Positions 1 to 64,000 of a DNA stretch of 64,000 nt are shown piece after piece. The stretch lies in the NCBI GenBank assembly GCA_022844165.1, contig JALHMH010000020.1, forward strand, positions 18,136 to 82,135. Reading direction: 5' to 3'. The notes beneath the pieces are model-generated. The model saw only the letters and a program-made list of their open reading frames with translations. It made no database searches and had not been told where the DNA came from. This stretch comes from Lysobacterales bacterium. Lineage in GTDB: Bacteria > Pseudomonadota > Gammaproteobacteria > Xanthomonadales > SZUA-5. The position numbers were made by a program, and so were the translations under genes. How positions within the stretch are numbered: position 1 is the stretch's first letter; each line of letters begins with the position of its first letter.

Positions 1-1451
1 CTTCCGCGCTCGCTCAGGTCCACACTGAGCCCTGATTGCCGGAACGCCGGCGCCAGTCGCCTGAGTGCATTGGACAGCTTCTCCGGCGTAGACGGGAACG
101 TCCTGTCATGGTCTGGCTTGATCGCGGTTAGCAGCTCGCCTACGGTGCCCTGCCATCCCGCCAGATTGCGCTCCGACAACTCGATCACTGCAATCGCAAC
201 CGGCGACGATTCAATCGCCCCCAATGTTGCCGAGCGGATGCTCGCCCTGTACGCCGTGAGAAAGTCGGCGGCTGCGAACCCAAGCGCCGGCATCGCCGCT
301 GCCGCCCAAGTGGCAAAGTCAGCCATGCGCGGCTTCTGGCCGATATCGATGCTCTTGGCGTCGCGCATCGCCAGCCTGAGCGATTCCAGCACGGCACCAA
401 AGATGCGACCTGCTGATCGCTCGTAGGCTCGCCGTAGATCAGCCTCGGTCCTGCGGTTGCTGATTGGCATCAGCTCGACGAGCAACGAGCGTTCGGCCAG
501 ATCGGGACGGCTTGCCAGATCGTCGATTCCGTTTAGGATGATCGGACGCGCAATCTGTAGCAGCACCTCGGTCGTGTCGGTGAATAGCTGCCTTGCCGCG
601 ATGCCGCCGCCTGTCGCCAGTCGGCAGATGCCATCCGACAACCAGGCAGGACAACCGCTCAGATTGTCGTAGGCCAGAACGTGACTATTGAGCGCCGCGA
701 CGCATAGGTCGCGTTCCTCACGCGGCGGTGATCGCAACGGGACTGCCGACGGATCGGTGATCGACTTCACGCGCCGGGTTGCCTCGCTCTTGCCGGTGCC
801 CTGTTCTGACGTGAACAGCAAAACCGGATACGGACTGCGAGGACGGAGCGCACCGGCAACATAGGCCGCGATCAGCGGCTGTTGCTCAGGCCTGCATGGG
901 ATCAAGTCCCAGATCGACGAGAAGTCCGCGCCATCGGGCTCAGGTAGCGCGAGCGACTTCGGTGAGCGCCGGAACAAGCATTCGGCCTGGTGATCGCGAT
1001 CTATCGAGCTCGCCGTGATCTTCCACGCTGACCACACTTTGTCGCCGGTATCGATGAACATCGCATTGCCGCTGGCGCCGGTGCGCAGGTGGACAGCCCG
1101 CGTATCGGACCGGCCAAACTTGGCGCTGGCGTTCAAGGTCGCGATGGCATCGGCGACCGCGTTTCTGTTGGCGCCTTTTTCCTCCCGCCGGAAGAACTCG
1201 GCCGCCAGCCAATCGCGAGTTTGCTGCGACTCAATCGGATAGACCTCCTTGTGTGCGCCCGCGCGGACCTGGACGTAGCCAACACCATCCTCATCTGCGA
1301 ATAGATGTTGCTCGGCGCCGATCTCGATCAACTGCTGAGCGATGCCTTTGCGTTTCTCGTGCTCGCCTCGGTCGTTGGCCTTGCTGACGCGCTCCAGATC
1401 GCGTTCAGCGCGCGATTCAAGATCATCGATATACGACTCTGGCCCGCTCAT
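1..1451 (-). CDS. Phage/satellite replication ATPase (SF3 helicase-like), 3' end outside window
   Basis: Not in ORF track. Manual translation from ATG at 1451 (ATGA overlap with upstream stop): MSGPESYIDDLE...YPVLLFTSEQGTGKS (Walker A)...VLAYDNLS (Walker B)...LSDGICRLATGGG...RPIILNGIDDLASRPDLAERS. Confidence 0.8.
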   Translation of the reverse strand, partial: MSGPESYIDDLESRAERDLERVSKANDRGEHEKRKGIAQQLIEIGAEQHLFADEDGVGYVQVRAGAHKEVYPIESQQTRDWLAAEFFRREEKGANRNAVADAIATLNASAKFGRSDTRAVHLRTGASGNAMFIDTGDKVWSAWKITASSIDRDHQAECLFRRSPKSLALPEPDGADFSSIWDLIPCRPEQQPLIAAYVAGALRPRSPYPVLLFTSEQGTGKSEATRRVKSITDPSAVPLRSPPREERDLCVAALNSHVLAYDNLSGCPAWLSDGICRLATGGGIAARQLFTDTTEVLLQIARPIILNGIDDLASRPDLAERSLLVELMPISNRRTEADLRRAYERSAGRIFGAVLESLRLAMRDAKSIDIGQKPRMADFATWAAAAMPALGFAAADFLTAYRASIRSATLGAIESSPVAIAVIELSERNLAGWQGTVGELLTAIKPDHDRTFPSTPEKLSNALRRLAPAFRQSGLSVDLSERG

Positions 1452-2002
1452 CGAGCGCCCCCAATAGCCACCCGCGCCGCGTGGATGCGTTCGACAGCGA
1501 GGACTAGGCGCGCATGGTCTTCATCGCTGAGCGTGCATCCTCGGTGCAGATCGCCAGCCGCTATTAAAACCACGCCAGCCTCGCTATCGAGCAGGTTCGC
1601 ACAGGAGCGCAATTGCGCGCGCAGCGCCAACCCTTGCAACTCGCGGCGTTTCTCTGGTGTGGAATCTGCCAGCCGACGCGGGAACAAGTCGCCGACTGTC
1701 AGGCCAATGGCGGCGAGCAAGTCGTGGGTGCTGCATCCGGCGAAGCAATGCGCGAGGATCCGGCCATCGTTGCCGACAGCGACCGACAGCGACGCGGTTC
1801 GGTCCTCATGCGCCGGGCATCGCGCGCTGTAGCCAGCCCCGGACTTGCGGACCCGCTCCAGGCGCGCCAAAACCTGTTCGAGTGTAATGGCGCGCTGGTG
1901 CGTTAGCGCGCTATCATCGCGCCGCGTCCGCCCGGTCGCATGTGTTGTCTTTCGCGCCTCGCCGTGCCACCGGCGGGGCGCGCTTGCGTTAGCGGTCGGC
2001 AT
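1448..2002 (-). CDS. Primase-type zinc-finger (CHC2-like) protein
   Basis: Motif YSARCPAHEDRTASLS...LAHCFAGC; start moved to ATG 2002, which follows an AGAAGGAGG RBS. Confidence 0.8.
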   Translation of the reverse strand: MPTANASAPRRWHGEARKTTHATGRTRRDDSALTHQRAITLEQVLARLERVRKSGAGYSARCPAHEDRTASLSVAVGNDGRILAHCFAGCSTHDLLAAIGLTVGDLFPRRLADSTPEKRRELQGLALRAQLRSCANLLDSEAGVVLIAAGDLHRGCTLSDEDHARLVLAVERIHAARVAIGGAR

Positions 2003-2294
2003 CTGGCCCTCCTTCTCTCGCGAGCGCCAGCACTGCCGCGTCGACCGCCGTTCGATCCGTGGGCGACAACACGCCAAGTTCGGGATGGTCCGCGCGATGG
2101 GCTCGGATCAGGCGGACCACGCCGGCATCGTTGATGGCAACGAGCACAACGGTGCTCGTTGCGCGAATCGAAATCAGCTTGGCGAATTCACGAGTCTGAG
2201 CGACGCGAGGTTGCTGCGCTCCGCGATGTTCGCGAGGCGCGGCGTACAGTTGGGCAAGTGCGCGCAGGTGCGCACCGTGTGGACCGGCGGTCAT
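1989..2294 (-). CDS. Hypothetical protein of the integrated element
   Basis: 101-aa ORF tightly packed between the excisionase and primase genes, overlapping both. Confidence 0.55.
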   Translation of the reverse strand: MTAGPHGAHLRALAQLYAAPREHRGAQQPRVAQTREFAKLISIRATSTVVLVAINDAGVVRLIRAHRADHPELGVLSPTDRTAVDAAVLALAREGGPDADR

Positions 2295-2512
2295 TACGCG
2301 GACGCCTTCGGCGCGCTTTGGCGCTCCAGGTCCGCGATGAACTTGCTCAGTGCGTCGGCGCTGATTAGGCGTCGGCGTCCATGTTTAAATGTTCGGAGAT
2401 TGCCGGCGGCGATGTCGCCGTAGAGCTTCGTGCGCGGTATGCCGGTGAGCCGTACGGCACTGTCGATGGTGTAGCTCAGGTGGTCGATTGACCTAGTCGT
2501 GTTCGTGTGCAT
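2294..2512 (-). CDS. Excisionase/AlpA-like helix-turn-helix DNA-binding protein
   Basis: LSYTIDSAVRLTGIPRTKLYGDIAAGNLRTFKHGRRRLI is a typical Xis/HTH_17 pattern; AGAGGG upstream of ATG 2512. Confidence 0.8.
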   Translation of the reverse strand: MHTNTTRSIDHLSYTIDSAVRLTGIPRTKLYGDIAAGNLRTFKHGRRRLISADALSKFIADLERQSAPKASA

Positions 2513-2595
2513 GTCATCCCTCTTTGGCGGTGAGGGACGCGGCGTCAATTTTGAATTCCACCGCGTCCTGTTGAACTTGGAACGCGGAAAGGATT

Positions 2596-3459
2596 TTATG
2601 CACCAGATTTCGACGCGTCCGCAGCTTTTGCGGACACAATCGCTAAGTCATTTGGTCGATTCTGTCTCGTTTCGATATCGCGCCGAAGCTGTTTCGTCGA
2701 GTAAGGTTTCCCGAAAATGACCGTGACACAGGCCGCCGTCAGGCTCTCAAAGCGGTCGCCGATGTGGTAGCGAACGTAACTGTTCAAGCTCCTTGCGTAG
2801 GCCCAGCGCTTCGCCTCGAAGTCGTTTCGTTTGCCTGGGCCATGCGAAGTCTTCAGTGATTTGATGTGGGCTACGTACTTCCGAAGCATGCTTGACAATC
2901 GCCCATCTTCCCGATCTTGCGCCTTCAGTCGCTTGTCGATCAGCAGCTTGTTGGCGTCCTCGTGACCAGAAGTCCAGAGCAAGTGGGCGACGTCGTCATA
3001 TCCCTTCCACCTAAAAATTACGTCGCAGAACTCTTTCGTCACACGCTCAAGATCGGCTTCCCACTCACGAATCCATCGCGAAGTCCGGGGCACCGATAGC
3101 TCGTTCATGTGCCCGGCATACGAAAGGAAAAGGCGCCCCACATTGGGCTCTTCTTTTCGACCGAGTTCAGTATGCGAACCCCGAGTGCGCATCGCTTGCA
3201 GCGCGCTCCAGGGCTTGCGCATTTGCTCATCTATGCAGAGCTTTAGCGTGATCCATAGTTCTACCGAATCATCTAATCCTGTTGGAGTCTCGCCCCGATT
3301 GATCATGTCGTTAATGACTTTATCGAGAGATTTCAACCGCGCTAGCCGCTCGGCCTCACCGGCGGGTACCTTGGCACGTTTGAAGGAGTGCGCCAAGAAC
3401 CGATAGGCATCGTCCGGCACCTCATCAAGCACCGACACACTTTGAACTTTGCGCCTCAT
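2596..3459 (-). CDS. Hypothetical protein translationally coupled to the integrase
   Basis: 287-aa ORF with ATGA overlap with the integrase stop; no motif recognised. Confidence 0.65.
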   Translation of the reverse strand: MRRKVQSVSVLDEVPDDAYRFLAHSFKRAKVPAGEAERLARLKSLDKVINDMINRGETPTGLDDSVELWITLKLCIDEQMRKPWSALQAMRTRGSHTELGRKEEPNVGRLFLSYAGHMNELSVPRTSRWIREWEADLERVTKEFCDVIFRWKGYDDVAHLLWTSGHEDANKLLIDKRLKAQDREDGRLSSMLRKYVAHIKSLKTSHGPGKRNDFEAKRWAYARSLNSYVRYHIGDRFESLTAACVTVIFGKPYSTKQLRRDIETRQNRPNDLAIVSAKAADASKSGA

Positions 3460-4664
3460 GGCGTCCGCTCCAACATCGCCACCGCGCGCGCCTTGTGGCT
3501 CGGCGCCAAGTGCGAGTAGCGCTCGGTCATGGTCAGGTCGCTGTGTCCCAGCAGTTCCTTGACGACGTACAACTCCGCGCCGGCCATTACTAACCGGCTG
3601 GCGAAATGGTGGCGCAGATCGTGGAAGCGCAAGTCCTCGATTTGTGCGGCGGCGATTAGACCGGCCCAGGATTTGTTGATGTTCGTCAGCGCTCGCCGGT
3701 CCTCGCCAGGGAAAACAAGACCCTCACCGCTGCCCTGCCCTCGCCAGCGCTTCAGCACGCCGAAGGCTTCTTCGTTCAGTGGTATTCGCCGCGTGCGCTG
3801 GCCCTTCGACGTGGCGGCGGTTACGGTGATAACGCGGTGGGTCAGATCGACGTTCGACCAGTTCAGCCCGAACAACTCGCCGCGCCGCATGCCGGTATTG
3901 ATTGCGACCAGCACCAGCGGCGCAAGGTGGTCCGTGTAGCCATCGTCAGCGAACGATGGGCGCCCCGGTCGGCGGCGTTCGGCGTTCCAACGATTGCCGC
4001 TGTCGCGCTCTTTGCGTCGTCGAATCTCGCGCGCATCGAGCGCGGCGCGCAACGCGCCCTCTTCCTCCGGCGTCATGAATCGCGCCCGCTGCTCGTCGTC
4101 GCCCTTGGCGCGCTCGACGTTCTTCATGGGGTGCGATTCGAGGTATCCCCATTCAATCGCTTTTGACAGCACGGCGCGAATGCGCACCAAGTCGCGGTTG
4201 ACGGTCGCCGGTTTGATGCCATCGCGCAGGCGCGCTGCCTTGAAGCGGTCCATCTTGTAGGGCGAGATGGCGGCCAGTTTCTCCGGGTACAGGTCGGAGA
4301 ATTGCGCCTTCAGCGCGGCCAGCGTGGCGGCGCCCGCGCGGCGCTCGGCGAGCACCCACGGTGCATAGCGTTCGGTGATGAACTGGCCGAGCGACGACGG
4401 CCGTGAATGCCCGCGTGCAGCCGGCGGCAGCTTGCCGGAATCGTACTCAGACAGCCAGGTCCGCGCCGTCCTGCGCGCCTGCTCCAGGGTGATCACGGAC
4501 GCGTTGCCGATGGTGCGCCGTTTGCCGCGCGCCAGCTCGACGACGTAGGACTTCACGCCCGATGGTTGGACGCGCAGCATCAACCCTTTCTGCGCGCCGT
4601 CGCGTATCTCGTAGGGCCGCGCATCGGGTGCCGATTGTTGGACGGTTTTGAGCGAGAGAGCCAC
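3456..4664 (-). CDS. int: Tyrosine recombinase/integrase with N-terminal arm-binding domain
   Basis: Catalytic TGMRRGE, HDLRH, LLGH and YSH motifs; N-terminal GLMLRVQPSGVKSY arm-DNA-binding motif; GTG start at 4664 after GGGAGG. Confidence 0.92.
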   Translation of the reverse strand: MALSLKTVQQSAPDARPYEIRDGAQKGLMLRVQPSGVKSYVVELARGKRRTIGNASVITLEQARRTARTWLSEYDSGKLPPAARGHSRPSSLGQFITERYAPWVLAERRAGAATLAALKAQFSDLYPEKLAAISPYKMDRFKAARLRDGIKPATVNRDLVRIRAVLSKAIEWGYLESHPMKNVERAKGDDEQRARFMTPEEEGALRAALDAREIRRRKERDSGNRWNAERRRPGRPSFADDGYTDHLAPLVLVAINTGMRRGELFGLNWSNVDLTHRVITVTAATSKGQRTRRIPLNEEAFGVLKRWRGQGSGEGLVFPGEDRRALTNINKSWAGLIAAAQIEDLRFHDLRHHFASRLVMAGAELYVVKELLGHSDLTMTERYSHLAPSHKARAVAMLERTP

Positions 4665-4674
4665 ATTTCCTCCC

Positions 4675-4790
4675 GTAAGTGTGGCGGTAGCGCCACGCCA
4701 TAAGTGCATGGTAAGTGCAATCGGCCGAATACGGCGGGACACAGCGGGACGCAACGGGACTTAAAAACAGCAACTTACGTGTTAAGTGAT
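4675..4790. repeat. Short direct repeats between integrase and att core (candidate arm-type sites)
   Basis: CGGGAC three times at a 10-bp period (4731-4760); TAAGTG at about 4676, 4701, 4712 and 4783. Confidence 0.5.
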
Positions 4791-4810
4791 TGATAGAGAA
4801 CGCGCCAGAA

Positions 4811-4860
<50 letters not shown>

Positions 4861-4886
4861 ATTCAGCCTGGCATCCAGGCTCAAAC

Positions 4887-4914
4887 AACAACGCCCCGAA
4901 GACGGGGCGTTGTT
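4887..4914. terminator. Intrinsic terminator hairpin (tRNA/ECF sigma, probably bidirectional)
   Basis: AACAACGCCCCG-AAGA-CGGGGCGTTGTT perfect stem; a second hairpin at 4865-4881. Confidence 0.75.
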
Positions 4915-4940
4915 CTGTCTGAATTGCGTCAGTCAGAGCA

Positions 4941-5513
4941 TCAATCTTTGAAATCACTCATGTTGCGAGCGAGGTCAGCCAGCGCTCGCGCAACGCGCAT
5001 CCTTGCCGCGTTCGCACTCGGGCTATCTGTCGCCGCGGCAATTTCTTCGTGGGCCATGCCGAGCTCCACTCGCATCACTACAACTTCGCGCTGATCGTCG
5101 CTCAACCGCGCCAATGCCGCCTCATAGGCCTTGAGCGTCTCAACAGTCATGGTCTGCACCATCGGCGATGGTGCCTCGTCGACGATGTGCTCATCCAGAA
5201 CCGCTGCCTGCGGGCGGCGACCTACGCGACGTAGCTCATCTTTTAGTAGATTGCTCATGATCTGGCGCAAAAACGCGAAGAATGCTCCGGGTCCTTGCGC
5301 TTGAAACGACGGCAAATGCTGAAACGCACGCATCAGGGTGACTTGCACCAGATCGGAGGTTTCCGACAGGTCACGCGCGCTGGTAGGCAAGCGCCCGCGC
5401 GCCCAGCGTGTCAGGACCGGCAAATAGCGCGCGAGAAGGCGGTCGCGCGCTGCCACGTCACCGGCATGACTACGTTCAACCAAGTCCATTGTCGTTTCGA
5501 GAGGCGCGTTCAT
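4941..5513 (-). CDS. ECF-type RNA polymerase sigma-70 factor
   Basis: Region 2 (ARDRLLARYLP...SDLVQ...FFAFLRQIMSN) and region 4 (LARLSDDQREVVVMR...HEEIA); start at 5513 or 5489. Confidence 0.88.
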   Translation of the reverse strand: MNAPLETTMDLVERSHAGDVAARDRLLARYLPVLTRWARGRLPTSARDLSETSDLVQVTLMRAFQHLPSFQAQGPGAFFAFLRQIMSNLLKDELRRVGRRPQAAVLDEHIVDEAPSPMVQTMTVETLKAYEAALARLSDDQREVVVMRVELGMAHEEIAAATDSPSANAARMRVARALADLARNMSDFKD

Positions 5514-5829
5514 TAGCAACCATCCAGGACCGCGAATTTTATCGCACACTACAGACTGCGGCGATCGAGACAGGAGCTTCATCGCGTCAAACGAGCATAT
5601 CTGATTTGTGAATGGCCAAAGAAGCGTGCTCAAACTCCCGGCGCGAAGGTTTGCCAGGCGTTCTGGCACGACGTTGAGAAGCGCACTGCGAAACCGGATG
5701 CCTGTTTTCATGGGGGCGCCTTTGCCTCCGGATCACCGCCACAAAAGTGAGGAAGAAAACTCGAAGCCACGACAGCGCCGGGTGCGAAAGGCCCTCCGCC
5801 TCTGCCATTGTGCCTTCGCGTAGGACATT

Positions 5830-6996
5830 ATGGACAACCGCGATTGGCGACTTGCCAGCTTCTACTTCAGCTATCTCGCCGTGCTCGGCGCGTTTTCGCC
5901 CTATATAGGGCCGTTCCTGAAGAGCCGCGGCTTCACCGGCTGGGAAATCGGTGTGGTGATGAGTGTTTGGTACGGTACCCGGATCTTCGCACCGCCCTTG
6001 TGGAGCGCCGCGGTCAGCCGCGCGCGGACGCCGATCGGCTGGTTGCGCGGCGGTTGCCTGGCCGGAACCGTGGCATTCGCAGTGCTCGTCTTGCCGCTGC
6101 CTTTTGCGGCAACCTTTTTGTCGATTGGCCTTTTTGCTGCCTTCTACAATGCCGTATTGCCGCAATTCGAAGCGCTGACCCTGGCGACCATCGAGACCCG
6201 CCGCAGTGCCTATGGTCGAATTCGCGTTTGGGGTTCAGTCGGGTTTGTGATCGCTAACGTTGGTTACGGCTATTTGTTGCAGCAATTCGGCTACGGCTGG
6301 TTGGCATGGCTGTTGTTGCCCACGCAGATGCTGATGATCGCCAGCGCCATCGGCAATCGCTATCCAGCGCAAGCGCTCGGCGCCACAATGCCAGCGCCGC
6401 CGATGCAAGGTTTCTGGGCGACGATCCAGCCGCGTTTGCGGCGCGCGGAGCTACGCTGGTTTCTGATCGCAGGCCTGCTGATGCAGATTGCGCACGGCCC
6501 GTTTTACGTATTCTTCTCGCTATTTCTCAGCCGGCACGGCTACAGCGCCGGCACCATCGGCAGCATCTGGGCCGTAGGTGTAATCGCCGAGATTCTGATG
6601 TTCCTGGCCATGCCGCGTGTGCTCGCCCGGCACTCTGCGCCATGGGTCATGTTGGTCTGTTTTGCTGCCGGCATCGTGCGCTGGCTGATAACGGCAGGAC
6701 TCCCGGACATACTGGCGGTTATCGTCGTCGCGCAGCTGCTTCATGCGTTGACGTTTGCCGCTTTTCACTCTGCTGGCATGCATATCATTGGCAAGCACTT
6801 CGAAGGCCGAGATGCCATGCACGGACAGGCATTGTTGTATGGTTTCAGCTCCGGAATCGGCGGCGTGACCGGCGCGCTGCTGGCAGCAGCGCTCTGGGAA
6901 AACATAGCGCCCGCTGCCAGCTTCGTCTCTGCGAGCGTGGTGTCCGTGCTCGGTATGCTCGCGGTACGCCGCCTGCTGGCAGCGAACCGTGCGTAA
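5830..6996 (+). CDS. MFS transporter (MFS_1-like)
   Basis: About 12 hydrophobic segments; YGRIRVWGSVGF motif. Confidence 0.88.
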   Translation: MDNRDWRLASFYFSYLAVLGAFSPYIGPFLKSRGFTGWEIGVVMSVWYGTRIFAPPLWSAAVSRARTPIGWLRGGCLAGTVAFAVLVLPLPFAATFLSIGLFAAFYNAVLPQFEALTLATIETRRSAYGRIRVWGSVGFVIANVGYGYLLQQFGYGWLAWLLLPTQMLMIASAIGNRYPAQALGATMPAPPMQGFWATIQPRLRRAELRWFLIAGLLMQIAHGPFYVFFSLFLSRHGYSAGTIGSIWAVGVIAEILMFLAMPRVLARHSAPWVMLVCFAAGIVRWLITAGLPDILAVIVVAQLLHALTFAAFHSAGMHIIGKHFEGRDAMHGQALLYGFSSGIGGVTGALLAAALWENIAPAASFVSASVVSVLGMLAVRRLLAANRA

Positions 6997-7005
6997 CCAC
7001 ATGCC

Positions 7006-7725
7006 CTACGCCGCAACGCTCTCGACGTCCAGATCGGCAAGACGATAACCGGCGCTGTGAATGGTGTGCAGCAGCGTCTTGTGAAATGGTTTATCGATGA
7101 CTTTGCGCAGGTTGTAGAGGTGACTGCGAAGCGTGTCGCTATCCGGCAGCATATCTCCCCAAACTTCGCGCTCAATGTCGCGTCGCGAGACCACGCGTGG
7201 TGATTCGCGCATCAGAATGGTCAACAGCCTCAAGCCAATCGGGGACACTTGCAAGTCCTTACCGGCGCGTGTCAATCGCAAGGTTGCCGTATCCAGCGTG
7301 AGATCGCCCACCCGCAGCAGTTCCTGACTGACCTGGCGACGATCGCGACGGATCAGTGCGCGAACGCGCGCTTCCAGTTCCTTTACTTCAAACGGCTTGA
7401 CTAGATAATCATCGGCTCCCGCATCAAGACCGGTCACCTTGTCTTCCAGTGTATCCCGCGCGGTGAGCATCAGTACCGGCGTCGACTTTTTCGCGTCTTG
7501 TCGCAGCTTTCGGCAAACGTCCAGTCCATCCATACCGGGCAGCATTAAATCGAGGACAACCACGTCGTAACTGTTGCTCACTGCGAGATGCAATCCTGTC
7601 ACACCATCAGCCGCGTAATCGACCGAGTAACCGCGGCGCTCTAGAAATTCGCCGACCATCTCCGAAATACCCCGATTGTCTTCAATCAGCAAAACCAGTC
7701 CCGACTGCTCATCGCGCTTGTTCAT
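7006..7725 (-). CDS. OmpR-family DNA-binding response regulator (no adjacent kinase)
   Basis: LLIEDN, VVLDLMLPGMDG, LTARD, GADDYLVKPF and a winged-helix C-terminus. Confidence 0.92.
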   Translation of the reverse strand: MNKRDEQSGLVLLIEDNRGISEMVGEFLERRGYSVDYAADGVTGLHLAVSNSYDVVVLDLMLPGMDGLDVCRKLRQDAKKSTPVLMLTARDTLEDKVTGLDAGADDYLVKPFEVKELEARVRALIRRDRRQVSQELLRVGDLTLDTATLRLTRAGKDLQVSPIGLRLLTILMRESPRVVSRRDIEREVWGDMLPDSDTLRSHLYNLRKVIDKPFHKTLLHTIHSAGYRLADLDVESVAA

Positions 7726-7926
7726 CACGTTCTCCTGCCCGCCCATCGGGCTTTCACGGATGTGAAGATACGAGCTACGACATTGTGAAAATGTGAAGGC
7801 AGCGCAGCCATTCGCGTGTGTCTGTCTGACTGGTGGCCAAAAAGGCAGACGTGTCAGGGCAAAAGCGATACGAAAGACGCCAACTTCAGGTGAGACGCCA
7901 ATCTGGCGGGGGCAACCGCGCTGGAC

Positions 7927-8739
7927 TTAGAACATCCCCATCACCTTGGCGGCGACTGCACTGAGCGTGAGCACCGCGACGATGACGATCGACCACATGA
8001 GGACGTTTTTTGCGTTCGAGGGCTGCGAAACCTCGACCGTTTTTTTCGTCTCCGCTGTCTTTGTTTGCGCCTGCTGGATGTCCTGCCCTGGGGCAAGCAG
8101 CAGAAATCGGATCGTATCCAGGCGCAATTCGTCACCTGACTTCATCGTATGACGCGTGATCCGCCGATCATTGACGTAAGTGCCATTGGATGAACCCAGG
8201 TCTTCAACCATGACGCCGTCTGGGGTCGCCTTCAACTCGGCATGGCGACGCGAAATCTCATCGGATTGAATGGAAATTTCGCATTCCGCCTGGCGCCCAA
8301 TGACCATCGTCCCATGCACCGGAAATACTTTGCCAAAGGTCACGCCCGACACGCCGCGCAGAACAAACTTAGGCAGTGCTACTCGTACCTTTGTGCGACC
8401 ATCGTCTGCACTGTCCAACGGTGCCGGTGGCATCGATTTCACCGCGGGTGCTGGTGCGCGTTCGATCGCAACGGCGCGCACTCTGACGCCCGAGAAAGTC
8501 AGAAGATCGCCCGGACTGACCACGGCATGACCGACAATCGGTTTACCGTTGACTGTAATCTCATTCGCCGGATGCAGCGAAACGACTTTCGTTTGCGCGC
8601 CGTCGAACTCCATCGAAGCGTGATGCGGTGCAACGCCGGGCGATAACAGCACCACCTGCGCATCGTTGCCGCTACCGATCAGCGTCTTGCCTGACAGAAC
8701 AACCGGAGCATGCTCACCATTGGGAAATAGTAACTTCAT
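7927..8739 (-). CDS. Tandem FHA-domain membrane protein
   Basis: Second FHA IGRQ...ISRRHA...DLGSSNGTYVN is intact; first FHA is degenerate; C-terminal TM helix. Confidence 0.88.
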   Translation of the reverse strand: MKLLFPNGEHAPVVLSGKTLIGSGNDAQVVLLSPGVAPHHASMEFDGAQTKVVSLHPANEITVNGKPIVGHAVVSPGDLLTFSGVRVRAVAIERAPAPAVKSMPPAPLDSADDGRTKVRVALPKFVLRGVSGVTFGKVFPVHGTMVIGRQAECEISIQSDEISRRHAELKATPDGVMVEDLGSSNGTYVNDRRITRHTMKSGDELRLDTIRFLLLAPGQDIQQAQTKTAETKKTVEVSQPSNAKNVLMWSIVIVAVLTLSAVAAKVMGMF

Positions 8740-8756
8740 AGAATTCTCGTTGACTG

Positions 8757-11225
8757 CTACTTCAAATCGCGCGCCAGACGAAACCCCGTGGTATTGCTCA
8801 GCCAGCTCTTGTCTTCCAGCCGCCGAATCACCACCGCCGCTTCATCGCTGTCGCTGTGCCACGCGCTCCCCATAATGACGCGTTCGCTGCAATCGCCGCT
8901 ATCGCGCGCCGATTGGTCAGATTTCCGACCGGCGTGCGCTTCATTCGCACAATCGGCAACCCACTCGCGAACATTACCCTCAAGATCATAAACGCCACTG
9001 GCTGATGCGCCAAAACGGCCCACCGGGGCGGCAAAGGCCATTCCGTCGTCGCAAGCCAGGGTCTTGTTGCCACCCTCTTGCGCTTTGAAGCTCTGATCGG
9101 CCCGATTCCCACTCTTGCAAGCGCTCACCGTCGTCGCCGACGCCAGGTACTGCCACTCCGCCTCGCTCAACAAACGGTAAGTAAAGCCGGTTGTACTGCT
9201 GATCCATCGCGCAAAGGCCAGAGCGTCATCAAAACCCACACAAACGACGGGGTGATTATCGGTTTGTGTGTAACCTGGTACGCGCCAGGTACGATCTTTG
9301 GAGGCGGAAAAAAATCCCTCCTGATTTCGGCAGCTTTGCGCTGTTGTGCGGTGGCCAGTGGCATCGACGAAACGTCTGTAGTCACCTACCGTGATCTCGT
9401 GACGCGACACGGCAAACGGTCGTTCGATGCGAACGGCCACATCGCCACCGCGCCGCGCACCACGCAACCTCACCTCGCCTTTGCCGATGATGGTCAGTTC
9501 GGGGCCACCCTTATCGCGAAAACGATAACCTGGCTTACCGATCACCCCGGCCTCTTTGATCAGCGCTTCCAGGCTCTTGTCGTCGGGCGACAACTGCTTG
9601 GCGAGATTCAACGCTTCAAGCGCCGTTTCTCCCTGCCATGCCTGCAAAGCGATTTGCGCAGTGTCTTTGAGTTCTTTCAGTTTTCGCTGCCAGGGAGCAT
9701 CAATTCTCTTGGTCAGCTCAGCCAGATTCATCCCGGGAAGAGCGGCAACCTGCCGCGCACGATCCAGGCGCTCCCTCGATTCCGGCAGTTTCCACGCCGC
9801 TAACTCTGTCTCGGCCAAGGCAATGTATGCATCGACCACGGATGCCAAACCGGCTTTGGCTTCTTCATTCTCCGGATCGAGCGCCAGCACGCGCGAGAAC
9901 ATGAGGGTTGCGTTCGCCTCGGGCGGCAATTGCAAACGCTGCATCTTGAGGAGTGCCTGACCCAGCGCGAGCAGCGTTGCCTTCTGCTGCTGTGGCAGCG
10001 GCGGCCCAAAATCACTCGGCAAGGGCTCTAAGGACTCGAGCGTTACGCCATCGGAAGTCACGGGCTGGCTGGCCGTGTCCGCGTCTTGAGGCGCATCTAG
10101 AATCGGACTCTCCATCGGAGTCGGGACAATCGGCAGCTGGCTGGGCAACTGCGCATTGGGTTGACTCACTGGCTGCTTTGAAACAGCGTGCGAGGAGTCC
10201 TCGCGAACTTCTGTGGTACCGCGCGAACTCCAATAGCCATAACCAGCTGCGCCCAATCCGGCGACCAGGATCACCGTCAGACCAGCCATCATCCAGGCTG
10301 GCACCGCTGTTTTGTCGTTCCGCGGCGGCACCTGTCGAACTAACGACTCGATTTGTGCCGTTGTGGATTGCACAAGCGTCGGCAGTGGCTTCTCCACCGT
10401 CGCCGGCATCGTCGAAGGCGCACCGCTCAAATCGATGCTTGCCAAACTTGTGACAAACTCATCGGCGGAGCTAAAACGATCTTTGGCTTCCTTTGCCAGC
10501 GCCTTGTCGATGAACGCCTGCCAACGAGCCACTTTGGCGGGCAGTCGAGGGATCGGCTCAAACACATGTGCGTAAGCAACCGCAAACCCGTCCGCCCCCT
10601 GGTAGGGAGGTGAGCCGACCAAGGCCTCAAACGCAAGCGCTCCGAGGCTGTACAGATCGGACCGCGCATCGACATCGCCCCCCCGCGCCTGCTCCGGGCT
10701 CATGTAGTTGCTTGTTCCGATACTCACGCCGGTACTCGTGATACGGGTTGAGCCGCTCAACGCGCGGGCGATACCAAAATCTGTCAGCAGCGGCGTATCC
10801 GCTGCATCGAACATAATGTTGCCCGGAGTGACATCGCGGTGAATCACGCCTTGTGAGTGCGCAAAGCCCAATGCTTTCCCAATTCCCGACAAAACGCGAA
10901 CAACTTCACTCTCGCTGACGCCGCGACGCATCCTCTGAGCAAAGTCGCCGCCGGGAAGGTACTGCATCGAGAAATAATGTATGTGGTCGTTGGTCACGCC
11001 GACTTCGTAGACCGCGACAATATTTGCATGCGTCAGCGAGGCGATGGTCCGCGCTTCGCGCAGGAACCGCTTCGAAAACGTAGCGTCGGCGGCGAGCGCG
11101 GGCGCCATCACCTTCAGCGCAACGCGTCGCTCCAAAGACGACTGAATGGCAAGATAGACTCGCGCCATCCCGCCGACGCCGAGTTCTCGCTCGATCTCGT
11201 ATCCTGGAATTGCGATCGCTGCCAC
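8757..11225 (-). CDS. Hanks-type Ser/Thr kinase with TM helix and C-terminal FGE-sulfatase domain
   Basis: LGVGGMARVY, VALK, HRDVTPGN, DFG and YMSPEQ motifs; C-terminal HPVVCV...YRLLSEAEWQY...GNVREWV...GFRLAR. Confidence 0.9.
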   Translation of the reverse strand: MAAIAIPGYEIERELGVGGMARVYLAIQSSLERRVALKVMAPALAADATFSKRFLREARTIASLTHANIVAVYEVGVTNDHIHYFSMQYLPGGDFAQRMRRGVSESEVVRVLSGIGKALGFAHSQGVIHRDVTPGNIMFDAADTPLLTDFGIARALSGSTRITSTGVSIGTSNYMSPEQARGGDVDARSDLYSLGALAFEALVGSPPYQGADGFAVAYAHVFEPIPRLPAKVARWQAFIDKALAKEAKDRFSSADEFVTSLASIDLSGAPSTMPATVEKPLPTLVQSTTAQIESLVRQVPPRNDKTAVPAWMMAGLTVILVAGLGAAGYGYWSSRGTTEVREDSSHAVSKQPVSQPNAQLPSQLPIVPTPMESPILDAPQDADTASQPVTSDGVTLESLEPLPSDFGPPLPQQQKATLLALGQALLKMQRLQLPPEANATLMFSRVLALDPENEEAKAGLASVVDAYIALAETELAAWKLPESRERLDRARQVAALPGMNLAELTKRIDAPWQRKLKELKDTAQIALQAWQGETALEALNLAKQLSPDDKSLEALIKEAGVIGKPGYRFRDKGGPELTIIGKGEVRLRGARRGGDVAVRIERPFAVSRHEITVGDYRRFVDATGHRTTAQSCRNQEGFFSASKDRTWRVPGYTQTDNHPVVCVGFDDALAFARWISSTTGFTYRLLSEAEWQYLASATTVSACKSGNRADQSFKAQEGGNKTLACDDGMAFAAPVGRFGASASGVYDLEGNVREWVADCANEAHAGRKSDQSARDSGDCSERVIMGSAWHSDSDEAAVVIRRLEDKSWLSNTTGFRLARDLK

Positions 11226-11280
11226 GCCAACCTGAGCACTAAGAGATGACCGCAGAGTCTAACCCGAACCACCGCGACGA

Positions 11281-11628
11281 ATGTCGCACTTCCCTGCAAT
11301 GAGCGCGTGGTGGACGCTGACAATGCTGCTCATCCTGGCCTGTGCTGCCATGGCGTGGCTCGCACTTCGCGGATTAGCGGAGAAAGCCACTGTCGCCGGA
11401 ATGCGGGCGTGCCAGTCGCGCGGCGTGCAATGGCTGGATAGCCATGTGGGTTTCGCCGGCTTACGACTGCGTTGGCGCAACGGCCCGCAAGTGCTGGTCG
11501 ACTTTCGTTTCGACGTGTCACTCACCGGCCAGGATCGGCATGGCGCGCGAATGCGCTATCTAAACGGTGAGATCGAGTGGATCAGCTTTCCAACCAATGA
11601 TGGCGGCAGTGAGTTGTGGACGCCTTGA
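11281..11628 (+). CDS. DUF3301-like small membrane protein
   Basis: N-terminal TM helix, ACQSRGVQWLD and FDVSLTGQDR motifs; start may be 11299. Confidence 0.7.
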   Translation: MSHFPAMSAWWTLTMLLILACAAMAWLALRGLAEKATVAGMRACQSRGVQWLDSHVGFAGLRLRWRNGPQVLVDFRFDVSLTGQDRHGARMRYLNGEIEWISFPTNDGGSELWTP

Positions 11629-11771
11629 GCGCGCTCGATTCGATCGGTATTGACGATCCCGTCACGCGACGCTCTCAACACACGAATAACGCACAACTTT
11701 TTGCGGGCGACGACTGGTATCGATTCGCCGACTGATGCAACATTCGGTGTTGGCCCGATCGAGTGTGTTGC

Positions 11772-14246
11772 ATGCCAGAAATCTTGCTCGTTGAACGATC
11801 CGCAACGCTGTGCAACCTGCTTGAGCGCACGCTGGAGTCTGCGGGCGTCGGCATTACCAAACACTTCGAACGCTTCGGCGACGCCATCGAAGAAATGCGT
11901 GAACGCATCGTTGCGTCGCGCTTGCCGGCACTTCTGATCGTCGGCGTTCCAGAGCGCGAACCGGCAGAGTGCCAGACGCTGCTGAAAATCGTTCGCGAAG
12001 TTGGCGGCCAAAGCATGCCGCTTTTGGTGCTTAGTCACGCACCGCTGCCACGGTTGGACTCCTGGCTTGAGCATCGCGGTCAATCGATGCGTCTTTTGTG
12101 GTCGCAGTTTTGGCAGGTCCCAGGCGCGATTAGCGAACTTGCACCGGAACTGCTGTTCCAATCCACTCCAGAACGCATCACGCCACAAAGCCCGTTGCGC
12201 CTGTTGCTGGTCGATGATTCGGTCAGCGTTCGCCGCACCTACTCGCAGCTGCTGACACAACAGGGATATCACGTCGATCTCGCGGAAAGTGTCGCCGATG
12301 GCTTCGCGCGCGCGCGCACCGGTCGCTACGATCTGATCATCGTCGATTACTTTCTGCCCGACGGTACGGGCGACCAGCTGGTGACACGGCTGAAAGATGA
12401 ACCAGCAACGCAAGCTGCCCAGATCGCTCTTATCACCGCAACCTATAGCGAAGAAGTCATTCAAAAGTGCCTCGACGCTGGCGCAGTTGAATGCATGTTC
12501 AAAAATGAAGTGGTTGCGCTGACGTTGGCTCGTATCAAGGCGCTCGCACGCTCGGCGTTGGATCGTCGCCGCACCGAGACGGAGCGGCAACGCCTGGATG
12601 GCATCCTGCGCTCGGTGGGCGAAGGCGTGTATGGGCTGGACGATGCGGGCGTTGTCACGTTCGCCAACCCGACGGCGTGCCGGCTATTGGGACTCATGGA
12701 CGACAGCAGCTTGATTGGCGTCGGCGGCGGCCAATTGCATTTGAGCCTGGAACGCGAAAACGTCAGTTCACGCCTGGAAACCGTGTTCTCGACCGCAGAC
12801 GGTCGTTCGCTGCCCGTCGAGTGCACGATTGTTCCGATGTTGGTCGATGGCGAAGCCGAAGGCTCTGTGGTCGTGTTTCGCGACATCTCAGAGCGCAAGA
12901 GCGTTGAGCGTGTGCGTTGGGAACTGGATCACGACAAACTGACCGGCTTATCGAATCGTCGACACTTCCTGGGACAATTGCGCGAAGCGGTCGAACGACA
13001 CAAAGAAGGTGGTTTTGGTGCGGTGTTGCTGGTCGACATCGATCGTTACACACAAGTGCTGGAAAACGCCGGGGAGATCGCCGGGCAGCAGCTGTTGGTC
13101 GATATCGGCCAGCGCCTGCAGGCGCGCTTGCGGGATCATGACGGTGTGGCGCGGCTGGAGAACGATCAATTCGCGCTGCGGCTGGAGAATGTCCAGCTGG
13201 AGCATCTATACACGCTCGCCGATTCACTGCGCGAAATGTTGCACGACGTGCGGTACACCGATCACGCAGGGCGCGCCCTGAGCGTCACGGTTTCGGTTGG
13301 CGTAGCGATCATCAGCAAAGACTCGCCCTCAGGCGAATATGTGCTGGAGAACGCGCGGCAGGCTTGTGCTCAGGCCAAACGACGTGGCCAGAACCAAACG
13401 CAGATTTTTGTAGTCGAAAGCGATTCGCGCGCGGCGCGCGAGCTGGAAGCCGGCTGGGCACAGCGCATCCGCGAAGCCATGAGCGAAGACCGCATGATTT
13501 TGCTCGGTCATCCGATTCTGCCGATACAGGGCCTCGTCCGCGAGGGCCAGCGCTGGCACGTTCGTGGCGATGGTTACGAGCAGGCTTTTGAAGTGTTGAT
13601 CCGCATGGTTAACCGCGATGGCCAATGGGTCAGCCCCAGCGTGTTCGTGCCGTTGGCCGAACGTGCCAATCTGATGTCCAAGATCGATCTTTGGGTGATC
13701 GCGCGTACCGTGCGGATCGCATCACGGGTGCCCGACGACGCGCCGATCGCCTTTGCCATCAACTTGTCGAACCAGACCCTGCAGGACGCCGATGCGCTGG
13801 GCCATATCGAAAACACCTTTGCCAGCCACCGAGTACCGCCCGGTCGATTTATTTTCGAAATTTCGGAGATCGGTGAGATCCATCAACTGCACTCTGCGCG
13901 CCGCTTCATGACACAGCTCAAGAAATTGGGCTGCCGTTTCGCGCTTGACGATTTCGGGTCTGGCAATAACTCTTTGAGCCACCTGAAGTGGTTACCGGTC
14001 GATCTGGTCAAAGTCAACGGCGAGTTTGTCGCTGAGAAACAAGGCAGCGAGGTCGACCGGGCAATGGCCCTGTCGCTGACGCAAATGGCACACTCGCTGA
14101 AGCTCAAAGTCATCGCCGAACGCGTCGACTCAGCGAAAGCGCTGACGTGGTTGAAAGCCGCCAAAGTGGACATGGTCCAAGGGCACTTGTTTGGCGAACC
14201 GCAGCGCCTGGATGAGATCGACTTCGAGGCTTTGTTGGAAACTTGA
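11772..14246 (+). CDS. REC-PAS-GGDEF(degenerate)-EAL c-di-GMP signalling protein
   Basis: Receiver LLVDDS/IIVDYFLPDG; PAS; HDKLTGLSNR with ENDQF in place of GGDEF; FEVLIRM and ALDDFGSG. Confidence 0.88.
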   Translation: MPEILLVERSATLCNLLERTLESAGVGITKHFERFGDAIEEMRERIVASRLPALLIVGVPEREPAECQTLLKIVREVGGQSMPLLVLSHAPLPRLDSWLEHRGQSMRLLWSQFWQVPGAISELAPELLFQSTPERITPQSPLRLLLVDDSVSVRRTYSQLLTQQGYHVDLAESVADGFARARTGRYDLIIVDYFLPDGTGDQLVTRLKDEPATQAAQIALITATYSEEVIQKCLDAGAVECMFKNEVVALTLARIKALARSALDRRRTETERQRLDGILRSVGEGVYGLDDAGVVTFANPTACRLLGLMDDSSLIGVGGGQLHLSLERENVSSRLETVFSTADGRSLPVECTIVPMLVDGEAEGSVVVFRDISERKSVERVRWELDHDKLTGLSNRRHFLGQLREAVERHKEGGFGAVLLVDIDRYTQVLENAGEIAGQQLLVDIGQRLQARLRDHDGVARLENDQFALRLENVQLEHLYTLADSLREMLHDVRYTDHAGRALSVTVSVGVAIISKDSPSGEYVLENARQACAQAKRRGQNQTQIFVVESDSRAARELEAGWAQRIREAMSEDRMILLGHPILPIQGLVREGQRWHVRGDGYEQAFEVLIRMVNRDGQWVSPSVFVPLAERANLMSKIDLWVIARTVRIASRVPDDAPIAFAINLSNQTLQDADALGHIENTFASHRVPPGRFIFEISEIGEIHQLHSARRFMTQLKKLGCRFALDDFGSGNNSLSHLKWLPVDLVKVNGEFVAEKQGSEVDRAMALSLTQMAHSLKLKVIAERVDSAKALTWLKAAKVDMVQGHLFGEPQRLDEIDFEALLET

Positions 14247-14356
14247 CTGGCCTGTGGCGCCCAGTTGGGCAAGTCAATTGCCACCAAATCTGAGCAGAAC
14301 TCCAAATGACGCTCGATCGACGTCGGCTTCGGCCGCCCGTGGGCTTCTCAGCGAGT

Positions 14357-15163
14357 CTACCAAGCTGCATTGCCACCAAAGCCGAGCAGAGCCCCGAGCG
14401 CATGACGAACCGAACCTAGTCGCTCTGCGATCTTCGTAGCGTCGGCAATTTCCACAGAGCGCTCCAACAACATCAGATCTTGTGTGAAGTTCTCCTTTGC
14501 GAGTCTCAGCGAATCCCCGTAAAGACCCAACAGCTCAGAGTGGGCGCCAGTCCGAGCCAAAAGGGCTGCAGAATCAAACCGAGCTCCCTGAAATTGGAAC
14601 ATCAGAGGTAACGCGAGGATCTCCATTCCTCCGCATCCTTCCTCCAAGAGGCTCCTCATAAACAAGTGCCTTGCAACCCGTCCATTGCCGTCGGAAAACG
14701 GGTGAATCGAAATCAACACAAACCACAACGCCATGGCGAAGCAAGTATGTCGGCGCTCGCTGAGTGAATACTTGCTTGCGACGGACACCAACGTTCTCAT
14801 GAGTTGACCGACAACCCCGACTCGTGGGGCAAGAAAAGCATTTCCAACTGCGTTGGGGCTGGTAACGCGAATAGACGATTTGCGGAGTTCAAACCTCGGG
14901 CCGTAGAGCTTCTTGCCCGTCACTTGCATCGCTGAGGCCCTCAGTAGCTTACTTAGCGCAAAAATCTGAACGCCATCCAGAGCATTCTGAATTGTCAACA
15001 AATCGTCGGTCGACGATCGAAGCCCGGCATGAGTCAGCAGTGCCCCCAAGACCCAAACAGCCTTCCGAGAAAGGAGATGATCGACTCCGAGTCGAACCTT
15101 GGTCGATTCATCGAAGATGCGTACTATCCAATTTTGGTCCAAGGGTTCTTCGTACGGAGTCAT
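14357..15163 (-). CDS. Fic-domain protein
   Basis: Canonical Fic motif HPFSDGNGRVAR; ATG 15163 chosen because it lies downstream of the intergenic hairpin. Confidence 0.8.
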   Translation of the reverse strand: MTPYEEPLDQNWIVRIFDESTKVRLGVDHLLSRKAVWVLGALLTHAGLRSSTDDLLTIQNALDGVQIFALSKLLRASAMQVTGKKLYGPRFELRKSSIRVTSPNAVGNAFLAPRVGVVGQLMRTLVSVASKYSLSERRHTCFAMALWFVLISIHPFSDGNGRVARHLFMRSLLEEGCGGMEILALPLMFQFQGARFDSAALLARTGAHSELLGLYGDSLRLAKENFTQDLMLLERSVEIADATKIAERLGSVRHALGALLGFGGNAAW

Positions 15164-15203
15164 ATTCGAACTCGAAGAGAGGTCGCTCGAACCGCCGCGA
15201 GCA

Positions 15204-15226
15204 GGGCTCGACCTTAGGTCGAGCCC
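15204..15226. other. Perfect intergenic hairpin between peptide gene and fic
   Basis: GGGCTCGACC-TTA-GGTCGAGCCC, 10-bp stem, no U-tract. Confidence 0.7.
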
Positions 15227-15252
15227 GATGCGATTGTCGGCGCCGTTGACGA

Positions 15253-15525
15253 TCAGGGAAATTCGTCTGGATATGCTTCGCGACAGGTCATTGTGATGGT
15301 GGCGACGGGCCCCCCGTTGTAGCTCCAAGACCAGACCAAAATTCCGTCAGGGTTTCCTACGCACTCTAGTGGCAATCCCGCGGGTCCCGTCCACCCTGCG
15401 TCGCATGAGTTGCAGTCGTTGTGCCACCAGCCGAATTCTGGCGGCAGGTCGACAGCTAGTGCCGGAGCGGATGCAGCGGCGAGTAAAGTAATGGAAATGA
15501 TTCGGCTCAACGCCTTGATTTTCAT
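15253..15525 (-). CDS. Small secreted Cys/Trp-rich protein
   Basis: Sec-type signal MKIKALSRIISITLLAAASAPALA; mature part about 66 aa with 4 Cys and 5 Trp; GAGG upstream. Confidence 0.72.
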   Translation of the reverse strand: MKIKALSRIISITLLAAASAPALAVDLPPEFGWWHNDCNSCDAGWTGPAGLPLECVGNPDGILVWSWSYNGGPVATITMTCREAYPDEFP

Positions 15526-15983
15526 CTTCGAACCTCAGCAAATTTGGAAGTTAAGTTTCTCGATTACGAGTCGAGCGCATGACTGAGCAGCTTTGCGCCG
15601 GATAGAACTAACGCGAACGCCGATTTGGGCGTACTATCTATTCGCGTGACGCCAGGCTGCTGGCAGTTACACGGACTAACGTCAGAAAATCGCTCACGGC
15701 GACGGAGCACTTCTCTGGCGATGGGGAATCCATCGAGAAGGGGAGTCGCCGCCGCCAATGGGGCGCAGCCACTGCTGATCGGTCGCCGAGAGGCGCCAGT
15801 CTGCCAAAAAGCCCGAAAGCTCAGATGAAACGATTATGGAACGGATCTAAGCAGCGTCGGTCGACGAAAGCCCTGCAAACGACCCAACACATGGTTCTAA
15901 GTAACCGAACCTGCTGGCCGGGTCCGGATCTTTGACGAATTTGAGTGTTTGTCAGGATGCCTTGGTCGCCAACCGCGAACGAC

Positions 15984-16418
15984 TCACTTCACGATACGCA
16001 AAGCCGGCCGTTCGCGGATAGGTTTATTGGTGTTCTCTTCGGGCGCCGATTCAGCTGGTTCGACAGTATCGGCAACGGCGTCTTCGGCCGGAAACATCAT
16101 GCCCTGCCCGTTTTCTTGGGCATAAATCGCAAGCACTGCCGCCATGGGCACAATGACCTGATGACTGATGCCGGAAAAACGCGCGTGGAAGCGGATGTCC
16201 TCCAGTCCCAGGTCTAGTCGATCGACCGCCCGCGGTGCAAGATTCAAGACCACCTGGCCATCTTTAATGGCCGAGGGTGGCACGCGAACGTGGGGGCGAT
16301 TGGCATCGCACAACACATAAGGGGTGCAGCGGTTGTCGATGATCCAATCGTAGATCGCGCGGATCAAATACGGTTTGGTCGGCGTCATCTGGGCCGTATC
16401 GGCAGTCACGTCAGGCAT
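15984..16418 (-). CDS. sspB: Stringent starvation protein B (ClpXP adaptor)
   Basis: KPYLIRAIYDWIIDN, IYAQENGQGMMF and C-terminal PALRIVK. Confidence 0.95.
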   Translation of the reverse strand: MPDVTADTAQMTPTKPYLIRAIYDWIIDNRCTPYVLCDANRPHVRVPPSAIKDGQVVLNLAPRAVDRLDLGLEDIRFHARFSGISHQVIVPMAAVLAIYAQENGQGMMFPAEDAVADTVEPAESAPEENTNKPIRERPALRIVK

Positions 16419-16421
16419 TCC

Positions 16422-17051
16422 TTAAGGGTTGAGCGTGCGTTCGGGTTCGGTGAGCGTGCGCTGAAAAAGCGGTGTTTGAAACAAACGCGTGGCGTAGGCA
16501 TCGATACTGGGGCCTAGCTCCCTGAGCGCCAGACCAATACTGGGCAGGCGCCACAAAATTGGCAAGATCAGACTATCGCACCAACCTACCTCGTTGCTGA
16601 GAAAATATTTAGCTGCTTTGAACAGCGGATCGGCCTCTGCGAGGCTGGCCTTGAGCTGTGTTTTGGCCTTCTGCGCTGCACTCGAATTGCCGGTGCGAGC
16701 TCCATCCAGCGCATCGGACCATTCGCGCTCGATGCGATGCCCCGTCAACCGCATGCGCGCGCGGCCAATGGGATCGTTGGGCAAAAGTGGCGGATGCGGG
16801 AATCTCTCATCCAGGTATTCGGCAATGATGCGCGGTTCGTACAGCGTAATTTCGCGCTCCAGCAACGCGGGTATCGTTAGCGAAGCGCCTGCGGTGCTCA
16901 ATTCGCCAGGCAGCTGATCTCGTTCGACATAAACCACATCGTGCGGCAGGGCCTTCAAGCCCAAGACAAAGCGCATCGTATGCGAGCGCTGACAGTCCAG
17001 CAGCGAATACAAGGTTAGCGCGCTGCGCGATCGTGGTCCCGGTGGCGACAT
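16422..17051 (-). CDS. sspA: Stringent starvation protein A (GST fold)
   Basis: IIAEYLDERFPHPPLLP motif; directly upstream of sspB. Confidence 0.9.
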   Translation of the reverse strand: MSPPGPRSRSALTLYSLLDCQRSHTMRFVLGLKALPHDVVYVERDQLPGELSTAGASLTIPALLEREITLYEPRIIAEYLDERFPHPPLLPNDPIGRARMRLTGHRIEREWSDALDGARTGNSSAAQKAKTQLKASLAEADPLFKAAKYFLSNEVGWCDSLILPILWRLPSIGLALRELGPSIDAYATRLFQTPLFQRTLTEPERTLNP

Positions 17052-17124
17052 GCCCATCTCCCCCAAGCGGTCCCGGAGAGATTAGCGTGTCGATGCCGCA
17101 CAATCCAGATCGCAGGAACAACAA

Positions 17125-17142
17125 GGCCGCCCAAAGGCGGCC
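17125..17142 (-). terminator. Hairpin downstream of TonB receptor
   Basis: GGCCGCC-CAAA-GGCGGCC followed by TTGTTGTT on the minus strand. Confidence 0.6.
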
Positions 17143-17174
17143 CTGCTGCAAAACTTCGACGCTCGCCGGCCAGA

Positions 17175-20100
17175 TCAGAAGCGATAGCGGAAGCCCATTT
17201 GCACCGCCCAACGCGACTCACCGGTGCGATCACGACGCAGGAAGTCCTCCGGCGTTGCCAGCACGTCGTACACATACTGACCGCTAGCGTTGATGCCCGC
17301 AAAGTTGACAAAACTGCGCGCCTGACCACCGTTACCCTGGAAGCCAACCTCGTCGATTACGCCCCAGTCTTTGTTGATCAGGTTGCCGACGTTGAGGATG
17401 TCGAACCAGATCTCAGCTTTGTTGTCGGCAAAAAAGCCGGGGAGTTCTTGCGAGATGCGGATGTCGAAGTTGTGTACCCAAGGCGCAAAAAATTCGTTCC
17501 GCGGCACCGTTTGACCAATGAAGCCAGACAAGCCCAGGCTTTGGACCAGCTGGTCGTACACCGCGCGCTCCGCCGGATCAGTGAACGTCACCTGCGCAGC
17601 AGTTGGCAAGTACATCAGATCGTTGCCAGCCAAACCGTCGCCGTTCATATCGTTATTGAAGGTGAAGCTGTACGGCTTGCCTTCGCGACCCTCGTAGAAC
17701 ATCGCGAATTCGGTCTTATAGTTGTCGAAGAAGAAGTGGCGATAACTCATCGTCGCGGTGAAGCGATCCTTGTTCACATATGGCGATCGCGATGCAACTT
17801 CTTCGTTGGGATTGAAGATCGAGCGGCTCGCCCAGTTGGAAATCGCGCGACTGGACGTGAGACCGTTGACCTCTTCCGCGTCGGTGTAAGCGTACGCCAC
17901 CTGCGCGAAGATGTTGGACTCTTCGGTCATCGGCTTGGTCAACGAAACGGTGAAGTTTTCGCCGCGGCCTTTGTTGGTGTTGCGGGCCAGAAGCACTTCG
18001 CGGAATGCGGTATTTCGGCGCGAACGTGCCGTGCCGCCGAACACGCCATTGGTACCATAACGCGCCGGGTCGAACGTCGCCCAATACAAGTTGCGGCCGT
18101 CCAGACCGAGACGAGTCGGTGTGCCCAGATTCAGATGTTCATAGAACACCGCGTCTTCGACTTCCGTCAGGATCACTTCAGCCGATCCTACCAGACCCCA
18201 CCACGGCAACTCATGTTCAACCGCAAGATTGCCCTTCCATACGGATGGCTGGTTCAGATCATCGGAGACAATGTCGACGTCTGCCGCCGGCGTACCGAAT
18301 CGCGGCTGGTTGTTCGGATCAGGACTGAAGCCAGGACGTGTGGTCGGGCAGTTCGCCAGACCCGGCACGCTGCAGCCGAACACCGAAATAGTCAAGCCGT
18401 TGTTGGTGTAAGGATTGGACAGCCAGACGTTCGCCGCTGCACCTTGGAACAAACCAACACCGCCACGCAGCTGCGTCGGACGTTCCGTGTCGAACGTGTA
18501 GTTAAACCCGAATCGTGGCTGGATGACATCGTTGCCATCAATGGTCTGATCGTTGCGAATGCCGAATGCACTGAGAGCCGCCTGATTGAACGGCGGACGC
18601 TCGTCCGTACCTGGGGTGTCGATGCGGAACCCATACATCAAGGTCAAGTTCAGGTTGACGTTCCACGTATCTTGAACGAACCAACCAACATTGGTAAGTT
18701 CAAAGTCCGCAGCCGCCGTCTCGGGAGCACCGCCTGTTGCGGCGCGATAGACGTATTCGCTGTAGATACCGTTCCTGAAGTTTTGCGTGGCTGTTGCCGT
18801 CACCTGGTTATTGACTCGGGTGTCCGAGAACCGATACTGCCCAAAGTTCGATTCCAGGAACAAATTGTAGATGTCGTTCGCTTCATAGTCGAAGCCAAAT
18901 TTGAACGTGTGATCTCCCACAAAAATGTTACCTGCGCCAAATCCGTTGAACGTCTGGGTCTCCAGCACGTTCTGGTGCCGGAATTGTTCCGTTCCGAAAC
19001 GGAAGTTGGCCGTACCGAAATCCACCTGGATCTGCGGTTGGTTTGCGAAGGTTCGCGGCGTGCTGAAGTAGTCGCGGTAAGACGCACGGAACTCGGTCGA
19101 AAATGAGTCGGTCCAATCGCTGAACAACTCGACGACATAGTTGTCGAATTCTTTCTCTTGTGTGTACCAATAACTGGACAGGGAGAAGAAGTTGTTGCCG
19201 AAACCGGGCAGGATCGCTTCGGCTTGTTCGGTGCGGCTGAAGCGAAATGCTGCGCGGTGTTGGTCGCTGATGTTCCAATCGAAGCGCGCCAGCAAGGTCT
19301 CGACTTCGGTATCGATGTCGCTCGGGTTCAAGTCGCCTGGATTCAATCGATAGACGTTTCGTGCGATATCGATCACTTCCTGGAGCTGTGCCGCACTAAT
19401 ACCGTTCGTCGCACGATTGAATGGGCCTGCGCTCAGATCGGGCGCCGGCGACTTCAGTTCGGACTTGTCGTAGTTGACAAAGAAGAACAGACGATCTTCG
19501 AGGATCGGTCCGCCCAGGGTGGCCCCGTAAGTGCGCTCGTTATCGAAACCCGCAAACTTCACGCCACGATCATCTGTCTCACGCACCCAATCGGAATCGC
19601 GGTAGGTGCCATACACCGAGCCCGTGAACTCGTTGGTACCGGATTTGGTGACCGCATTGATGTTTGCGCCGGTATAACCACGCTGCGTGATGTCAAAATT
19701 CGCGATGTTCAACTGCACGGACTCGATGGCGTCGATCGAGATCGGCTGGCGAATCGTGGGCAGATTGTTGGACTCAAGACCGAAAGTGTCGTTGGTGGAC
19801 ACCGAGTCGATGGTCACCGAGTTGTAGCGCGAATTCTGGCCGAGGGCGGAAATTTCGCCACGTTCTTTGTCGGTTTGCGAAATGCGCGGATCAAGGCGCG
19901 CGTAATCTTGCAAATCGCGACGGATGGACGGCAGTGCGTTGATGGTCTCGCGCGAAATATCCGTGCTCGCGCCCATACGCTCAGAAGAAAAGATATCGGA
20001 CTGAGCGGAAGCGACAACTTCGACAGCCGTCATCTCAACGGTTTCCGGCTCGAGGTCGACGATCAGCGAAGCCGTTTCGCCGAGTGCCAGTGTTAAGTTA

Positions 20101-20390
20101 TCGGTCGCCTCGCCTTGAAAACCATCGGCGGTCACAGTGACACGGAACGGACCGCCAACGCGCAAACCAGTCGAACCATAACGCCCTTGTGCGTCGGTGA
20201 TGATCGTGCGACGCGTGCCGGATGGCACGTGCAAAATGTCGACGGTTGCGCCGGCAATCGGACGCCCCTCGGCATCGGTAACGCGACCACTGAGTGCGGA
20301 TGAGGTGTTTTGTGCGAATGCGATGTGCGAGGCCGAAAGGCCCAACAACACACCCAGGACCAACGCTTTGATCTGCGGCTTTCTTTTCAT
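17175..20390 (-). CDS. TonB-dependent receptor (Oar-like, carboxypeptidase-regulatory N-domain)
   Basis: Signal peptide, GLRVGGPF, NAVTKSGTNEF and a C-terminal YRF beta-barrel signal. Confidence 0.92.
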   Translation of the reverse strand: MKRKPQIKALVLGVLLGLSASHIAFAQNTSSALSGRVTDAEGRPIAGATVDILHVPSGTRRTIITDAQGRYGSTGLRVGGPFRVTVTADGFQGEATDNLTLALGETASLIVDLEPETVEMTAVEVVASAQSDIFSSERMGASTDISRETINALPSIRRDLQDYARLDPRISQTDKERGEISALGQNSRYNSVTIDSVSTNDTFGLESNNLPTIRQPISIDAIESVQLNIANFDITQRGYTGANINAVTKSGTNEFTGSVYGTYRDSDWVRETDDRGVKFAGFDNERTYGATLGGPILEDRLFFFVNYDKSELKSPAPDLSAGPFNRATNGISAAQLQEVIDIARNVYRLNPGDLNPSDIDTEVETLLARFDWNISDQHRAAFRFSRTEQAEAILPGFGNNFFSLSSYWYTQEKEFDNYVVELFSDWTDSFSTEFRASYRDYFSTPRTFANQPQIQVDFGTANFRFGTEQFRHQNVLETQTFNGFGAGNIFVGDHTFKFGFDYEANDIYNLFLESNFGQYRFSDTRVNNQVTATATQNFRNGIYSEYVYRAATGGAPETAAADFELTNVGWFVQDTWNVNLNLTLMYGFRIDTPGTDERPPFNQAALSAFGIRNDQTIDGNDVIQPRFGFNYTFDTERPTQLRGGVGLFQGAAANVWLSNPYTNNGLTISVFGCSVPGLANCPTTRPGFSPDPNNQPRFGTPAADVDIVSDDLNQPSVWKGNLAVEHELPWWGLVGSAEVILTEVEDAVFYEHLNLGTPTRLGLDGRNLYWATFDPARYGTNGVFGGTARSRRNTAFREVLLARNTNKGRGENFTVSLTKPMTEESNIFAQVAYAYTDAEEVNGLTSSRAISNWASRSIFNPNEEVASRSPYVNKDRFTATMSYRHFFFDNYKTEFAMFYEGREGKPYSFTFNNDMNGDGLAGNDLMYLPTAAQVTFTDPAERAVYDQLVQSLGLSGFIGQTVPRNEFFAPWVHNFDIRISQELPGFFADNKAEIWFDILNVGNLINKDWGVIDEVGFQGNGGQARSFVNFAGINASGQYVYDVLATPEDFLRRDRTGESRWAVQMGFRYRF

Positions 20391-20560
20391 GATGACGGAT
20401 GCCTGACTTTGACGTACGGGTTGACTCACTCCCATGACTTCGCACACGAGGCGTGCCGAACAAGTGTCGGGGAGGAATTAAGGGGAGTTTAACAGCGGCA
20501 GATGACGGTTTGGTAACAAGCCCCTTGACTGTCATTCAGCCAGAAGTCCTGGATTGACGG

Positions 20561-21037
20561 TCAAAACAGCCCGGACGTCAGACCGAACGCGAGGGTTGCG
20601 CCCAATTCTTCACAGTTCTGACGATTCAGCTCGATCTGATCGCTGGGCACGATTGAAGCTTCTTGTACTTTCTTGAGCCCAAGTCCTCGGGCAATACGCT
20701 CGATCCCTTGAACCGCACCCTGGCCGTCCTGTCCCGCGACGACGACGCAGGCATAGGGTCTTCCGGCAAGCCGATCGCCGATCGGGTAATACGCGCGTTC
20801 GAACAGGTCTTTGAGCATCCCGCTCATGCCACCAAAACACTCCGGTGTTGCGAACAAATAGCCGTGAGCCGCCAGCAGGTCATCTACGCTTGTTGCGGCG
20901 GCGCGTTGGCAATGAACCTCGATTTCCAAACACGTTTGCGCACCTGCCATCGCGGCGGAGGCCAGCGCTTCCGTGCGCCAGCCATGACTGTGATAGACAA
21001 TCAACAATCGCGATTGCATCACACTGCCGATCGCCAC
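20561..21037 (-). CDS. Flavodoxin/NADPH-dependent FMN reductase family protein
   Basis: LLIVYHSHGWRTEALA and ATPECFGGMSGMLKD motifs. Confidence 0.85.
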   Translation of the reverse strand: MAIGSVMQSRLLIVYHSHGWRTEALASAAMAGAQTCLEIEVHCQRAAATSVDDLLAAHGYLFATPECFGGMSGMLKDLFERAYYPIGDRLAGRPYACVVVAGQDGQGAVQGIERIARGLGLKKVQEASIVPSDQIELNRQNCEELGATLAFGLTSGLF

Positions 21038-21040
21038 GCC

Positions 21041-23524
21041 TCAGTGACGCACGAGACCCGTCGCACTTTCGCCCGCCGGCGCCTGTTCAGCTGTTGGCGA
21101 TTCCACGGGCCTCGGCTGAGGTTGTCCGGCGAGTGCGATCTCCAAGACCTCATCGATCCACTTGACGGGACGTATGTCCAGATCGCCCGTGACGTTGGCG
21201 GGGATATCGGCCAGGTCCTTTCGATTATCGTCTGGGATCAGAACCGTCTTGATGCCGCCGCGATGGGCCGCCAACAGCTTTTCTTTTAGTCCGCCGATCG
21301 GCAAGACGCGGCCCCGCAACGTGATCTCCCCAGTCATCGCCACCGAGGACTTAACCGGAATCTTGGTGAGCGCCGACACCAGGGCCGTGCACATGCCGAT
21401 ACCAGCGCTTGGCCCGTCTTTGGGCGTAGCGCCTTCCGGTACATGCACATGGATATCCAGTTTCTGGTGGAACTCTGGGTCGATACCCAGACTCACCGAG
21501 CGTGCTCGCACGACCGAAAGTGCCGCTTGCACGGACTCCTGCATGACTTCCCCGAGCTTGCCGGTTTGAGTCAACTTACCTTTGCCCGGAACAATTGCAG
21601 CCTCAATGCTCAGAATTTCGCCGCCGACCTCAGTCCAGGCAAGACCGGTGACCAGGCCTACTTCGTCCTTTTCTTCGGCAAGGCCGTACTGAAAACGACG
21701 CACGCCAAGGAATTTATCAAGATTTTTGCTTTGCACCAGCACCGTTTTCGCGGCCTTTTCGCTCTTCTGTGCCTTATCGACCTTCGCTTTCGACAGACGT
21801 ACTTTGCGCGACTTGCCCTCTTTGAGCGACAGCTCTTTGACGGCTTTCCGGCAAATTTTGCTGATTTCGCGTTCGAGGTTTCTGACGCCAGCCTCGCGTG
21901 TGTAGTAACGGATGATGTCGATGATCGCCTCGTCAGCGACCTGGATCTCGTTGGGCTTCAGACCATTGGCCTTCACCTGCTTGCCCAGCAGATATCGCTT
22001 GGCAATCGCCAGCTTTTCGTCTTCGGTATAGCCGGGGATACGAATAACCTCCATGCGATCCAGCAACGGCCCCGGAATGTTCAATGAGTTGGCGGTCCCG
22101 ATGAACATGACCTCCGACAGATCGAGATCGACTTCTAGATAGTGATCGTTAAAGGTGTGATTCTGCTCGGGATCCAGGACTTCGAGCAAAGCCGAGGACG
22201 GATCGCCGCGAAAATCCATCGACATTTTGTCGAGCTCATCCAGCATGAACAGCGGATTCTTGCTCTTAACCTTGCTCAGGTTCTGAACGATGCGGCCCGG
22301 CAAGGACCCGATGTAGGTCCTGCGATGGCCGCGAATTTCGGCCTCGTCGCGCACGCCACCTAAGGAAATACGCGCAAACTTTCGTCCCGTTGCGCGTGCG
22401 ATGGATTGACCAAGCGACGTTTTGCCAACGCCTGGTGGGCCAACCAGACACAGGATGGGCCCTTTCATGCGTTTGACGCGTTGTTGAACCGCCAGATACT
22501 CGAGAATGCGTTCTTTGACCTTTTCCAGACCAAAGTGGTCTTCGTCGAGCACCTTTTCCGCCTCGGCGAGGTTCTTTCGGATGCGCGTTCTCGCGCTCCA
22601 GGGCACATTGGCCAACCAGTCGATGTAGTTGCGAACGACGGTAGCCTCAGCGGCCATCGGCGACATCATCTTGAGTTTGTTCAACTCGGCGCGTGCTTTG
22701 GCCGCCACGGGTTTGGGCATCCCGGCCTTTTCGATGCGCCGCGCCAATTCGTCCATCTCGGATGGCGCTTCGTCCAAATCGCCGAGTTCCTTCTGAATGG
22801 CCTTCATCTGCTCATTCAAGTAGTACTCGCGCTGGCTCTTCTCCATCTGCGTCTTGACGCGACCTCGGATGCGTTTCTCGATCTGCAGGACGTCAATTTC
22901 GGCGTCAACAGCAGCGATCAGCATTTCCAGGCGTTGACCAACTCCCGCGGTTTCCAGCAGCGACTGCTTATCGCCCATTTTGATCGACAAATGCGCGGCG
23001 ATGGTATCGGCGAGGCGCGAGGGGTCATCGATTGCGTTCAACGTTGCCAAAAGCTCAGGCGGAATCTTGCGGTTGAGCTTGACCAACTGCTCGAACTGAC
23101 TCAACAAAGTCCGCGCTACCACCTCCACTTCACGTGGCTCGCGATCCATCTCCGACTCAACGACAACGGGAACCGCGCGATAAATGCCCTGGGATTCACC
23201 GACGCCGGTTATCATGACGCGGCGCAAGCCCTCCACCAGCAACTTCACTGTGCCGTCTGGAAGCTTCAGCAACTGCAGAATCGTGGCATGCGTACCCATC
23301 TCATACAAATCGGCCGGCGCCGGATCGTCGACTTCCGGGAGTCGCTGCGACACCAGCAGAATCTGCTTGTCGGCGTCCATCGCAAATTCCAAAGCACGCA
23401 TCGAACGCTCGCGGCCTACAAACAGCGGAATGACCATGTGTGGATACACCACGACATCTCGCAGCGGGAGTATCGGCAGGCTGCGTTCATGGCGGCCAAA
23501 ATCGAGTCGGGAGCTGGCGGGCAT
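21041..23524 (-). CDS. lon: ATP-dependent protease La
   Basis: [27 protein letters not shown] and IGGLKEK motifs. Confidence 0.97.
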
Positions 23525-23555
23525 ATTTTTTCTGATCTTGAAGGTTACCGCGGTG

Positions 23556-23584
23556 AAATGCGGCACGATAGGAAAGAAGTCAAG
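23556..23584 (-). promoter_or_regulatory. Putative sigma-32 promoter of lon
   Basis: CTTGAC-N15-CCGCATTT versus consensus CTTGAA-N13-17-CCCCATNT. Confidence 0.65.
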
Positions 23585-23683
23585 GGATGCAAGGCTCGCT
23601 GTCAGTGAGCAGGGCAGCGGCCAGGGTCACGGGTCTGGACGGCGACGCATTTGCCCCGACGGCGCTCGCTTTCGCAAATGGAA

Positions 23684-24958
23684 CTATTGTCCTGACGCCA
23701 ATGCCTGTTGCACTGCACCGCCGTCATAGATCAGATAAGGCTCGGCGTTGCCATTAATGACGGCTTCGTCAACGACGATCTTGCTGACCGACTGCATCGA
23801 CGGCAAATCGTACATCGTATCGAGCAAAACCTGCTCGACGATCGTACGCAGGCCGCGCGCGCCGGTTTTTCGATCAAGCGCTTTGCGTGAAATTGCGCCT
23901 AGCGCATCGGGACGAAATTCGAGATCGACCCCTTCCATCTCGAACAAACGCTTGAACTGTTTCACCAGCGCGTTCTTGGGTTCCGACAGAATGCGCACCA
24001 AAGCCGCCTCGTCAAGTTCTTCGAGCGTCGCCACAACCGGCAGACGACCGACGAATTCCGGAATCAAACCGTAGCGAATCAGGTCCTCAGGCTCGACATC
24101 CTGAAGTACCTGCCCGACGTTGCGTTTGCTGGAGGTGGAGCGCACATCCGCCGAAAAGCCGATGCCGGTATGCGTCGACCGCGCCTGGATCACTTTTTCC
24201 AATCCGGCGAAGGCACCGCCGCAAATGAACAGGATGTTTTTCGTATCCACCTGCAGAAACTCCTGCTGGGGATGTTTGCGTCCGCCTTGCGGTGGCACCG
24301 ATGCGACCGTGCCTTCGATCAACTTCAGCAGCGCCTGCTGCACGCCTTCGCCGGAGACATCGCGGGTAATCGAAGGGTTTTCGCTCTTGCGCGAAATCTT
24401 ATCGATCTCATCGATATAGACGATGCCCGTCTGTGCCTTTTCGACATCGTAATCGCACTTCTGAAGCAACTTCTGAATGATGTTCTCGACGTCTTCGCCG
24501 ACATAGCCCGCTTCGGTCAACGTCGTTGCATCGGCAATGGTGAACGGCACATTCAGCAGGCGCGCCAACGTCTCCGCGAGCAAGGTTTTGCCCGAACCGG
24601 TAGGTCCGATCAGCAGGATATTCGATTTAGCCAGCTCCACTTCGTCGCCGCGCTGGCGCGATTCCAATCGCTTGTAATGATTGTGCACCGCTACCGAGAG
24701 AATTTTTTTGGCTCGCTGCTGGCCGATCACGTATTGATCGAGCACCTCAAGAATCTCGCGTGGCTTCGGCAGGCTGGATCGCCCCGCTTGAGCTTTGTCT
24801 TCGAGTTCCTCGCGGATGATGTCGTTGCACAGCTCAACGCACTCATCGCAGATAAAGACACTGGGGCCTGCGATCAGCTTGCGCACCTCATGCTGGCTCT
24901 TTCCGCAAAACGAGCAATACAGCACTTTTCCGCCATCACCACGTCGATCATCCGACAT
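23684..24958 (-). CDS. clpX: Clp protease ATP-binding subunit ClpX
   Basis: CSFCGK...CDECVELC Zn finger, GPTGSGKT and IGF loop. Confidence 0.97.
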
Positions 24959-25089
24959 TCGCACGAACTCATTCTTCGCCCATTTACAGGGCAGACGATT
25001 TGAGAATAGCAGGGTTTTCAGATGACGTTGCCTAACGCCACAGGTGTTCACAAACCCAGTCGTTTGCTGCCGGATTCTGCAACCGGACT

Positions 25090-25725
25090 TCAAAAGGCGA
25101 AGCGCTGCATTGATTTGCTGTAAGCGACGCCGTTGAGGTCAAACGTCAACACGCCGCTCTCTCGATCGGCGAATATCAATGAGAACGTGCCGACTTGAGC
25201 CGTGGCGACTGACGCTGGATCAAACCCCATCGGCGGGAACCCGCTGGCCGTGGACCTCAGCAAAGTCCCACGCATCTCCAGCGGACTGACCCAGTTCACG
25301 CCTGTCATCAGCAGCCACAGCGGCTTGCGATCCGCGTCATAAATGTATAGCGTGCCGGCGACGCGCGCGTTCGGCCGATGCGTAAGATGCATTCCCCAAC
25401 CCGCTTCGGCTGGCATCCACCACAAATCGGTGAAGTCGATTCCTGGTGCCCAAAGATATTGCAGCGGCGATCGCAAGTACGCCTCGACGTCCAGGATCTG
25501 CGGCTCAGGCAGATTGACCTTGACCATCGCAGGTATGTTGGCCAGTGCGCCGCGAATTCTGTCCGCGCTGAATCCGGTGATATTCGGCGTACCGTTTTGA
25601 CGCTCCTGTGGCGGGCTGCCATGGCAGCGCGCGCAGGTTTGTTCGTACCAGAACTTACCGGCAACCGGATCTGCCGCATGGGCTGCTGCGGCAAGAAGAA
25701 GAATCAAGGACAGGATCAGACGCAT
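25090..25725 (-). CDS. Secreted monoheme cytochrome c fused to a Trp-rich beta domain
   Basis: Signal peptide, CARCH heme motif with distal Met; C-terminal [12 protein letters not shown]...[12 protein letters not shown]. Confidence 0.8.
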
Positions 25726-25848
25726 GCCAACCTCCAACTGGACGCTGGACAATCATCACGCGGTCGCGTTGCAATCCAATGACTGCGCTCAGAGCGGGCT
25801 TTGTCAGGGGCGCCTATACTCGTCGGCCCTTTTGTGAATCGCCAGCCA

Positions 25849-27177
25849 ATGATCGCCACTGCACCCAAAGTTGGCTTTGTCAGTTTGGGATGCCCCAAAG
25901 CGCTTGTCGACTCCGAGCGGATCCTCACGCAATTGCGCACAGAGGGTTACCAGATCGTTCCGACCTACGACGCGGCAGATGTCGTCGTAGTGAATACCTG
26001 CGGATTCATCGAATCGGCGGTCGAGGAGTCGCTCGAAGCCATCGGCGAGGCCATGGCGGAGAACGGCAAGGTGGTGGTCACCGGCTGTTTAGGCGCGCGG
26101 GCGGAATTGATCCGGGCGCGGTTCCCACAGGTCTTGAGCGTGTCTGGCCCACAGGACTACGAGTCGGTCATGACTGCGGTGCACGCGCAACGCCCACCTC
26201 CGCACGATCCGTTTCTCGACCTGGTGCCTCCGCAAGGCATCAAATTGACACCACGCCACTATGCCTACTTGAAAATCTCAGAAGGCTGCAATCATCGCTG
26301 CAGCTTTTGCATCATTCCCTCGATGCGTGGAGATCTGGTCAGCCGGCCGATCGATGCGGTGTTGACCGAAGCGGAGCGACTGGTCAAAGGCGGCGTGCGT
26401 GAACTACTGGTGATTTCGCAAGACACCAGCGCCTATGGTGTCGACCTGAAATACGCGGACCGCACCTGGCGCAGTCGCCAATGGCAGACCCGTTTTGTTG
26501 ATTTGGCAAGCGCGCTCGGAGAGCTCGGCGTGTGGGTTCGGATGCACTACGTTTATCCCTACCCGCACGTCGATCAGATCATCCCATTGATGGCGGCGGG
26601 CAAGATCCTGCCATATCTGGACATACCATTTCAGCACTCGCATCCGCAGGTCCTGAAGCGCATGAAACGGCCAGCGAGCGGGGAACGCAACATCGAGCGT
26701 ATCCGAGCCTGGCGCAGTATTTGCCCAGAGATCACGCTACGTAGCACGTTCATTGTTGGTTTTCCTGGCGAGACCGAAGCGGAGTTCCAGGACCTGTTGG
26801 CGTTCTTGGAAGAAGCCCAGTTGGACCGCGTCGGTGCGTTCGCCTATTCGCCGGTGGCTGGCGCTGCGGCAAACGCGCTTGAAGGCGCGGTGCCGGAAGA
26901 CGTCAAACAGGAACGTCTCGAACGTTTTATGGCAGTTCAAGCCGACATCAGTGCACGTCGACTGCAAGCACGCATTGGCACAACCGAAACGATTCTGATC
27001 GACGAAGTTGGACCTGGTGTCGCGACTGGCCGTTCGCGCAAAGAAGCCCCCGACATCGACGGCAAGGTTTTGATCAAACTGCGCAAATCCGACCCGCGTC
27101 CTGCACCCGGCATGTTCATCGACGTGGCGATCAAAAAGGCTGATGAGCACGACCTGCATGCCGCCATCGCCATTTGA
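25849..27177 (+). CDS. rimO: Ribosomal protein S12 methylthiotransferase
   Basis: [22 protein letters not shown] and TRAM domain. Confidence 0.96.
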
Positions 27178-28066
27178 TCAGCTTTCGGTTGCAAGTGTGC
27201 CAGGTAAGCTCACAGGAACAGTGCCAACCGACCCGCCAGTGGCCACGCAAGGGCCATTGACCGATGAGATTTTTGCCACGCCGCCCTTTGCGCAACTCGC
27301 GGCCTATCGCGAGCTACTGGCGTTGAGCGACGCCGATTTTCTGCGCGCGATCAATTCACAGGTCGATTCGCCATCCTTTGTTTGCGCAACCACAATCGAC
27401 GACGGGATGCACTACGAGGCGCGTGTGGCCCAAGGTCTGGTCAGCACCCGTCCGAACAGTTGGCATGACCGTTTTGGGGCGCTTGCCTGGCTGGAGTTTC
27501 CGCACAGCAAGCGCGCATTGAACGCCCTGCAAATGGCGGGGCTGGTGCGAGTCGGCCCGAAAGAAAGAACCCGCCATCAACAGGCGCTGACGCATGTTGA
27601 TGAAGCAGGATTGATCGTAGCCTGCGCCGATGCCGGCTGGTTAGATGCCATGCTCGAGCACCGCTGGACCGAATTGCTGACCTCACGACGCAAACAACTT
27701 AACAAGGACGTCGAAGTGTGGGTCCTCGGCCATGCATTGTTTGAGCTCAAGCTGACGCGGACGGATGAACTGTTGGCAGGCAAGGTTCTGCCGGTGATGG
27801 TGGAGCCCGGTTTTTATGCCGACTCCCCGGAGTCTCGCCGCGAGCAGTTGGACCGGCGCATCGCGGCTGCTCTGCTCGCCGGAGAACTCGCCGCTGACCC
27901 AAAGGACCTGCCGACGCTGCCTCTGGCGGCGCTCGCCGGGTGGCACCCAAGAAACGCCGACCCGGCATTCATCGCGAGTGCGCCGTGCTTTCGCCCCAAA
28001 CCTGCCGGGCGGATCTACGCTCCGCCCGTTGAGCTGTGCTTGCCAAATCAGCCGAACATCAGCTGA
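27143..28066 (+). CDS. DUF3025-family protein (true start probably slightly downstream)
   Basis: YEARV...TRPNSWHD...[17 protein letters not shown] and GHALFE motifs. Confidence 0.75.
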
Positions 28067-29925
28067 TTCAAGCGCCGCACGAAACCGCTCGGATCCTCGA
28101 GCTGGCCACCTTCGCTGAGTACGGCTTGTTCGTACACCAGCGTTGCCAAATCAGCGAATCGATCTGCATCGGCTTCGCCCTGGAGACGCGCCGTTAACGG
28201 ATGCGTCGGGTTCAATTCCAGATTCGGCGCGCCACTGCCGGCGCCCTGCCCGGCTTGCTTCAGCAATCGCTGCGTATGGAGCGACAGTTCGTGTTTGTCA
28301 ACGACCAGCACTGCAGCAGAATCGCGCAATCGACTCGAGCCCCTGACCGACTTCACCCGTTCTCCAAGCGCCCCCTTGATACGGTCAGCAAGTCCATCCG
28401 GCAATTCTGCAACGGCAGGTCTGGTCGCGCCGGGAAGGTCCTCGATCGTCGACAGGTCAACATCGCCCTTGGCAACCGAGACGAAAGGCTTGCCGTCGAA
28501 CTCATGCACGTACGACAGCGCCCACTCGTCGATGCGATCGGACGCCAACAGCACTTCAACCCCCTTGCCAGCGAACTGTTCCAGGTGTGGCGAGTGGCGA
28601 GCCGCCAGGTGGCTCTCGGCGGTGATGTAATAAATCGCCGTCTGATTGGGTCGGACACGCGCCAAATAGTCGCTCAGCGACACCGTGGGCGTTGCGCCTT
28701 CAGTACTCGTCGACGCGAAACGCAGCAGTTTCGCGATGCGCTCCCGATTGGCAAAGTCCTCGGTGAGGCCTTCTTTGAGCACCTGTCCGTATTCGCCATA
28801 AAAGGCGGCATATTTCTCGGTGTCGTCTTGTGCGAGTTTCTCCAGCATATCCAGCGTTCGCTTGATGACTGCCGATCGAATCTGCTGCGTCAGCTTGTGG
28901 TCTTGCAAAAGCTCACGCGAAACGTTCAACGGCAAATCGTCGGAATCGACGACGCCACGAATAAAGCGCAAGTACGAAGGCAACAACTGCTCCGCAGCAT
29001 CCATGATGAAGACGCGCTTCACATACAACTTCAGCCCGTGGCGCTCGTCACGCTGCGCGCCGAACAAATCGAACGGCGCCTTGGCGGGCACATAGAGCAG
29101 AGTGACATAACTCTGACTGCCCTCAACTTTGTTATGGGTATACGCCAGCGCTTCGCCGTCGCCATGGGTCAGGTGTTTGTAAAAGCTCTGATAGTCCTCG
29201 TCCTTGATTTCGGACTTCGGTCGCACCCACAGTGCCGACGCTTGATTGACGGTCTCGAACTCGGCGGTTTTTTCTTCCTCACCGCTGTGCTGACCTTTCA
29301 TTCGAATCGGAAAGGCAATATGTTCGGAGAATTTGTTGATCAGCGAGCGCAAACGCCAACCGGCCGTGAACTCTGACTCTTCCTCTTTCAGGTACAACAC
29401 AATCTCAGTACCGCGCGGCGCGTGTTCTGTGCGATCGACGCGATATTCGCCCTTGCCATCCGACTCCCATACCACGCCCTCCGATGCCGCCCCACCTGCA
29501 CGGCGAGTGGTCAACATCACTTTATCGGCGACAATAAACGCCGAATAAAAGCCAACGCCGAACTGACCAATCAACTGCGCATCTTTGCGCGCGTCGCCGG
29601 ACAGGCTCTCCAGGAACTTACGTGTGCCCGAGCGCGCAATGGTGCCGATGTTCTCTACGACTTCATCGAACGCCATGCCGACGCCGTTATCGCGAATCGT
29701 CAACGTCCTGGCCTTTTCGTCGCTCTCGATCTCGATCTTGAGTTCCGGATCTCCCGCCAGGAGCTCGGGCGCGGAGATCGCTTCGAACCGCAGTTTATCC
29801 AGAGCATCCGAGGCGTTGGAGATCAGTTCCCGAAGAAAGATCTCCTTATTCGAATACAACGAGTGGATGACCAGATTGAGGACTTGCTGGACTTCGGCCT
29901 GAAAAGCGCGCGTTTCTTGGGTCAT
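28048..29925 (-). CDS. htpG: Chaperone HtpG (Hsp90)
   Basis: YSNKEIFLRELISNASDA and IGQFGVGFYS motifs. Confidence 0.97.
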   Translation of the reverse strand: MTQETRAFQAEVQQVLNLVIHSLYSNKEIFLRELISNASDALDKLRFEAISAPELLAGDPELKIEIESDEKARTLTIRDNGVGMAFDEVVENIGTIARSGTRKFLESLSGDARKDAQLIGQFGVGFYSAFIVADKVMLTTRRAGGAASEGVVWESDGKGEYRVDRTEHAPRGTEIVLYLKEEESEFTAGWRLRSLINKFSEHIAFPIRMKGQHSGEEEKTAEFETVNQASALWVRPKSEIKDEDYQSFYKHLTHGDGEALAYTHNKVEGSQSYVTLLYVPAKAPFDLFGAQRDERHGLKLYVKRVFIMDAAEQLLPSYLRFIRGVVDSDDLPLNVSRELLQDHKLTQQIRSAVIKRTLDMLEKLAQDDTEKYAAFYGEYGQVLKEGLTEDFANRERIAKLLRFASTSTEGATPTVSLSDYLARVRPNQTAIYYITAESHLAARHSPHLEQFAGKGVEVLLASDRIDEWALSYVHEFDGKPFVSVAKGDVDLSTIEDLPGATRPAVAELPDGLADRIKGALGERVKSVRGSSRLRDSAAVLVVDKHELSLHTQRLLKQAGQGAGSGAPNLELNPTHPLTARLQGEADADRFADLATLVYEQAVLSEGGQLEDPSGFVRRLNQLMFG

Positions 29926-29955
29926 GGGCGTAAAAAGGCATTGGGAAGCCACGGA

Positions 29956-29982
29956 TTTGAGGGCAGAATGGCGAAGTTCAAG
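29956..29982 (-). promoter_or_regulatory. Putative sigma-32 promoter of htpG
   Basis: CTTGAA-N13-CCCTCAAA. Confidence 0.55.
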
Positions 29983-29997
29983 CGGCGGATCGCTTTC

Positions 29998-31107
29998 ATG
30001 TTGAATGCCCTTCGAGTCGCCTCGCCTCTGCATCTTGCGGCGCTGATCACCTGGCTGGCAGTGCTTGCGCAATCGCTGCGCTTTAACGGGCTCCGCAGTG
30101 GCGATCCACTGCAGCTGTTCGGTTTGCTGTCGTTGTGTGCGGTCGCGGGACTCTACTTCGGTACCATGCACACCCAATCGGCACGCGGACGTGGGCTGAT
30201 GGTGATCGGACAAGGGCTACTGGTGCTGGTTGGCACCTGGTGCTTTCGCAACGGCGGTCCAGCAATTTTGCTGATCGTGGTTGCAAGCCAGATGGTCGCG
30301 ATGTTTCAGCGTCGCAATGCGCTGGCGCTCATGATTGCTTTGAATGTCGGAATGGCACTCATCTACTCTGTCGCCATGCCGTGGGCCAACGTGCTGCTGT
30401 TTCTGACGCCACTGATCGGCTTTCAACTGTTCGCCGCGTTGACCATGCACTACGCCGTCAGCGCTGAAGCCGCACGAGCGGAAGTCCAGCGGACGCACGC
30501 TCATTTGTTGGCAACCCAACAATTACTCGCTGAAAGTACACGCGGCGATGAGCGATTGAAGCTCTCCCGCGAACTTCACGATGTTGCCGGTCACAAATTG
30601 ACGGCACTCAAACTCAATCTGCGCCTGCTGCGCCGCCAACCAGCGCTCGCGGAAAATGCCGAATTGGGCATCGCGGCGCAGCTGGCCGATGAGTTGCTCG
30701 ACGACATTCGTGCCGTTGTCAGCGAGTTGCGGCGCCACGATGGCATCGACCTTCCCGCCGCAATAGAACTCCTCACACGGCAGATACCAGGACCTGGTTT
30801 TGAGGTTGACATCGACCCGGAATTGCGGATCGCTGATGTCGCCCGTGCCGAGGCGTTGTTGCGGTGCGTGCAGGAGGGAATCACCAATGCGCTGAAGCAC
30901 GGCCAGCCGACCGCCATTCGTATTGGACTCAAGCATCGCGATGGACGGATTGCGCTTACTGTGGAGGACAATGGTCAATCCCGCGGCGAAGTCCGTTTCG
31001 GCAACGGGTTGAACGGCATGCGCGAACGCCTCGCCGACATTGGCGGTGTATTGGAAGTGATCGGCACTGCGTCAGGCGTGCGTCTGCTGGCCGAGGTGCC
31101 AGCATGA
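29998..31107 (+). CDS. Membrane sensor histidine kinase (HisKA_3, DesK/NarX-like)
   Basis: Several TM helices; SRELHDVAGH, QEGITNALKH, DNG and GNGLNGMRER motifs. Confidence 0.92.
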   Translation: MLNALRVASPLHLAALITWLAVLAQSLRFNGLRSGDPLQLFGLLSLCAVAGLYFGTMHTQSARGRGLMVIGQGLLVLVGTWCFRNGGPAILLIVVASQMVAMFQRRNALALMIALNVGMALIYSVAMPWANVLLFLTPLIGFQLFAALTMHYAVSAEAARAEVQRTHAHLLATQQLLAESTRGDERLKLSRELHDVAGHKLTALKLNLRLLRRQPALAENAELGIAAQLADELLDDIRAVVSELRRHDGIDLPAAIELLTRQIPGPGFEVDIDPELRIADVARAEALLRCVQEGITNALKHGQPTAIRIGLKHRDGRIALTVEDNGQSRGEVRFGNGLNGMRERLADIGGVLEVIGTASGVRLLAEVPA

Positions 31108-31736
31108 TCCACATCGCCTTGCTGGACGACCAGGCCCTGGTGCTCAAAGGCCTGTCAGCGCTGTTGCGCAGTGTGCCCGGCATCGATGTCGCGCTCGAAT
31201 CAACGAACGCCGAGCAGCTGCTGCACGCGTTGGAGCGTCGCGCCGTCGATGTCATTGTCAGCGATATTCGTATGCCTGGCATAAACGGATTCGAACTGAT
31301 CACGAGCCTGCGCGAACGTGGCGATACGACACCAGTCATCTTGCTGACAACCTTCGATGACAAAGAGCTGATGTTGGCAGCTGTCGATGCCGGAGCGCAG
31401 GGGTTCTTGCTCAAGGACGCGGCACCGGAGGATTTGGCCGAAGCCATCGCCAAGGTAGCTGCAGGGGATACGCTGCTACAACCCGTGAGCCTGGGCGCAG
31501 TGCGCGCACAACGCCCTTCCGTTCGCAACGAGAGCCTGCGGAACGTCTCCCTCTCAGATCGCGAAGTCAGCATCCTGCGGCTGGTCGCCGGCGGTTATTC
31601 GAACAAAGAGATCGGCCGCAGTTTGCACCTCTCGGAAGGCACGGTGAAAAACTACATCACCGAGATCCTGGCGAAGCTGGACTGCCGCGACCGCACGCAC
31701 GCGGTCTTAAAGGCAATCACGCACCGCTTATTGTGA
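31104..31736 (+). CDS. NarL/LuxR-family response regulator
   Basis: LLDDQ, SDIRMP, LTTFD and LSDRE...GYSNKEIG...GTVKNY; ATGA-coupled to the kinase. Confidence 0.93.
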   Translation: MIHIALLDDQALVLKGLSALLRSVPGIDVALESTNAEQLLHALERRAVDVIVSDIRMPGINGFELITSLRERGDTTPVILLTTFDDKELMLAAVDAGAQGFLLKDAAPEDLAEAIAKVAAGDTLLQPVSLGAVRAQRPSVRNESLRNVSLSDREVSILRLVAGGYSNKEIGRSLHLSEGTVKNYITEILAKLDCRDRTHAVLKAITHRLL

Positions 31737-31842
31737 ATCCGAGAACTAAGTCACGGACGCATTGTGGCGTAGCGCATTCACTCGCGAAGCCCAAACTTGC
31801 TCAACGAAACGCCGCACTTTCTCTGGTCCTTTCATGAACTCG

Positions 31843-31870
31843 TTGCCTCCAGACGACAGGCAGGCATACT
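31843..31870 (+). promoter_or_regulatory. Putative sigma-70 promoter of the retron transcript
   Basis: TTGCCT-N16-CATACT; predicted start at about 31877, at the 5' edge of the a2 repeat. Confidence 0.5.
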
Positions 31871-31877
31871 GGGCAAA

Positions 31878-32038
31878 CGCAGCAGTCGTCCCGAGTGTGG
31901 GGTAGTTCATCACTATCCACTGCGGGGATGCCCCGCGGCCTGGCTGTATGTTTCGGCAGTTGCATGGCAGTGAAGCTCGTTTGCCTTTCGGCAAACCCAC
32001 TTTCACCGCAATCGAAGACGTCGGGACGGCTGTCTGCG
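31878..32038 (+). ncRNA. Retron msr-msd non-coding RNA
   Basis: Terminal inverted repeats CGCAGCAGTCGTCCCGA (31878-31894) and TCGGGACGGCTGTCTGCG (32021-32038) form 17 bp with one G-U and one bulge. Unpaired G31895 follows the left repeat. Stem-loops at 31897-31920, 31922-31936 and 31942-31961, and a long hairpin at about 31967-32009. Ends 19 nt before the RT ATG. Confidence 0.82.
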
Positions 32039-32057
32039 CTTTCGCTTCTGGAACGCC

Positions 32058-33107
32058 ATGATGCGCTTTGACCAACTGCCCGGATTCGAGTCGACGATTC
32101 ACCTGGCGCAATGGCTCGGCCTGGCAATGGGCGAGATCGACTGGTTTGCAGATCGCTACAACAATCTGGCACGAAACCACGTGGAACAGAGCCACCACTA
32201 CCGATGGCATTGGCTACCCAAACGCCGCGGCGGCGTGCGTATGATTGAGGCACCCAAAGCCCGTCTGCGGCGTGTTCAACGGCGCATCCTGGATCGGATT
32301 TTGCACCTCGTGCCATTGTCGGAAGCAGCCTGTGGATTCGTCCGCGGGCGATCATGCCTGGACCATGCCCGGCGCCATGTTGGAGCAATCTGGCTGGTGA
32401 CGACGGATCTTAGCGACTGGTTCGGCCGCATCGACGGTGCGCGCGTGTTCGCGCAATTTCGTTGGCTGGGCTATCCGCCAGCCGTGGCCGTTGCACTCAC
32501 TGGCCTTTGTACGACGCGCGTGCCAGCTGCGCTCATTGCGCAAGCAGCGCCCGGCGATCGACTGTGGCTGCGCTCACCCCACTTGCCGCAAGGTGCGCCC
32601 ACCTCGCCCAGTCTGGCCAACCTGGTGACCTCTCGGCTGGATCGGCGCCTGAGCGCCTACGCTGCGGCGGAAAACCTGCGCTATTCGCGATACGCTGATG
32701 ATCTTGCGCTTTCGCCGCAGCATGGCGCAAATGCGCCACCTCCAGACCGCGTCATTGATGCTGTCACGCGCATTGCTCGCAGCGAACGCTTCGTCATAAA
32801 CACAGCCAAAACCCACATACGCAGGCAATGTGACTCGATGCGCATCTGCGGCAGCATCGTTAACGCCAGACTTAACTCAACCCGGGTCGAATACGATCGC
32901 CTGCGCGCCGCAGTACATCGCCACGTTCATGGGAACCCAGAGCCGGATCTCAACAAGTTGCTGGGTCAGCTGACATGGCTTGCCCAGCGAAACCCCAGAC
33001 GCGCCGAGCGGCTGCGAGAGAAGTTGAAGCGTGAGGCGGGTCCGGGTTCCGACGAGTTGGAGCCACAGATAGACCGGCTCACATGCAGCAGCGCAAACAA
33101 CGGCTGA
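32058..33107 (+). CDS. Retron-type reverse transcriptase
   Basis: PKRRGGVRMIEAP, GFVRGRS, HARRH (region X, NAxxH-like), DLSDWF, LPQGAPTSPSLAN, YSRYADDL and ICGSIVN (region Y, VTG-like). No maturase, endonuclease or effector fusion. Confidence 0.92.
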   Translation: MMRFDQLPGFESTIHLAQWLGLAMGEIDWFADRYNNLARNHVEQSHHYRWHWLPKRRGGVRMIEAPKARLRRVQRRILDRILHLVPLSEAACGFVRGRSCLDHARRHVGAIWLVTTDLSDWFGRIDGARVFAQFRWLGYPPAVAVALTGLCTTRVPAALIAQAAPGDRLWLRSPHLPQGAPTSPSLANLVTSRLDRRLSAYAAAENLRYSRYADDLALSPQHGANAPPPDRVIDAVTRIARSERFVINTAKTHIRRQCDSMRICGSIVNARLNSTRVEYDRLRAAVHRHVHGNPEPDLNKLLGQLTWLAQRNPRRAERLREKLKREAGPGSDELEPQIDRLTCSSANNG

Positions 33108-33134
33108 GTATCAGAACAGGTTTTGCCTGCTTGT

Positions 33135-33211
33135 TGGTAGCGGGGGCAGGATTTGAACCTGCGACCTTCGGGTTATGAGCCCGACGAGCTGCCTGACTGC
33201 TCCACCCCGCA
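33135..33211 (-). tRNA. tRNA-Met(CAT), initiator type
   Basis: 77-nt cloverleaf; anticodon arm TCGGG-CTCATAA-CCCGA with three G-C pairs; GGTTCAAATCC T arm; encoded CCA; unpaired 1:72. Confidence 0.95.
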
Positions 33212-33440
33212 CCGGTAAGCCCGCAACTTTAGCGAACACTCGCGGAGAACGCAAGTCAAAATTTTGGCGAATCGCCAGCAGTTCCACTCATCTCCAGAGC
33301 ACTGTCGAACGCAGCCAACAATGCGCGGCGGCCTGCGGCGAAGCCTCGTCGGCCGGTTGAAAAGTCGGCACCTGTGGCAATCATCGTGGCGACATTTGGT
33401 CTTGTTATGCTCCAGGCTACTTCGTTAGTGAGTCTCGCCC

Positions 33441-34331
33441 ATGAGCGCTCGGTTACGCACCGTTGTTTTTCCCGTTGCAGGACTCGGAACCCGGTTTCTA
33501 CCGGCGACCAAAGTGGTACCGAAGGAACTACTGCCGATCATGGATCGGCCACTGATCCAATGGGCGGCGGACGAGGCGATCGCCGCAGGCGCGGACACGC
33601 TGGTGTTTGTCGTGAATCGCAACAAACGAGCGATCAACGACCACTTTGACATGGCGTTCGAACTTGAATCGAGGTTGGCGAGCAGCGGCAAGACCGAGCA
33701 TTTGAAAATGGTGCGGGAAACTCTGCCGGCGCATGTGCGTCCGGTGTTTGTTTTGCAGCCAGAAGCGCGTGGACTCGGACACGCCGTTTTGTGCGCCAGG
33801 CCAGCCGTCGCCAATGGTCCCTTCGGCGTAATTTTGCCCGACGACTTTATCTTGAATCGCAATGGCCCCGGCGCGCTGGCGCAGATGGCTGCTGTTCAAG
33901 CCGAGCACGGCGGCAGCGTGATCGCCGTCGAGCCCGTCGAATGGAAGGACACATCGCGCTACGGCATCGTCTCGGGCTCACAAGTCAATCGTCAGCTGAT
34001 GAGGATTGATACGATCGTCGAAAAACCCAGGCCTGATGTAGCGCCAAGTAACCTGGGCGTTGTCGGACGATATGTGCTCGATCACCACATTTTCGATTTG
34101 TTGGAGCGCACCAATCCCGGCGCAGGCGGAGAAATCCAGCTCACAGACGCCATCGCTGCACTGCTGAAAGAACAGCCGGCGTACGCGTATCGCTTCGATG
34201 GCGTGCGCTACGACTGTGGAAACAAACTAGGTTACGTGCAGGCGACCCTTCGCTGTGCGCTAGACGACGAGGAAATCGGCGACGAATTGCGCCGTACACT
34301 GGAGAACTGGCTGGCGCCGAGTGTGGCTTGA
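33441..34331 (+). CDS. galU: UTP-glucose-1-phosphate uridylyltransferase
   Basis: PVAGLGTRFLPATK, VEKP and GEIQLTDAI motifs. Confidence 0.96.
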   Translation: MSARLRTVVFPVAGLGTRFLPATKVVPKELLPIMDRPLIQWAADEAIAAGADTLVFVVNRNKRAINDHFDMAFELESRLASSGKTEHLKMVRETLPAHVRPVFVLQPEARGLGHAVLCARPAVANGPFGVILPDDFILNRNGPGALAQMAAVQAEHGGSVIAVEPVEWKDTSRYGIVSGSQVNRQLMRIDTIVEKPRPDVAPSNLGVVGRYVLDHHIFDLLERTNPGAGGEIQLTDAIAALLKEQPAYAYRFDGVRYDCGNKLGYVQATLRCALDDEEIGDELRRTLENWLAPSVA

Positions 34332-34428
34332 GCGTTGGCGATACGGACCATCGACGTGAGTGAGTCGTCGCAGTCAGGCATGCCAACTGACGTTGGCGCC
34401 AGATGCGTCTCGCCACGTTCGTCGCAGG

Positions 34429-35790
34429 TCAGGTGACAGGGGATCGTTCCAGCGAATCGACGATATCGGAGCGGTATTGCCAGAGCTTGCCTTCGCTCTT
34501 ATGCAACATTTGCGCGCGGATCTTCGCGGACCCCAGCACCCGGTTCAGTCGCGCGATTGTTTCGTCGAGATCGAATCCCGGCCCAGGCTGAACAGTGAAA
34601 TCGAGATCGCCGTCGACTCGTTGGTGCAGCGAGAACTGGGCGATCGGCAAGTCGGCGAGTGCATGGGTGATGTCAATGTTGTTGAGGAAACTGCCATTGG
34701 CTCTGCGAATTCGAACAGGTTGCCGACCAAGCAGTCGGCGAAGCACAAATTCTCCGCCAACGCGCTCCAAAGTCGCCGTATCTCCGGTGCGGTATCTCAC
34801 CAAGGGCAAGTAGTCGTTGAAGCCACCGGTCAGCACAACATCGCCTGCCTCGCCAATTCCTGGCGGCCGATTGTTCGCATCCAAAATCTCGACCACCAGC
34901 TCTGGCTGCAGCAACATGTGACCATCCACTGAGTTCTCGTACGCGGCGATCGGTCCGGCCTCATTGAGTGAATACACATCGGCGACAACGCACTTGAAGC
35001 GCGCTTCCAGCGCGTGGCGCAAACCTGGCAACAGTTGCATGGACGTGCTCAAAAGTATCTTGGGCCGGTGTTCGAACTCGATCTCCAGCAGCACAGCGAG
35101 GGACAGCGGATCGCCTGCAATTACCTCCGGCGCCAGCGCGTCGATGTAAGCGCCGCGGTCGCTCAAGTGACGCCAATCAACCGGATGCAGATTGATCTTG
35201 GCTAATCCACAATCATCGCGATAAGGGGTGACGGAGGTGTAGGTAAAACACTTCTGCTGCCAGCCAATCAGCAGTACGCCCACTTGCCCACGACCCGCGG
35301 TTAACTCGACGCCCAGTCGTCGATACGCCCGTTGGTGGTAACTCAAGTAGCGAGCGGCCACCACTGGATGCGAGGGCAGAAGGAGCGGGTGTCCGGTACT
35401 GCCGGTGGTACGGAAGTTGATGACGCGGTCGAGCGACAGGTCATCTGGAACGAATGCCGCGATATCTGCCGCAAAATTGGCGCGCGACGTGGTGGGCCAA
35501 TCGCCAAGTTCATCGCTGCCGGGTGCGTGCAAGCGCCAATACGGCACCTGTTCCCGCACACGTTTCAGAAACGCAGGCAGCCAAGCTGCGAAGTGCGGTC
35601 GTGGTTCGATATCGGCGCATCGCACGCGCTCGCTATGTTGGCGCACGGCATCCACTTCCATCGGCAGCAGGCGATGCCCACTGTGATTGCGAAACAACGG
35701 CGCCGCGGGATGTTCGCGCATTCGCTTCAGCAATTCCGCGCCGTGCGCCGTGAGTCCTGGATGCCGGTCGTCGTGTGTTGGGTTCTGCAC
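34429..35790 (-). CDS. Phenylacetate-CoA ligase/CapK-like adenylate-forming enzyme
   Basis: TTGSTGHP P-loop, YSLNEAG and RYRTGD motifs; GTG start inferred. Confidence 0.8.
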   Translation of the reverse strand: MQNPTHDDRHPGLTAHGAELLKRMREHPAAPLFRNHSGHRLLPMEVDAVRQHSERVRCADIEPRPHFAAWLPAFLKRVREQVPYWRLHAPGSDELGDWPTTSRANFAADIAAFVPDDLSLDRVINFRTTGSTGHPLLLPSHPVVAARYLSYHQRAYRRLGVELTAGRGQVGVLLIGWQQKCFTYTSVTPYRDDCGLAKINLHPVDWRHLSDRGAYIDALAPEVIAGDPLSLAVLLEIEFEHRPKILLSTSMQLLPGLRHALEARFKCVVADVYSLNEAGPIAAYENSVDGHMLLQPELVVEILDANNRPPGIGEAGDVVLTGGFNDYLPLVRYRTGDTATLERVGGEFVLRRLLGRQPVRIRRANGSFLNNIDITHALADLPIAQFSLHQRVDGDLDFTVQPGPGFDLDETIARLNRVLGSAKIRAQMLHKSEGKLWQYRSDIVDSLERSPVT

Positions 35791-35794
35791 TACC

Positions 35795-36370
35795 CTACTC
35801 CCGCGACCACTTGTCAGCCGATTCTTCCGCTGCCTTGCGCGCCAGAGCCTCGCGGATTGCACGAGCGCGCTGTTCCGCCGCGCGACTTGCGTCGACAAGA
35901 CGCGCGCGCTCCATCGTGCTGACAGCCAGCCATCGATCGCGTGCCTGCACCAGGCTCTCGCCAGCCGGACGCTGACCCAGGGCCATGAGCGTCAACCGCG
36001 CCAACTCCTCGCGACGCTCGTCGTCGGCGATGACAGCTTCGGCGCTCAAATGAACGGCGAGTTCTCGAGCGCGGATCAGCAGCAGCGCCAGGAGCGCGTT
36101 CGGGTCATTCGGCCACTGCAATTGCGGCTCGACCAACAACCAACAGATCAACAATGCCAGGCGTGGATGTTCACGAGGCGAGATCGGACTAGACAATGCA
36201 GCCAGCGCGGTGATCGGCACGTCGATTCCGCGGGAGGACAATACGTCTCTTGCAATTGCATCGACATGGACCAGCCCAGCAGCACCAATGCGCGGCATCG
36301 CCAGAAAATCCGCTGGCGCTTCCGCGATGCGGCGGGTCAACAACGGTAGCGGCGCTCCCTCAATGTCCAT
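35795..36370 (-). CDS. Conserved hypothetical protein
   Basis: MDIEGAPLPLLTRRIAEAPADFL...; overlaps the radical SAM gene end, operonic. Confidence 0.7.
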   Translation of the reverse strand: MDIEGAPLPLLTRRIAEAPADFLAMPRIGAAGLVHVDAIARDVLSSRGIDVPITALAALSSPISPREHPRLALLICWLLVEPQLQWPNDPNALLALLLIRARELAVHLSAEAVIADDERREELARLTLMALGQRPAGESLVQARDRWLAVSTMERARLVDASRAAEQRARAIREALARKAAEESADKWSRE

Positions 36371-37304
36371 CCGAACCAGGCGCACAGGAAAATGCAAACT
36401 TACCCGCAACTTGCGTACTTGGGCAATCCTCACAAACGGCGCTGCGCCGATGACGCTGCATGTTGCGCCAAGTCATCGCCAATGTGCCGCGCTCAATCTG
36501 GGCGACCGGCACACCGTAATCGTCCAGGGTAAATGCGCAGGGCGCAACCCGCCCGAGTTCGTCGATGAACCAAAGTACCGAGCCGGGCGCGCAGTCTGCG
36601 ACCGGGTGCGGAATGCCGCTGGCAGCATCGCGCAACCGCGCAACATAGGCGTCTGTGCCAACAAGTCGCCCACCGGCGCACTTGATCTCTTCGCGGAGGG
36701 CCGGCAAGGTTGCGGCGAACTCGATCAGGTCAGAAGGACGCAGTCGTTCTTCGGCTGAAAAATCCGGCCGATCTCGCCATCCGAGTGCGTTGAAGGTCAC
36801 TTCGTCGACGCCCGCCGAAACCAAAACCCGACAAAGTTCAGAGAAGGCGCCGATAGCGCTGCGCATCAAGACCACGTTGATCCGCAATAGCGGCCTGGCC
36901 CTTTCCGCTGCCAACGATGTGATGCCGTCGAGCAACTTTTTCGTGCCGCCCGGCCAACCGCGCAGCTGGTCGTGCAGACCATCGATCGCGTCCAGGCTGA
37001 TCGTCAGTTCGTCGAGAGCCAACAGGCATGTGCGCATCGCGGCCAGCCGCGTGCCGTTGGTGGTCAGACTGACGCGCAGTCCTTTTGATTTCGCATAGGC
37101 AGAAGCGGGCGCCAACGGCGGCCACAGCGTCGGCTCTCCGCCAATCCAGCTCAAATGCGTTGCACCACCCTCAGCCAGCCGATCGATCGTCGCAACCGCG
37201 GTCGCGTACGAGACATGCGCCCTGGATTTTGGCAATCGTCGGTCGTATGCGCAGAAGCCACATGCCAGATTGCAGCGCGTATCGATGCGCCAGAGGGCGA
37301 TCAT
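36360..37304 (-). CDS. Radical SAM protein with C-terminal SPASM/twitch-like cysteines
   Basis: CNLACGFC, GGEP and TNG motifs; C-terminal CAPG...GRVAPC...CEDC. Confidence 0.88.
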   Translation of the reverse strand: MIALWRIDTRCNLACGFCAYDRRLPKSRAHVSYATAVATIDRLAEGGATHLSWIGGEPTLWPPLAPASAYAKSKGLRVSLTTNGTRLAAMRTCLLALDELTISLDAIDGLHDQLRGWPGGTKKLLDGITSLAAERARPLLRINVVLMRSAIGAFSELCRVLVSAGVDEVTFNALGWRDRPDFSAEERLRPSDLIEFAATLPALREEIKCAGGRLVGTDAYVARLRDAASGIPHPVADCAPGSVLWFIDELGRVAPCAFTLDDYGVPVAQIERGTLAMTWRNMQRHRRSAVCEDCPSTQVAGKFAFSCAPGSDGH

Positions 37305-39052
37305 ATGTCCGATATCACATCGTGACCTTGATAGTGCCGATTCGAGAACACGCGAGCAAAAGCAAGCAAGTCCTCAAGGCTTGTTAGGGCCGCAATCTGC
37401 CAGCCTTGCTCATCGCGTGCGCGCTTGATCCAATTCAACGCCGCCCAGTCCAGACTCTCCCAGCCGTCGGGCAGATTCAGCGCCAGGGTTCCGCCCCCGC
37501 CGGCATCGAGCAGCGCCTGGCGGCAAACATCGAGGCCGCTGTGGCCCTTCTCGTCGGGGCTGTCGAACATCGTTGAAGCGCCATCGTCCGACACCACCAG
37601 GATGTGGGTTGGCCGCAATAACTTCTTCCGCCCCGAATGCAAATCGCGCAGCAGCGGTAATGGGAACTGCGTGCCGCCGCCGAAATAGCCGACCAGCACC
37701 CGCAGACAATCGCGAGCGTCGCGCACAAATCCATTCGTACTGGCGACGCTTTTCTTATCGCTCCAAAGATGCACCGCGACCCGGGCACCAGCACGTAGCG
37801 CCGACAAACAGATCACCGCACCGGCCAACGCCGGCCAGGAGATGACAACTCGGGGGTCCGGCATCGAACCGGAGCTGTCGACATACAGATCCAGGTCCAA
37901 TGGTAATGCGGAATTGTGCTGTCCCTGTACCGTGCCAAACACTCTTTTGACCAGCGTCATTCCCGCAATCGGCGTTGGACTCTTCAGCAGCGATTCGCGC
38001 CAGTCGATCGCTGCAATCGGATCGCCGATCTCCCACAGTTCTGTACCCTCCATCAGCGGTTCGATCGACTCGGGCAGACGCATCGTAGGAAACGGCACGA
38101 GATACGGACGGGCAAGCTCCTCGTAATAGCGGATCGCCGCCTCTTCGGGCGACAACCGCAGACCGGCCAGACGCAGAATCTCACCAAATTCGTAAGGCGT
38201 GCGCGTCTGACCGCGACCGGATGTGGGAGTGGGCTTTGCTGTCTCACCAATGTCATCGCGATCGCGAGAAATACCCGAGAGCGTCTCATCGAAGGCCGGA
38301 TGCACGATGTCAGCGGCATCGATTTCTGTCAGCCCCTGTGGATCGCCACCGAGACCTGCATCGCGCGTATCGTGCCAATGCGCCAGGCTCGCAGCGCTCT
38401 TGGATTCGAGCAGGTACGGCAGCGCCAGTACACCGTAGCGCGACACACCATCCAGCCAGTGTTGACTGTAGTGTCGCACCAGTCGCGCGGCGAGGCGAGC
38501 GTCTCCTTCCAACGTTTCGTGGTCCATCTTTGCAACCAATTCGCCGGAAGTCATCGCCCACAGTAACTCATATGTCCGCTGATAAAACTGCCACAACGAA
38601 CTGATCTCGACGGGCGCCACGCTTTGCGTCAGACGGCGCATCAGATCAGCCATGCGCAGGCCCGCGCTGCGCTGCAATCGATCGTTGATCAGCAAGTCAG
38701 TGTAAAGATTGCAGATCATCGGTGCCGACGCCTCAACGGTTGGCAGCGCCCGTCGCATGCGCGCCAGTGAACGCGTATGTTCGGTAACCGACGCTGGCGC
38801 GTACACATGGTGACCAATCTCGTGCGCGAGTATTTCCAATGCAAAATCCGTGATGCGCAGTTGCTCGACCGTTTCCAGATCGATCACCACGGTTTGATCG
38901 ACCAACCGGATCATTGCAAAACTGCCCTGCAATCCTTCCTTGGCAGCATCAATGCGAAATTCGCACAGAAGCGGGAATCGCAGGCGCGTGTATCGCGACC
39001 AAGCGCTCAGTGCGTTGGGCCAGGCAGCTTTCCAGAGTTCGATTGCGCTCAC
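37301..39052 (-). CDS. Metallopeptidase (HExxH) plus vWA domain protein
   Basis: HEIGH motif; DLYVDSSGSM MIDAS, GGGT and VVSDDG. Start GTG 39052 or TTG 39067. Confidence 0.82.
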   Translation of the reverse strand: MSAIELWKAAWPNALSAWSRYTRLRFPLLCEFRIDAAKEGLQGSFAMIRLVDQTVVIDLETVEQLRITDFALEILAHEIGHHVYAPASVTEHTRSLARMRRALPTVEASAPMICNLYTDLLINDRLQRSAGLRMADLMRRLTQSVAPVEISSLWQFYQRTYELLWAMTSGELVAKMDHETLEGDARLAARLVRHYSQHWLDGVSRYGVLALPYLLESKSAASLAHWHDTRDAGLGGDPQGLTEIDAADIVHPAFDETLSGISRDRDDIGETAKPTPTSGRGQTRTPYEFGEILRLAGLRLSPEEAAIRYYEELARPYLVPFPTMRLPESIEPLMEGTELWEIGDPIAAIDWRESLLKSPTPIAGMTLVKRVFGTVQGQHNSALPLDLDLYVDSSGSMPDPRVVISWPALAGAVICLSALRAGARVAVHLWSDKKSVASTNGFVRDARDCLRVLVGYFGGGTQFPLPLLRDLHSGRKKLLRPTHILVVSDDGASTMFDSPDEKGHSGLDVCRQALLDAGGGGTLALNLPDGWESLDWAALNWIKRARDEQGWQIAALTSLEDLLAFARVFSNRHYQGHDVISDI

Positions 39053-39295
39053 GTTTGTCGGATTCAACGGTGGGCTGCAAGACGAAACCTAGCGAGGCTT
39101 CGCCTCGGACCGCCGAGCATTGTTGGCTTCGCTCGGCAGCGTACTTGCCACAACCCTGCGCGCTGCCGCTTCGAAGAAAGTCTGACTCATTTGTCCAGAT
39201 CCCGCTCGGCCAAGGACTCTAGAGTAAACCACGTCGCCACCGCATTCACGAATCGCCACCTATAATCTGCGCCATCGTCAATCGAGACTTCGACA

Positions 39296-40483
39296 ATGGC
39301 CGACGGCAATAACAAACCCGCCCCCCTGGACCCGAGCGATCTTTACAACGTGCGCGCCTTGCTTTCGGATGAAGAACGCATGGTGCAAGACACGGTGGCA
39401 CGCTTCACCGATGAGCGTGTGTTGCCGATCATCGGTCGCTGCTTCGACGAGCACCGCTTTCCTTCCGAGCTGATTCCAGAAATTGCAGAGCTGGGTTTGT
39501 TGGGATCCAGCCTTCCGGAAGAATACGGTTGCGCCAACATGAGTGGCGTCATGTACGGCTTGATTTGCCAGGAATTGGAGCGCGGCGACTCAGGTATCCG
39601 CAGCTTCGTTTCTGTGCAATCAAGCCTGTGCATGTATCCAATCTTCGCGTTTGGCAGCGAAGAGCAGCGCAGGCACTATCTGCCGCGCATGGCGAAGGGC
39701 GAATTGATCGGCTGCTTTGGTCTCACGGAACCGCACGGCGGTTCGGACCCGGGCAACATGAAGACCCACGCCAGGCGCGACGGCGGCAACTGGGTCATCA
39801 ATGGCTCAAAAATGTGGATCACCAACGGCGGCGTCGCTGGCGTCGCCATCGTCTGGGCAATGACCGAAGAGGGCATCCAGGGCTTTTTGATCGATCGCGG
39901 AACGCCGGGATTCAGTACCCAGGATATCGAACGCAAGATGAGTTTGCGGGCGTCCATCACCAGCGCACTGTTCTTCGATTCCGTGCGCATACCGGACACA
40001 CAGCGCCTGCCGAATGTGCGCGGCCTCAAAGGCCCACTTTCGTGCCTGACTCAGGCCCGTTATGGCATCACCTGGGGTCCGATCGGCGCCGCAATCGCCT
40101 GCTATCGCGAAGCCTTGGAATACGCCAAAACACGCATCATCTTTGGTAAGCCAATCGCCGGCACTCAAGCTGTGCAAATGAAACTGGCAGACATGGCGCG
40201 CCGCATTACCATGGCGCAGTTACTGTCGCTGCAACTAGGACGTCTGAAGGATGCCGGGCAGATGCACCCCACGCAGGTCAGTCTGGCCAAATGGAACAAT
40301 GTGCGTATGGCCATCGACATCGCCCGCGAAGCGCGAGACATCATGGGCGGCGCCGGAATCACCGTCGAACATTGTCCGATTCGCCATGCGCTGAACTTAG
40401 AAAGCGTGATTACTTACGAAGGCACGGAAACCGTCCACCAGCTGGTGGTCGGTCGCGAAATCACGGGCATCAACGCGTTTTAG
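39296..40483 (+). CDS. gcdH: Glutaryl-CoA dehydrogenase (acyl-CoA dehydrogenase family)
   Basis: ELERGDSG, CFGLTEPHGGSDP, NGSKMWITN and TYEGT motifs. Confidence 0.88.
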   Translation: MADGNNKPAPLDPSDLYNVRALLSDEERMVQDTVARFTDERVLPIIGRCFDEHRFPSELIPEIAELGLLGSSLPEEYGCANMSGVMYGLICQELERGDSGIRSFVSVQSSLCMYPIFAFGSEEQRRHYLPRMAKGELIGCFGLTEPHGGSDPGNMKTHARRDGGNWVINGSKMWITNGGVAGVAIVWAMTEEGIQGFLIDRGTPGFSTQDIERKMSLRASITSALFFDSVRIPDTQRLPNVRGLKGPLSCLTQARYGITWGPIGAAIACYREALEYAKTRIIFGKPIAGTQAVQMKLADMARRITMAQLLSLQLGRLKDAGQMHPTQVSLAKWNNVRMAIDIAREARDIMGGAGITVEHCPIRHALNLESVITYEGTETVHQLVVGREITGINAF

Positions 40484-40494
40484 CCGTGCAAAAG

Positions 40495-40522
40495 CACGAA
40501 GCCCGCAAGTGCGGGCCTCGTG
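40495..40522. terminator. Hairpin between convergent gcdH and rpoH
   Basis: CACGA-A-GCCCGC-AAGT-GCGGGC-C-TCGTG. Confidence 0.65.
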
Positions 40523-40548
40523 AGCTTCGATAGCTTACCAGCGACATA

Positions 40549-41409
40549 TCAGTCGCCGAACATGCCACGCATCTTCTTGAACGCCGCAGATTCGATCTGG
40601 CGAATGCGCTCGGCCGACACCTTGTACTCGGCCGCCAGGTCCTGCAGTGTGGCCTTGGGTTCGGCGAGCCATCGGCGGGTGACAATGTCGCGACTACGCT
40701 GATCCAGTTGCTCCAGGCTGTCGGCCAACACATCTAACTGGCGATCGCTTGAGGTCTCGCTTTCCAAGCTCTCGTACGGATTTGCGCTTTGATCGACCAG
40801 AAATGCGATCGGCGCGGGTTTGCCTTCGGTATCGTCATCCGCGGGTGCATCGAACGCCACATCCTGGCCCTGCAAGCGCGCTTCCATCTCGACGACGGTT
40901 TGCGGATCGACACCCAGGTCCTTGGCCACGGCCTGCACTTCCTGCGCATTCATCCATCCCAGGCGCTTTTTCGCGCGGCGCAGATTGAAGAACAGCTTAC
41001 GCTGCGCTTTGGTCGTCGCAACCTTGACGATGCGCCAGTTCTTGAGGATGAACTCGTGTATCTCGGCGCGAATCCAGTGCACCGCGAAGGACACCAGACG
41101 CACGCCCATATCGGGATCGAAGCGCTTGACTGCCTTCATCAGTCCGATGTTGCCTTCCTGAATCAGGTCAGAGATGCCCAACCCGTAACCGGCGTAACCT
41201 CGCGCAACATGCACGACGAACCGCAAGTGCGACATGACCAGCTGGCGAGCGGCCTCAAGATCAGTCTCCTCGCGGAATCGCCGAGCCAATTCCTGCTCGT
41301 CCTCAACCTCCAGCACCGGGATGCGATTGACGGTGCCGATGTAAGCATCAAGACTGCCAACATTGCCCAAGATCGGCAGATTGTTGGCCACCAAAGCCTG
41401 CGTGGTCAT
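40549..41409 (-). CDS. rpoH: RNA polymerase sigma-32 factor
   Basis: RpoH box VKVATTKAQRKLFFNLR; DLIQEGNIGLMKAV. Confidence 0.97.
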   Translation of the reverse strand: MTTQALVANNLPILGNVGSLDAYIGTVNRIPVLEVEDEQELARRFREETDLEAARQLVMSHLRFVVHVARGYAGYGLGISDLIQEGNIGLMKAVKRFDPDMGVRLVSFAVHWIRAEIHEFILKNWRIVKVATTKAQRKLFFNLRRAKKRLGWMNAQEVQAVAKDLGVDPQTVVEMEARLQGQDVAFDAPADDDTEGKPAPIAFLVDQSANPYESLESETSSDRQLDVLADSLEQLDQRSRDIVTRRWLAEPKATLQDLAAEYKVSAERIRQIESAAFKKMRGMFGD

Positions 41410-41471
41410 CGATAAATCCTCAATTTGGTAGGGCTCACGGCCATTGCCGGTCCCAGATGAATCGATTTTAG

Positions 41472-43745
<2,274 letters not shown>

Positions 43746-43899
43746 GCTCACATGTGAACGATCCAAATTCGAAATCGCGGCAGCACGCCAGCAATGGCGG
43801 TATTCGTGCCCTTCGTGGGAACCAACACCGCCGCGTGCCACTTGCCCCACTGCGGCGCAATCCCCAGAATCCGCGACCTGATTTCGCTTTGCCCCTACA

Positions 43900-45501
43900 A
43901 TGACCACTCACGTCGAAGAAACCCAACGTCGGCGGACGTTTGCGATTATTTCGCATCCGGACGCCGGCAAGACCACCCTGACCGAGAAGTTGCTGCTCTT
44001 TGGTGGGGCCATCCAAATGGCGGGTTCGGTCAAATCGCGAAAAGCCTCGCGGCATGCCACTTCAGACTGGATGGCGCTGGAAAAAGAGCGCGGCATTTCG
44101 GTCACGAGTTCGGTTATGCAATTCCCGTATGCCGAACGCATCGTGAATTTGCTGGACACCCCAGGCCACGCCGATTTTTCGGAAGACACGTATCGCGTGC
44201 TGACGGCGGTCGATTCGGCGCTGATGGTCATCGATTGCGCCAAAGGCGTTGAGGAACGCACCATCAAGCTGATGGATGTGTGCCGATTGCGCGACACACC
44301 AATCATGACTTTCATCAACAAGCTTGATCGCGAGGGTCGTTCGCCAATCGACTTGCTGGATGAAGTCGAAAGCGTGCTGAAGATTCGGTGCGCGCCGGTC
44401 ACCTGGCCCATCGGCATGGGCTCGCGGCTGAAAGGTGTGTACCACTTGCTGCTCGATGAAGTGCACATCTTCGAGACCGGACGAAACTTCACGCGTCAGG
44501 ATTCAACAATTTTCCAGGGCCTGGATGCGCCGGGATTAAGCGAACGCATTGGTGCAGACGCCTTGGCGGAGCTTAGAGATGAGTTGGACTTGGTCCGCGG
44601 TGCGTCGCACCCTTTTGATCTTGGCGCCTACCTGAGCGGCAAGCAGACGCCCGTATTTTTTGGCTCGGGCATCAACAATTTTGGTGTGCAACTGCTGCTG
44701 GATTTTTTCGTCGAACATGCGCCGTCGCCGCGTGCGCGCGCCACAGAAACGCGCCCCGTCGACCCGATCGATGAAAAATTCAGCGGTTTCGTGTTCAAAA
44801 TTCAGGCGAACATGGATCCGCAACATCGCGATCGTGTGGCGTTCTTCCGGGTTTGCTCCGGGCGCTACACCAGCGGCATGAAAGCGTGGCACGTGCGCGC
44901 CGGCAAAGAGTTCAAACTGGCAAACGCACTGACGTTCATGGCCTCGGATCGAGAAATTGCCGCCGAGGCCTACCCAGGCGACATCTTGGGCATTCACAAT
45001 CACGGCACGATCTCGATCGGCGACACGTTCACGGAAGGCGAGGCGCTGAAATACACCGGCATCCCGAACTTCGCACCCGAGTTGTTTCGCCGCGCCCGAT
45101 TGCGCGATCCGCTGAAACTGAAGCAGTTACAGAAAGGCCTGACGCAGTTGTCGGAAGAAGGCGCCACGCAATTTTTCAAACCCTTGCTCGGCACCGATTT
45201 GATCCTGGGAGCGGTTGGCACGCTGCAATTCGATGTTGTCGCCTACCGGCTCAAGGACGAGTACGGCGTCGACTGTCTGTTCGAGAACGTACAGATTCAT
45301 ACCGCACGCTGGATCGGCGGCGATGACCCGAAGTCGATCGAGGATATGGAAGCCAAGGCGATGCAGAACATGGCCCGCGACGCCTCCGGCGCACTGGTGT
45401 ACCTCGCGCCGACCCGGGTCAATTTGCAGCTGACGCAAGAGCGCTATCCGAAGCTCAAGTTTGCGGCCACCAAAGAGCACGCGCAGCCAGTAGAAATGTA
45501 G
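43900..45501 (+). CDS. prfC: Peptide chain release factor 3
   Basis: [21 protein letters not shown] and NKLD motifs. Confidence 0.97.
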
Positions 45502-45557
45502 GCTCGCAGATCTGCGCAGTAAGTTACCCAAGGCCAGCCGCGCCGCGGACGATTGAC

Positions 45558-46253
45558 TTATGGCTCAAGCGCCAATGCCACTGCGGCTTGGGCGTGCAGC
45601 GTGGTTGTATCGAATAGTGGAACTTCTGCATCGTGCTGACTGACAAGCAGCGCGATCTCTGTGCACCCAAGAATGATCGACTGGCATCCTTGACTGCTCA
45701 GGTGCCGGATGACCCTGCGGAATTCACTGCGCGATATCGGATCGATGACGCCGCGGCACAGTTCTTCGTAGATCACGCGATGAACAAGATCCCGATCCAG
45801 TTGATCGGGAACGATGACCCGCAATCCATGGCGCTCACGAAGCCGCTCTCGATAGAAATCCTCTTCCATCGTGAAGCGAGTGCCCAACAGCCCAACCACG
45901 GAATGTCCGGCTGCCTGGATTTCCGCAGCCGTCGGATCCACGATATGCAACAGCGGTATCGACACCTGCGACTCGATGGCGAGCGCAACCTTGTGCATCG
46001 TGTTGGTACAAAGAACGATGAATGCAGCGCCCGCTGATTCAAGCACGCGAGCGGCTTGTGCGAGCAACGCGCCCGCGCCGGCCCAGTCGCCGCTACGTTG
46101 CAATCGCTCTACTTCATGAAAATCAACGCTGTACAACAGCAGCTGCGCCGAATGCAGGCCACCCAGGCGTTCCTTCGTCGCCACGTTGATGTGACGGTAG
46201 TAGGAAACCGTGGATTCCCAGCTCATGCCGCCAATCAAACCTATCGTTCTCAT
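45558..46253 (-). CDS. Aspartate/glutamate racemase family protein
   Basis: IGLIGGMSWEST, CTNTMH and ILGCTE motifs. Confidence 0.92.
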   Translation of the reverse strand: MRTIGLIGGMSWESTVSYYRHINVATKERLGGLHSAQLLLYSVDFHEVERLQRSGDWAGAGALLAQAARVLESAGAAFIVLCTNTMHKVALAIESQVSIPLLHIVDPTAAEIQAAGHSVVGLLGTRFTMEEDFYRERLRERHGLRVIVPDQLDRDLVHRVIYEELCRGVIDPISRSEFRRVIRHLSSQGCQSIILGCTEIALLVSQHDAEVPLFDTTTLHAQAAVALALEP

Positions 46254-46349
46254 CGGCATTGAGCGTATGGGCACATCATTGTTACCGTTGCCAGCTGCCA
46301 CCATCGGACGAGGCTCGCCGGCAACGCAGAATCGACTACGGCTCGCGGA

Positions 46350-46901
46350 TCAAACCCGCACAGAACGCGGTCGCTTCGTTGCCCGCCGTCGGGTCGGTTC
46401 TTCGAGATCGTCTTCTGAACCAGGCGCAATGATGTACTCTGGATTCCACGCCGGCACCGGCCCCTCGAGGATCCATGCGCCGCCATCGTAGCCCTGGCCA
46501 ATTAAGTGCTCCAGCCATTTGCTCGCGAAGTTGTTCATATGGCGTCGGTACTGCGCGATGATCTTGGCTGGCGTTTCCGGCGCGAACAGTCGCCTGCGGT
46601 GCGAATCGAAGCGGCAATGCGTGACTTCCGCCTGACGTCCGTCGTGATAAACGCGCCAATAGGATTCCGGATCTTCTGCCGGCGCCGCCTCGACAAAACG
46701 CAGGCTAAGCCGAAGCAATGTTGTGTAAGGCTGTTGCTCGAACACGTCCAGCACCAGATCGGGGCGCTCAGGGATGGTCTTGACGTAACGGCCCGGCGGC
46801 AACGTGCGCGTGGGCAGAAGCTGATTCAAGCGCGCATAGTTCTCGGCATACAGGCCGAGCAGCCAGTCGAGCGGATTGGGCAAGAGAGAACGCGCGTGCA
46901 T
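46350..46901 (-). CDS. DUF1249-family protein
   Basis: LYAENYARL, PYTT, RVYHDGRQAEV and WLEHLIGQG motifs. Confidence 0.8.
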   Translation of the reverse strand: MHARSLLPNPLDWLLGLYAENYARLNQLLPTRTLPPGRYVKTIPERPDLVLDVFEQQPYTTLLRLSLRFVEAAPAEDPESYWRVYHDGRQAEVTHCRFDSHRRRLFAPETPAKIIAQYRRHMNNFASKWLEHLIGQGYDGGAWILEGPVPAWNPEYIIAPGSEDDLEEPTRRRATKRPRSVRV

Positions 46902-47114
46902 GGAATCAACCTTCGCTAACCACCGTGCGCACTTAGCGGCGAACGGTCCCGGTCCGAGCCGGGCTCCACATCATGGCAATCTAGCGGCGGATTTCAAGGG
47001 CCTTAGTTTACTACGGACCGATTGACAGCATGGCAATTTTGCTGATGATCGCGGCAATTATGCGATGTTAGACGGCGATAACGAAACTTAAACGAACTGG
47101 CCGCATATGAAATT

Positions 47115-47344
47115 TCAGCGGCAGTTGCCGGCCCTTCGCCATATCCGGTACCCCGCTGGCATGAAAATCAAACAAATGACGATGCCGAACGCTGACCCAA
47201 TCGGCGAAGGCGGCGCACCGAACGGATCAGCGTCATTTGCATGTTGCGCACCTAAAGGGTCGATCAACGCGGCAAGGAGAAACGGAAGCGCAAAGATGGC
47301 AATCGCTGTCATCAGCGCACCCAGCCAACGCACCAGCAGCCGCA

Positions 47345-47345
<1 letters not shown>
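47115..47345 (-). CDS. Small two-TM membrane protein coupled to glmS
   Basis: GTG overlaps the glmS stop; two hydrophobic helices around ADPFGAPP. Confidence 0.5.
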
Positions 47346-49177
<1,832 letters not shown>

Positions 49178-49328
49178 GTTTTGATCTCTGTCCAGCGAAT
49201 CTGCGCGAGTCTACCTGCAAGTGCCTGGGCGCTTATGTCAGGCCTCTGGCGCGATCCTGATAAATCAGTACCAAATCATGACGCTTTTGCATTTACTATT
49301 CGCGTATCGCCACGAATGAGAGTTCACC

Positions 49329-50441
49329 ATGCGCGCTGTCTATGCTGCTGCAATGGCCGCCGCGTCGGCCCAGGCCTTCGCCAACAACGACTTTCCACAG
49401 ACCATAGAAACCGCCGAACAATCCGTTGTCGTTGAGCAAGTACTGTCGGGTCTGAGCATCCCCTGGGGCATCGCTTTCTTGCCAGACGGGAAAGCGCTTC
49501 TGACCGAACGGGCTGGCACGCTTTCGCTCGTCGATATCAGTGCCGGAACGCGTCAGTCGGTGAACGGCGTACCAAAGGTTGCTGCGCGCAATCAGGGTGG
49601 TTTGTTGGACGTGCAATTGGCGCCAGGTTATGGCTTAGACGGGTGGATTTACCTGTGTTACAGCGTCGAGAACGACGATGGGCTGACGACGCGCATTTCC
49701 AGGCACCAACTCAATGACACGACGCTTGACGAGGGCCAGGTTCTGTTTACGGCGGCACCGTTCATGAAGACCGTGCATCACTTCGGGTGCCGCTTGCAGT
49801 TCGACGGCAAAGGTCGTTTGTACTTTGGTATCGGCGATCGCCAGGAACGACACATGTCGCAGAAGCTCAACAGCGACAACGGCAAGATGCATCGCATTGG
49901 CGAAGACGGCAGCATTCCGGAGGACAATCCGTTCAAGGATGCTGAGGGCAAGCCGACGTCGATCTGGAGTTTTGGCCACCGCAATCCGCAAGGCGTGGTT
50001 TTTCAACCCGATTCGGACAAGCTGTTTATCACTGAACATGGCCCGCGGGGCGGTGATGAGGTGAACATTATTCGTAAGGGCCAAAACTATGGTTGGCCAG
50101 TAATTACCTACGGCCGCGAGTATCACGGTCCGGCCATCGGCGAGGGAACGCAGAAAGACGGCATGCTTCAGCCGGCCTATCAGTGGACGCCTTCGATCGG
50201 GCCGTCGGGTCTGATTTTCTATACTGGCTCTGCGTTCCCCAACTGGAAGGGCAACTTGATGGCCGGCGGCATGGCCTTGTCGTATTTGTCGCGGCTCACT
50301 GTGAATGGCGATAAAGTGGTTGAGGCCGAGAAGCTGTTCGAAGGAAAGGGATGGCGCATCCGCGACGTTGAACAAGGACCGGATGGAAACGTGTACCTAC
50401 TGACTGACAATGGCTGGCTATTACGCGTGCGCCCGTCCTGA
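49329..50441 (+). CDS. PQQ-dependent glucose/sorbosone dehydrogenase family protein
   Basis: Signal peptide; QGGLLDV, GHRNPQG, EHGPRGGDE and NYGWP motifs. Confidence 0.9.
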   Translation: MRAVYAAAMAAASAQAFANNDFPQTIETAEQSVVVEQVLSGLSIPWGIAFLPDGKALLTERAGTLSLVDISAGTRQSVNGVPKVAARNQGGLLDVQLAPGYGLDGWIYLCYSVENDDGLTTRISRHQLNDTTLDEGQVLFTAAPFMKTVHHFGCRLQFDGKGRLYFGIGDRQERHMSQKLNSDNGKMHRIGEDGSIPEDNPFKDAEGKPTSIWSFGHRNPQGVVFQPDSDKLFITEHGPRGGDEVNIIRKGQNYGWPVITYGREYHGPAIGEGTQKDGMLQPAYQWTPSIGPSGLIFYTGSAFPNWKGNLMAGGMALSYLSRLTVNGDKVVEAEKLFEGKGWRIRDVEQGPDGNVYLLTDNGWLLRVRPS

Positions 50442-50497
50442 GCGAACAGCAGATCACTAGCGTCTCGCCAAAAGTCGAACGGTCTTCAACCTCTGAT

Positions 50498-50518
50498 TGG
50501 CGCCGAATCTCGGCGCCA
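50498..50518. terminator. Hairpin between convergent genes
   Basis: TGGCGCCGA-ATC-TCGGCGCCA. Confidence 0.55.
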
Positions 50519-50545
50519 CAGCTGGCCAGCGGCGACCGAAAATCG

Positions 50546-51325
50546 TTACAACTTCGGCAGTGCGTAATCGACGATCAGCGGAGCGTGATCGGAAAATCTC
50601 TGCTCTCGGTAAACGCGAGCGCTGTGCGCCGCTCCCCGTAGATTGGGCGTCGTGATTTGGTAGTCGATGCGCCAGCCGACGTCATTTGCGTAAGCGTTTC
50701 CACGATTACTCCACCACGTGTACTCGGCGACATCAGGCTTCAACTCGCGATGCGTGTCGACCCAGCCAGCCTGACCGACCAGGCGGTCCATCCACGCCCG
50801 TTCCTCGGGCAGAAAACCTGAGTTCTTCTGATTGCTGCGCCAGTTCTTGAGGTCGATCGGTTTGTGCGCAATGTTGTAATCGCCGCAAATAATGAAGCGT
50901 CGCCCGCTGCCCACCAGCTTCGCCAGATATGGCTCAAGAAATGCCATCACTTCAAACTTGTGCGCTTGGCGATCGGAACCCGACGAGCCGGACGGCAAGT
51001 ACAGCGAGACGATCGACAGATCGCCAAAATCCGCTTGCAACCATCGCCCTTCACGATCGAATCGCTGCGCACCGATGCCGCTGACGAAATGGTCCGGGCG
51101 TCGCCGCAAATACAGAGCAACACCGCTATAGCCGCGAGTCTCTTCGGCATCGCGGAAGTACCCGGTGTAACCATCGACGCCAAAATCCTCAGCGGCTCGC
51201 TCCGGCGCCTGCAGGCGCGTCTCTTGCAGCGCGATCGCATCTGCGTCCTGGGTCGCTAACCATTGCAGTACACCCTTGCGCGTCGCGGAGCGAAGGCCGT
51301 TGAGATTCAAACTAATGATACGCAT
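50546..51325 (-). CDS. xth: Exodeoxyribonuclease III (Xth/Crc family)
   Basis: NLNGLR, LQET, GDYNIAH, GWRIDY and SDHAP motifs. Confidence 0.9.
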   Translation of the reverse strand: MRIISLNLNGLRSATRKGVLQWLATQDADAIALQETRLQAPERAAEDFGVDGYTGYFRDAEETRGYSGVALYLRRRPDHFVSGIGAQRFDREGRWLQADFGDLSIVSLYLPSGSSGSDRQAHKFEVMAFLEPYLAKLVGSGRRFIICGDYNIAHKPIDLKNWRSNQKNSGFLPEERAWMDRLVGQAGWVDTHRELKPDVAEYTWWSNRGNAYANDVGWRIDYQITTPNLRGAAHSARVYREQRFSDHAPLIVDYALPKL

Positions 51326-51478
51326 CGATGCAGGGCGCAAGAAAAACGACTAGGCTACACGCAAACCAACGACACCGGCGGCGCGCAATCATCGGTCCGG
51401 CCATTGCCACGCTGGATACGGCACTGCAACTTGATTATGCGTGCGGCGACCGTCCATGCAGTCGTAGGAGGCGTCGCC

Positions 51479-52438
51479 ATGGCCGAGAATCTGCAAAAAC
51501 CGTTTCGCATTCTGTCGCTGGCCGGCGGCGGATACCTTGGGCTGTACACAGCGTGTGTGCTGGCTGGGCTTGAAGCTCGAGCCGAAGAACCGCTGGCCCG
51601 CCGCTTCGATTTGATTGCAGGAACGTCGGTGGGTGGTTTACTGGCATTGGCATTGGCTTTCGAAGTGCCCGTTACTCAGGTCGTGAGCTTGTTCCGCGAG
51701 CGCGGCAGCGAGATTTTCTCTACGCGCGGCATGCCAACCAGCCGTGTCGGCCGTTTGATTGATCTAACGCGCGCCGTGCTCGGACCGAAGTACTCGGGCG
51801 AAGCGCTGCGGCAGGCGCTGGAGGATATCTTCGACGGCCGCCGGCTTGCCGACGCCAAACACAATCTGGTGATACCGGCGGTCAATGTTTCGCTGAGCCA
51901 GACCAAGGTTTTCAAGACGCCCCATGTCGATGCTTCCGAAGGCGATGAGCGCGTGCTCGCGGTCGATGTCGCGATGGCAACCTCGGCGGCGCCTGCGTAT
52001 TTCCCGTCGGTAAAAGTCGGTCGTTATCTTTACGCCGATGGCGGCATCTTTGCGGTCGCGCCGGATCAAGTTGCGCTGCATGAGGCCGAGCACTTTATGG
52101 GCGTGGATCCAGCCCGCATCGAGATGCTCTCGATCGGCACCGCGACCGCCGGGTATAGACCAGCGGACGGCGTCGATGCCGACGACGGCGCCGTCGGCTG
52201 GCTCTCAGATGGGCGACTGATTCTGACCACCGTGGCGGTGCAGCAACAGCACGTGGAGGCGATGCTGGAAGATCGCCTCGGGGCGCGTTACCAACGTATC
52301 GACGCCGAGTGGCCGGCGGATGGGGGTTTGGGAATCGACGTGGCCACGCCGGCGACTGCGACCGTGCTGGTGCAGTTGGCGGAACGCACTCTGGCGCGCC
52401 TGAGTGGCGCCGACTGGCGCTGGGCGTTGGGTCGTTGA
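51479..52438 (+). CDS. Patatin-like phospholipase (CapV-like)
   Basis: ILSLAGGGYLG, GTSVG, TSAAPAYF and DGG motifs; AGGAGG RBS before ATG 51479. Confidence 0.88.
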   Translation: MAENLQKPFRILSLAGGGYLGLYTACVLAGLEARAEEPLARRFDLIAGTSVGGLLALALAFEVPVTQVVSLFRERGSEIFSTRGMPTSRVGRLIDLTRAVLGPKYSGEALRQALEDIFDGRRLADAKHNLVIPAVNVSLSQTKVFKTPHVDASEGDERVLAVDVAMATSAAPAYFPSVKVGRYLYADGGIFAVAPDQVALHEAEHFMGVDPARIEMLSIGTATAGYRPADGVDADDGAVGWLSDGRLILTTVAVQQQHVEAMLEDRLGARYQRIDAEWPADGGLGIDVATPATATVLVQLAERTLARLSGADWRWALGR

Positions 52439-52494
52439 TGTCCAGGCAGGCTGCGAGTCGAGTCACAGCAGTGAATGGCCGCTAGACTCGCAGC

Positions 52495-53196
52495 ATGCGC
52501 ATCGACCTCAATGCGGACTTGGGTGAGACTAACGCCGACGCCGAACTGCTGGTTTGGGTGTCGTCGTGCAATATCGCGTGCGGTGGGCATGCAGGCGATG
52601 CTGCGTCCATGAATCGCATCGTGCAATTGGCGCAACAGCATGGCGTGGCGATCGGTGCGCATCCGAGTTTGCCGGATCGGATCGGCTTCGGGCGCCGCGA
52701 CATCGACATCGAACGCGACGCGCTACGCGAAAGCGTGCGCCGGCAAATCGAGGATCTGATGGCGATTGCGGTCCGCCAAGGCGTAAGCGTGAGACACGTC
52801 AAACCTCACGGGGCGCTGTATCACCAGATGGCGCGAGACCCGGCGATCGCTCAGCTGGTCGCCGCAGTTGTCGTTGGTCTCGACCCGCAATTGGCGCTCG
52901 TCGGTCCGAGCTGGGGCGAATGGGTCACCGTCGCCCAGCGCTTTGAACTGCTCACGATCATCGAAGGCTTCGCCGATCGCCGCTATCTCGAGAACGGCAC
53001 GCTGGCGCCGCGCACCGAACCCAATGCGCTGCTGCATGGAACAGCCGCGATAGAGCAAGGCGTACGACTGGCTCGCGGCGGGCCGCCGCGGATCGACACG
53101 CTTTGCGTGCATGGCGACGGTAGCGATGCGCTGACGCTGACACGAAATCTGCGCAAAGCAATCATCGACGCCGGCATTGAGATCCGCGCGTGTTGA
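52495..53196 (+). CDS. pxpA: 5-oxoprolinase subunit A (LamB/YcsF)
   Basis: IDLNADLGE, NIACGGHAGD, HVKPHGALY and CVHGD motifs. Confidence 0.92.
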   Translation: MRIDLNADLGETNADAELLVWVSSCNIACGGHAGDAASMNRIVQLAQQHGVAIGAHPSLPDRIGFGRRDIDIERDALRESVRRQIEDLMAIAVRQGVSVRHVKPHGALYHQMARDPAIAQLVAAVVVGLDPQLALVGPSWGEWVTVAQRFELLTIIEGFADRRYLENGTLAPRTEPNALLHGTAAIEQGVRLARGGPPRIDTLCVHGDGSDALTLTRNLRKAIIDAGIEIRAC

Positions 53197-53825
53197 CACT
53201 GGCACTCCTGCCCTTAGCCATCGTCGTGATCGGCTTCGCGGCGCGACAGCATCCGGCGCGTGTGGTGCTGCTGGCGATGCTGACCGCCGGGCTGGTAGCG
53301 CTACCGTCGGTCTCGGCGTTTCTCGAACTCGTCGGCGCACAGTTTCTTAAGGCACGTTACCTGCTGGTGCTGATGTTCGCACTGCCGGTGATAGCGATTC
53401 TTGAGCGACATGGCTTGCGCGCCCTCGCCGCACAGCTGGTGCGTGGCTGGAAAGGTGCGCGCACAGGGCGACTGCTGCTGGCCTATCTTGCGCTGCGTCA
53501 AGGCAGCGCGGCACTCGGATTGACGAGCCTGGGAGGCCACGCACAAATGGTGCGCCCGTTGGTGGCGCCAATGGCCGAGGCCGCCAGCGGCGATCAACCC
53601 AATCCGGAGGTGCGCGCGCTATCGGCGGCTACCGACAATGTCGGTTTGTTCTTCGGCGAAGATTTGTTTCTCGCCTTCGGAGCGGTGCTGTTGATGCAAG
53701 CGTTCTTTGCCGAGCGCGGCATCGAACTGACCCCGCTATCGATCGCGCTTTGGGGTATCCCGACGGCGATCCTGGCGTTCGTCATTCACGGTGCCAGGTT
53801 GTTGTGGCGAGATCGGCAACGATGA
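53190..53825 (+). CDS. DUF969-family membrane protein
   Basis: GGHAQMVRPLVAPMAE and DNVGLFFGED motifs. Confidence 0.85.
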   Translation: MLTLALLPLAIVVIGFAARQHPARVVLLAMLTAGLVALPSVSAFLELVGAQFLKARYLLVLMFALPVIAILERHGLRALAAQLVRGWKGARTGRLLLAYLALRQGSAALGLTSLGGHAQMVRPLVAPMAEAASGDQPNPEVRALSAATDNVGLFFGEDLFLAFGAVLLMQAFFAERGIELTPLSIALWGIPTAILAFVIHGARLLWRDRQR

Positions 53826-54745
53826 CCGTACTCACGCCAATCTATTGGCTAATTGGGGCCTACTTCGCACGCATCGCCTGGCGCGCCTGGTTTGGCGACG
53901 CGCCTCGGCGGCGCACGCGCACTGCGTTTTACGCGACACTTGCGGTGCTGTTCGCGCTCGGCGATCTATTGCCGGTGCAATGGGCTGGCGTTCTGGTGTT
54001 GTTGGTCGCCGGAATCGCAGGCTTCGGCTTGCCCGAGTCGACGCATAGCCAAGTTGCCGCCACGGCCGATCATGGAACGCGCAATCTGCTATGGCCCATC
54101 TTGCTGATTCCTGTGTTGACTGTCGGGTTGACACTGTTGATCCCCAAACTGCAGTTGAGTTGGCTAAGCGGCGCGAATGTCGCGGTCGTCGCGCTCGTCG
54201 TCGCCTGTGGCACAGCCTTACCACTGGCTTTGGCTATCACCCGCGAAAAGGCGATTCAGGCAATCGACGCTGGCGGAGATCTGTTCGAAGCAATCGGCTG
54301 GGCGGCGATGCTGCCGCTATTGCTTGCAGTGTTGGGTTCGGTCTTCGCCGCAGCGGGCGTCGGCGATGCACTGGCGAACGTACTCGATATCTGGCTGCCC
54401 CTGGATGTGCGCTGGGTCGCAATCATCGCCTATGGCCTTGGCATGGCCCTGCTGACGATGCTGATGGGCAATGCGTTCGCGGCTTTCCCGGTCATTGCCG
54501 GCGGCATCGGATTGCCGTTTCTAATCAACGTGCATGGCGCCGATCCGGCCCCGCTCGCAGCCATCGGCATGCTGTGCGGCTATTGTGGAACACTGCTCAC
54601 GCCGATGGCCGCCAATTTCAATCTCGTGCCCGTTGCGTTGCTCGATTTGAAAGACCGTTACGCGGTGATCCGCGCGCAGGTTCCCACTGCACTACCGTTG
54701 TTGGGGTGCAACTTGATACTGATCGGAGTACTTTGTTTCCGATGA
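53822..54745 (+). CDS. DUF979-family membrane protein
   Basis: MGNAFAAFPV and GYCGTLLTPMAANFN motifs. Confidence 0.85.
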   Translation: MTVLTPIYWLIGAYFARIAWRAWFGDAPRRRTRTAFYATLAVLFALGDLLPVQWAGVLVLLVAGIAGFGLPESTHSQVAATADHGTRNLLWPILLIPVLTVGLTLLIPKLQLSWLSGANVAVVALVVACGTALPLALAITREKAIQAIDAGGDLFEAIGWAAMLPLLLAVLGSVFAAAGVGDALANVLDIWLPLDVRWVAIIAYGLGMALLTMLMGNAFAAFPVIAGGIGLPFLINVHGADPAPLAAIGMLCGYCGTLLTPMAANFNLVPVALLDLKDRYAVIRAQVPTALPLLGCNLILIGVLCFR

Positions 54746-55332
54746 CGACCGTCCTCCTGAGTGGCTTTGAACCCTTCGACGGCGATGCGCGAAACCCGTC
54801 GGGCGAGATCGCACGGCGGCTCGATGGCGAACGCTTCGGCCGGCGGCACGTGGTTGGCGTTGTCCTGCCGGTCGAATTCGGTCGCGCAGCGCGCATGCTG
54901 CTTCGTGCGATTGAACGCGTTCAACCTCAGATCGTGGTCGCCACCGGCATTGCAGCCACACGTGCCGCGATCACGCCGGAGCGCTTCGCGCTGAATTTCG
55001 TCGACGCGCGAATTGCCGACAATGCTGGCCGCACACCCCGAGCACGATCAATCGTGCGCAGCGCACCGTTGGCGCTGCCGAGCACGCTGCGGATCGATCG
55101 CATACTCGATGTGTTGAGCGCGGCAAAACTGCCCGCCGAGGGCTCCGTATCGGCCGGAAGTTATGTCTGCAATGATCTGTTTTTCCGCCTGCAGTGCGCG
55201 CTGTCGGGCATCTCTGTGCGTTCCGGCTTCGTGCACTTGCCGCATGCGCGCGAGGCGGCCATCGAGAACGCGAGCGCTTGGGCTTTCGACGACTTGCTGC
55301 GCGCCGTCAGTGAACTTGTTGCGGTTGCCTGA
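54742..55332 (+). CDS. pcp: Pyroglutamyl-peptidase I
   Basis: LLSGFEPF, catalytic E (PERFA), C (AGSYVCN) and H (GFVHLP). Confidence 0.92.
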   Translation: MTTVLLSGFEPFDGDARNPSGEIARRLDGERFGRRHVVGVVLPVEFGRAARMLLRAIERVQPQIVVATGIAATRAAITPERFALNFVDARIADNAGRTPRARSIVRSAPLALPSTLRIDRILDVLSAAKLPAEGSVSAGSYVCNDLFFRLQCALSGISVRSGFVHLPHAREAAIENASAWAFDDLLRAVSELVAVA

Positions 55333-55437
55333 GCTGTGAGCAAGCATGGTGTTCGTGTGCGGCGATCGCGAAACGCCAGTTGCGAGCAGCCATAGCCTCA
55401 TGCAGTCTTCGCGCCCTAGCCTTCCTGGAGCCCGTCA

Positions 55438-56808
55438 ATGGCCGTGTTCAACAACGTACTAGAGCTGATCGGCAATACGCCGATCGTGCGCTGCCAGCGC
55501 ATGGACACTGGCGTCTGCCAGCTGTTCTTCAAGATGGAATCGATGAATCCAGGCGGATCGATCAAGGACCGCATTGGCTTATCGATGATCGAGGATGCCG
55601 AGCGCCACGGCCGGTTGAAACCCGGCGGCACGATTGTTGAAGGCACCGCCGGCAACACCGGTCTGGCGCTGGCGCTGGTTGCGCAGCAAAAGGGCTATCG
55701 CCTGATTCTCGTGGTGCCGGACAAGATGAGCCGCGAGAAGATTTTCAATCTCAAGGCCATGGGTGCAGAAGTTGTTCTGACGCGCTCGGACGTGACCAAG
55801 GGCCACCCGGACTACTACCAGGATCTGGCAAAACGCATTGCTTCGGAAACGCCCGGCGCGTTGTACATCAATCAGTTCGGCAACAACAGCAATCCTTACG
55901 CACACGAGTTCGGCACTGGCCCCGAGATCTGGCAGCAAATGGGCCACGAGATGGATGCAATGGTCTTCGGCGTCGGCTCCGGTGGCACATTGACGGGTCT
56001 GTCGCGTTTTTTCCAGCGCGCCGCGCCGCATGTTGATCTGGTGCTCGCCGATCCCGTGGGTTCGGTGCTCACGAAGTACGTGAACGAAAAAACCCTTGAT
56101 ACCACCGGAGGCAGCTGGACCGTGGAAGGCATCGGTGGCGACTACCTGACTGCCATCAGCGAGTTTGAACACGTCAAGAAGGCTTACGCGATCAGTGATC
56201 GCGAAAGTTTCGAGGTCGCACGCGAACTGCTGATGCTCGAAGGCATCCTGGGCGGCAGCTCCACCGGCACGGTCATCGCCGCCGCACTACGCTACTGCCG
56301 CGAACAAACTACCCCGAAAAAAGTTGTGGCCTTTGTTTGCGACACTGGCAATAAGTACCTCTCGAAAATGTACAACGACTACTGGATGCGTGACAACGGC
56401 TACATCACGCGCCAAACGACCGGCGATTTGCGCGATTTAATCAATCGACCTTACTCGGAACGCGACACAATCGTTGTGCGTCCCGCAGAAACTCTGACGG
56501 TAGCGTACCAGCGCATGAAACTCTACGATGTGTCGCAACTGCCAGTGATGGACGGCGATCGTATTGTCGGGATCGTCGATGAATCCGATGTACTGATGAA
56601 GGTCATCGATAACGCCACGGCATTCCAGGCACCCGTGAGCGAGGCAATGATCACGAAACTTGATCAGGTTCAAGTCTCGACGCCCGTCAACGCACTCCTG
56701 CCAATGTTCGACCGCGGCCACGTCGCAATTGTGATGGACGGCGAACGCTTCATCGGTTTGATCACGCGGATGGATGTGCTCAACTACTTGCGGCGCAGGG
56801 CGCAGTGA
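55438..56808 (+). CDS. cbs: Cystathionine beta-synthase with CBS domains
   Basis: NPGGSIKDR, GVGSGGT and a C-terminal CBS pair. Confidence 0.9.
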   Translation: MAVFNNVLELIGNTPIVRCQRMDTGVCQLFFKMESMNPGGSIKDRIGLSMIEDAERHGRLKPGGTIVEGTAGNTGLALALVAQQKGYRLILVVPDKMSREKIFNLKAMGAEVVLTRSDVTKGHPDYYQDLAKRIASETPGALYINQFGNNSNPYAHEFGTGPEIWQQMGHEMDAMVFGVGSGGTLTGLSRFFQRAAPHVDLVLADPVGSVLTKYVNEKTLDTTGGSWTVEGIGGDYLTAISEFEHVKKAYAISDRESFEVARELLMLEGILGGSSTGTVIAAALRYCREQTTPKKVVAFVCDTGNKYLSKMYNDYWMRDNGYITRQTTGDLRDLINRPYSERDTIVVRPAETLTVAYQRMKLYDVSQLPVMDGDRIVGIVDESDVLMKVIDNATAFQAPVSEAMITKLDQVQVSTPVNALLPMFDRGHVAIVMDGERFIGLITRMDVLNYLRRRAQ

Positions 56809-57001
56809 TGGAATGCCGGGCACAGGGTGCACGGGCTGAAACTGATCTCGCGTGCCCGGCGACCCTCGGCGCACGGTTCGTCATATGGGTTCAGCGCAAC
56901 ATCGTGCGCCGAGATGCTGGCGGATCGACGATGCTCGATCTGCGACGCCTGATCCATCCCCCACTCTTTGCCAACAGTTACCCTCTCGCCGAGGCGCGAT
57001 C

Positions 57002-57436
57002 GTGCGCACCATAGGCTGGCGAGAATGGCTGGCTCTGCCGGAGTTCGGTGTCAGGGCAATCAAAGCCAAAGTCGATAGCGGCGCACGGTCGTCGGCGCTA
57101 CACGTGGTTTGGCAATATCGCGAGACCTTGGACGGCGCGCCGTGGGTTCGATTTGCGGTGCAATCCAACGGCATCGACTCGGCTACCGTTGAGTCGGCTG
57201 GTGCCATTGTCGACGAGCGCAATGTCACGGATTCTGGTGGTCACACAACCGTTCGTCCCTTTGTGCGAACGCTCGTCCGTATTGGATCAGATCAGTGGCC
57301 GATTGAAATCAATCTCTGCGATCGTCGCCATATGCGCTTTCCAATGCTGCTGGGGCGTACAGCCATGCTGGGGCGCCTTTTGGTCGACCCAGCACTCTCG
57401 TTTACCTTAGGCGGCACAGAGGAAGCAGAATCATGA
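57002..57436 (+). CDS. RimK-associated putative ATP-dependent zinc/aspartic protease
   Basis: [20 protein letters not shown] and MLLGR motifs. Confidence 0.85.
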
Positions 57437-58350
57437 AAATCGCCGTCCTGTCGCGCTCCCGGCGCATCTATTCCACAAAACGGCTTGTTGAAGCGGCTAT
57501 CGCGCGCGGCCATATGGTTCGCGTCATCGATCCGTTGCGCTGCTATATGCGCATCAATCCCGGTCTGGCGGAGATCCATTTTCGTGGCCGTGTGGTCGAG
57601 GGTTACGACGCAGTTATCCCACGCATCGGGGCGTCGATCACATTCTACGGCACGGCCGTTGTCCGCCAGTTCGAACACATGGGCATCTATACACCGAATT
57701 CGTCGGACGCGATTTTGCGCGCGCGCGACAAACTCCGTGCTACGCAGCTCCTGTCGCTTCAGGGAATCGGCATGCCCACCACCGTATGCGCCGATTCGCC
57801 CGACGATTCGGAAGACCTGATCAAGATGTTGGGCGAACCGCCACACGTGCTGAAACTTGTGCAAGGTACCCAGGGACAAGGTGTGGTCTTGGCCGAAACC
57901 CGTTCGGCCTCGCTCAGCCTGGCCGAAGCCTTCCGCGGTGTCCGCGAGCACTTTTTGATGCAAGAGTTTATCCGCGAAGCCAAAGGTGCGGACTTGCGCG
58001 CTTTTGTCGTCGGCAAGAAGGTCGTCGCCTCGATGATGCGCCAGGCACGCGAGGGGGAGTTCCGTAGCAATTTGCACCGCGGCGGGCACGCGCTACGGGT
58101 AAAGCTAACACCCGAAGAGCGCGCAACCGCAATTGCCGCAGCCCAGACCATGGGGCTCAGCGTTGCGGGTGTCGATCTGCTACGCTCCGACCGCGGCCCG
58201 TTGGTGTTAGAAGTGAACGCTTCGCCAGGGCTGGAGGGGATTGAAGCCGCCTCAGGTGTCGACGTCTCGAGTCTGATCATCGAGCACATTGAAAAGGCCG
58301 TGATCAAACGCCACGCCAAACGCTCTATCGAACCGGATAGACAGCGCTGA
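57433..58350 (+). CDS. rimK: RimK-family alpha-L-glutamate ligase
   Basis: [24 protein letters not shown] and [12 protein letters not shown] motifs. Confidence 0.93.
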
Positions 58351-59077
58351 CCTTGCAATCGCCGAATCGGCTGATCGTCAAACTGCCGGATTCTCCCGCC
58401 ACCTCGGTTGCAAGGCCTGAGCCTGTCAGCGAAGCGGTGAGATCACCGTAAAACCGTGCTGTGTCACCGGCGTTTCCGCAGACTAAGTCCAAGCCGATAT
58501 TCGAAACCAGGGACATCTGAGGTCGTCGCGACTCTGGGCAAGCGTTCGCAAATTCCACCGCGTATTCCTTGTATCCGCCGTGTCGTCTCGGCCTGGTGAC
58601 AACGCGCAGTCCTTCAGGCGTTGTACTCCAACCGACGATCTTGCTGGGGCGTACGCAGTACTCGAAGGATCCTTGAAATCCCCGTGGGCGCCTTCCCTTC
58701 GTTTCAATGATCGGCAACGTCGCTGGCGCCGCAAGATCGATAGCACGTGCCAATCGCGCAAAAGTCTTTGCATCGACGGGATGCAACCCTACAACTGCAC
58801 AGCGCCTGACGTCGGTTAGGATGTACTCTTCCTTGGATCCGCACACCCACCCGTCACGGGCGAGAATCCTGGCCGAATGGAGCGAATCGGAGCAATCGCC
58901 GTCAACGTCGACTTGTGCATAAGCGGTTGAGGTCGACAGCAGAATTGCGCGATGGTTGATGGTCCGCACGCTTTGAATATCGCGCGCATCCATACATTGC
59001 TCAAACGGTGGAGTACGCGCTGTCGCTGGCGTAGATAAAACGCTGAGGCACAACACCACAGAAACAGAAATTCTCAT
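58325..59077 (-). CDS. Secreted hypothetical protein with two Cys-patterned repeat domains (DUF6491-like)
   Basis: Signal peptide; two units, each with C...C...VCG...C. Confidence 0.65.
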
Positions 59078-59175
59078 ATCCAGCCTTTCGAAAGCAGCAC
59101 GCCTGCATGCACTCACCAAGCTCGCAGTGAAGACTGCCGCTCAGCGGTCTCTTCCGTTCATCGTAAAGGTTGCCA

Positions 59176-59361
59176 CTAGCCGCGAACCCACCATAACGCC
59201 AGAAGTCCGGTAAGCATGATTGCCAAGCCCAAGAGCCGCGCCTGACCTTCTTCCAACTCGCTCAAAGCACGCAGAGCATCGCGCCATTGACGCGGCGCGA
59301 TGAACGGCAGGATGCCCTCAAGCACCAGGAACAGCGCGAGAGCTGCCCAAAGATCGCTCAC
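59176..59361 (-). CDS. DUF2065 small membrane protein
   Basis: ALALFLVLEGILPF; usual position after hflC. Confidence 0.88.
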   Translation of the reverse strand: MSDLWAALALFLVLEGILPFIAPRQWRDALRALSELEEGQARLLGLAIMLTGLLALWWVRG

Positions 59362-60221
59362 CGCCCAGACGAGTCCTTGTTGAAGTACTCGAAGAACTCG
59401 CTTTTTGGATCGAGCACCAGCACGTTGCCTTGTTTATTGAAGCTTTGGCGATACGCCTCAAGACTTCGATGGAAGGCGTAGAACTCCGGATCGCGGCCGT
59501 ACGCGGCGGCGTAGATCTCAGCAGCTTTGGCATCGCCCTCGCCTCGAATTCGCTGAGCATCGCGGTCGGCTTCGGCGAGGATGACTTGCACTTGCCGGTC
59601 AGCATCGGCCTGAAGTCGCTCGCCGGCTTCCGCACCCTTGGAGCGCAGTGCGTTGGCCACCTGAGTACGCTCCGAGCGCATACGTGAGAAAACGGAATCC
59701 AGCACCGCATCGGGTAGGTCAATCCGCTTGATGCGGACATCAACGATTTCGATACCGAGGCTCGCGACCGATTCTGTGGAGATCTTGCGCAGGTTGTCCA
59801 TCATCTCATCGCGCTGATCTGCGACGACCTGTTGCAACGTTCGCTTGTTGAACTCATCACGCAGTCGGTCCTTGACAATCTGGCCCAACGTTTGTTGCGC
59901 CCGCATCTCGTCACCACGTGTGGCCGAGTAATAAGCCGCCACGTCTTTGATGCGCCACTTCACGACCGAGTCGACGAGAACGTCCTTTTTTTCGCTAGTG
60001 ATGAAGCGCTCGGGCTGCGTATCCAACGATAGGATTCGTCGATCGAATTTGATCACGTTGTTGACCAAGGGCACCTTGAGGTGCAAGCCTGGTTCGAAAT
60101 CAGTGCGCACGATCTCGCCTAAACGGAAAAGAACGGCGTATTGATCTTCGCGCACCGTGAACATACTGGCGCCAAGCAGAACGAGGAGCCCAACGATCAT
60201 TGGCAATATCAGATTCTTCAT
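59358..60221 (-). CDS. hflC: FtsH protease modulator HflC
   Basis: SPFH domain; DVRIKRIDLP and DPEFYAFHRSLEAY motifs. Confidence 0.95.
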   Translation of the reverse strand: MKNLILPMIVGLLVLLGASMFTVREDQYAVLFRLGEIVRTDFEPGLHLKVPLVNNVIKFDRRILSLDTQPERFITSEKKDVLVDSVVKWRIKDVAAYYSATRGDEMRAQQTLGQIVKDRLRDEFNKRTLQQVVADQRDEMMDNLRKISTESVASLGIEIVDVRIKRIDLPDAVLDSVFSRMRSERTQVANALRSKGAEAGERLQADADRQVQVILAEADRDAQRIRGEGDAKAAEIYAAAYGRDPEFYAFHRSLEAYRQSFNKQGNVLVLDPKSEFFEYFNKDSSGR

Positions 60222-60222
60222 A

Positions 60223-61290
60223 TCAGCGTCCCTCTCCAGCGCTCACCGCAGCGCCGCTGCGTTCCGGCGGAGGCGGCATCACGAGTTTGTCGAGCGGAAG
60301 GTACAACATGTTGTTGCCCTTTTCGCTGTCAATAAGCACTTTGGGTGACTTTGACAGCACCTCTTGCATGGTCTCCAAATACAAACGCTTTCGGGTGACT
60401 TCCGGCGCTGCCTTATACTGTTCGGCCAGCAAGTTGAAACGTTGCGCTTCGCCCTGTGCGCGTGCGATCACCGATTCCTTGTAGCCTTCGGCTTCTGCCA
60501 ATACGCGTGATTTGCGGCCGTTGGCCTTGGGCACTACATCGGCTGCGTACGCACGCGCGTTGTTCACTGCGCGCTGTTCATCCTCGCGCGCTTTGATGGC
60601 ATCGTCGAAAGCGTCTTTGACCTGCTCGGGGTACATGACCTCCTGGAAGTTGACGATTGACACGTTGATGCCGGCCTGATAATTGCTGAGCAACCGTTGC
60701 ATGATCGTTCGCGCTTCGCTGGTAAACTCCAGGCGGTTACCGACCTGGACGTCATCCAGAGATCGCGAGCCCACAACCTGACGCACAGCTGCTTCGGCAA
60801 CGTGCGCCAAGGTCTCTTCGGGATTTCGAACCTTGTACAGAAAGTTGCTTGCATCGCTTACCGTGTACTGCACCGCAAAATCGATGTTCACCAAATTTTC
60901 GTCACGCGTGAGCATGGCCACTTTACTGCTCATCGAGCGAACTTGCGTCACGTCTACTCGTTCGACACGCTCGATGGGCCGTGGCATGGTAAAACGCAAA
61001 CCGGGCTCAAGGATACGATCGGCTTCGCCGAACTGCAGTACGACGCCACGTTCGCGCTGATCAATGACGTGCATTGAGTCGATCACTACCCAGATAACTA
61101 TGGCACCACCGATCAGCAGACCAAGACCGCCGGTCGGCACCGAGTCACCGCTGCCGGTAGTTCCGCCTCGTCCGCGCCCACCACCCCCGAACAAGGCGGC
61201 AATCCGCTGTTTCATTTGTTTCAGCATCTCTTCAAGATCAGGTGGACCCGACGGATTGCGGCGTCCGCCGCCCGGTTCATTCCATGCCAT
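60223..61290 (-). CDS. hflK: FtsH protease modulator HflK
   Basis: MAWNEPG, GPPDLEE, MLTRDEN and APEVTRKRLYLETM motifs. Confidence 0.95.
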   Translation of the reverse strand: MAWNEPGGGRRNPSGPPDLEEMLKQMKQRIAALFGGGGRGRGGTTGSGDSVPTGGLGLLIGGAIVIWVVIDSMHVIDQRERGVVLQFGEADRILEPGLRFTMPRPIERVERVDVTQVRSMSSKVAMLTRDENLVNIDFAVQYTVSDASNFLYKVRNPEETLAHVAEAAVRQVVGSRSLDDVQVGNRLEFTSEARTIMQRLLSNYQAGINVSIVNFQEVMYPEQVKDAFDDAIKAREDEQRAVNNARAYAADVVPKANGRKSRVLAEAEGYKESVIARAQGEAQRFNLLAEQYKAAPEVTRKRLYLETMQEVLSKSPKVLIDSEKGNNMLYLPLDKLVMPPPPERSGAAVSAGEGR

Positions 61291-61347
61291 TACGATTCAG
61301 CTCCTGGGCGATCGGCAGTGCCGACGCACGAATAGAAGTAGTTGCCG

Positions 61348-61375
61348 ATATGCGGCGTCAGCTGCGAACATCAAG
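61348..61375 (-). promoter_or_regulatory. Putative sigma-32 promoter of hflKC
   Basis: CTTGAT-N14-CCGCATAT. Confidence 0.65.
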
Positions 61376-61489
61376 GGGTAGAATAACGCGTTGTGCGTCA
61401 TCGAATGGTAGTCAAGCCTCGGTCCTCGCGAATCGCGGTTGATCACGACCTTAGAATGGCAACAACAATCGCTTTAGGGAGAGAACCGC

Positions 61490-62473
61490 TTGCACGCCAA
61501 AGCGCTTCCAGCCATTGCGCGCGCCCGACTTCTTGAGCAACTTTTCGTCCTCGAAAACGCAGGCGTGCCTGCATTGCAGGCTTTTACGCAACTGTATTTC
61601 CCGCCCGCTTTCCAGACGCGAGTCAAAATGGCGAAGACGGCGCTGGCCAAGGGTCAACCACTGGCGACCGCCGCAGGACAGGCCGGGCTGCTCACTGCTT
61701 TCGAACGCCGGGTTATTGCCGCCGCGAGCAGCGCCGGCAGTCCTGTGGCAGCGTACCAATCGCTTGCTGTGCGCGCGCGTCGCGAACATGCCCGTGGTTC
61801 TGTATTGATCATCCGACTGCTCATGCCACTGGCCCTGCTCGGCGCTGTGCTGCTCATCCTGCCGTTACCAGGCGTATTTTCGGGAACGCTGTCAGTCGCC
61901 CAATACCTGAGCCAAAACATCAGCGTGCTGGGAGTGATCGGCATGATGATCTATCTGCTGATGCACTTGAATCGGGTTGCCATGATGAAAGAAGCCGGTT
62001 CCTGGCTGCCCTTGGATGCCTTTGTTTTGCGGATCCCCTGGCTTGGCCGGCTCATCCGCCGCGACTCGTTGCAGCAGTTTGCCGATACGCTGAGCCTGAT
62101 GCTGGCTGCCGGCATCCCAATGCAGAGCGCGTTGCCCGATGCCGCACAAACCGTGCGCTGGTCAAGTGTGCGCGCAGTACTGTTGCGTTGGCAATCGCAG
62201 CTTCTCAGTGGCTCAACGCTACAAAACGCGGCGGCAATGTATCCTGTCGAGGACGGCGAAGCATTGTTGGCAGCTATTGCTGCTGGCGAAGGCGCTGGCG
62301 ACCTGGCCAGAAGCCTCGCGCACTTCGCGGCGCTGACTGCATCGGAGGTCGAGTCGGACAAACAGCTCTTGTCGGACTGGATTCCACGCGTTGTCTACCT
62401 GCTGATCGTACTGGCCGCGGCTTACGCTATCGTCGGTGGTGTCGGCGTGTTGATATCGCGAGATGCCGGATAG
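61490..62473 (+). CDS. Type II secretion/pilus F-family (GspF/PilC-like) membrane protein
   Basis: Two repeats (LENAGVP; MLAAGIP...AGEGAGDL); LRIPWLGRL. Confidence 0.8.
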   Translation: MHAKALPAIARARLLEQLFVLENAGVPALQAFTQLYFPPAFQTRVKMAKTALAKGQPLATAAGQAGLLTAFERRVIAAASSAGSPVAAYQSLAVRARREHARGSVLIIRLLMPLALLGAVLLILPLPGVFSGTLSVAQYLSQNISVLGVIGMMIYLLMHLNRVAMMKEAGSWLPLDAFVLRIPWLGRLIRRDSLQQFADTLSLMLAAGIPMQSALPDAAQTVRWSSVRAVLLRWQSQLLSGSTLQNAAAMYPVEDGEALLAAIAAGEGAGDLARSLAHFAALTASEVESDKQLLSDWIPRVVYLLIVLAAAYAIVGGVGVLISRDAG

Positions 62474-62534
62474 CGGACTTTACTCGCTCAACGATGTTCG
62501 GCGAGATTTGAGACTCCCGGAACAGCACGTTGCC

Positions 62535-63686
62535 ATGCGCAAGATAGTCCACGTCGACATGGACGTCTTTTATGCCTCAGTCGAGCAGCGCGACGATCCG
62601 ACGCTGCGCGGGAGGCCGGTTGTCGTCGCATGGCGTGGGGCGCGAAGCGTCGTATGTGCGGCAAGTTATGAGGCGCGTCGTTATGGCATCCGGTCGGCAA
62701 TGCCGGCGCTGCGCGCTGAGCGGCTGTGCCCCGAGGCGGTCTTTGTACCGCCAGATTTTGCGCGCTACCGCAGTGTATCGGAACACGTTCGCGGCATCTT
62801 CGCCCGACACACTAAGCTCATTGAGCCGCTGTCTTTGGACGAGGCGTACCTCGATGTAACGCAAAACCGGCAAGGCTTGCCGAGTGCCACAGACGTTGCG
62901 CGCTCAATACGCGCATCCATTCGGGAGGAGTTATCGCTTACTGCCTCCGCAGGCATCGCGTACAACAAGTTCCTTGCCAAGATTGCATCAGACTGGCGCA
63001 AACCCGACGGCTTATTTGTGATTCGGCCAGAACGCGCACTGGATTTTCTAACGCCCTTGCCTGTCGCACGATTGCCGGGCGTCGGCAAAGTGATGGAGCA
63101 AAAACTCGCGGCCCTGGGGCTGACAACAATCGGCGAGTTGCGCAACACGGGACGTGAAGATCTGATCCATCACTTCGGTCGCTCGGGTGCGCGTCTGAAC
63201 GAACTAGCCAATGGCATTGACCTGCAACCGGTTTGCTCCGAGCGACTCACACAGTCCATTTCGAGTGAAGACACTTTCGAACGTGATCTTTCGATGGGTG
63301 AGCTATTGCCCAAGATCGCCGAACTGACCGAACGCGTGTGGCAGCTAGCAGCACGGGAAAGTCGGATCGCGCGAACGATAGTGTTGAAACTGAAGACCTC
63401 GACTTTTCGCGTGCTTACCCGCAGTGAAACCCCAAGCCACTTCCCGACAAGCGCCGACGAACTGGAACAGATCGCCGTGGCGCTAACAACACGAGTCGAC
63501 CTGCCGGCCGATACTCGATTTCGGCTGGTTGGCGTTGGAATCAGTGGTTTTGTCGAACGCAGCTGGGAAAAACAACGCGAACTGGATCTAGGGAGTCTCG
63601 CAACGCATCGCCAACCCTCGCAGGGAGACGAGTCGGGAGACTCTTTGGGAGCGACGACATCGAGGTCTTGGATCACCGACGTCTAG
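62535..63686 (+). CDS. dinB: DNA polymerase IV
   Basis: HVDMDVFYASVE, SYEAR, SLDEAYLD and KIASDWRKPDG motifs. Confidence 0.95.
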   Translation: MRKIVHVDMDVFYASVEQRDDPTLRGRPVVVAWRGARSVVCAASYEARRYGIRSAMPALRAERLCPEAVFVPPDFARYRSVSEHVRGIFARHTKLIEPLSLDEAYLDVTQNRQGLPSATDVARSIRASIREELSLTASAGIAYNKFLAKIASDWRKPDGLFVIRPERALDFLTPLPVARLPGVGKVMEQKLAALGLTTIGELRNTGREDLIHHFGRSGARLNELANGIDLQPVCSERLTQSISSEDTFERDLSMGELLPKIAELTERVWQLAARESRIARTIVLKLKTSTFRVLTRSETPSHFPTSADELEQIAVALTTRVDLPADTRFRLVGVGISGFVERSWEKQRELDLGSLATHRQPSQGDESGDSLGATTSRSWITDV

Positions 63687-63877
63687 TGCGCTCGACTCGC
63701 TGCTGCCGGTATCGTTGAGCCGCTGACCAACGACATATCACGCGTTGCATCAGCAGTGCCACAAACCCGCGAGTGCACACCGACAGCCTGATCGACGGCT
63801 GACTGGATGTCCGGATGTCTGTCCGGATGTCCGGCTCAAGGTTCTTTTCCTTTCCAGGAGCAGTCCTCCTCTGGCCC

Positions 63878-63912
63878 AAACGCACAACGCCCAGCGGTGC
63901 TGGGCGTTGTGT
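63878..63912 (-). terminator. rRNA operon terminator
   Basis: CACAACGCCCAGC-GGT-GCTGGGCGTTGTG, 13-bp stem immediately 3' of the 5S gene. Confidence 0.8.
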
Positions 63913-63922
63913 TTCAAAAAGG

Positions 63923-64000
63923 TGCTTGGCGATGACCTACTCTCGCGTGCGAAGTTGCACACTACCATTGGCGCTGGCGCGTTTCACTGCCGAGTTCGGG
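63923..64000 (-). rRNA. rrf: 5S rRNA, 3' portion (5' part outside window)
   Basis: Reverse complement CCCGAACTCGGCAGTGAAACGCGCCAGCGCCAATGGTAGTGTG...GCGAGAGTAGGTCATCGCCAAGCA matches conserved 5S motifs. Confidence 0.92.

What the first reader, a model, noticed from the sequence alone, without database searches (positions are those of the whole stretch)
31843..33107. Complete effector-less (orphan) retron: promoter, unannotated msr-msd ncRNA and RT
Seen: a 349-aa RT with YADD and LPQGAPTSP. Directly upstream is a ~160-nt element closed by 17-bp inverted repeats (31878-31894 and 32021-32038), with an unpaired G at 31895, three short stem-loops and a long hairpin. A -35/-10 pair would start transcription at the first repeat. 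Established: characterised retrons are usually tripartite anti-phage systems (ncRNA, RT, adjacent or fused toxic effector). Here the neighbours are a response regulator (ends 31736) and a convergent tRNA, with no room for a same-strand effector gene and no fused domain. Inference: an intact two-part retron whose msDNA either acts without a cis effector, controls an effector encoded elsewhere, or has a non-defence role. This is the best candidate for an undescribed system in the window.
Basis: partly seen in the sequence, partly recalled or inferred. Interest (0 to 1): 0.88.

Follow-up and report, generated by a model that had tools for sequence, protein, structure and literature searches.

The report
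Stand-alone retron of a known orphan clade
This is a real, intact retron (a reverse transcriptase plus its template RNA) with no partner toxin gene beside it, but such stand-alone retrons have already been described, so it adds a clean example to a known unsolved group and is not a new kind of system.

Summary
Window 32058-33107 encodes a 349-aa retron-type RT. Directly upstream, 31873-32045 folds as a canonical msr-msd RNA with an a1/a2 stem, unpaired G31895, three msr hairpins and one msd hairpin.

The RNA is conserved upstream of related RTs, with strong covariation (94% of cells paired, 38 of 47 pairs with double changes).

No effector is fused or adjacent. The neighbours are a histidine kinase/LuxR response-regulator pair and a convergent tRNA-Met.

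The RT falls in a 58-row clade (SH-aLRT 99) whose members share no recurrent neighbour. That clade is sister to the type XIII retrons. PADLOC scores the RT best as RT_other/RT_outgroup.

Mestre et al. 2020 already described stand-alone cassettes in clade 11 and called such retrons "orphan"; a 2026 survey found no top accessory for clade 11. So "undescribed system" is not supported.

Local peculiarities:
- The RT is a short form lacking the roughly 100-aa N-terminal extension of its relatives.
- The kinase-regulator-retron block is conserved in the sister species.
- In that species the RT overlaps a membrane-protein gene that occurs without retrons elsewhere.
- The same genome carries a complete type XIII retron.

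The RT is under purifying selection (dN/dS 0.14). Function is unknown.

The parts
29932..31107 (+). Histidine kinase (HisKA_3 + HATPase_c). The start is approximate. First gene of the conserved kinase-regulator-retron block.
   Evidence: Pfam. 71% identical to the kinase of the sister species G001. Orthologues occur in 12 of 25 genomes of the family at E<=1e-60, counting G000 itself. In the four loci fetched from other genera no RT was found by tblastn.
31107..31736 (+). LuxR-type response regulator (Response_reg + GerE).
   Evidence: Pfam. 83% identical to G001's regulator, dN/dS 0.10. No terminator-like site was predicted on the + strand between 31736 and 31878.
31843..31870 (+). Unverified.
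   Evidence: 8 of 12 consensus matches by my reading, below the scan threshold. Only GCATACTG is shared with G001. Not alignable in G479 or G438.
31873..31894 (+). a1 arm of the closing stem.
   Evidence: 14 of the 16 pairs of this helix show double (compensatory) changes across 11 sequences.
31895..31895 (+). Predicted branching (priming) G, unpaired at the end of a1.
   Evidence: Unpaired in the minimum-energy fold. An 'AG' at this position is kept in most of the 11 aligned ncRNAs. The 2'-5' priming itself is inferred from retron biochemistry and is not shown here.
31900..31918 (+). msr hairpin 1. Its sequence varies but the pairing is kept.
   Evidence: 7 of 7 pairs have double changes (helix 3).
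31920..31938 (+). msr hairpin 2, CUGCGGGG-AUG-CCCCGCGG. Nearly invariant in sequence across the clade and a candidate RT recognition element.
   Evidence: (helix 4: 5 of 8 pairs never vary). The motif CGGGG-N3-5-CCCCG lies upstream of the RT core in 42 of 50 clade loci, against 2 of 22 type-XIII-context loci. The recognition role is inferred.
31942..31961 (+). msr hairpin 3, the weakest helix.
   Evidence: 82% of cells are paired and 5 of 5 pairs show double changes (helix 5).
31967..32009 (+). msd hairpin, the predicted template for the msDNA stem-loop.
   Evidence: The base of the stem is conserved with 8 of 8 pairs co-varying (helices 6 and 7). The inner stem differs in sequence between species but still pairs.
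32018..32045 (+). a2 arm of the closing stem.
32058..33107 (+). Retron reverse transcriptase, 349 aa. A short form with no N-terminal extension and no fused domain.
   Evidence: dN/dS is 0.14 against G001. The open frame upstream of the ATG is only 28 codons (377 aa stop-to-stop).
33117..33129 (+). Weak terminator-like hairpin after the RT stop.
   Evidence: 5 pairs, 3 of them G-C. The scan found 4 such sites in the region against 2.5 +/- 1.8 in shuffles, so this is weak.
33135..33211 (-). tRNA-Met(CAT), convergent. It bounds the locus.
   Evidence: ARAGORN. Rfam tRNA, 64.5 bits. No second copy of its 3' 25 nt occurs in the window.

Best explanation
This is a functional stand-alone (orphan) retron of the lineage that Mestre et al. 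2020 call RT clade 11 and PADLOC calls 'RT_other/RT_outgroup'.

Proposed mechanism:
1. The roughly 170-nt ncRNA (31873-32045) is transcribed, either from its own weak promoter or by read-through from the kinase-regulator operon.
2. Its ends pair (a1/a2), presenting the unpaired G31895.
3. The RT (32058-33107) recognises the near-invariant msr hairpin at 31920-31938.
4. The RT primes on the 2'-OH of G31895 and copies the msd region leftwards from about 32019. The product would be a branched msDNA of roughly 55-75 nt with a hairpin.

Shown here: the RT's family, the conserved and co-varying RNA structure, purifying selection on the RT, and the absence of any conserved cis partner across the clade.

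Inferred: priming, msDNA production, and everything downstream of them.

My split for the biological output:
- About 40%: phage sensing or defence through a partner that is not adjacent.
- About 30%: a non-defence cellular role, possibly under the neighbouring two-component system.
- About 20%: the RT-msDNA complex acts on invaders by itself.
- About 10%: the element persists without a role.
For: RT family:
- PADLOC RT_other 3e-111 (371 bits) and RT_outgroup 'retron' 2.9e-106, against RT_XIII 1.9e-79.
- 14 of 15 PDB sequence hits are retron RTs, the best being Ec86 at 1.3e-30.
- In that alignment Ec86's NATPH and VTG align with HARRH and ICG. The A and H of region X and the G of region Y are kept.

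Phylogeny: in a tree of 89 RTs the window RT sits in a 6-row short-form group (SH-aLRT 92). That group lies inside a 58-row clade (99) that is sister to a 25-row clade holding all 20 loci with type XIII context.

ncRNA:
- Fold z-score -4.48.
- A model built from the window and sister-species copies gave 33 matches at E<=1 over 93 sources. 25 of them lie upstream of the related RT on its own strand.
- The same model found the RNA in 6 of 8 further genome loci.
- On 11 sequences, 94.0% of cells are paired, 38 of 47 pairs show double changes, 0 of 500 shuffles reach this, and slid controls give 39-48%.

No cis partner:
- All-against-all clustering of ORFs within +/-5 kb in 92 loci found no neighbour family in more than 3 loci of this clade. 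The SWIM protein marks 19 loci of the sister clade.
- Pfam tallies of the nearest neighbours: no family in more than 2 of 39 downstream ORFs or more than 2 of 34 upstream ORFs. The neighbours are varied, many with ordinary metabolic or housekeeping domains.
- The other short-form genome, G479, has a convergent AMP-binding gene downstream of the RT.

Selection: dN/dS is 0.14 for the RT, against 0.16 for the kinase and 0.10 for the regulator. The ncRNA is 82% identical between the two species while synonymous sites are saturated.

Literature: stand-alone cassettes in clade 11 and a branch of clade 2, and 'orphan retrons' (PMC7736814, passages). Clade11-A and clade11-B are listed without a top accessory module (PMC13712802, passages).
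Against: - No experiment shows msDNA, and no RNA data could be examined.
- Assignment to clade 11 rests on proxies: PADLOC model names, a position sister to type XIII, and an actinobacterial/acidobacterial/Pseudomonadota membership like the published one. Mestre's reference sequences and the OutgroupA/B covariance models are in supplements I could not open.
- The RT lacks the roughly 95-150-aa N-terminal extension seen in nearly all relatives, so it is atypical for the clade.
- Regions X and Y deviate from the NAxxH and VTG consensus.
- The covariation alignment was fitted to the model's structure, which inflates the paired percentage.
- In the sister species the RT stop overlaps (ATGA) the start of a 343-aa membrane-protein gene. 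That could be a lost partner.
- No Rfam family matched the RNA at E<=10.
Confidence: 0.8

Rival explanations
1. A degenerate tripartite retron. The ancestor carried a downstream effector, namely the 343-aa N-terminally membrane-anchored protein that is translationally coupled to the RT in the sister species. The window lost it in a rearrangement at the RT's 3' end.
For: - In G001 the RT stop and the next ORF's start overlap as ATGA. That ORF shows coding-like codon-position GC and is an annotated protein (P0123).
- An RT at least 90% identical to G001's (P0127) and a membrane protein 87% identical to P0123 (P0124) each have a longest contig of 150,135 bases. They may therefore come from one further genome.
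- Homology between the window and G001 ends at the RT's C-terminus, and the window RT has a unique 25-aa tail.
Against: - Homologues of the membrane protein occur in 8 of 24 genomes of the family.
- In the three loci of another genus that I fetched, tblastn found no RT, regulator, kinase or LptD beside it. The three loci share neighbouring genes on both sides.
- No PADLOC or Pfam family matches it.
- It has no homologue in the window's genome.
- The short-form retron of G479 has a convergent metabolic gene downstream.
- The 58-row clade has no recurrent neighbour.
- The RT and the ncRNA remain under constraint.
Confidence: 0.1
2. The retron is an output of the adjacent two-component system. 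It is co-transcribed with, or regulated by, the kinase and the LuxR-type regulator, and serves a regulatory (non-defence) role.
For: - The kinase-regulator-ncRNA-RT block (2.9 kb) is the only part of the locus shared with the sister species.
- The window's 10-39 kb region is otherwise split into 1-4.5-kb blocks that lie on at least 9 different G001 contigs.
- The gap between the regulator and the ncRNA is 141 nt here and about 55 nt in G001, with no predicted terminator.
- The surrounding genes are housekeeping genes.
Against: - Only two species of one genus show the linkage.
- Blocks of similar size survive elsewhere in the region, so the adjacency may be chance.
- In the four fetched loci from other genera the kinase-regulator pair has no RT beside it.
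- Other members of the RT clade have unrelated neighbours.
Confidence: 0.15
3. The orphan retron uses, in trans, the accessory proteins of the complete type XIII retron encoded elsewhere in the same genome.
For: G000 contig C6 carries a WGR/HEAT-ARM protein, a SWIM protein (PADLOC SWIM_XIII, 5.3e-154) and an RT (RT_XIII, 1.5e-150). The two RT clades are sisters.
Against: - The sister species G001 shows only the orphan RT at E<=1e-20.
- G479 shows only one RT match at E<=1e-40.
- The conserved msr hairpin of the orphan clade is essentially absent from type-XIII-context loci: 2 of 22, neither a clean match.
Confidence: 0.05
4. It is not a retron. The RT belongs to another class (group II intron, DRT/Abi, DGR) and the upstream hairpins are incidental.
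For: No Rfam family matched the upstream RNA at E<=10. Regions X and Y deviate from the consensus.
Against: - All top PADLOC hits are retron RTs.
- The NCBIfam group II intron RT scores only 46.9 bits against a cutoff of 300, and Drt2/Drt3a score 21-31 bits.
- 14 of 15 PDB hits are retron RTs.
- The ncRNA shows strong covariation at a fixed position relative to the RT.
Confidence: 0.02

Closest known systems
Clade 11 'stand-alone (msr-msd)-RT cassettes', among the retrons Mestre et al. 2020 (NAR 48:12632) found without an associated protein. Subdivided as clade11-A (ncRNA model OutgroupA) and clade11-B (OutgroupB) in the 2026 SPIRE survey. PADLOC models RT_other and RT_outgroup.
   Same: - The best PADLOC models are RT_other and RT_outgroup.
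- The ncRNA lies directly upstream.
- No recurrent accessory gene.
- The clade is sister to type XIII.
- Relatives occur in Actinomycetota, Acidobacteriota, Planctomycetota and Pseudomonadota, like the published distribution.
   Different: - The RT is a short form: 349 aa, aligning from about position 144 of the 481-position RT_other profile. It lacks the N-terminal extension.
- So far this form is seen only in a small group: the window, G001, G479 and a few metagenome proteins.
- It scores lower (371 bits) than actinobacterial members (573-582 bits).
- Membership was not checked against the published reference set or covariance models, because supplements are closed.
Type XIII retrons (clade 10: Mx162, Mx65, Sa163, Ne144)
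   Same: Sister RT clade. RT_XIII is the third-best PADLOC model. The overall msr-msd plan is the same.
   Different: - No SWIM or HEAT/ARM genes at this locus.
- A different conserved msr hairpin.
- No N-terminal extension.
- The same genome has a genuine type XIII system elsewhere.
Retron-Eco1 (Ec86) and other tripartite toxin-antitoxin retrons
   Same: The RT core aligns over residues 48-319 (1.3e-30), with YADD and LPQGAP(T/S)SP conserved. The a1/a2 stem and the priming-G layout are also the same.
   Different: - No effector gene or fused domain.
- A 19-residue insertion (about 154-172) relative to Ec86.
- Region X is HARRH and region Y is ICG.
- Housekeeping surroundings, with nothing prophage-like next to the locus. 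The nearest integrase match lies about 28 kb upstream.
Retron-Eco5 (Ec107) branch of clade 2
   Same: The other branch that Mestre et al. describe as mostly lacking an associated protein.
   Different: A distant RT clade. The PADLOC RT_Ec107-like model scores only 159 bits.

Membership tests
Retron (general) | [quoted passage not shown] | tested here: met
   The top PADLOC hits are retron RT models, and 14 of 15 PDB hits are retron RTs. YADD is present. Region X reads HARRH and region Y reads ICG in the Ec86 alignment. The residues that Mestre's text names as most conserved, or that I infer to be so (H of region X, G of region Y), are kept. The N and the VT are substituted. The motif names come from PMC7736814.
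Retron (general) | A contiguous ncRNA with terminal inverted repeats (a1/a2), 1-3 msr hairpins and a long msd hairpin. | tested here: met
   z = -4.48; 94% paired, 38 of 47 pairs co-vary, 0 of 500 shuffles.
Retron (general) | A conserved unpaired priming G at the 3' end of a1. | tested here: met
   G31895 is unpaired. 'AG' is kept at this position in most of the 11 aligned ncRNAs. This is sequence evidence only.
Retron (general) | Production of branched multicopy ssDNA (msDNA). | not testable with these tools
Clade 11 stand-alone retrons (Mestre 2020) | The RT groups with clade 11 reference RTs. | tested here: inconclusive
   Only proxies are available: the best PADLOC models are RT_other and RT_outgroup, and the RT sits inside a 58-row clade (SH-aLRT 99) sister to the type-XIII-context clade. 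The published reference sequences are in supplements I could not open.
Clade 11 stand-alone retrons (Mestre 2020) | The ncRNA matches the OutgroupA or OutgroupB covariance model. | not testable with these tools
   Those models are not available here. My own model links the window's ncRNA to 25 upstream matches among relatives' loci and 6 of 8 further loci. The three Mycobacteriales loci lack the conserved hairpin. This would fit two ncRNA families, but that is inference.
Clade 11 stand-alone retrons (Mestre 2020) | No recurrent associated protein or fused domain. | tested here: met
   for relatives. for the window.
Clade 11 stand-alone retrons (Mestre 2020) | An N-terminal extension of the RT. 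This is typical of relatives but is not stated as defining. | tested here: not met
   The window RT aligns from profile position 144 of 481 (RT_other) and 84 of 407 (RT_outgroup). Relatives' ORFs extend 285-450 nt further upstream. The conserved hairpin lies at -135 here, against about -375 to -551 in relatives.
Type XIII retron | An adjacent SWIM Zn-finger/winged-helix protein, usually with a HEAT/ARM protein. | tested here: not met
   No such gene lies within about 8 kb upstream or 6 kb downstream of the RT. RT_XIII scores 266 bits against 371 for RT_other.
Tripartite toxin-antitoxin retron defence system | A toxic effector encoded next to, or fused with, the RT. | tested here: not met
   The RT has a single RVT_1 domain. 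27 nt separate its stop from the convergent tRNA. There is no small ORF in the ncRNA region that is conserved between the two species.

The most novel reading that the evidence does not exclude
The retron is an effector-free module wired to a two-component system. The LuxR-type regulator would control production of an msDNA-RT particle that acts as a regulatory or sensing nucleic acid. That would be a non-defence, domesticated use of a retron, made by a minimal RT that has shed the N-terminal extension of its clade.
Probability: 0.1. Interest if true: 0.85.

Novelty: new member of a known kind. Interest (0 to 1): 0.38.

Why it matters
What stand-alone (orphan) retrons do is an open question. 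Mestre et al. 2020 asked whether they work with unknown effectors in trans or have acquired another function (passage read).

In my paper searches I found no experimental answer for this clade.

This locus is a compact test case for four reasons:
- It is 1.27 kb, with an ncRNA supported by covariation.
- The RT is under purifying selection.
- A sister species shares the same kinase-regulator-retron block but has a different downstream gene.
- A type XIII retron in the same genome can serve as an internal comparison.

It does not change what is known about the kinds of retron that exist.

Tried and rejected
- Rfam at E<=10 over 31000-34000 matched only the tRNA and two chance hits.
- The sigma-70 scan found no promoter at the proposed site. 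Aligning the upstream regions of four genomes gave no shared -35/-10.
- A genomic island at tRNA-Met was rejected. There is no second copy of the tRNA's 3' 25 nt, no GC shift, and the neighbours are housekeeping genes. The only integrase match on this contig lies at window 3498-3917, about 28 kb away.
- The membrane protein of G001 as a retron effector: no Pfam or PADLOC hit, no usable protein-atlas hit, and it occurs in other genomes without an RT beside it. I kept this only as a minor rival.
- A conserved small ORF inside the ncRNA region was rejected. The frames differ between the two species.
- A second, broader covariance model could not be built, because calibration was forecast to exceed the time limit. 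I used a plain motif count instead.
- Sequencing runs: no RNA holder was listed. The five holders are DNA metagenome runs from two studies.
- PLoS Biol 2025 (PMC12548924): my term search found none of the terms.
- A search for retron papers on Xanthomonadales found nothing relevant in the 10 papers listed of 166.
- The supplements of Mestre 2020 and of the 2026 survey (reference RT lists, covariance models, neighbour tables) were not seen. They could settle clade membership.
Full report
**What is there.** The ORF at 32058-33107 (+) encodes 349 aa with LPQGAPTSP and RYADDL. It has a single Pfam RVT_1 domain (1.2e-21). The frame is open for only 28 codons upstream of the ATG (377 aa stop-to-stop), so there is no hidden N-terminal extension. 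The C-terminus carries no extra domain.

The region 31870-32045 folds at -80.5 kcal/mol, against -63.1 +/- 3.9 for 200 dinucleotide shuffles (z = -4.48, none as good). The fold has these parts:
- A long closing stem: 31873-31894 with 32021-32045, plus 31896-31898 with 32018-32020.
- An unpaired G at 31895.
- Three hairpins: 31900-31918, 31920-31938 and 31942-31961.
- A longer hairpin at 31967-32009.

The repeat finder independently reports arms at 31883-31894 and 32021-32032. The left neighbour is a histidine kinase plus a LuxR-type response regulator ending at 31736. The right neighbour is tRNA-Met(CAT) on the minus strand at 33135-33211, 27 nt after the RT stop. The one exception is the promoter, which the scan does not find and which matches the consensus at only 8 of 12 positions.

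**The RT is a retron RT.**
- PADLOC scores RT_other at 3e-111, RT_outgroup ('retron') at 2.9e-106 and RT_XIII at 1.9e-79, followed by other retron types.
- NCBIfam retron models score well below their cut-offs. The group II intron and DRT models score far lower still.
- Of 15 PDB sequence matches, 14 are retron RTs, the best being Ec86 at 1.3e-30; the last is a group II intron RT.
- In the Ec86 alignment, region X reads HARRH (Ec86: NATPH) and region Y reads ICG (Ec86: VTG). There is a 19-residue insertion at about 154-172.

**The upstream RNA is conserved and co-varies.**
- The sister species (G001, same genus) has the same kinase-regulator-ncRNA-RT order.
- The two ncRNAs are 82% identical, and 7 pairs show changes on both sides.
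- A covariance model built from these two gave 33 matches at E<=1 over 93 sources. 25 lie on the RT's strand just upstream of the RT, or 22 if three pairs of identical loci are counted once. The other 8 lie elsewhere or on the other strand.
- In 8 further genome loci the model found the RNA upstream of the RT in 6.
- On the 11 best sequences, 94.0% of cells are paired, 38 of 47 pairs have double changes, 0 of 500 column shuffles reach this, and sliding the partners gives 39-48%. The alignment was fitted to the model, which favours the structure, but the margin is large.
- Hairpin 31920-31938 (CUGCGGGG-AUG-CCCCGCGG) is almost invariant in sequence, and an AG follows a1 in most sequences.
- A simple motif for this hairpin occurs upstream of the RT core in 42 of 50 clade loci with enough flank. 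36 of these lie at -375 to -551; the window and G001 have it at -135 and -163. It occurs in 2 of 22 loci with type XIII context. The background rate is 0.18 per 830 nt.
- No small ORF in this region is conserved between the two species.

**Where the RT sits (89 RTs, IQ-TREE quick search, SH-aLRT support).**
- The window RT groups with five short RTs (P0003-P0007; support 92).
- That group is nested with two metagenome RTs (support 95).
- All of these lie inside a 58-row clade (support 99) that includes RTs from Gordonia, Williamsia, a Pirellulales MAG and a Candidatus Angelobacter MAG.
- This clade is sister to a 25-row clade holding all 20 loci with type XIII context.
- Rows left out of the tree: duplicates (L019, L036, L047, L077), loci subsumed by larger ones (L001, L002, L008; L013 and the window are represented by P0003 and P0001), and ORFs under 300 aa.

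**Is an effector missing?**
- I clustered all ORFs of at least 80 aa within +/-5 kb of the RT in 92 loci.
- The only widespread neighbour is a protein of about 550 aa, found just upstream of the RT in 19 loci. It is the type XIII SWIM protein (Pfam SWIM in L076; PADLOC SWIM_XIII 5.3e-154 for the genome's own copy).
- Inside the 58-row clade no neighbour family occurs in more than 3 loci, and those cases involve near-identical loci.
- I then chose the nearest neighbour on each side with a script that favours long ORFs with coding-like GC3. Pfam scans of 39 downstream and 34 upstream ORFs found no family in more than 2 members. The hits include aspartyl-tRNA synthetase, Lon, DnaE, dehydrogenases and similar enzymes.
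- Most downstream neighbours are convergent.
- Among short-form genomes, G479 has a convergent AMP-binding gene downstream (GC3 0.95) and a divergent 1,540-aa gene of unknown family upstream.
- The stand-alone state is therefore a property of the clade, not a local loss.

**The one exception.**
- In G001 the RT stop overlaps (ATGA) the start of a 343-aa ORF with an N-terminal hydrophobic segment. The ORF has coding-like composition and is an annotated protein.
- It has no Pfam or PADLOC match, no usable atlas hit, and no homologue in the window's genome.
- Homologues exist in 8 of 24 genomes of the family. In the three loci of another genus that I fetched, tblastn found no RT, regulator, kinase or LptD beside it, and the three loci share neighbouring genes on both sides.
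- I read it as a resident gene that came to lie next to the retron in G001, not as a dedicated effector. Loss of a partner in the window remains a 10% rival.

**Context and history.**
- The kinase and regulator have orthologues in 12 of 25 family genomes, counting G000 itself. In the four loci fetched from other genera no RT lies beside them, and nothing downstream of the regulator is shared among those loci.
- Between the window's genome and G001, the region at window 10-39 kb is broken into blocks of 1-4.5 kb that lie on at least 9 different G001 contigs. The kinase-regulator-retron block (2.9 kb) is one such block.
- dN/dS between the two species is 0.14 for the RT, 0.16 for the kinase and 0.10 for the regulator, with synonymous sites saturated.
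- The RT type is rare. In the relatives search 6 of 39 genomes matched at E<=1e-20. The only one over 41% identical was G001, and the rest were 35-36% identical, with type XIII or type III context.
- At E<=1e-50 it matched 3 of 400 genomes sampled in the class. At E<=1e-40 it matched 9 of 399 in the order, a count that includes type XIII RTs.
- A source name for a relative's protein, together with matching contig lengths, suggests that the order is Xanthomonadales-like Gammaproteobacteria. This is an inference.

**Comparison with what is known.**
- Mestre et al. 2020 (PMC7736814; passages read) defined 11 RT clades. Type XIII is clade 10.
- They report stand-alone (msr-msd)-RT cassettes in a branch of clade 2 and in clade 11.
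- Discussing the clade 2 (Retron-Eco5/Ec107) branch, they note that most genomes with 'orphan retrons' lack homologues of known retron-associated proteins. They leave open whether those retrons use trans effectors or have another function.
- The 2026 SPIRE survey (PMC13712802; passages read) lists clade11-A and clade11-B with no top accessory module and rates them low in novelty.
- The retron census (bioRxiv 10.1101/2024.01.25.577267; passages read) sampled every clade and reports intermediate RT-DNA production outside clades 2, 9, 10, 3 and 4.
- The window's element fits this known category. It differs in being a short RT: it aligns from position 144 of the 481-position RT_other profile and scores lower than actinobacterial members (371 against 573-582 bits).

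**Verdict.** This is a genuine, intact, selectively maintained stand-alone retron, and a new member of a known but functionally unsolved group. It is interesting as an experimental handle, not as a new kind of system.

Noticed in passing
G000 contig C6, locus L014: 11118-13598 (-), 9418-11121 (-), 7729-9126 (-): The same genome carries a complete type XIII retron outside the window. PADLOC hits: a WGR/HEAT-ARM protein (WGR_XIII, 2e-69), a SWIM protein (SWIM_XIII, 5.3e-154) and an RT (RT_XIII, 1.5e-150). Polyphosphate kinase and Ppx/GppA genes follow it.
   Followed up: partly
L013 (G001 contig C1) 6226-7257 (-): A 343-aa protein of unknown family with an N-terminal hydrophobic segment. Its start overlaps the RT stop (ATGA) in the sister species. 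Its homologues were found only in this bacterial family (8 of 24 genomes) among the 399 genomes of the order that were searched.
   Followed up: yes
window 10000-39200: Compared with the same-genus genome G001, this region is a mosaic of 1-4.5-kb blocks lying on at least 9 different G001 contigs. From about 39.2 kb onward the window is collinear with G001 contig C3 for at least 14 kb. In G001 the tRNA-Met gene is followed directly by that 39.2-kb block. It could be real plasticity or an assembly effect in either genome.
   Followed up: partly
window 3498-3917 (-): A tyrosine recombinase/phage-integrase domain match (PF00589, 1.9e-32) in a 434-aa open frame, about 28 kb upstream of the retron.
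   Followed up: no
relatives' loci, e.g. L026 5690-6000, L018 5683-6000: Nearly all RTs of this clade and of type XIII carry an N-terminal extension of about 95-150 aa with no Pfam family. The short-form group (window, G001, G479, P0004-P0007) has lost it. Its role is unknown.
   Followed up: partly
L131 (G438 contig C2) 7242-11285 (+): An N-extended stand-alone retron in another genus of the same family lies divergently next to an ECF sigma factor and a Ser/Thr kinase-TPR protein. Together with the kinase-regulator pair here, that makes two signalling neighbours in one family. This may be coincidence.
   Followed up: no
L004, L005, L007 (Williamsia, Gordonia): The three Mycobacteriales loci of the clade lack the conserved CGGGG-N-CCCCG hairpin. 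Two of them share a DnaE gene upstream. This would fit the separate ncRNA family published as clade11-B, but I did not test it.
   Followed up: no
L011, L012, L089, L091: The more distant RT hits used as the tree outgroup have a PRTase-CE + wHTH protein upstream, which is a type III-like retron context.
   Followed up: partly
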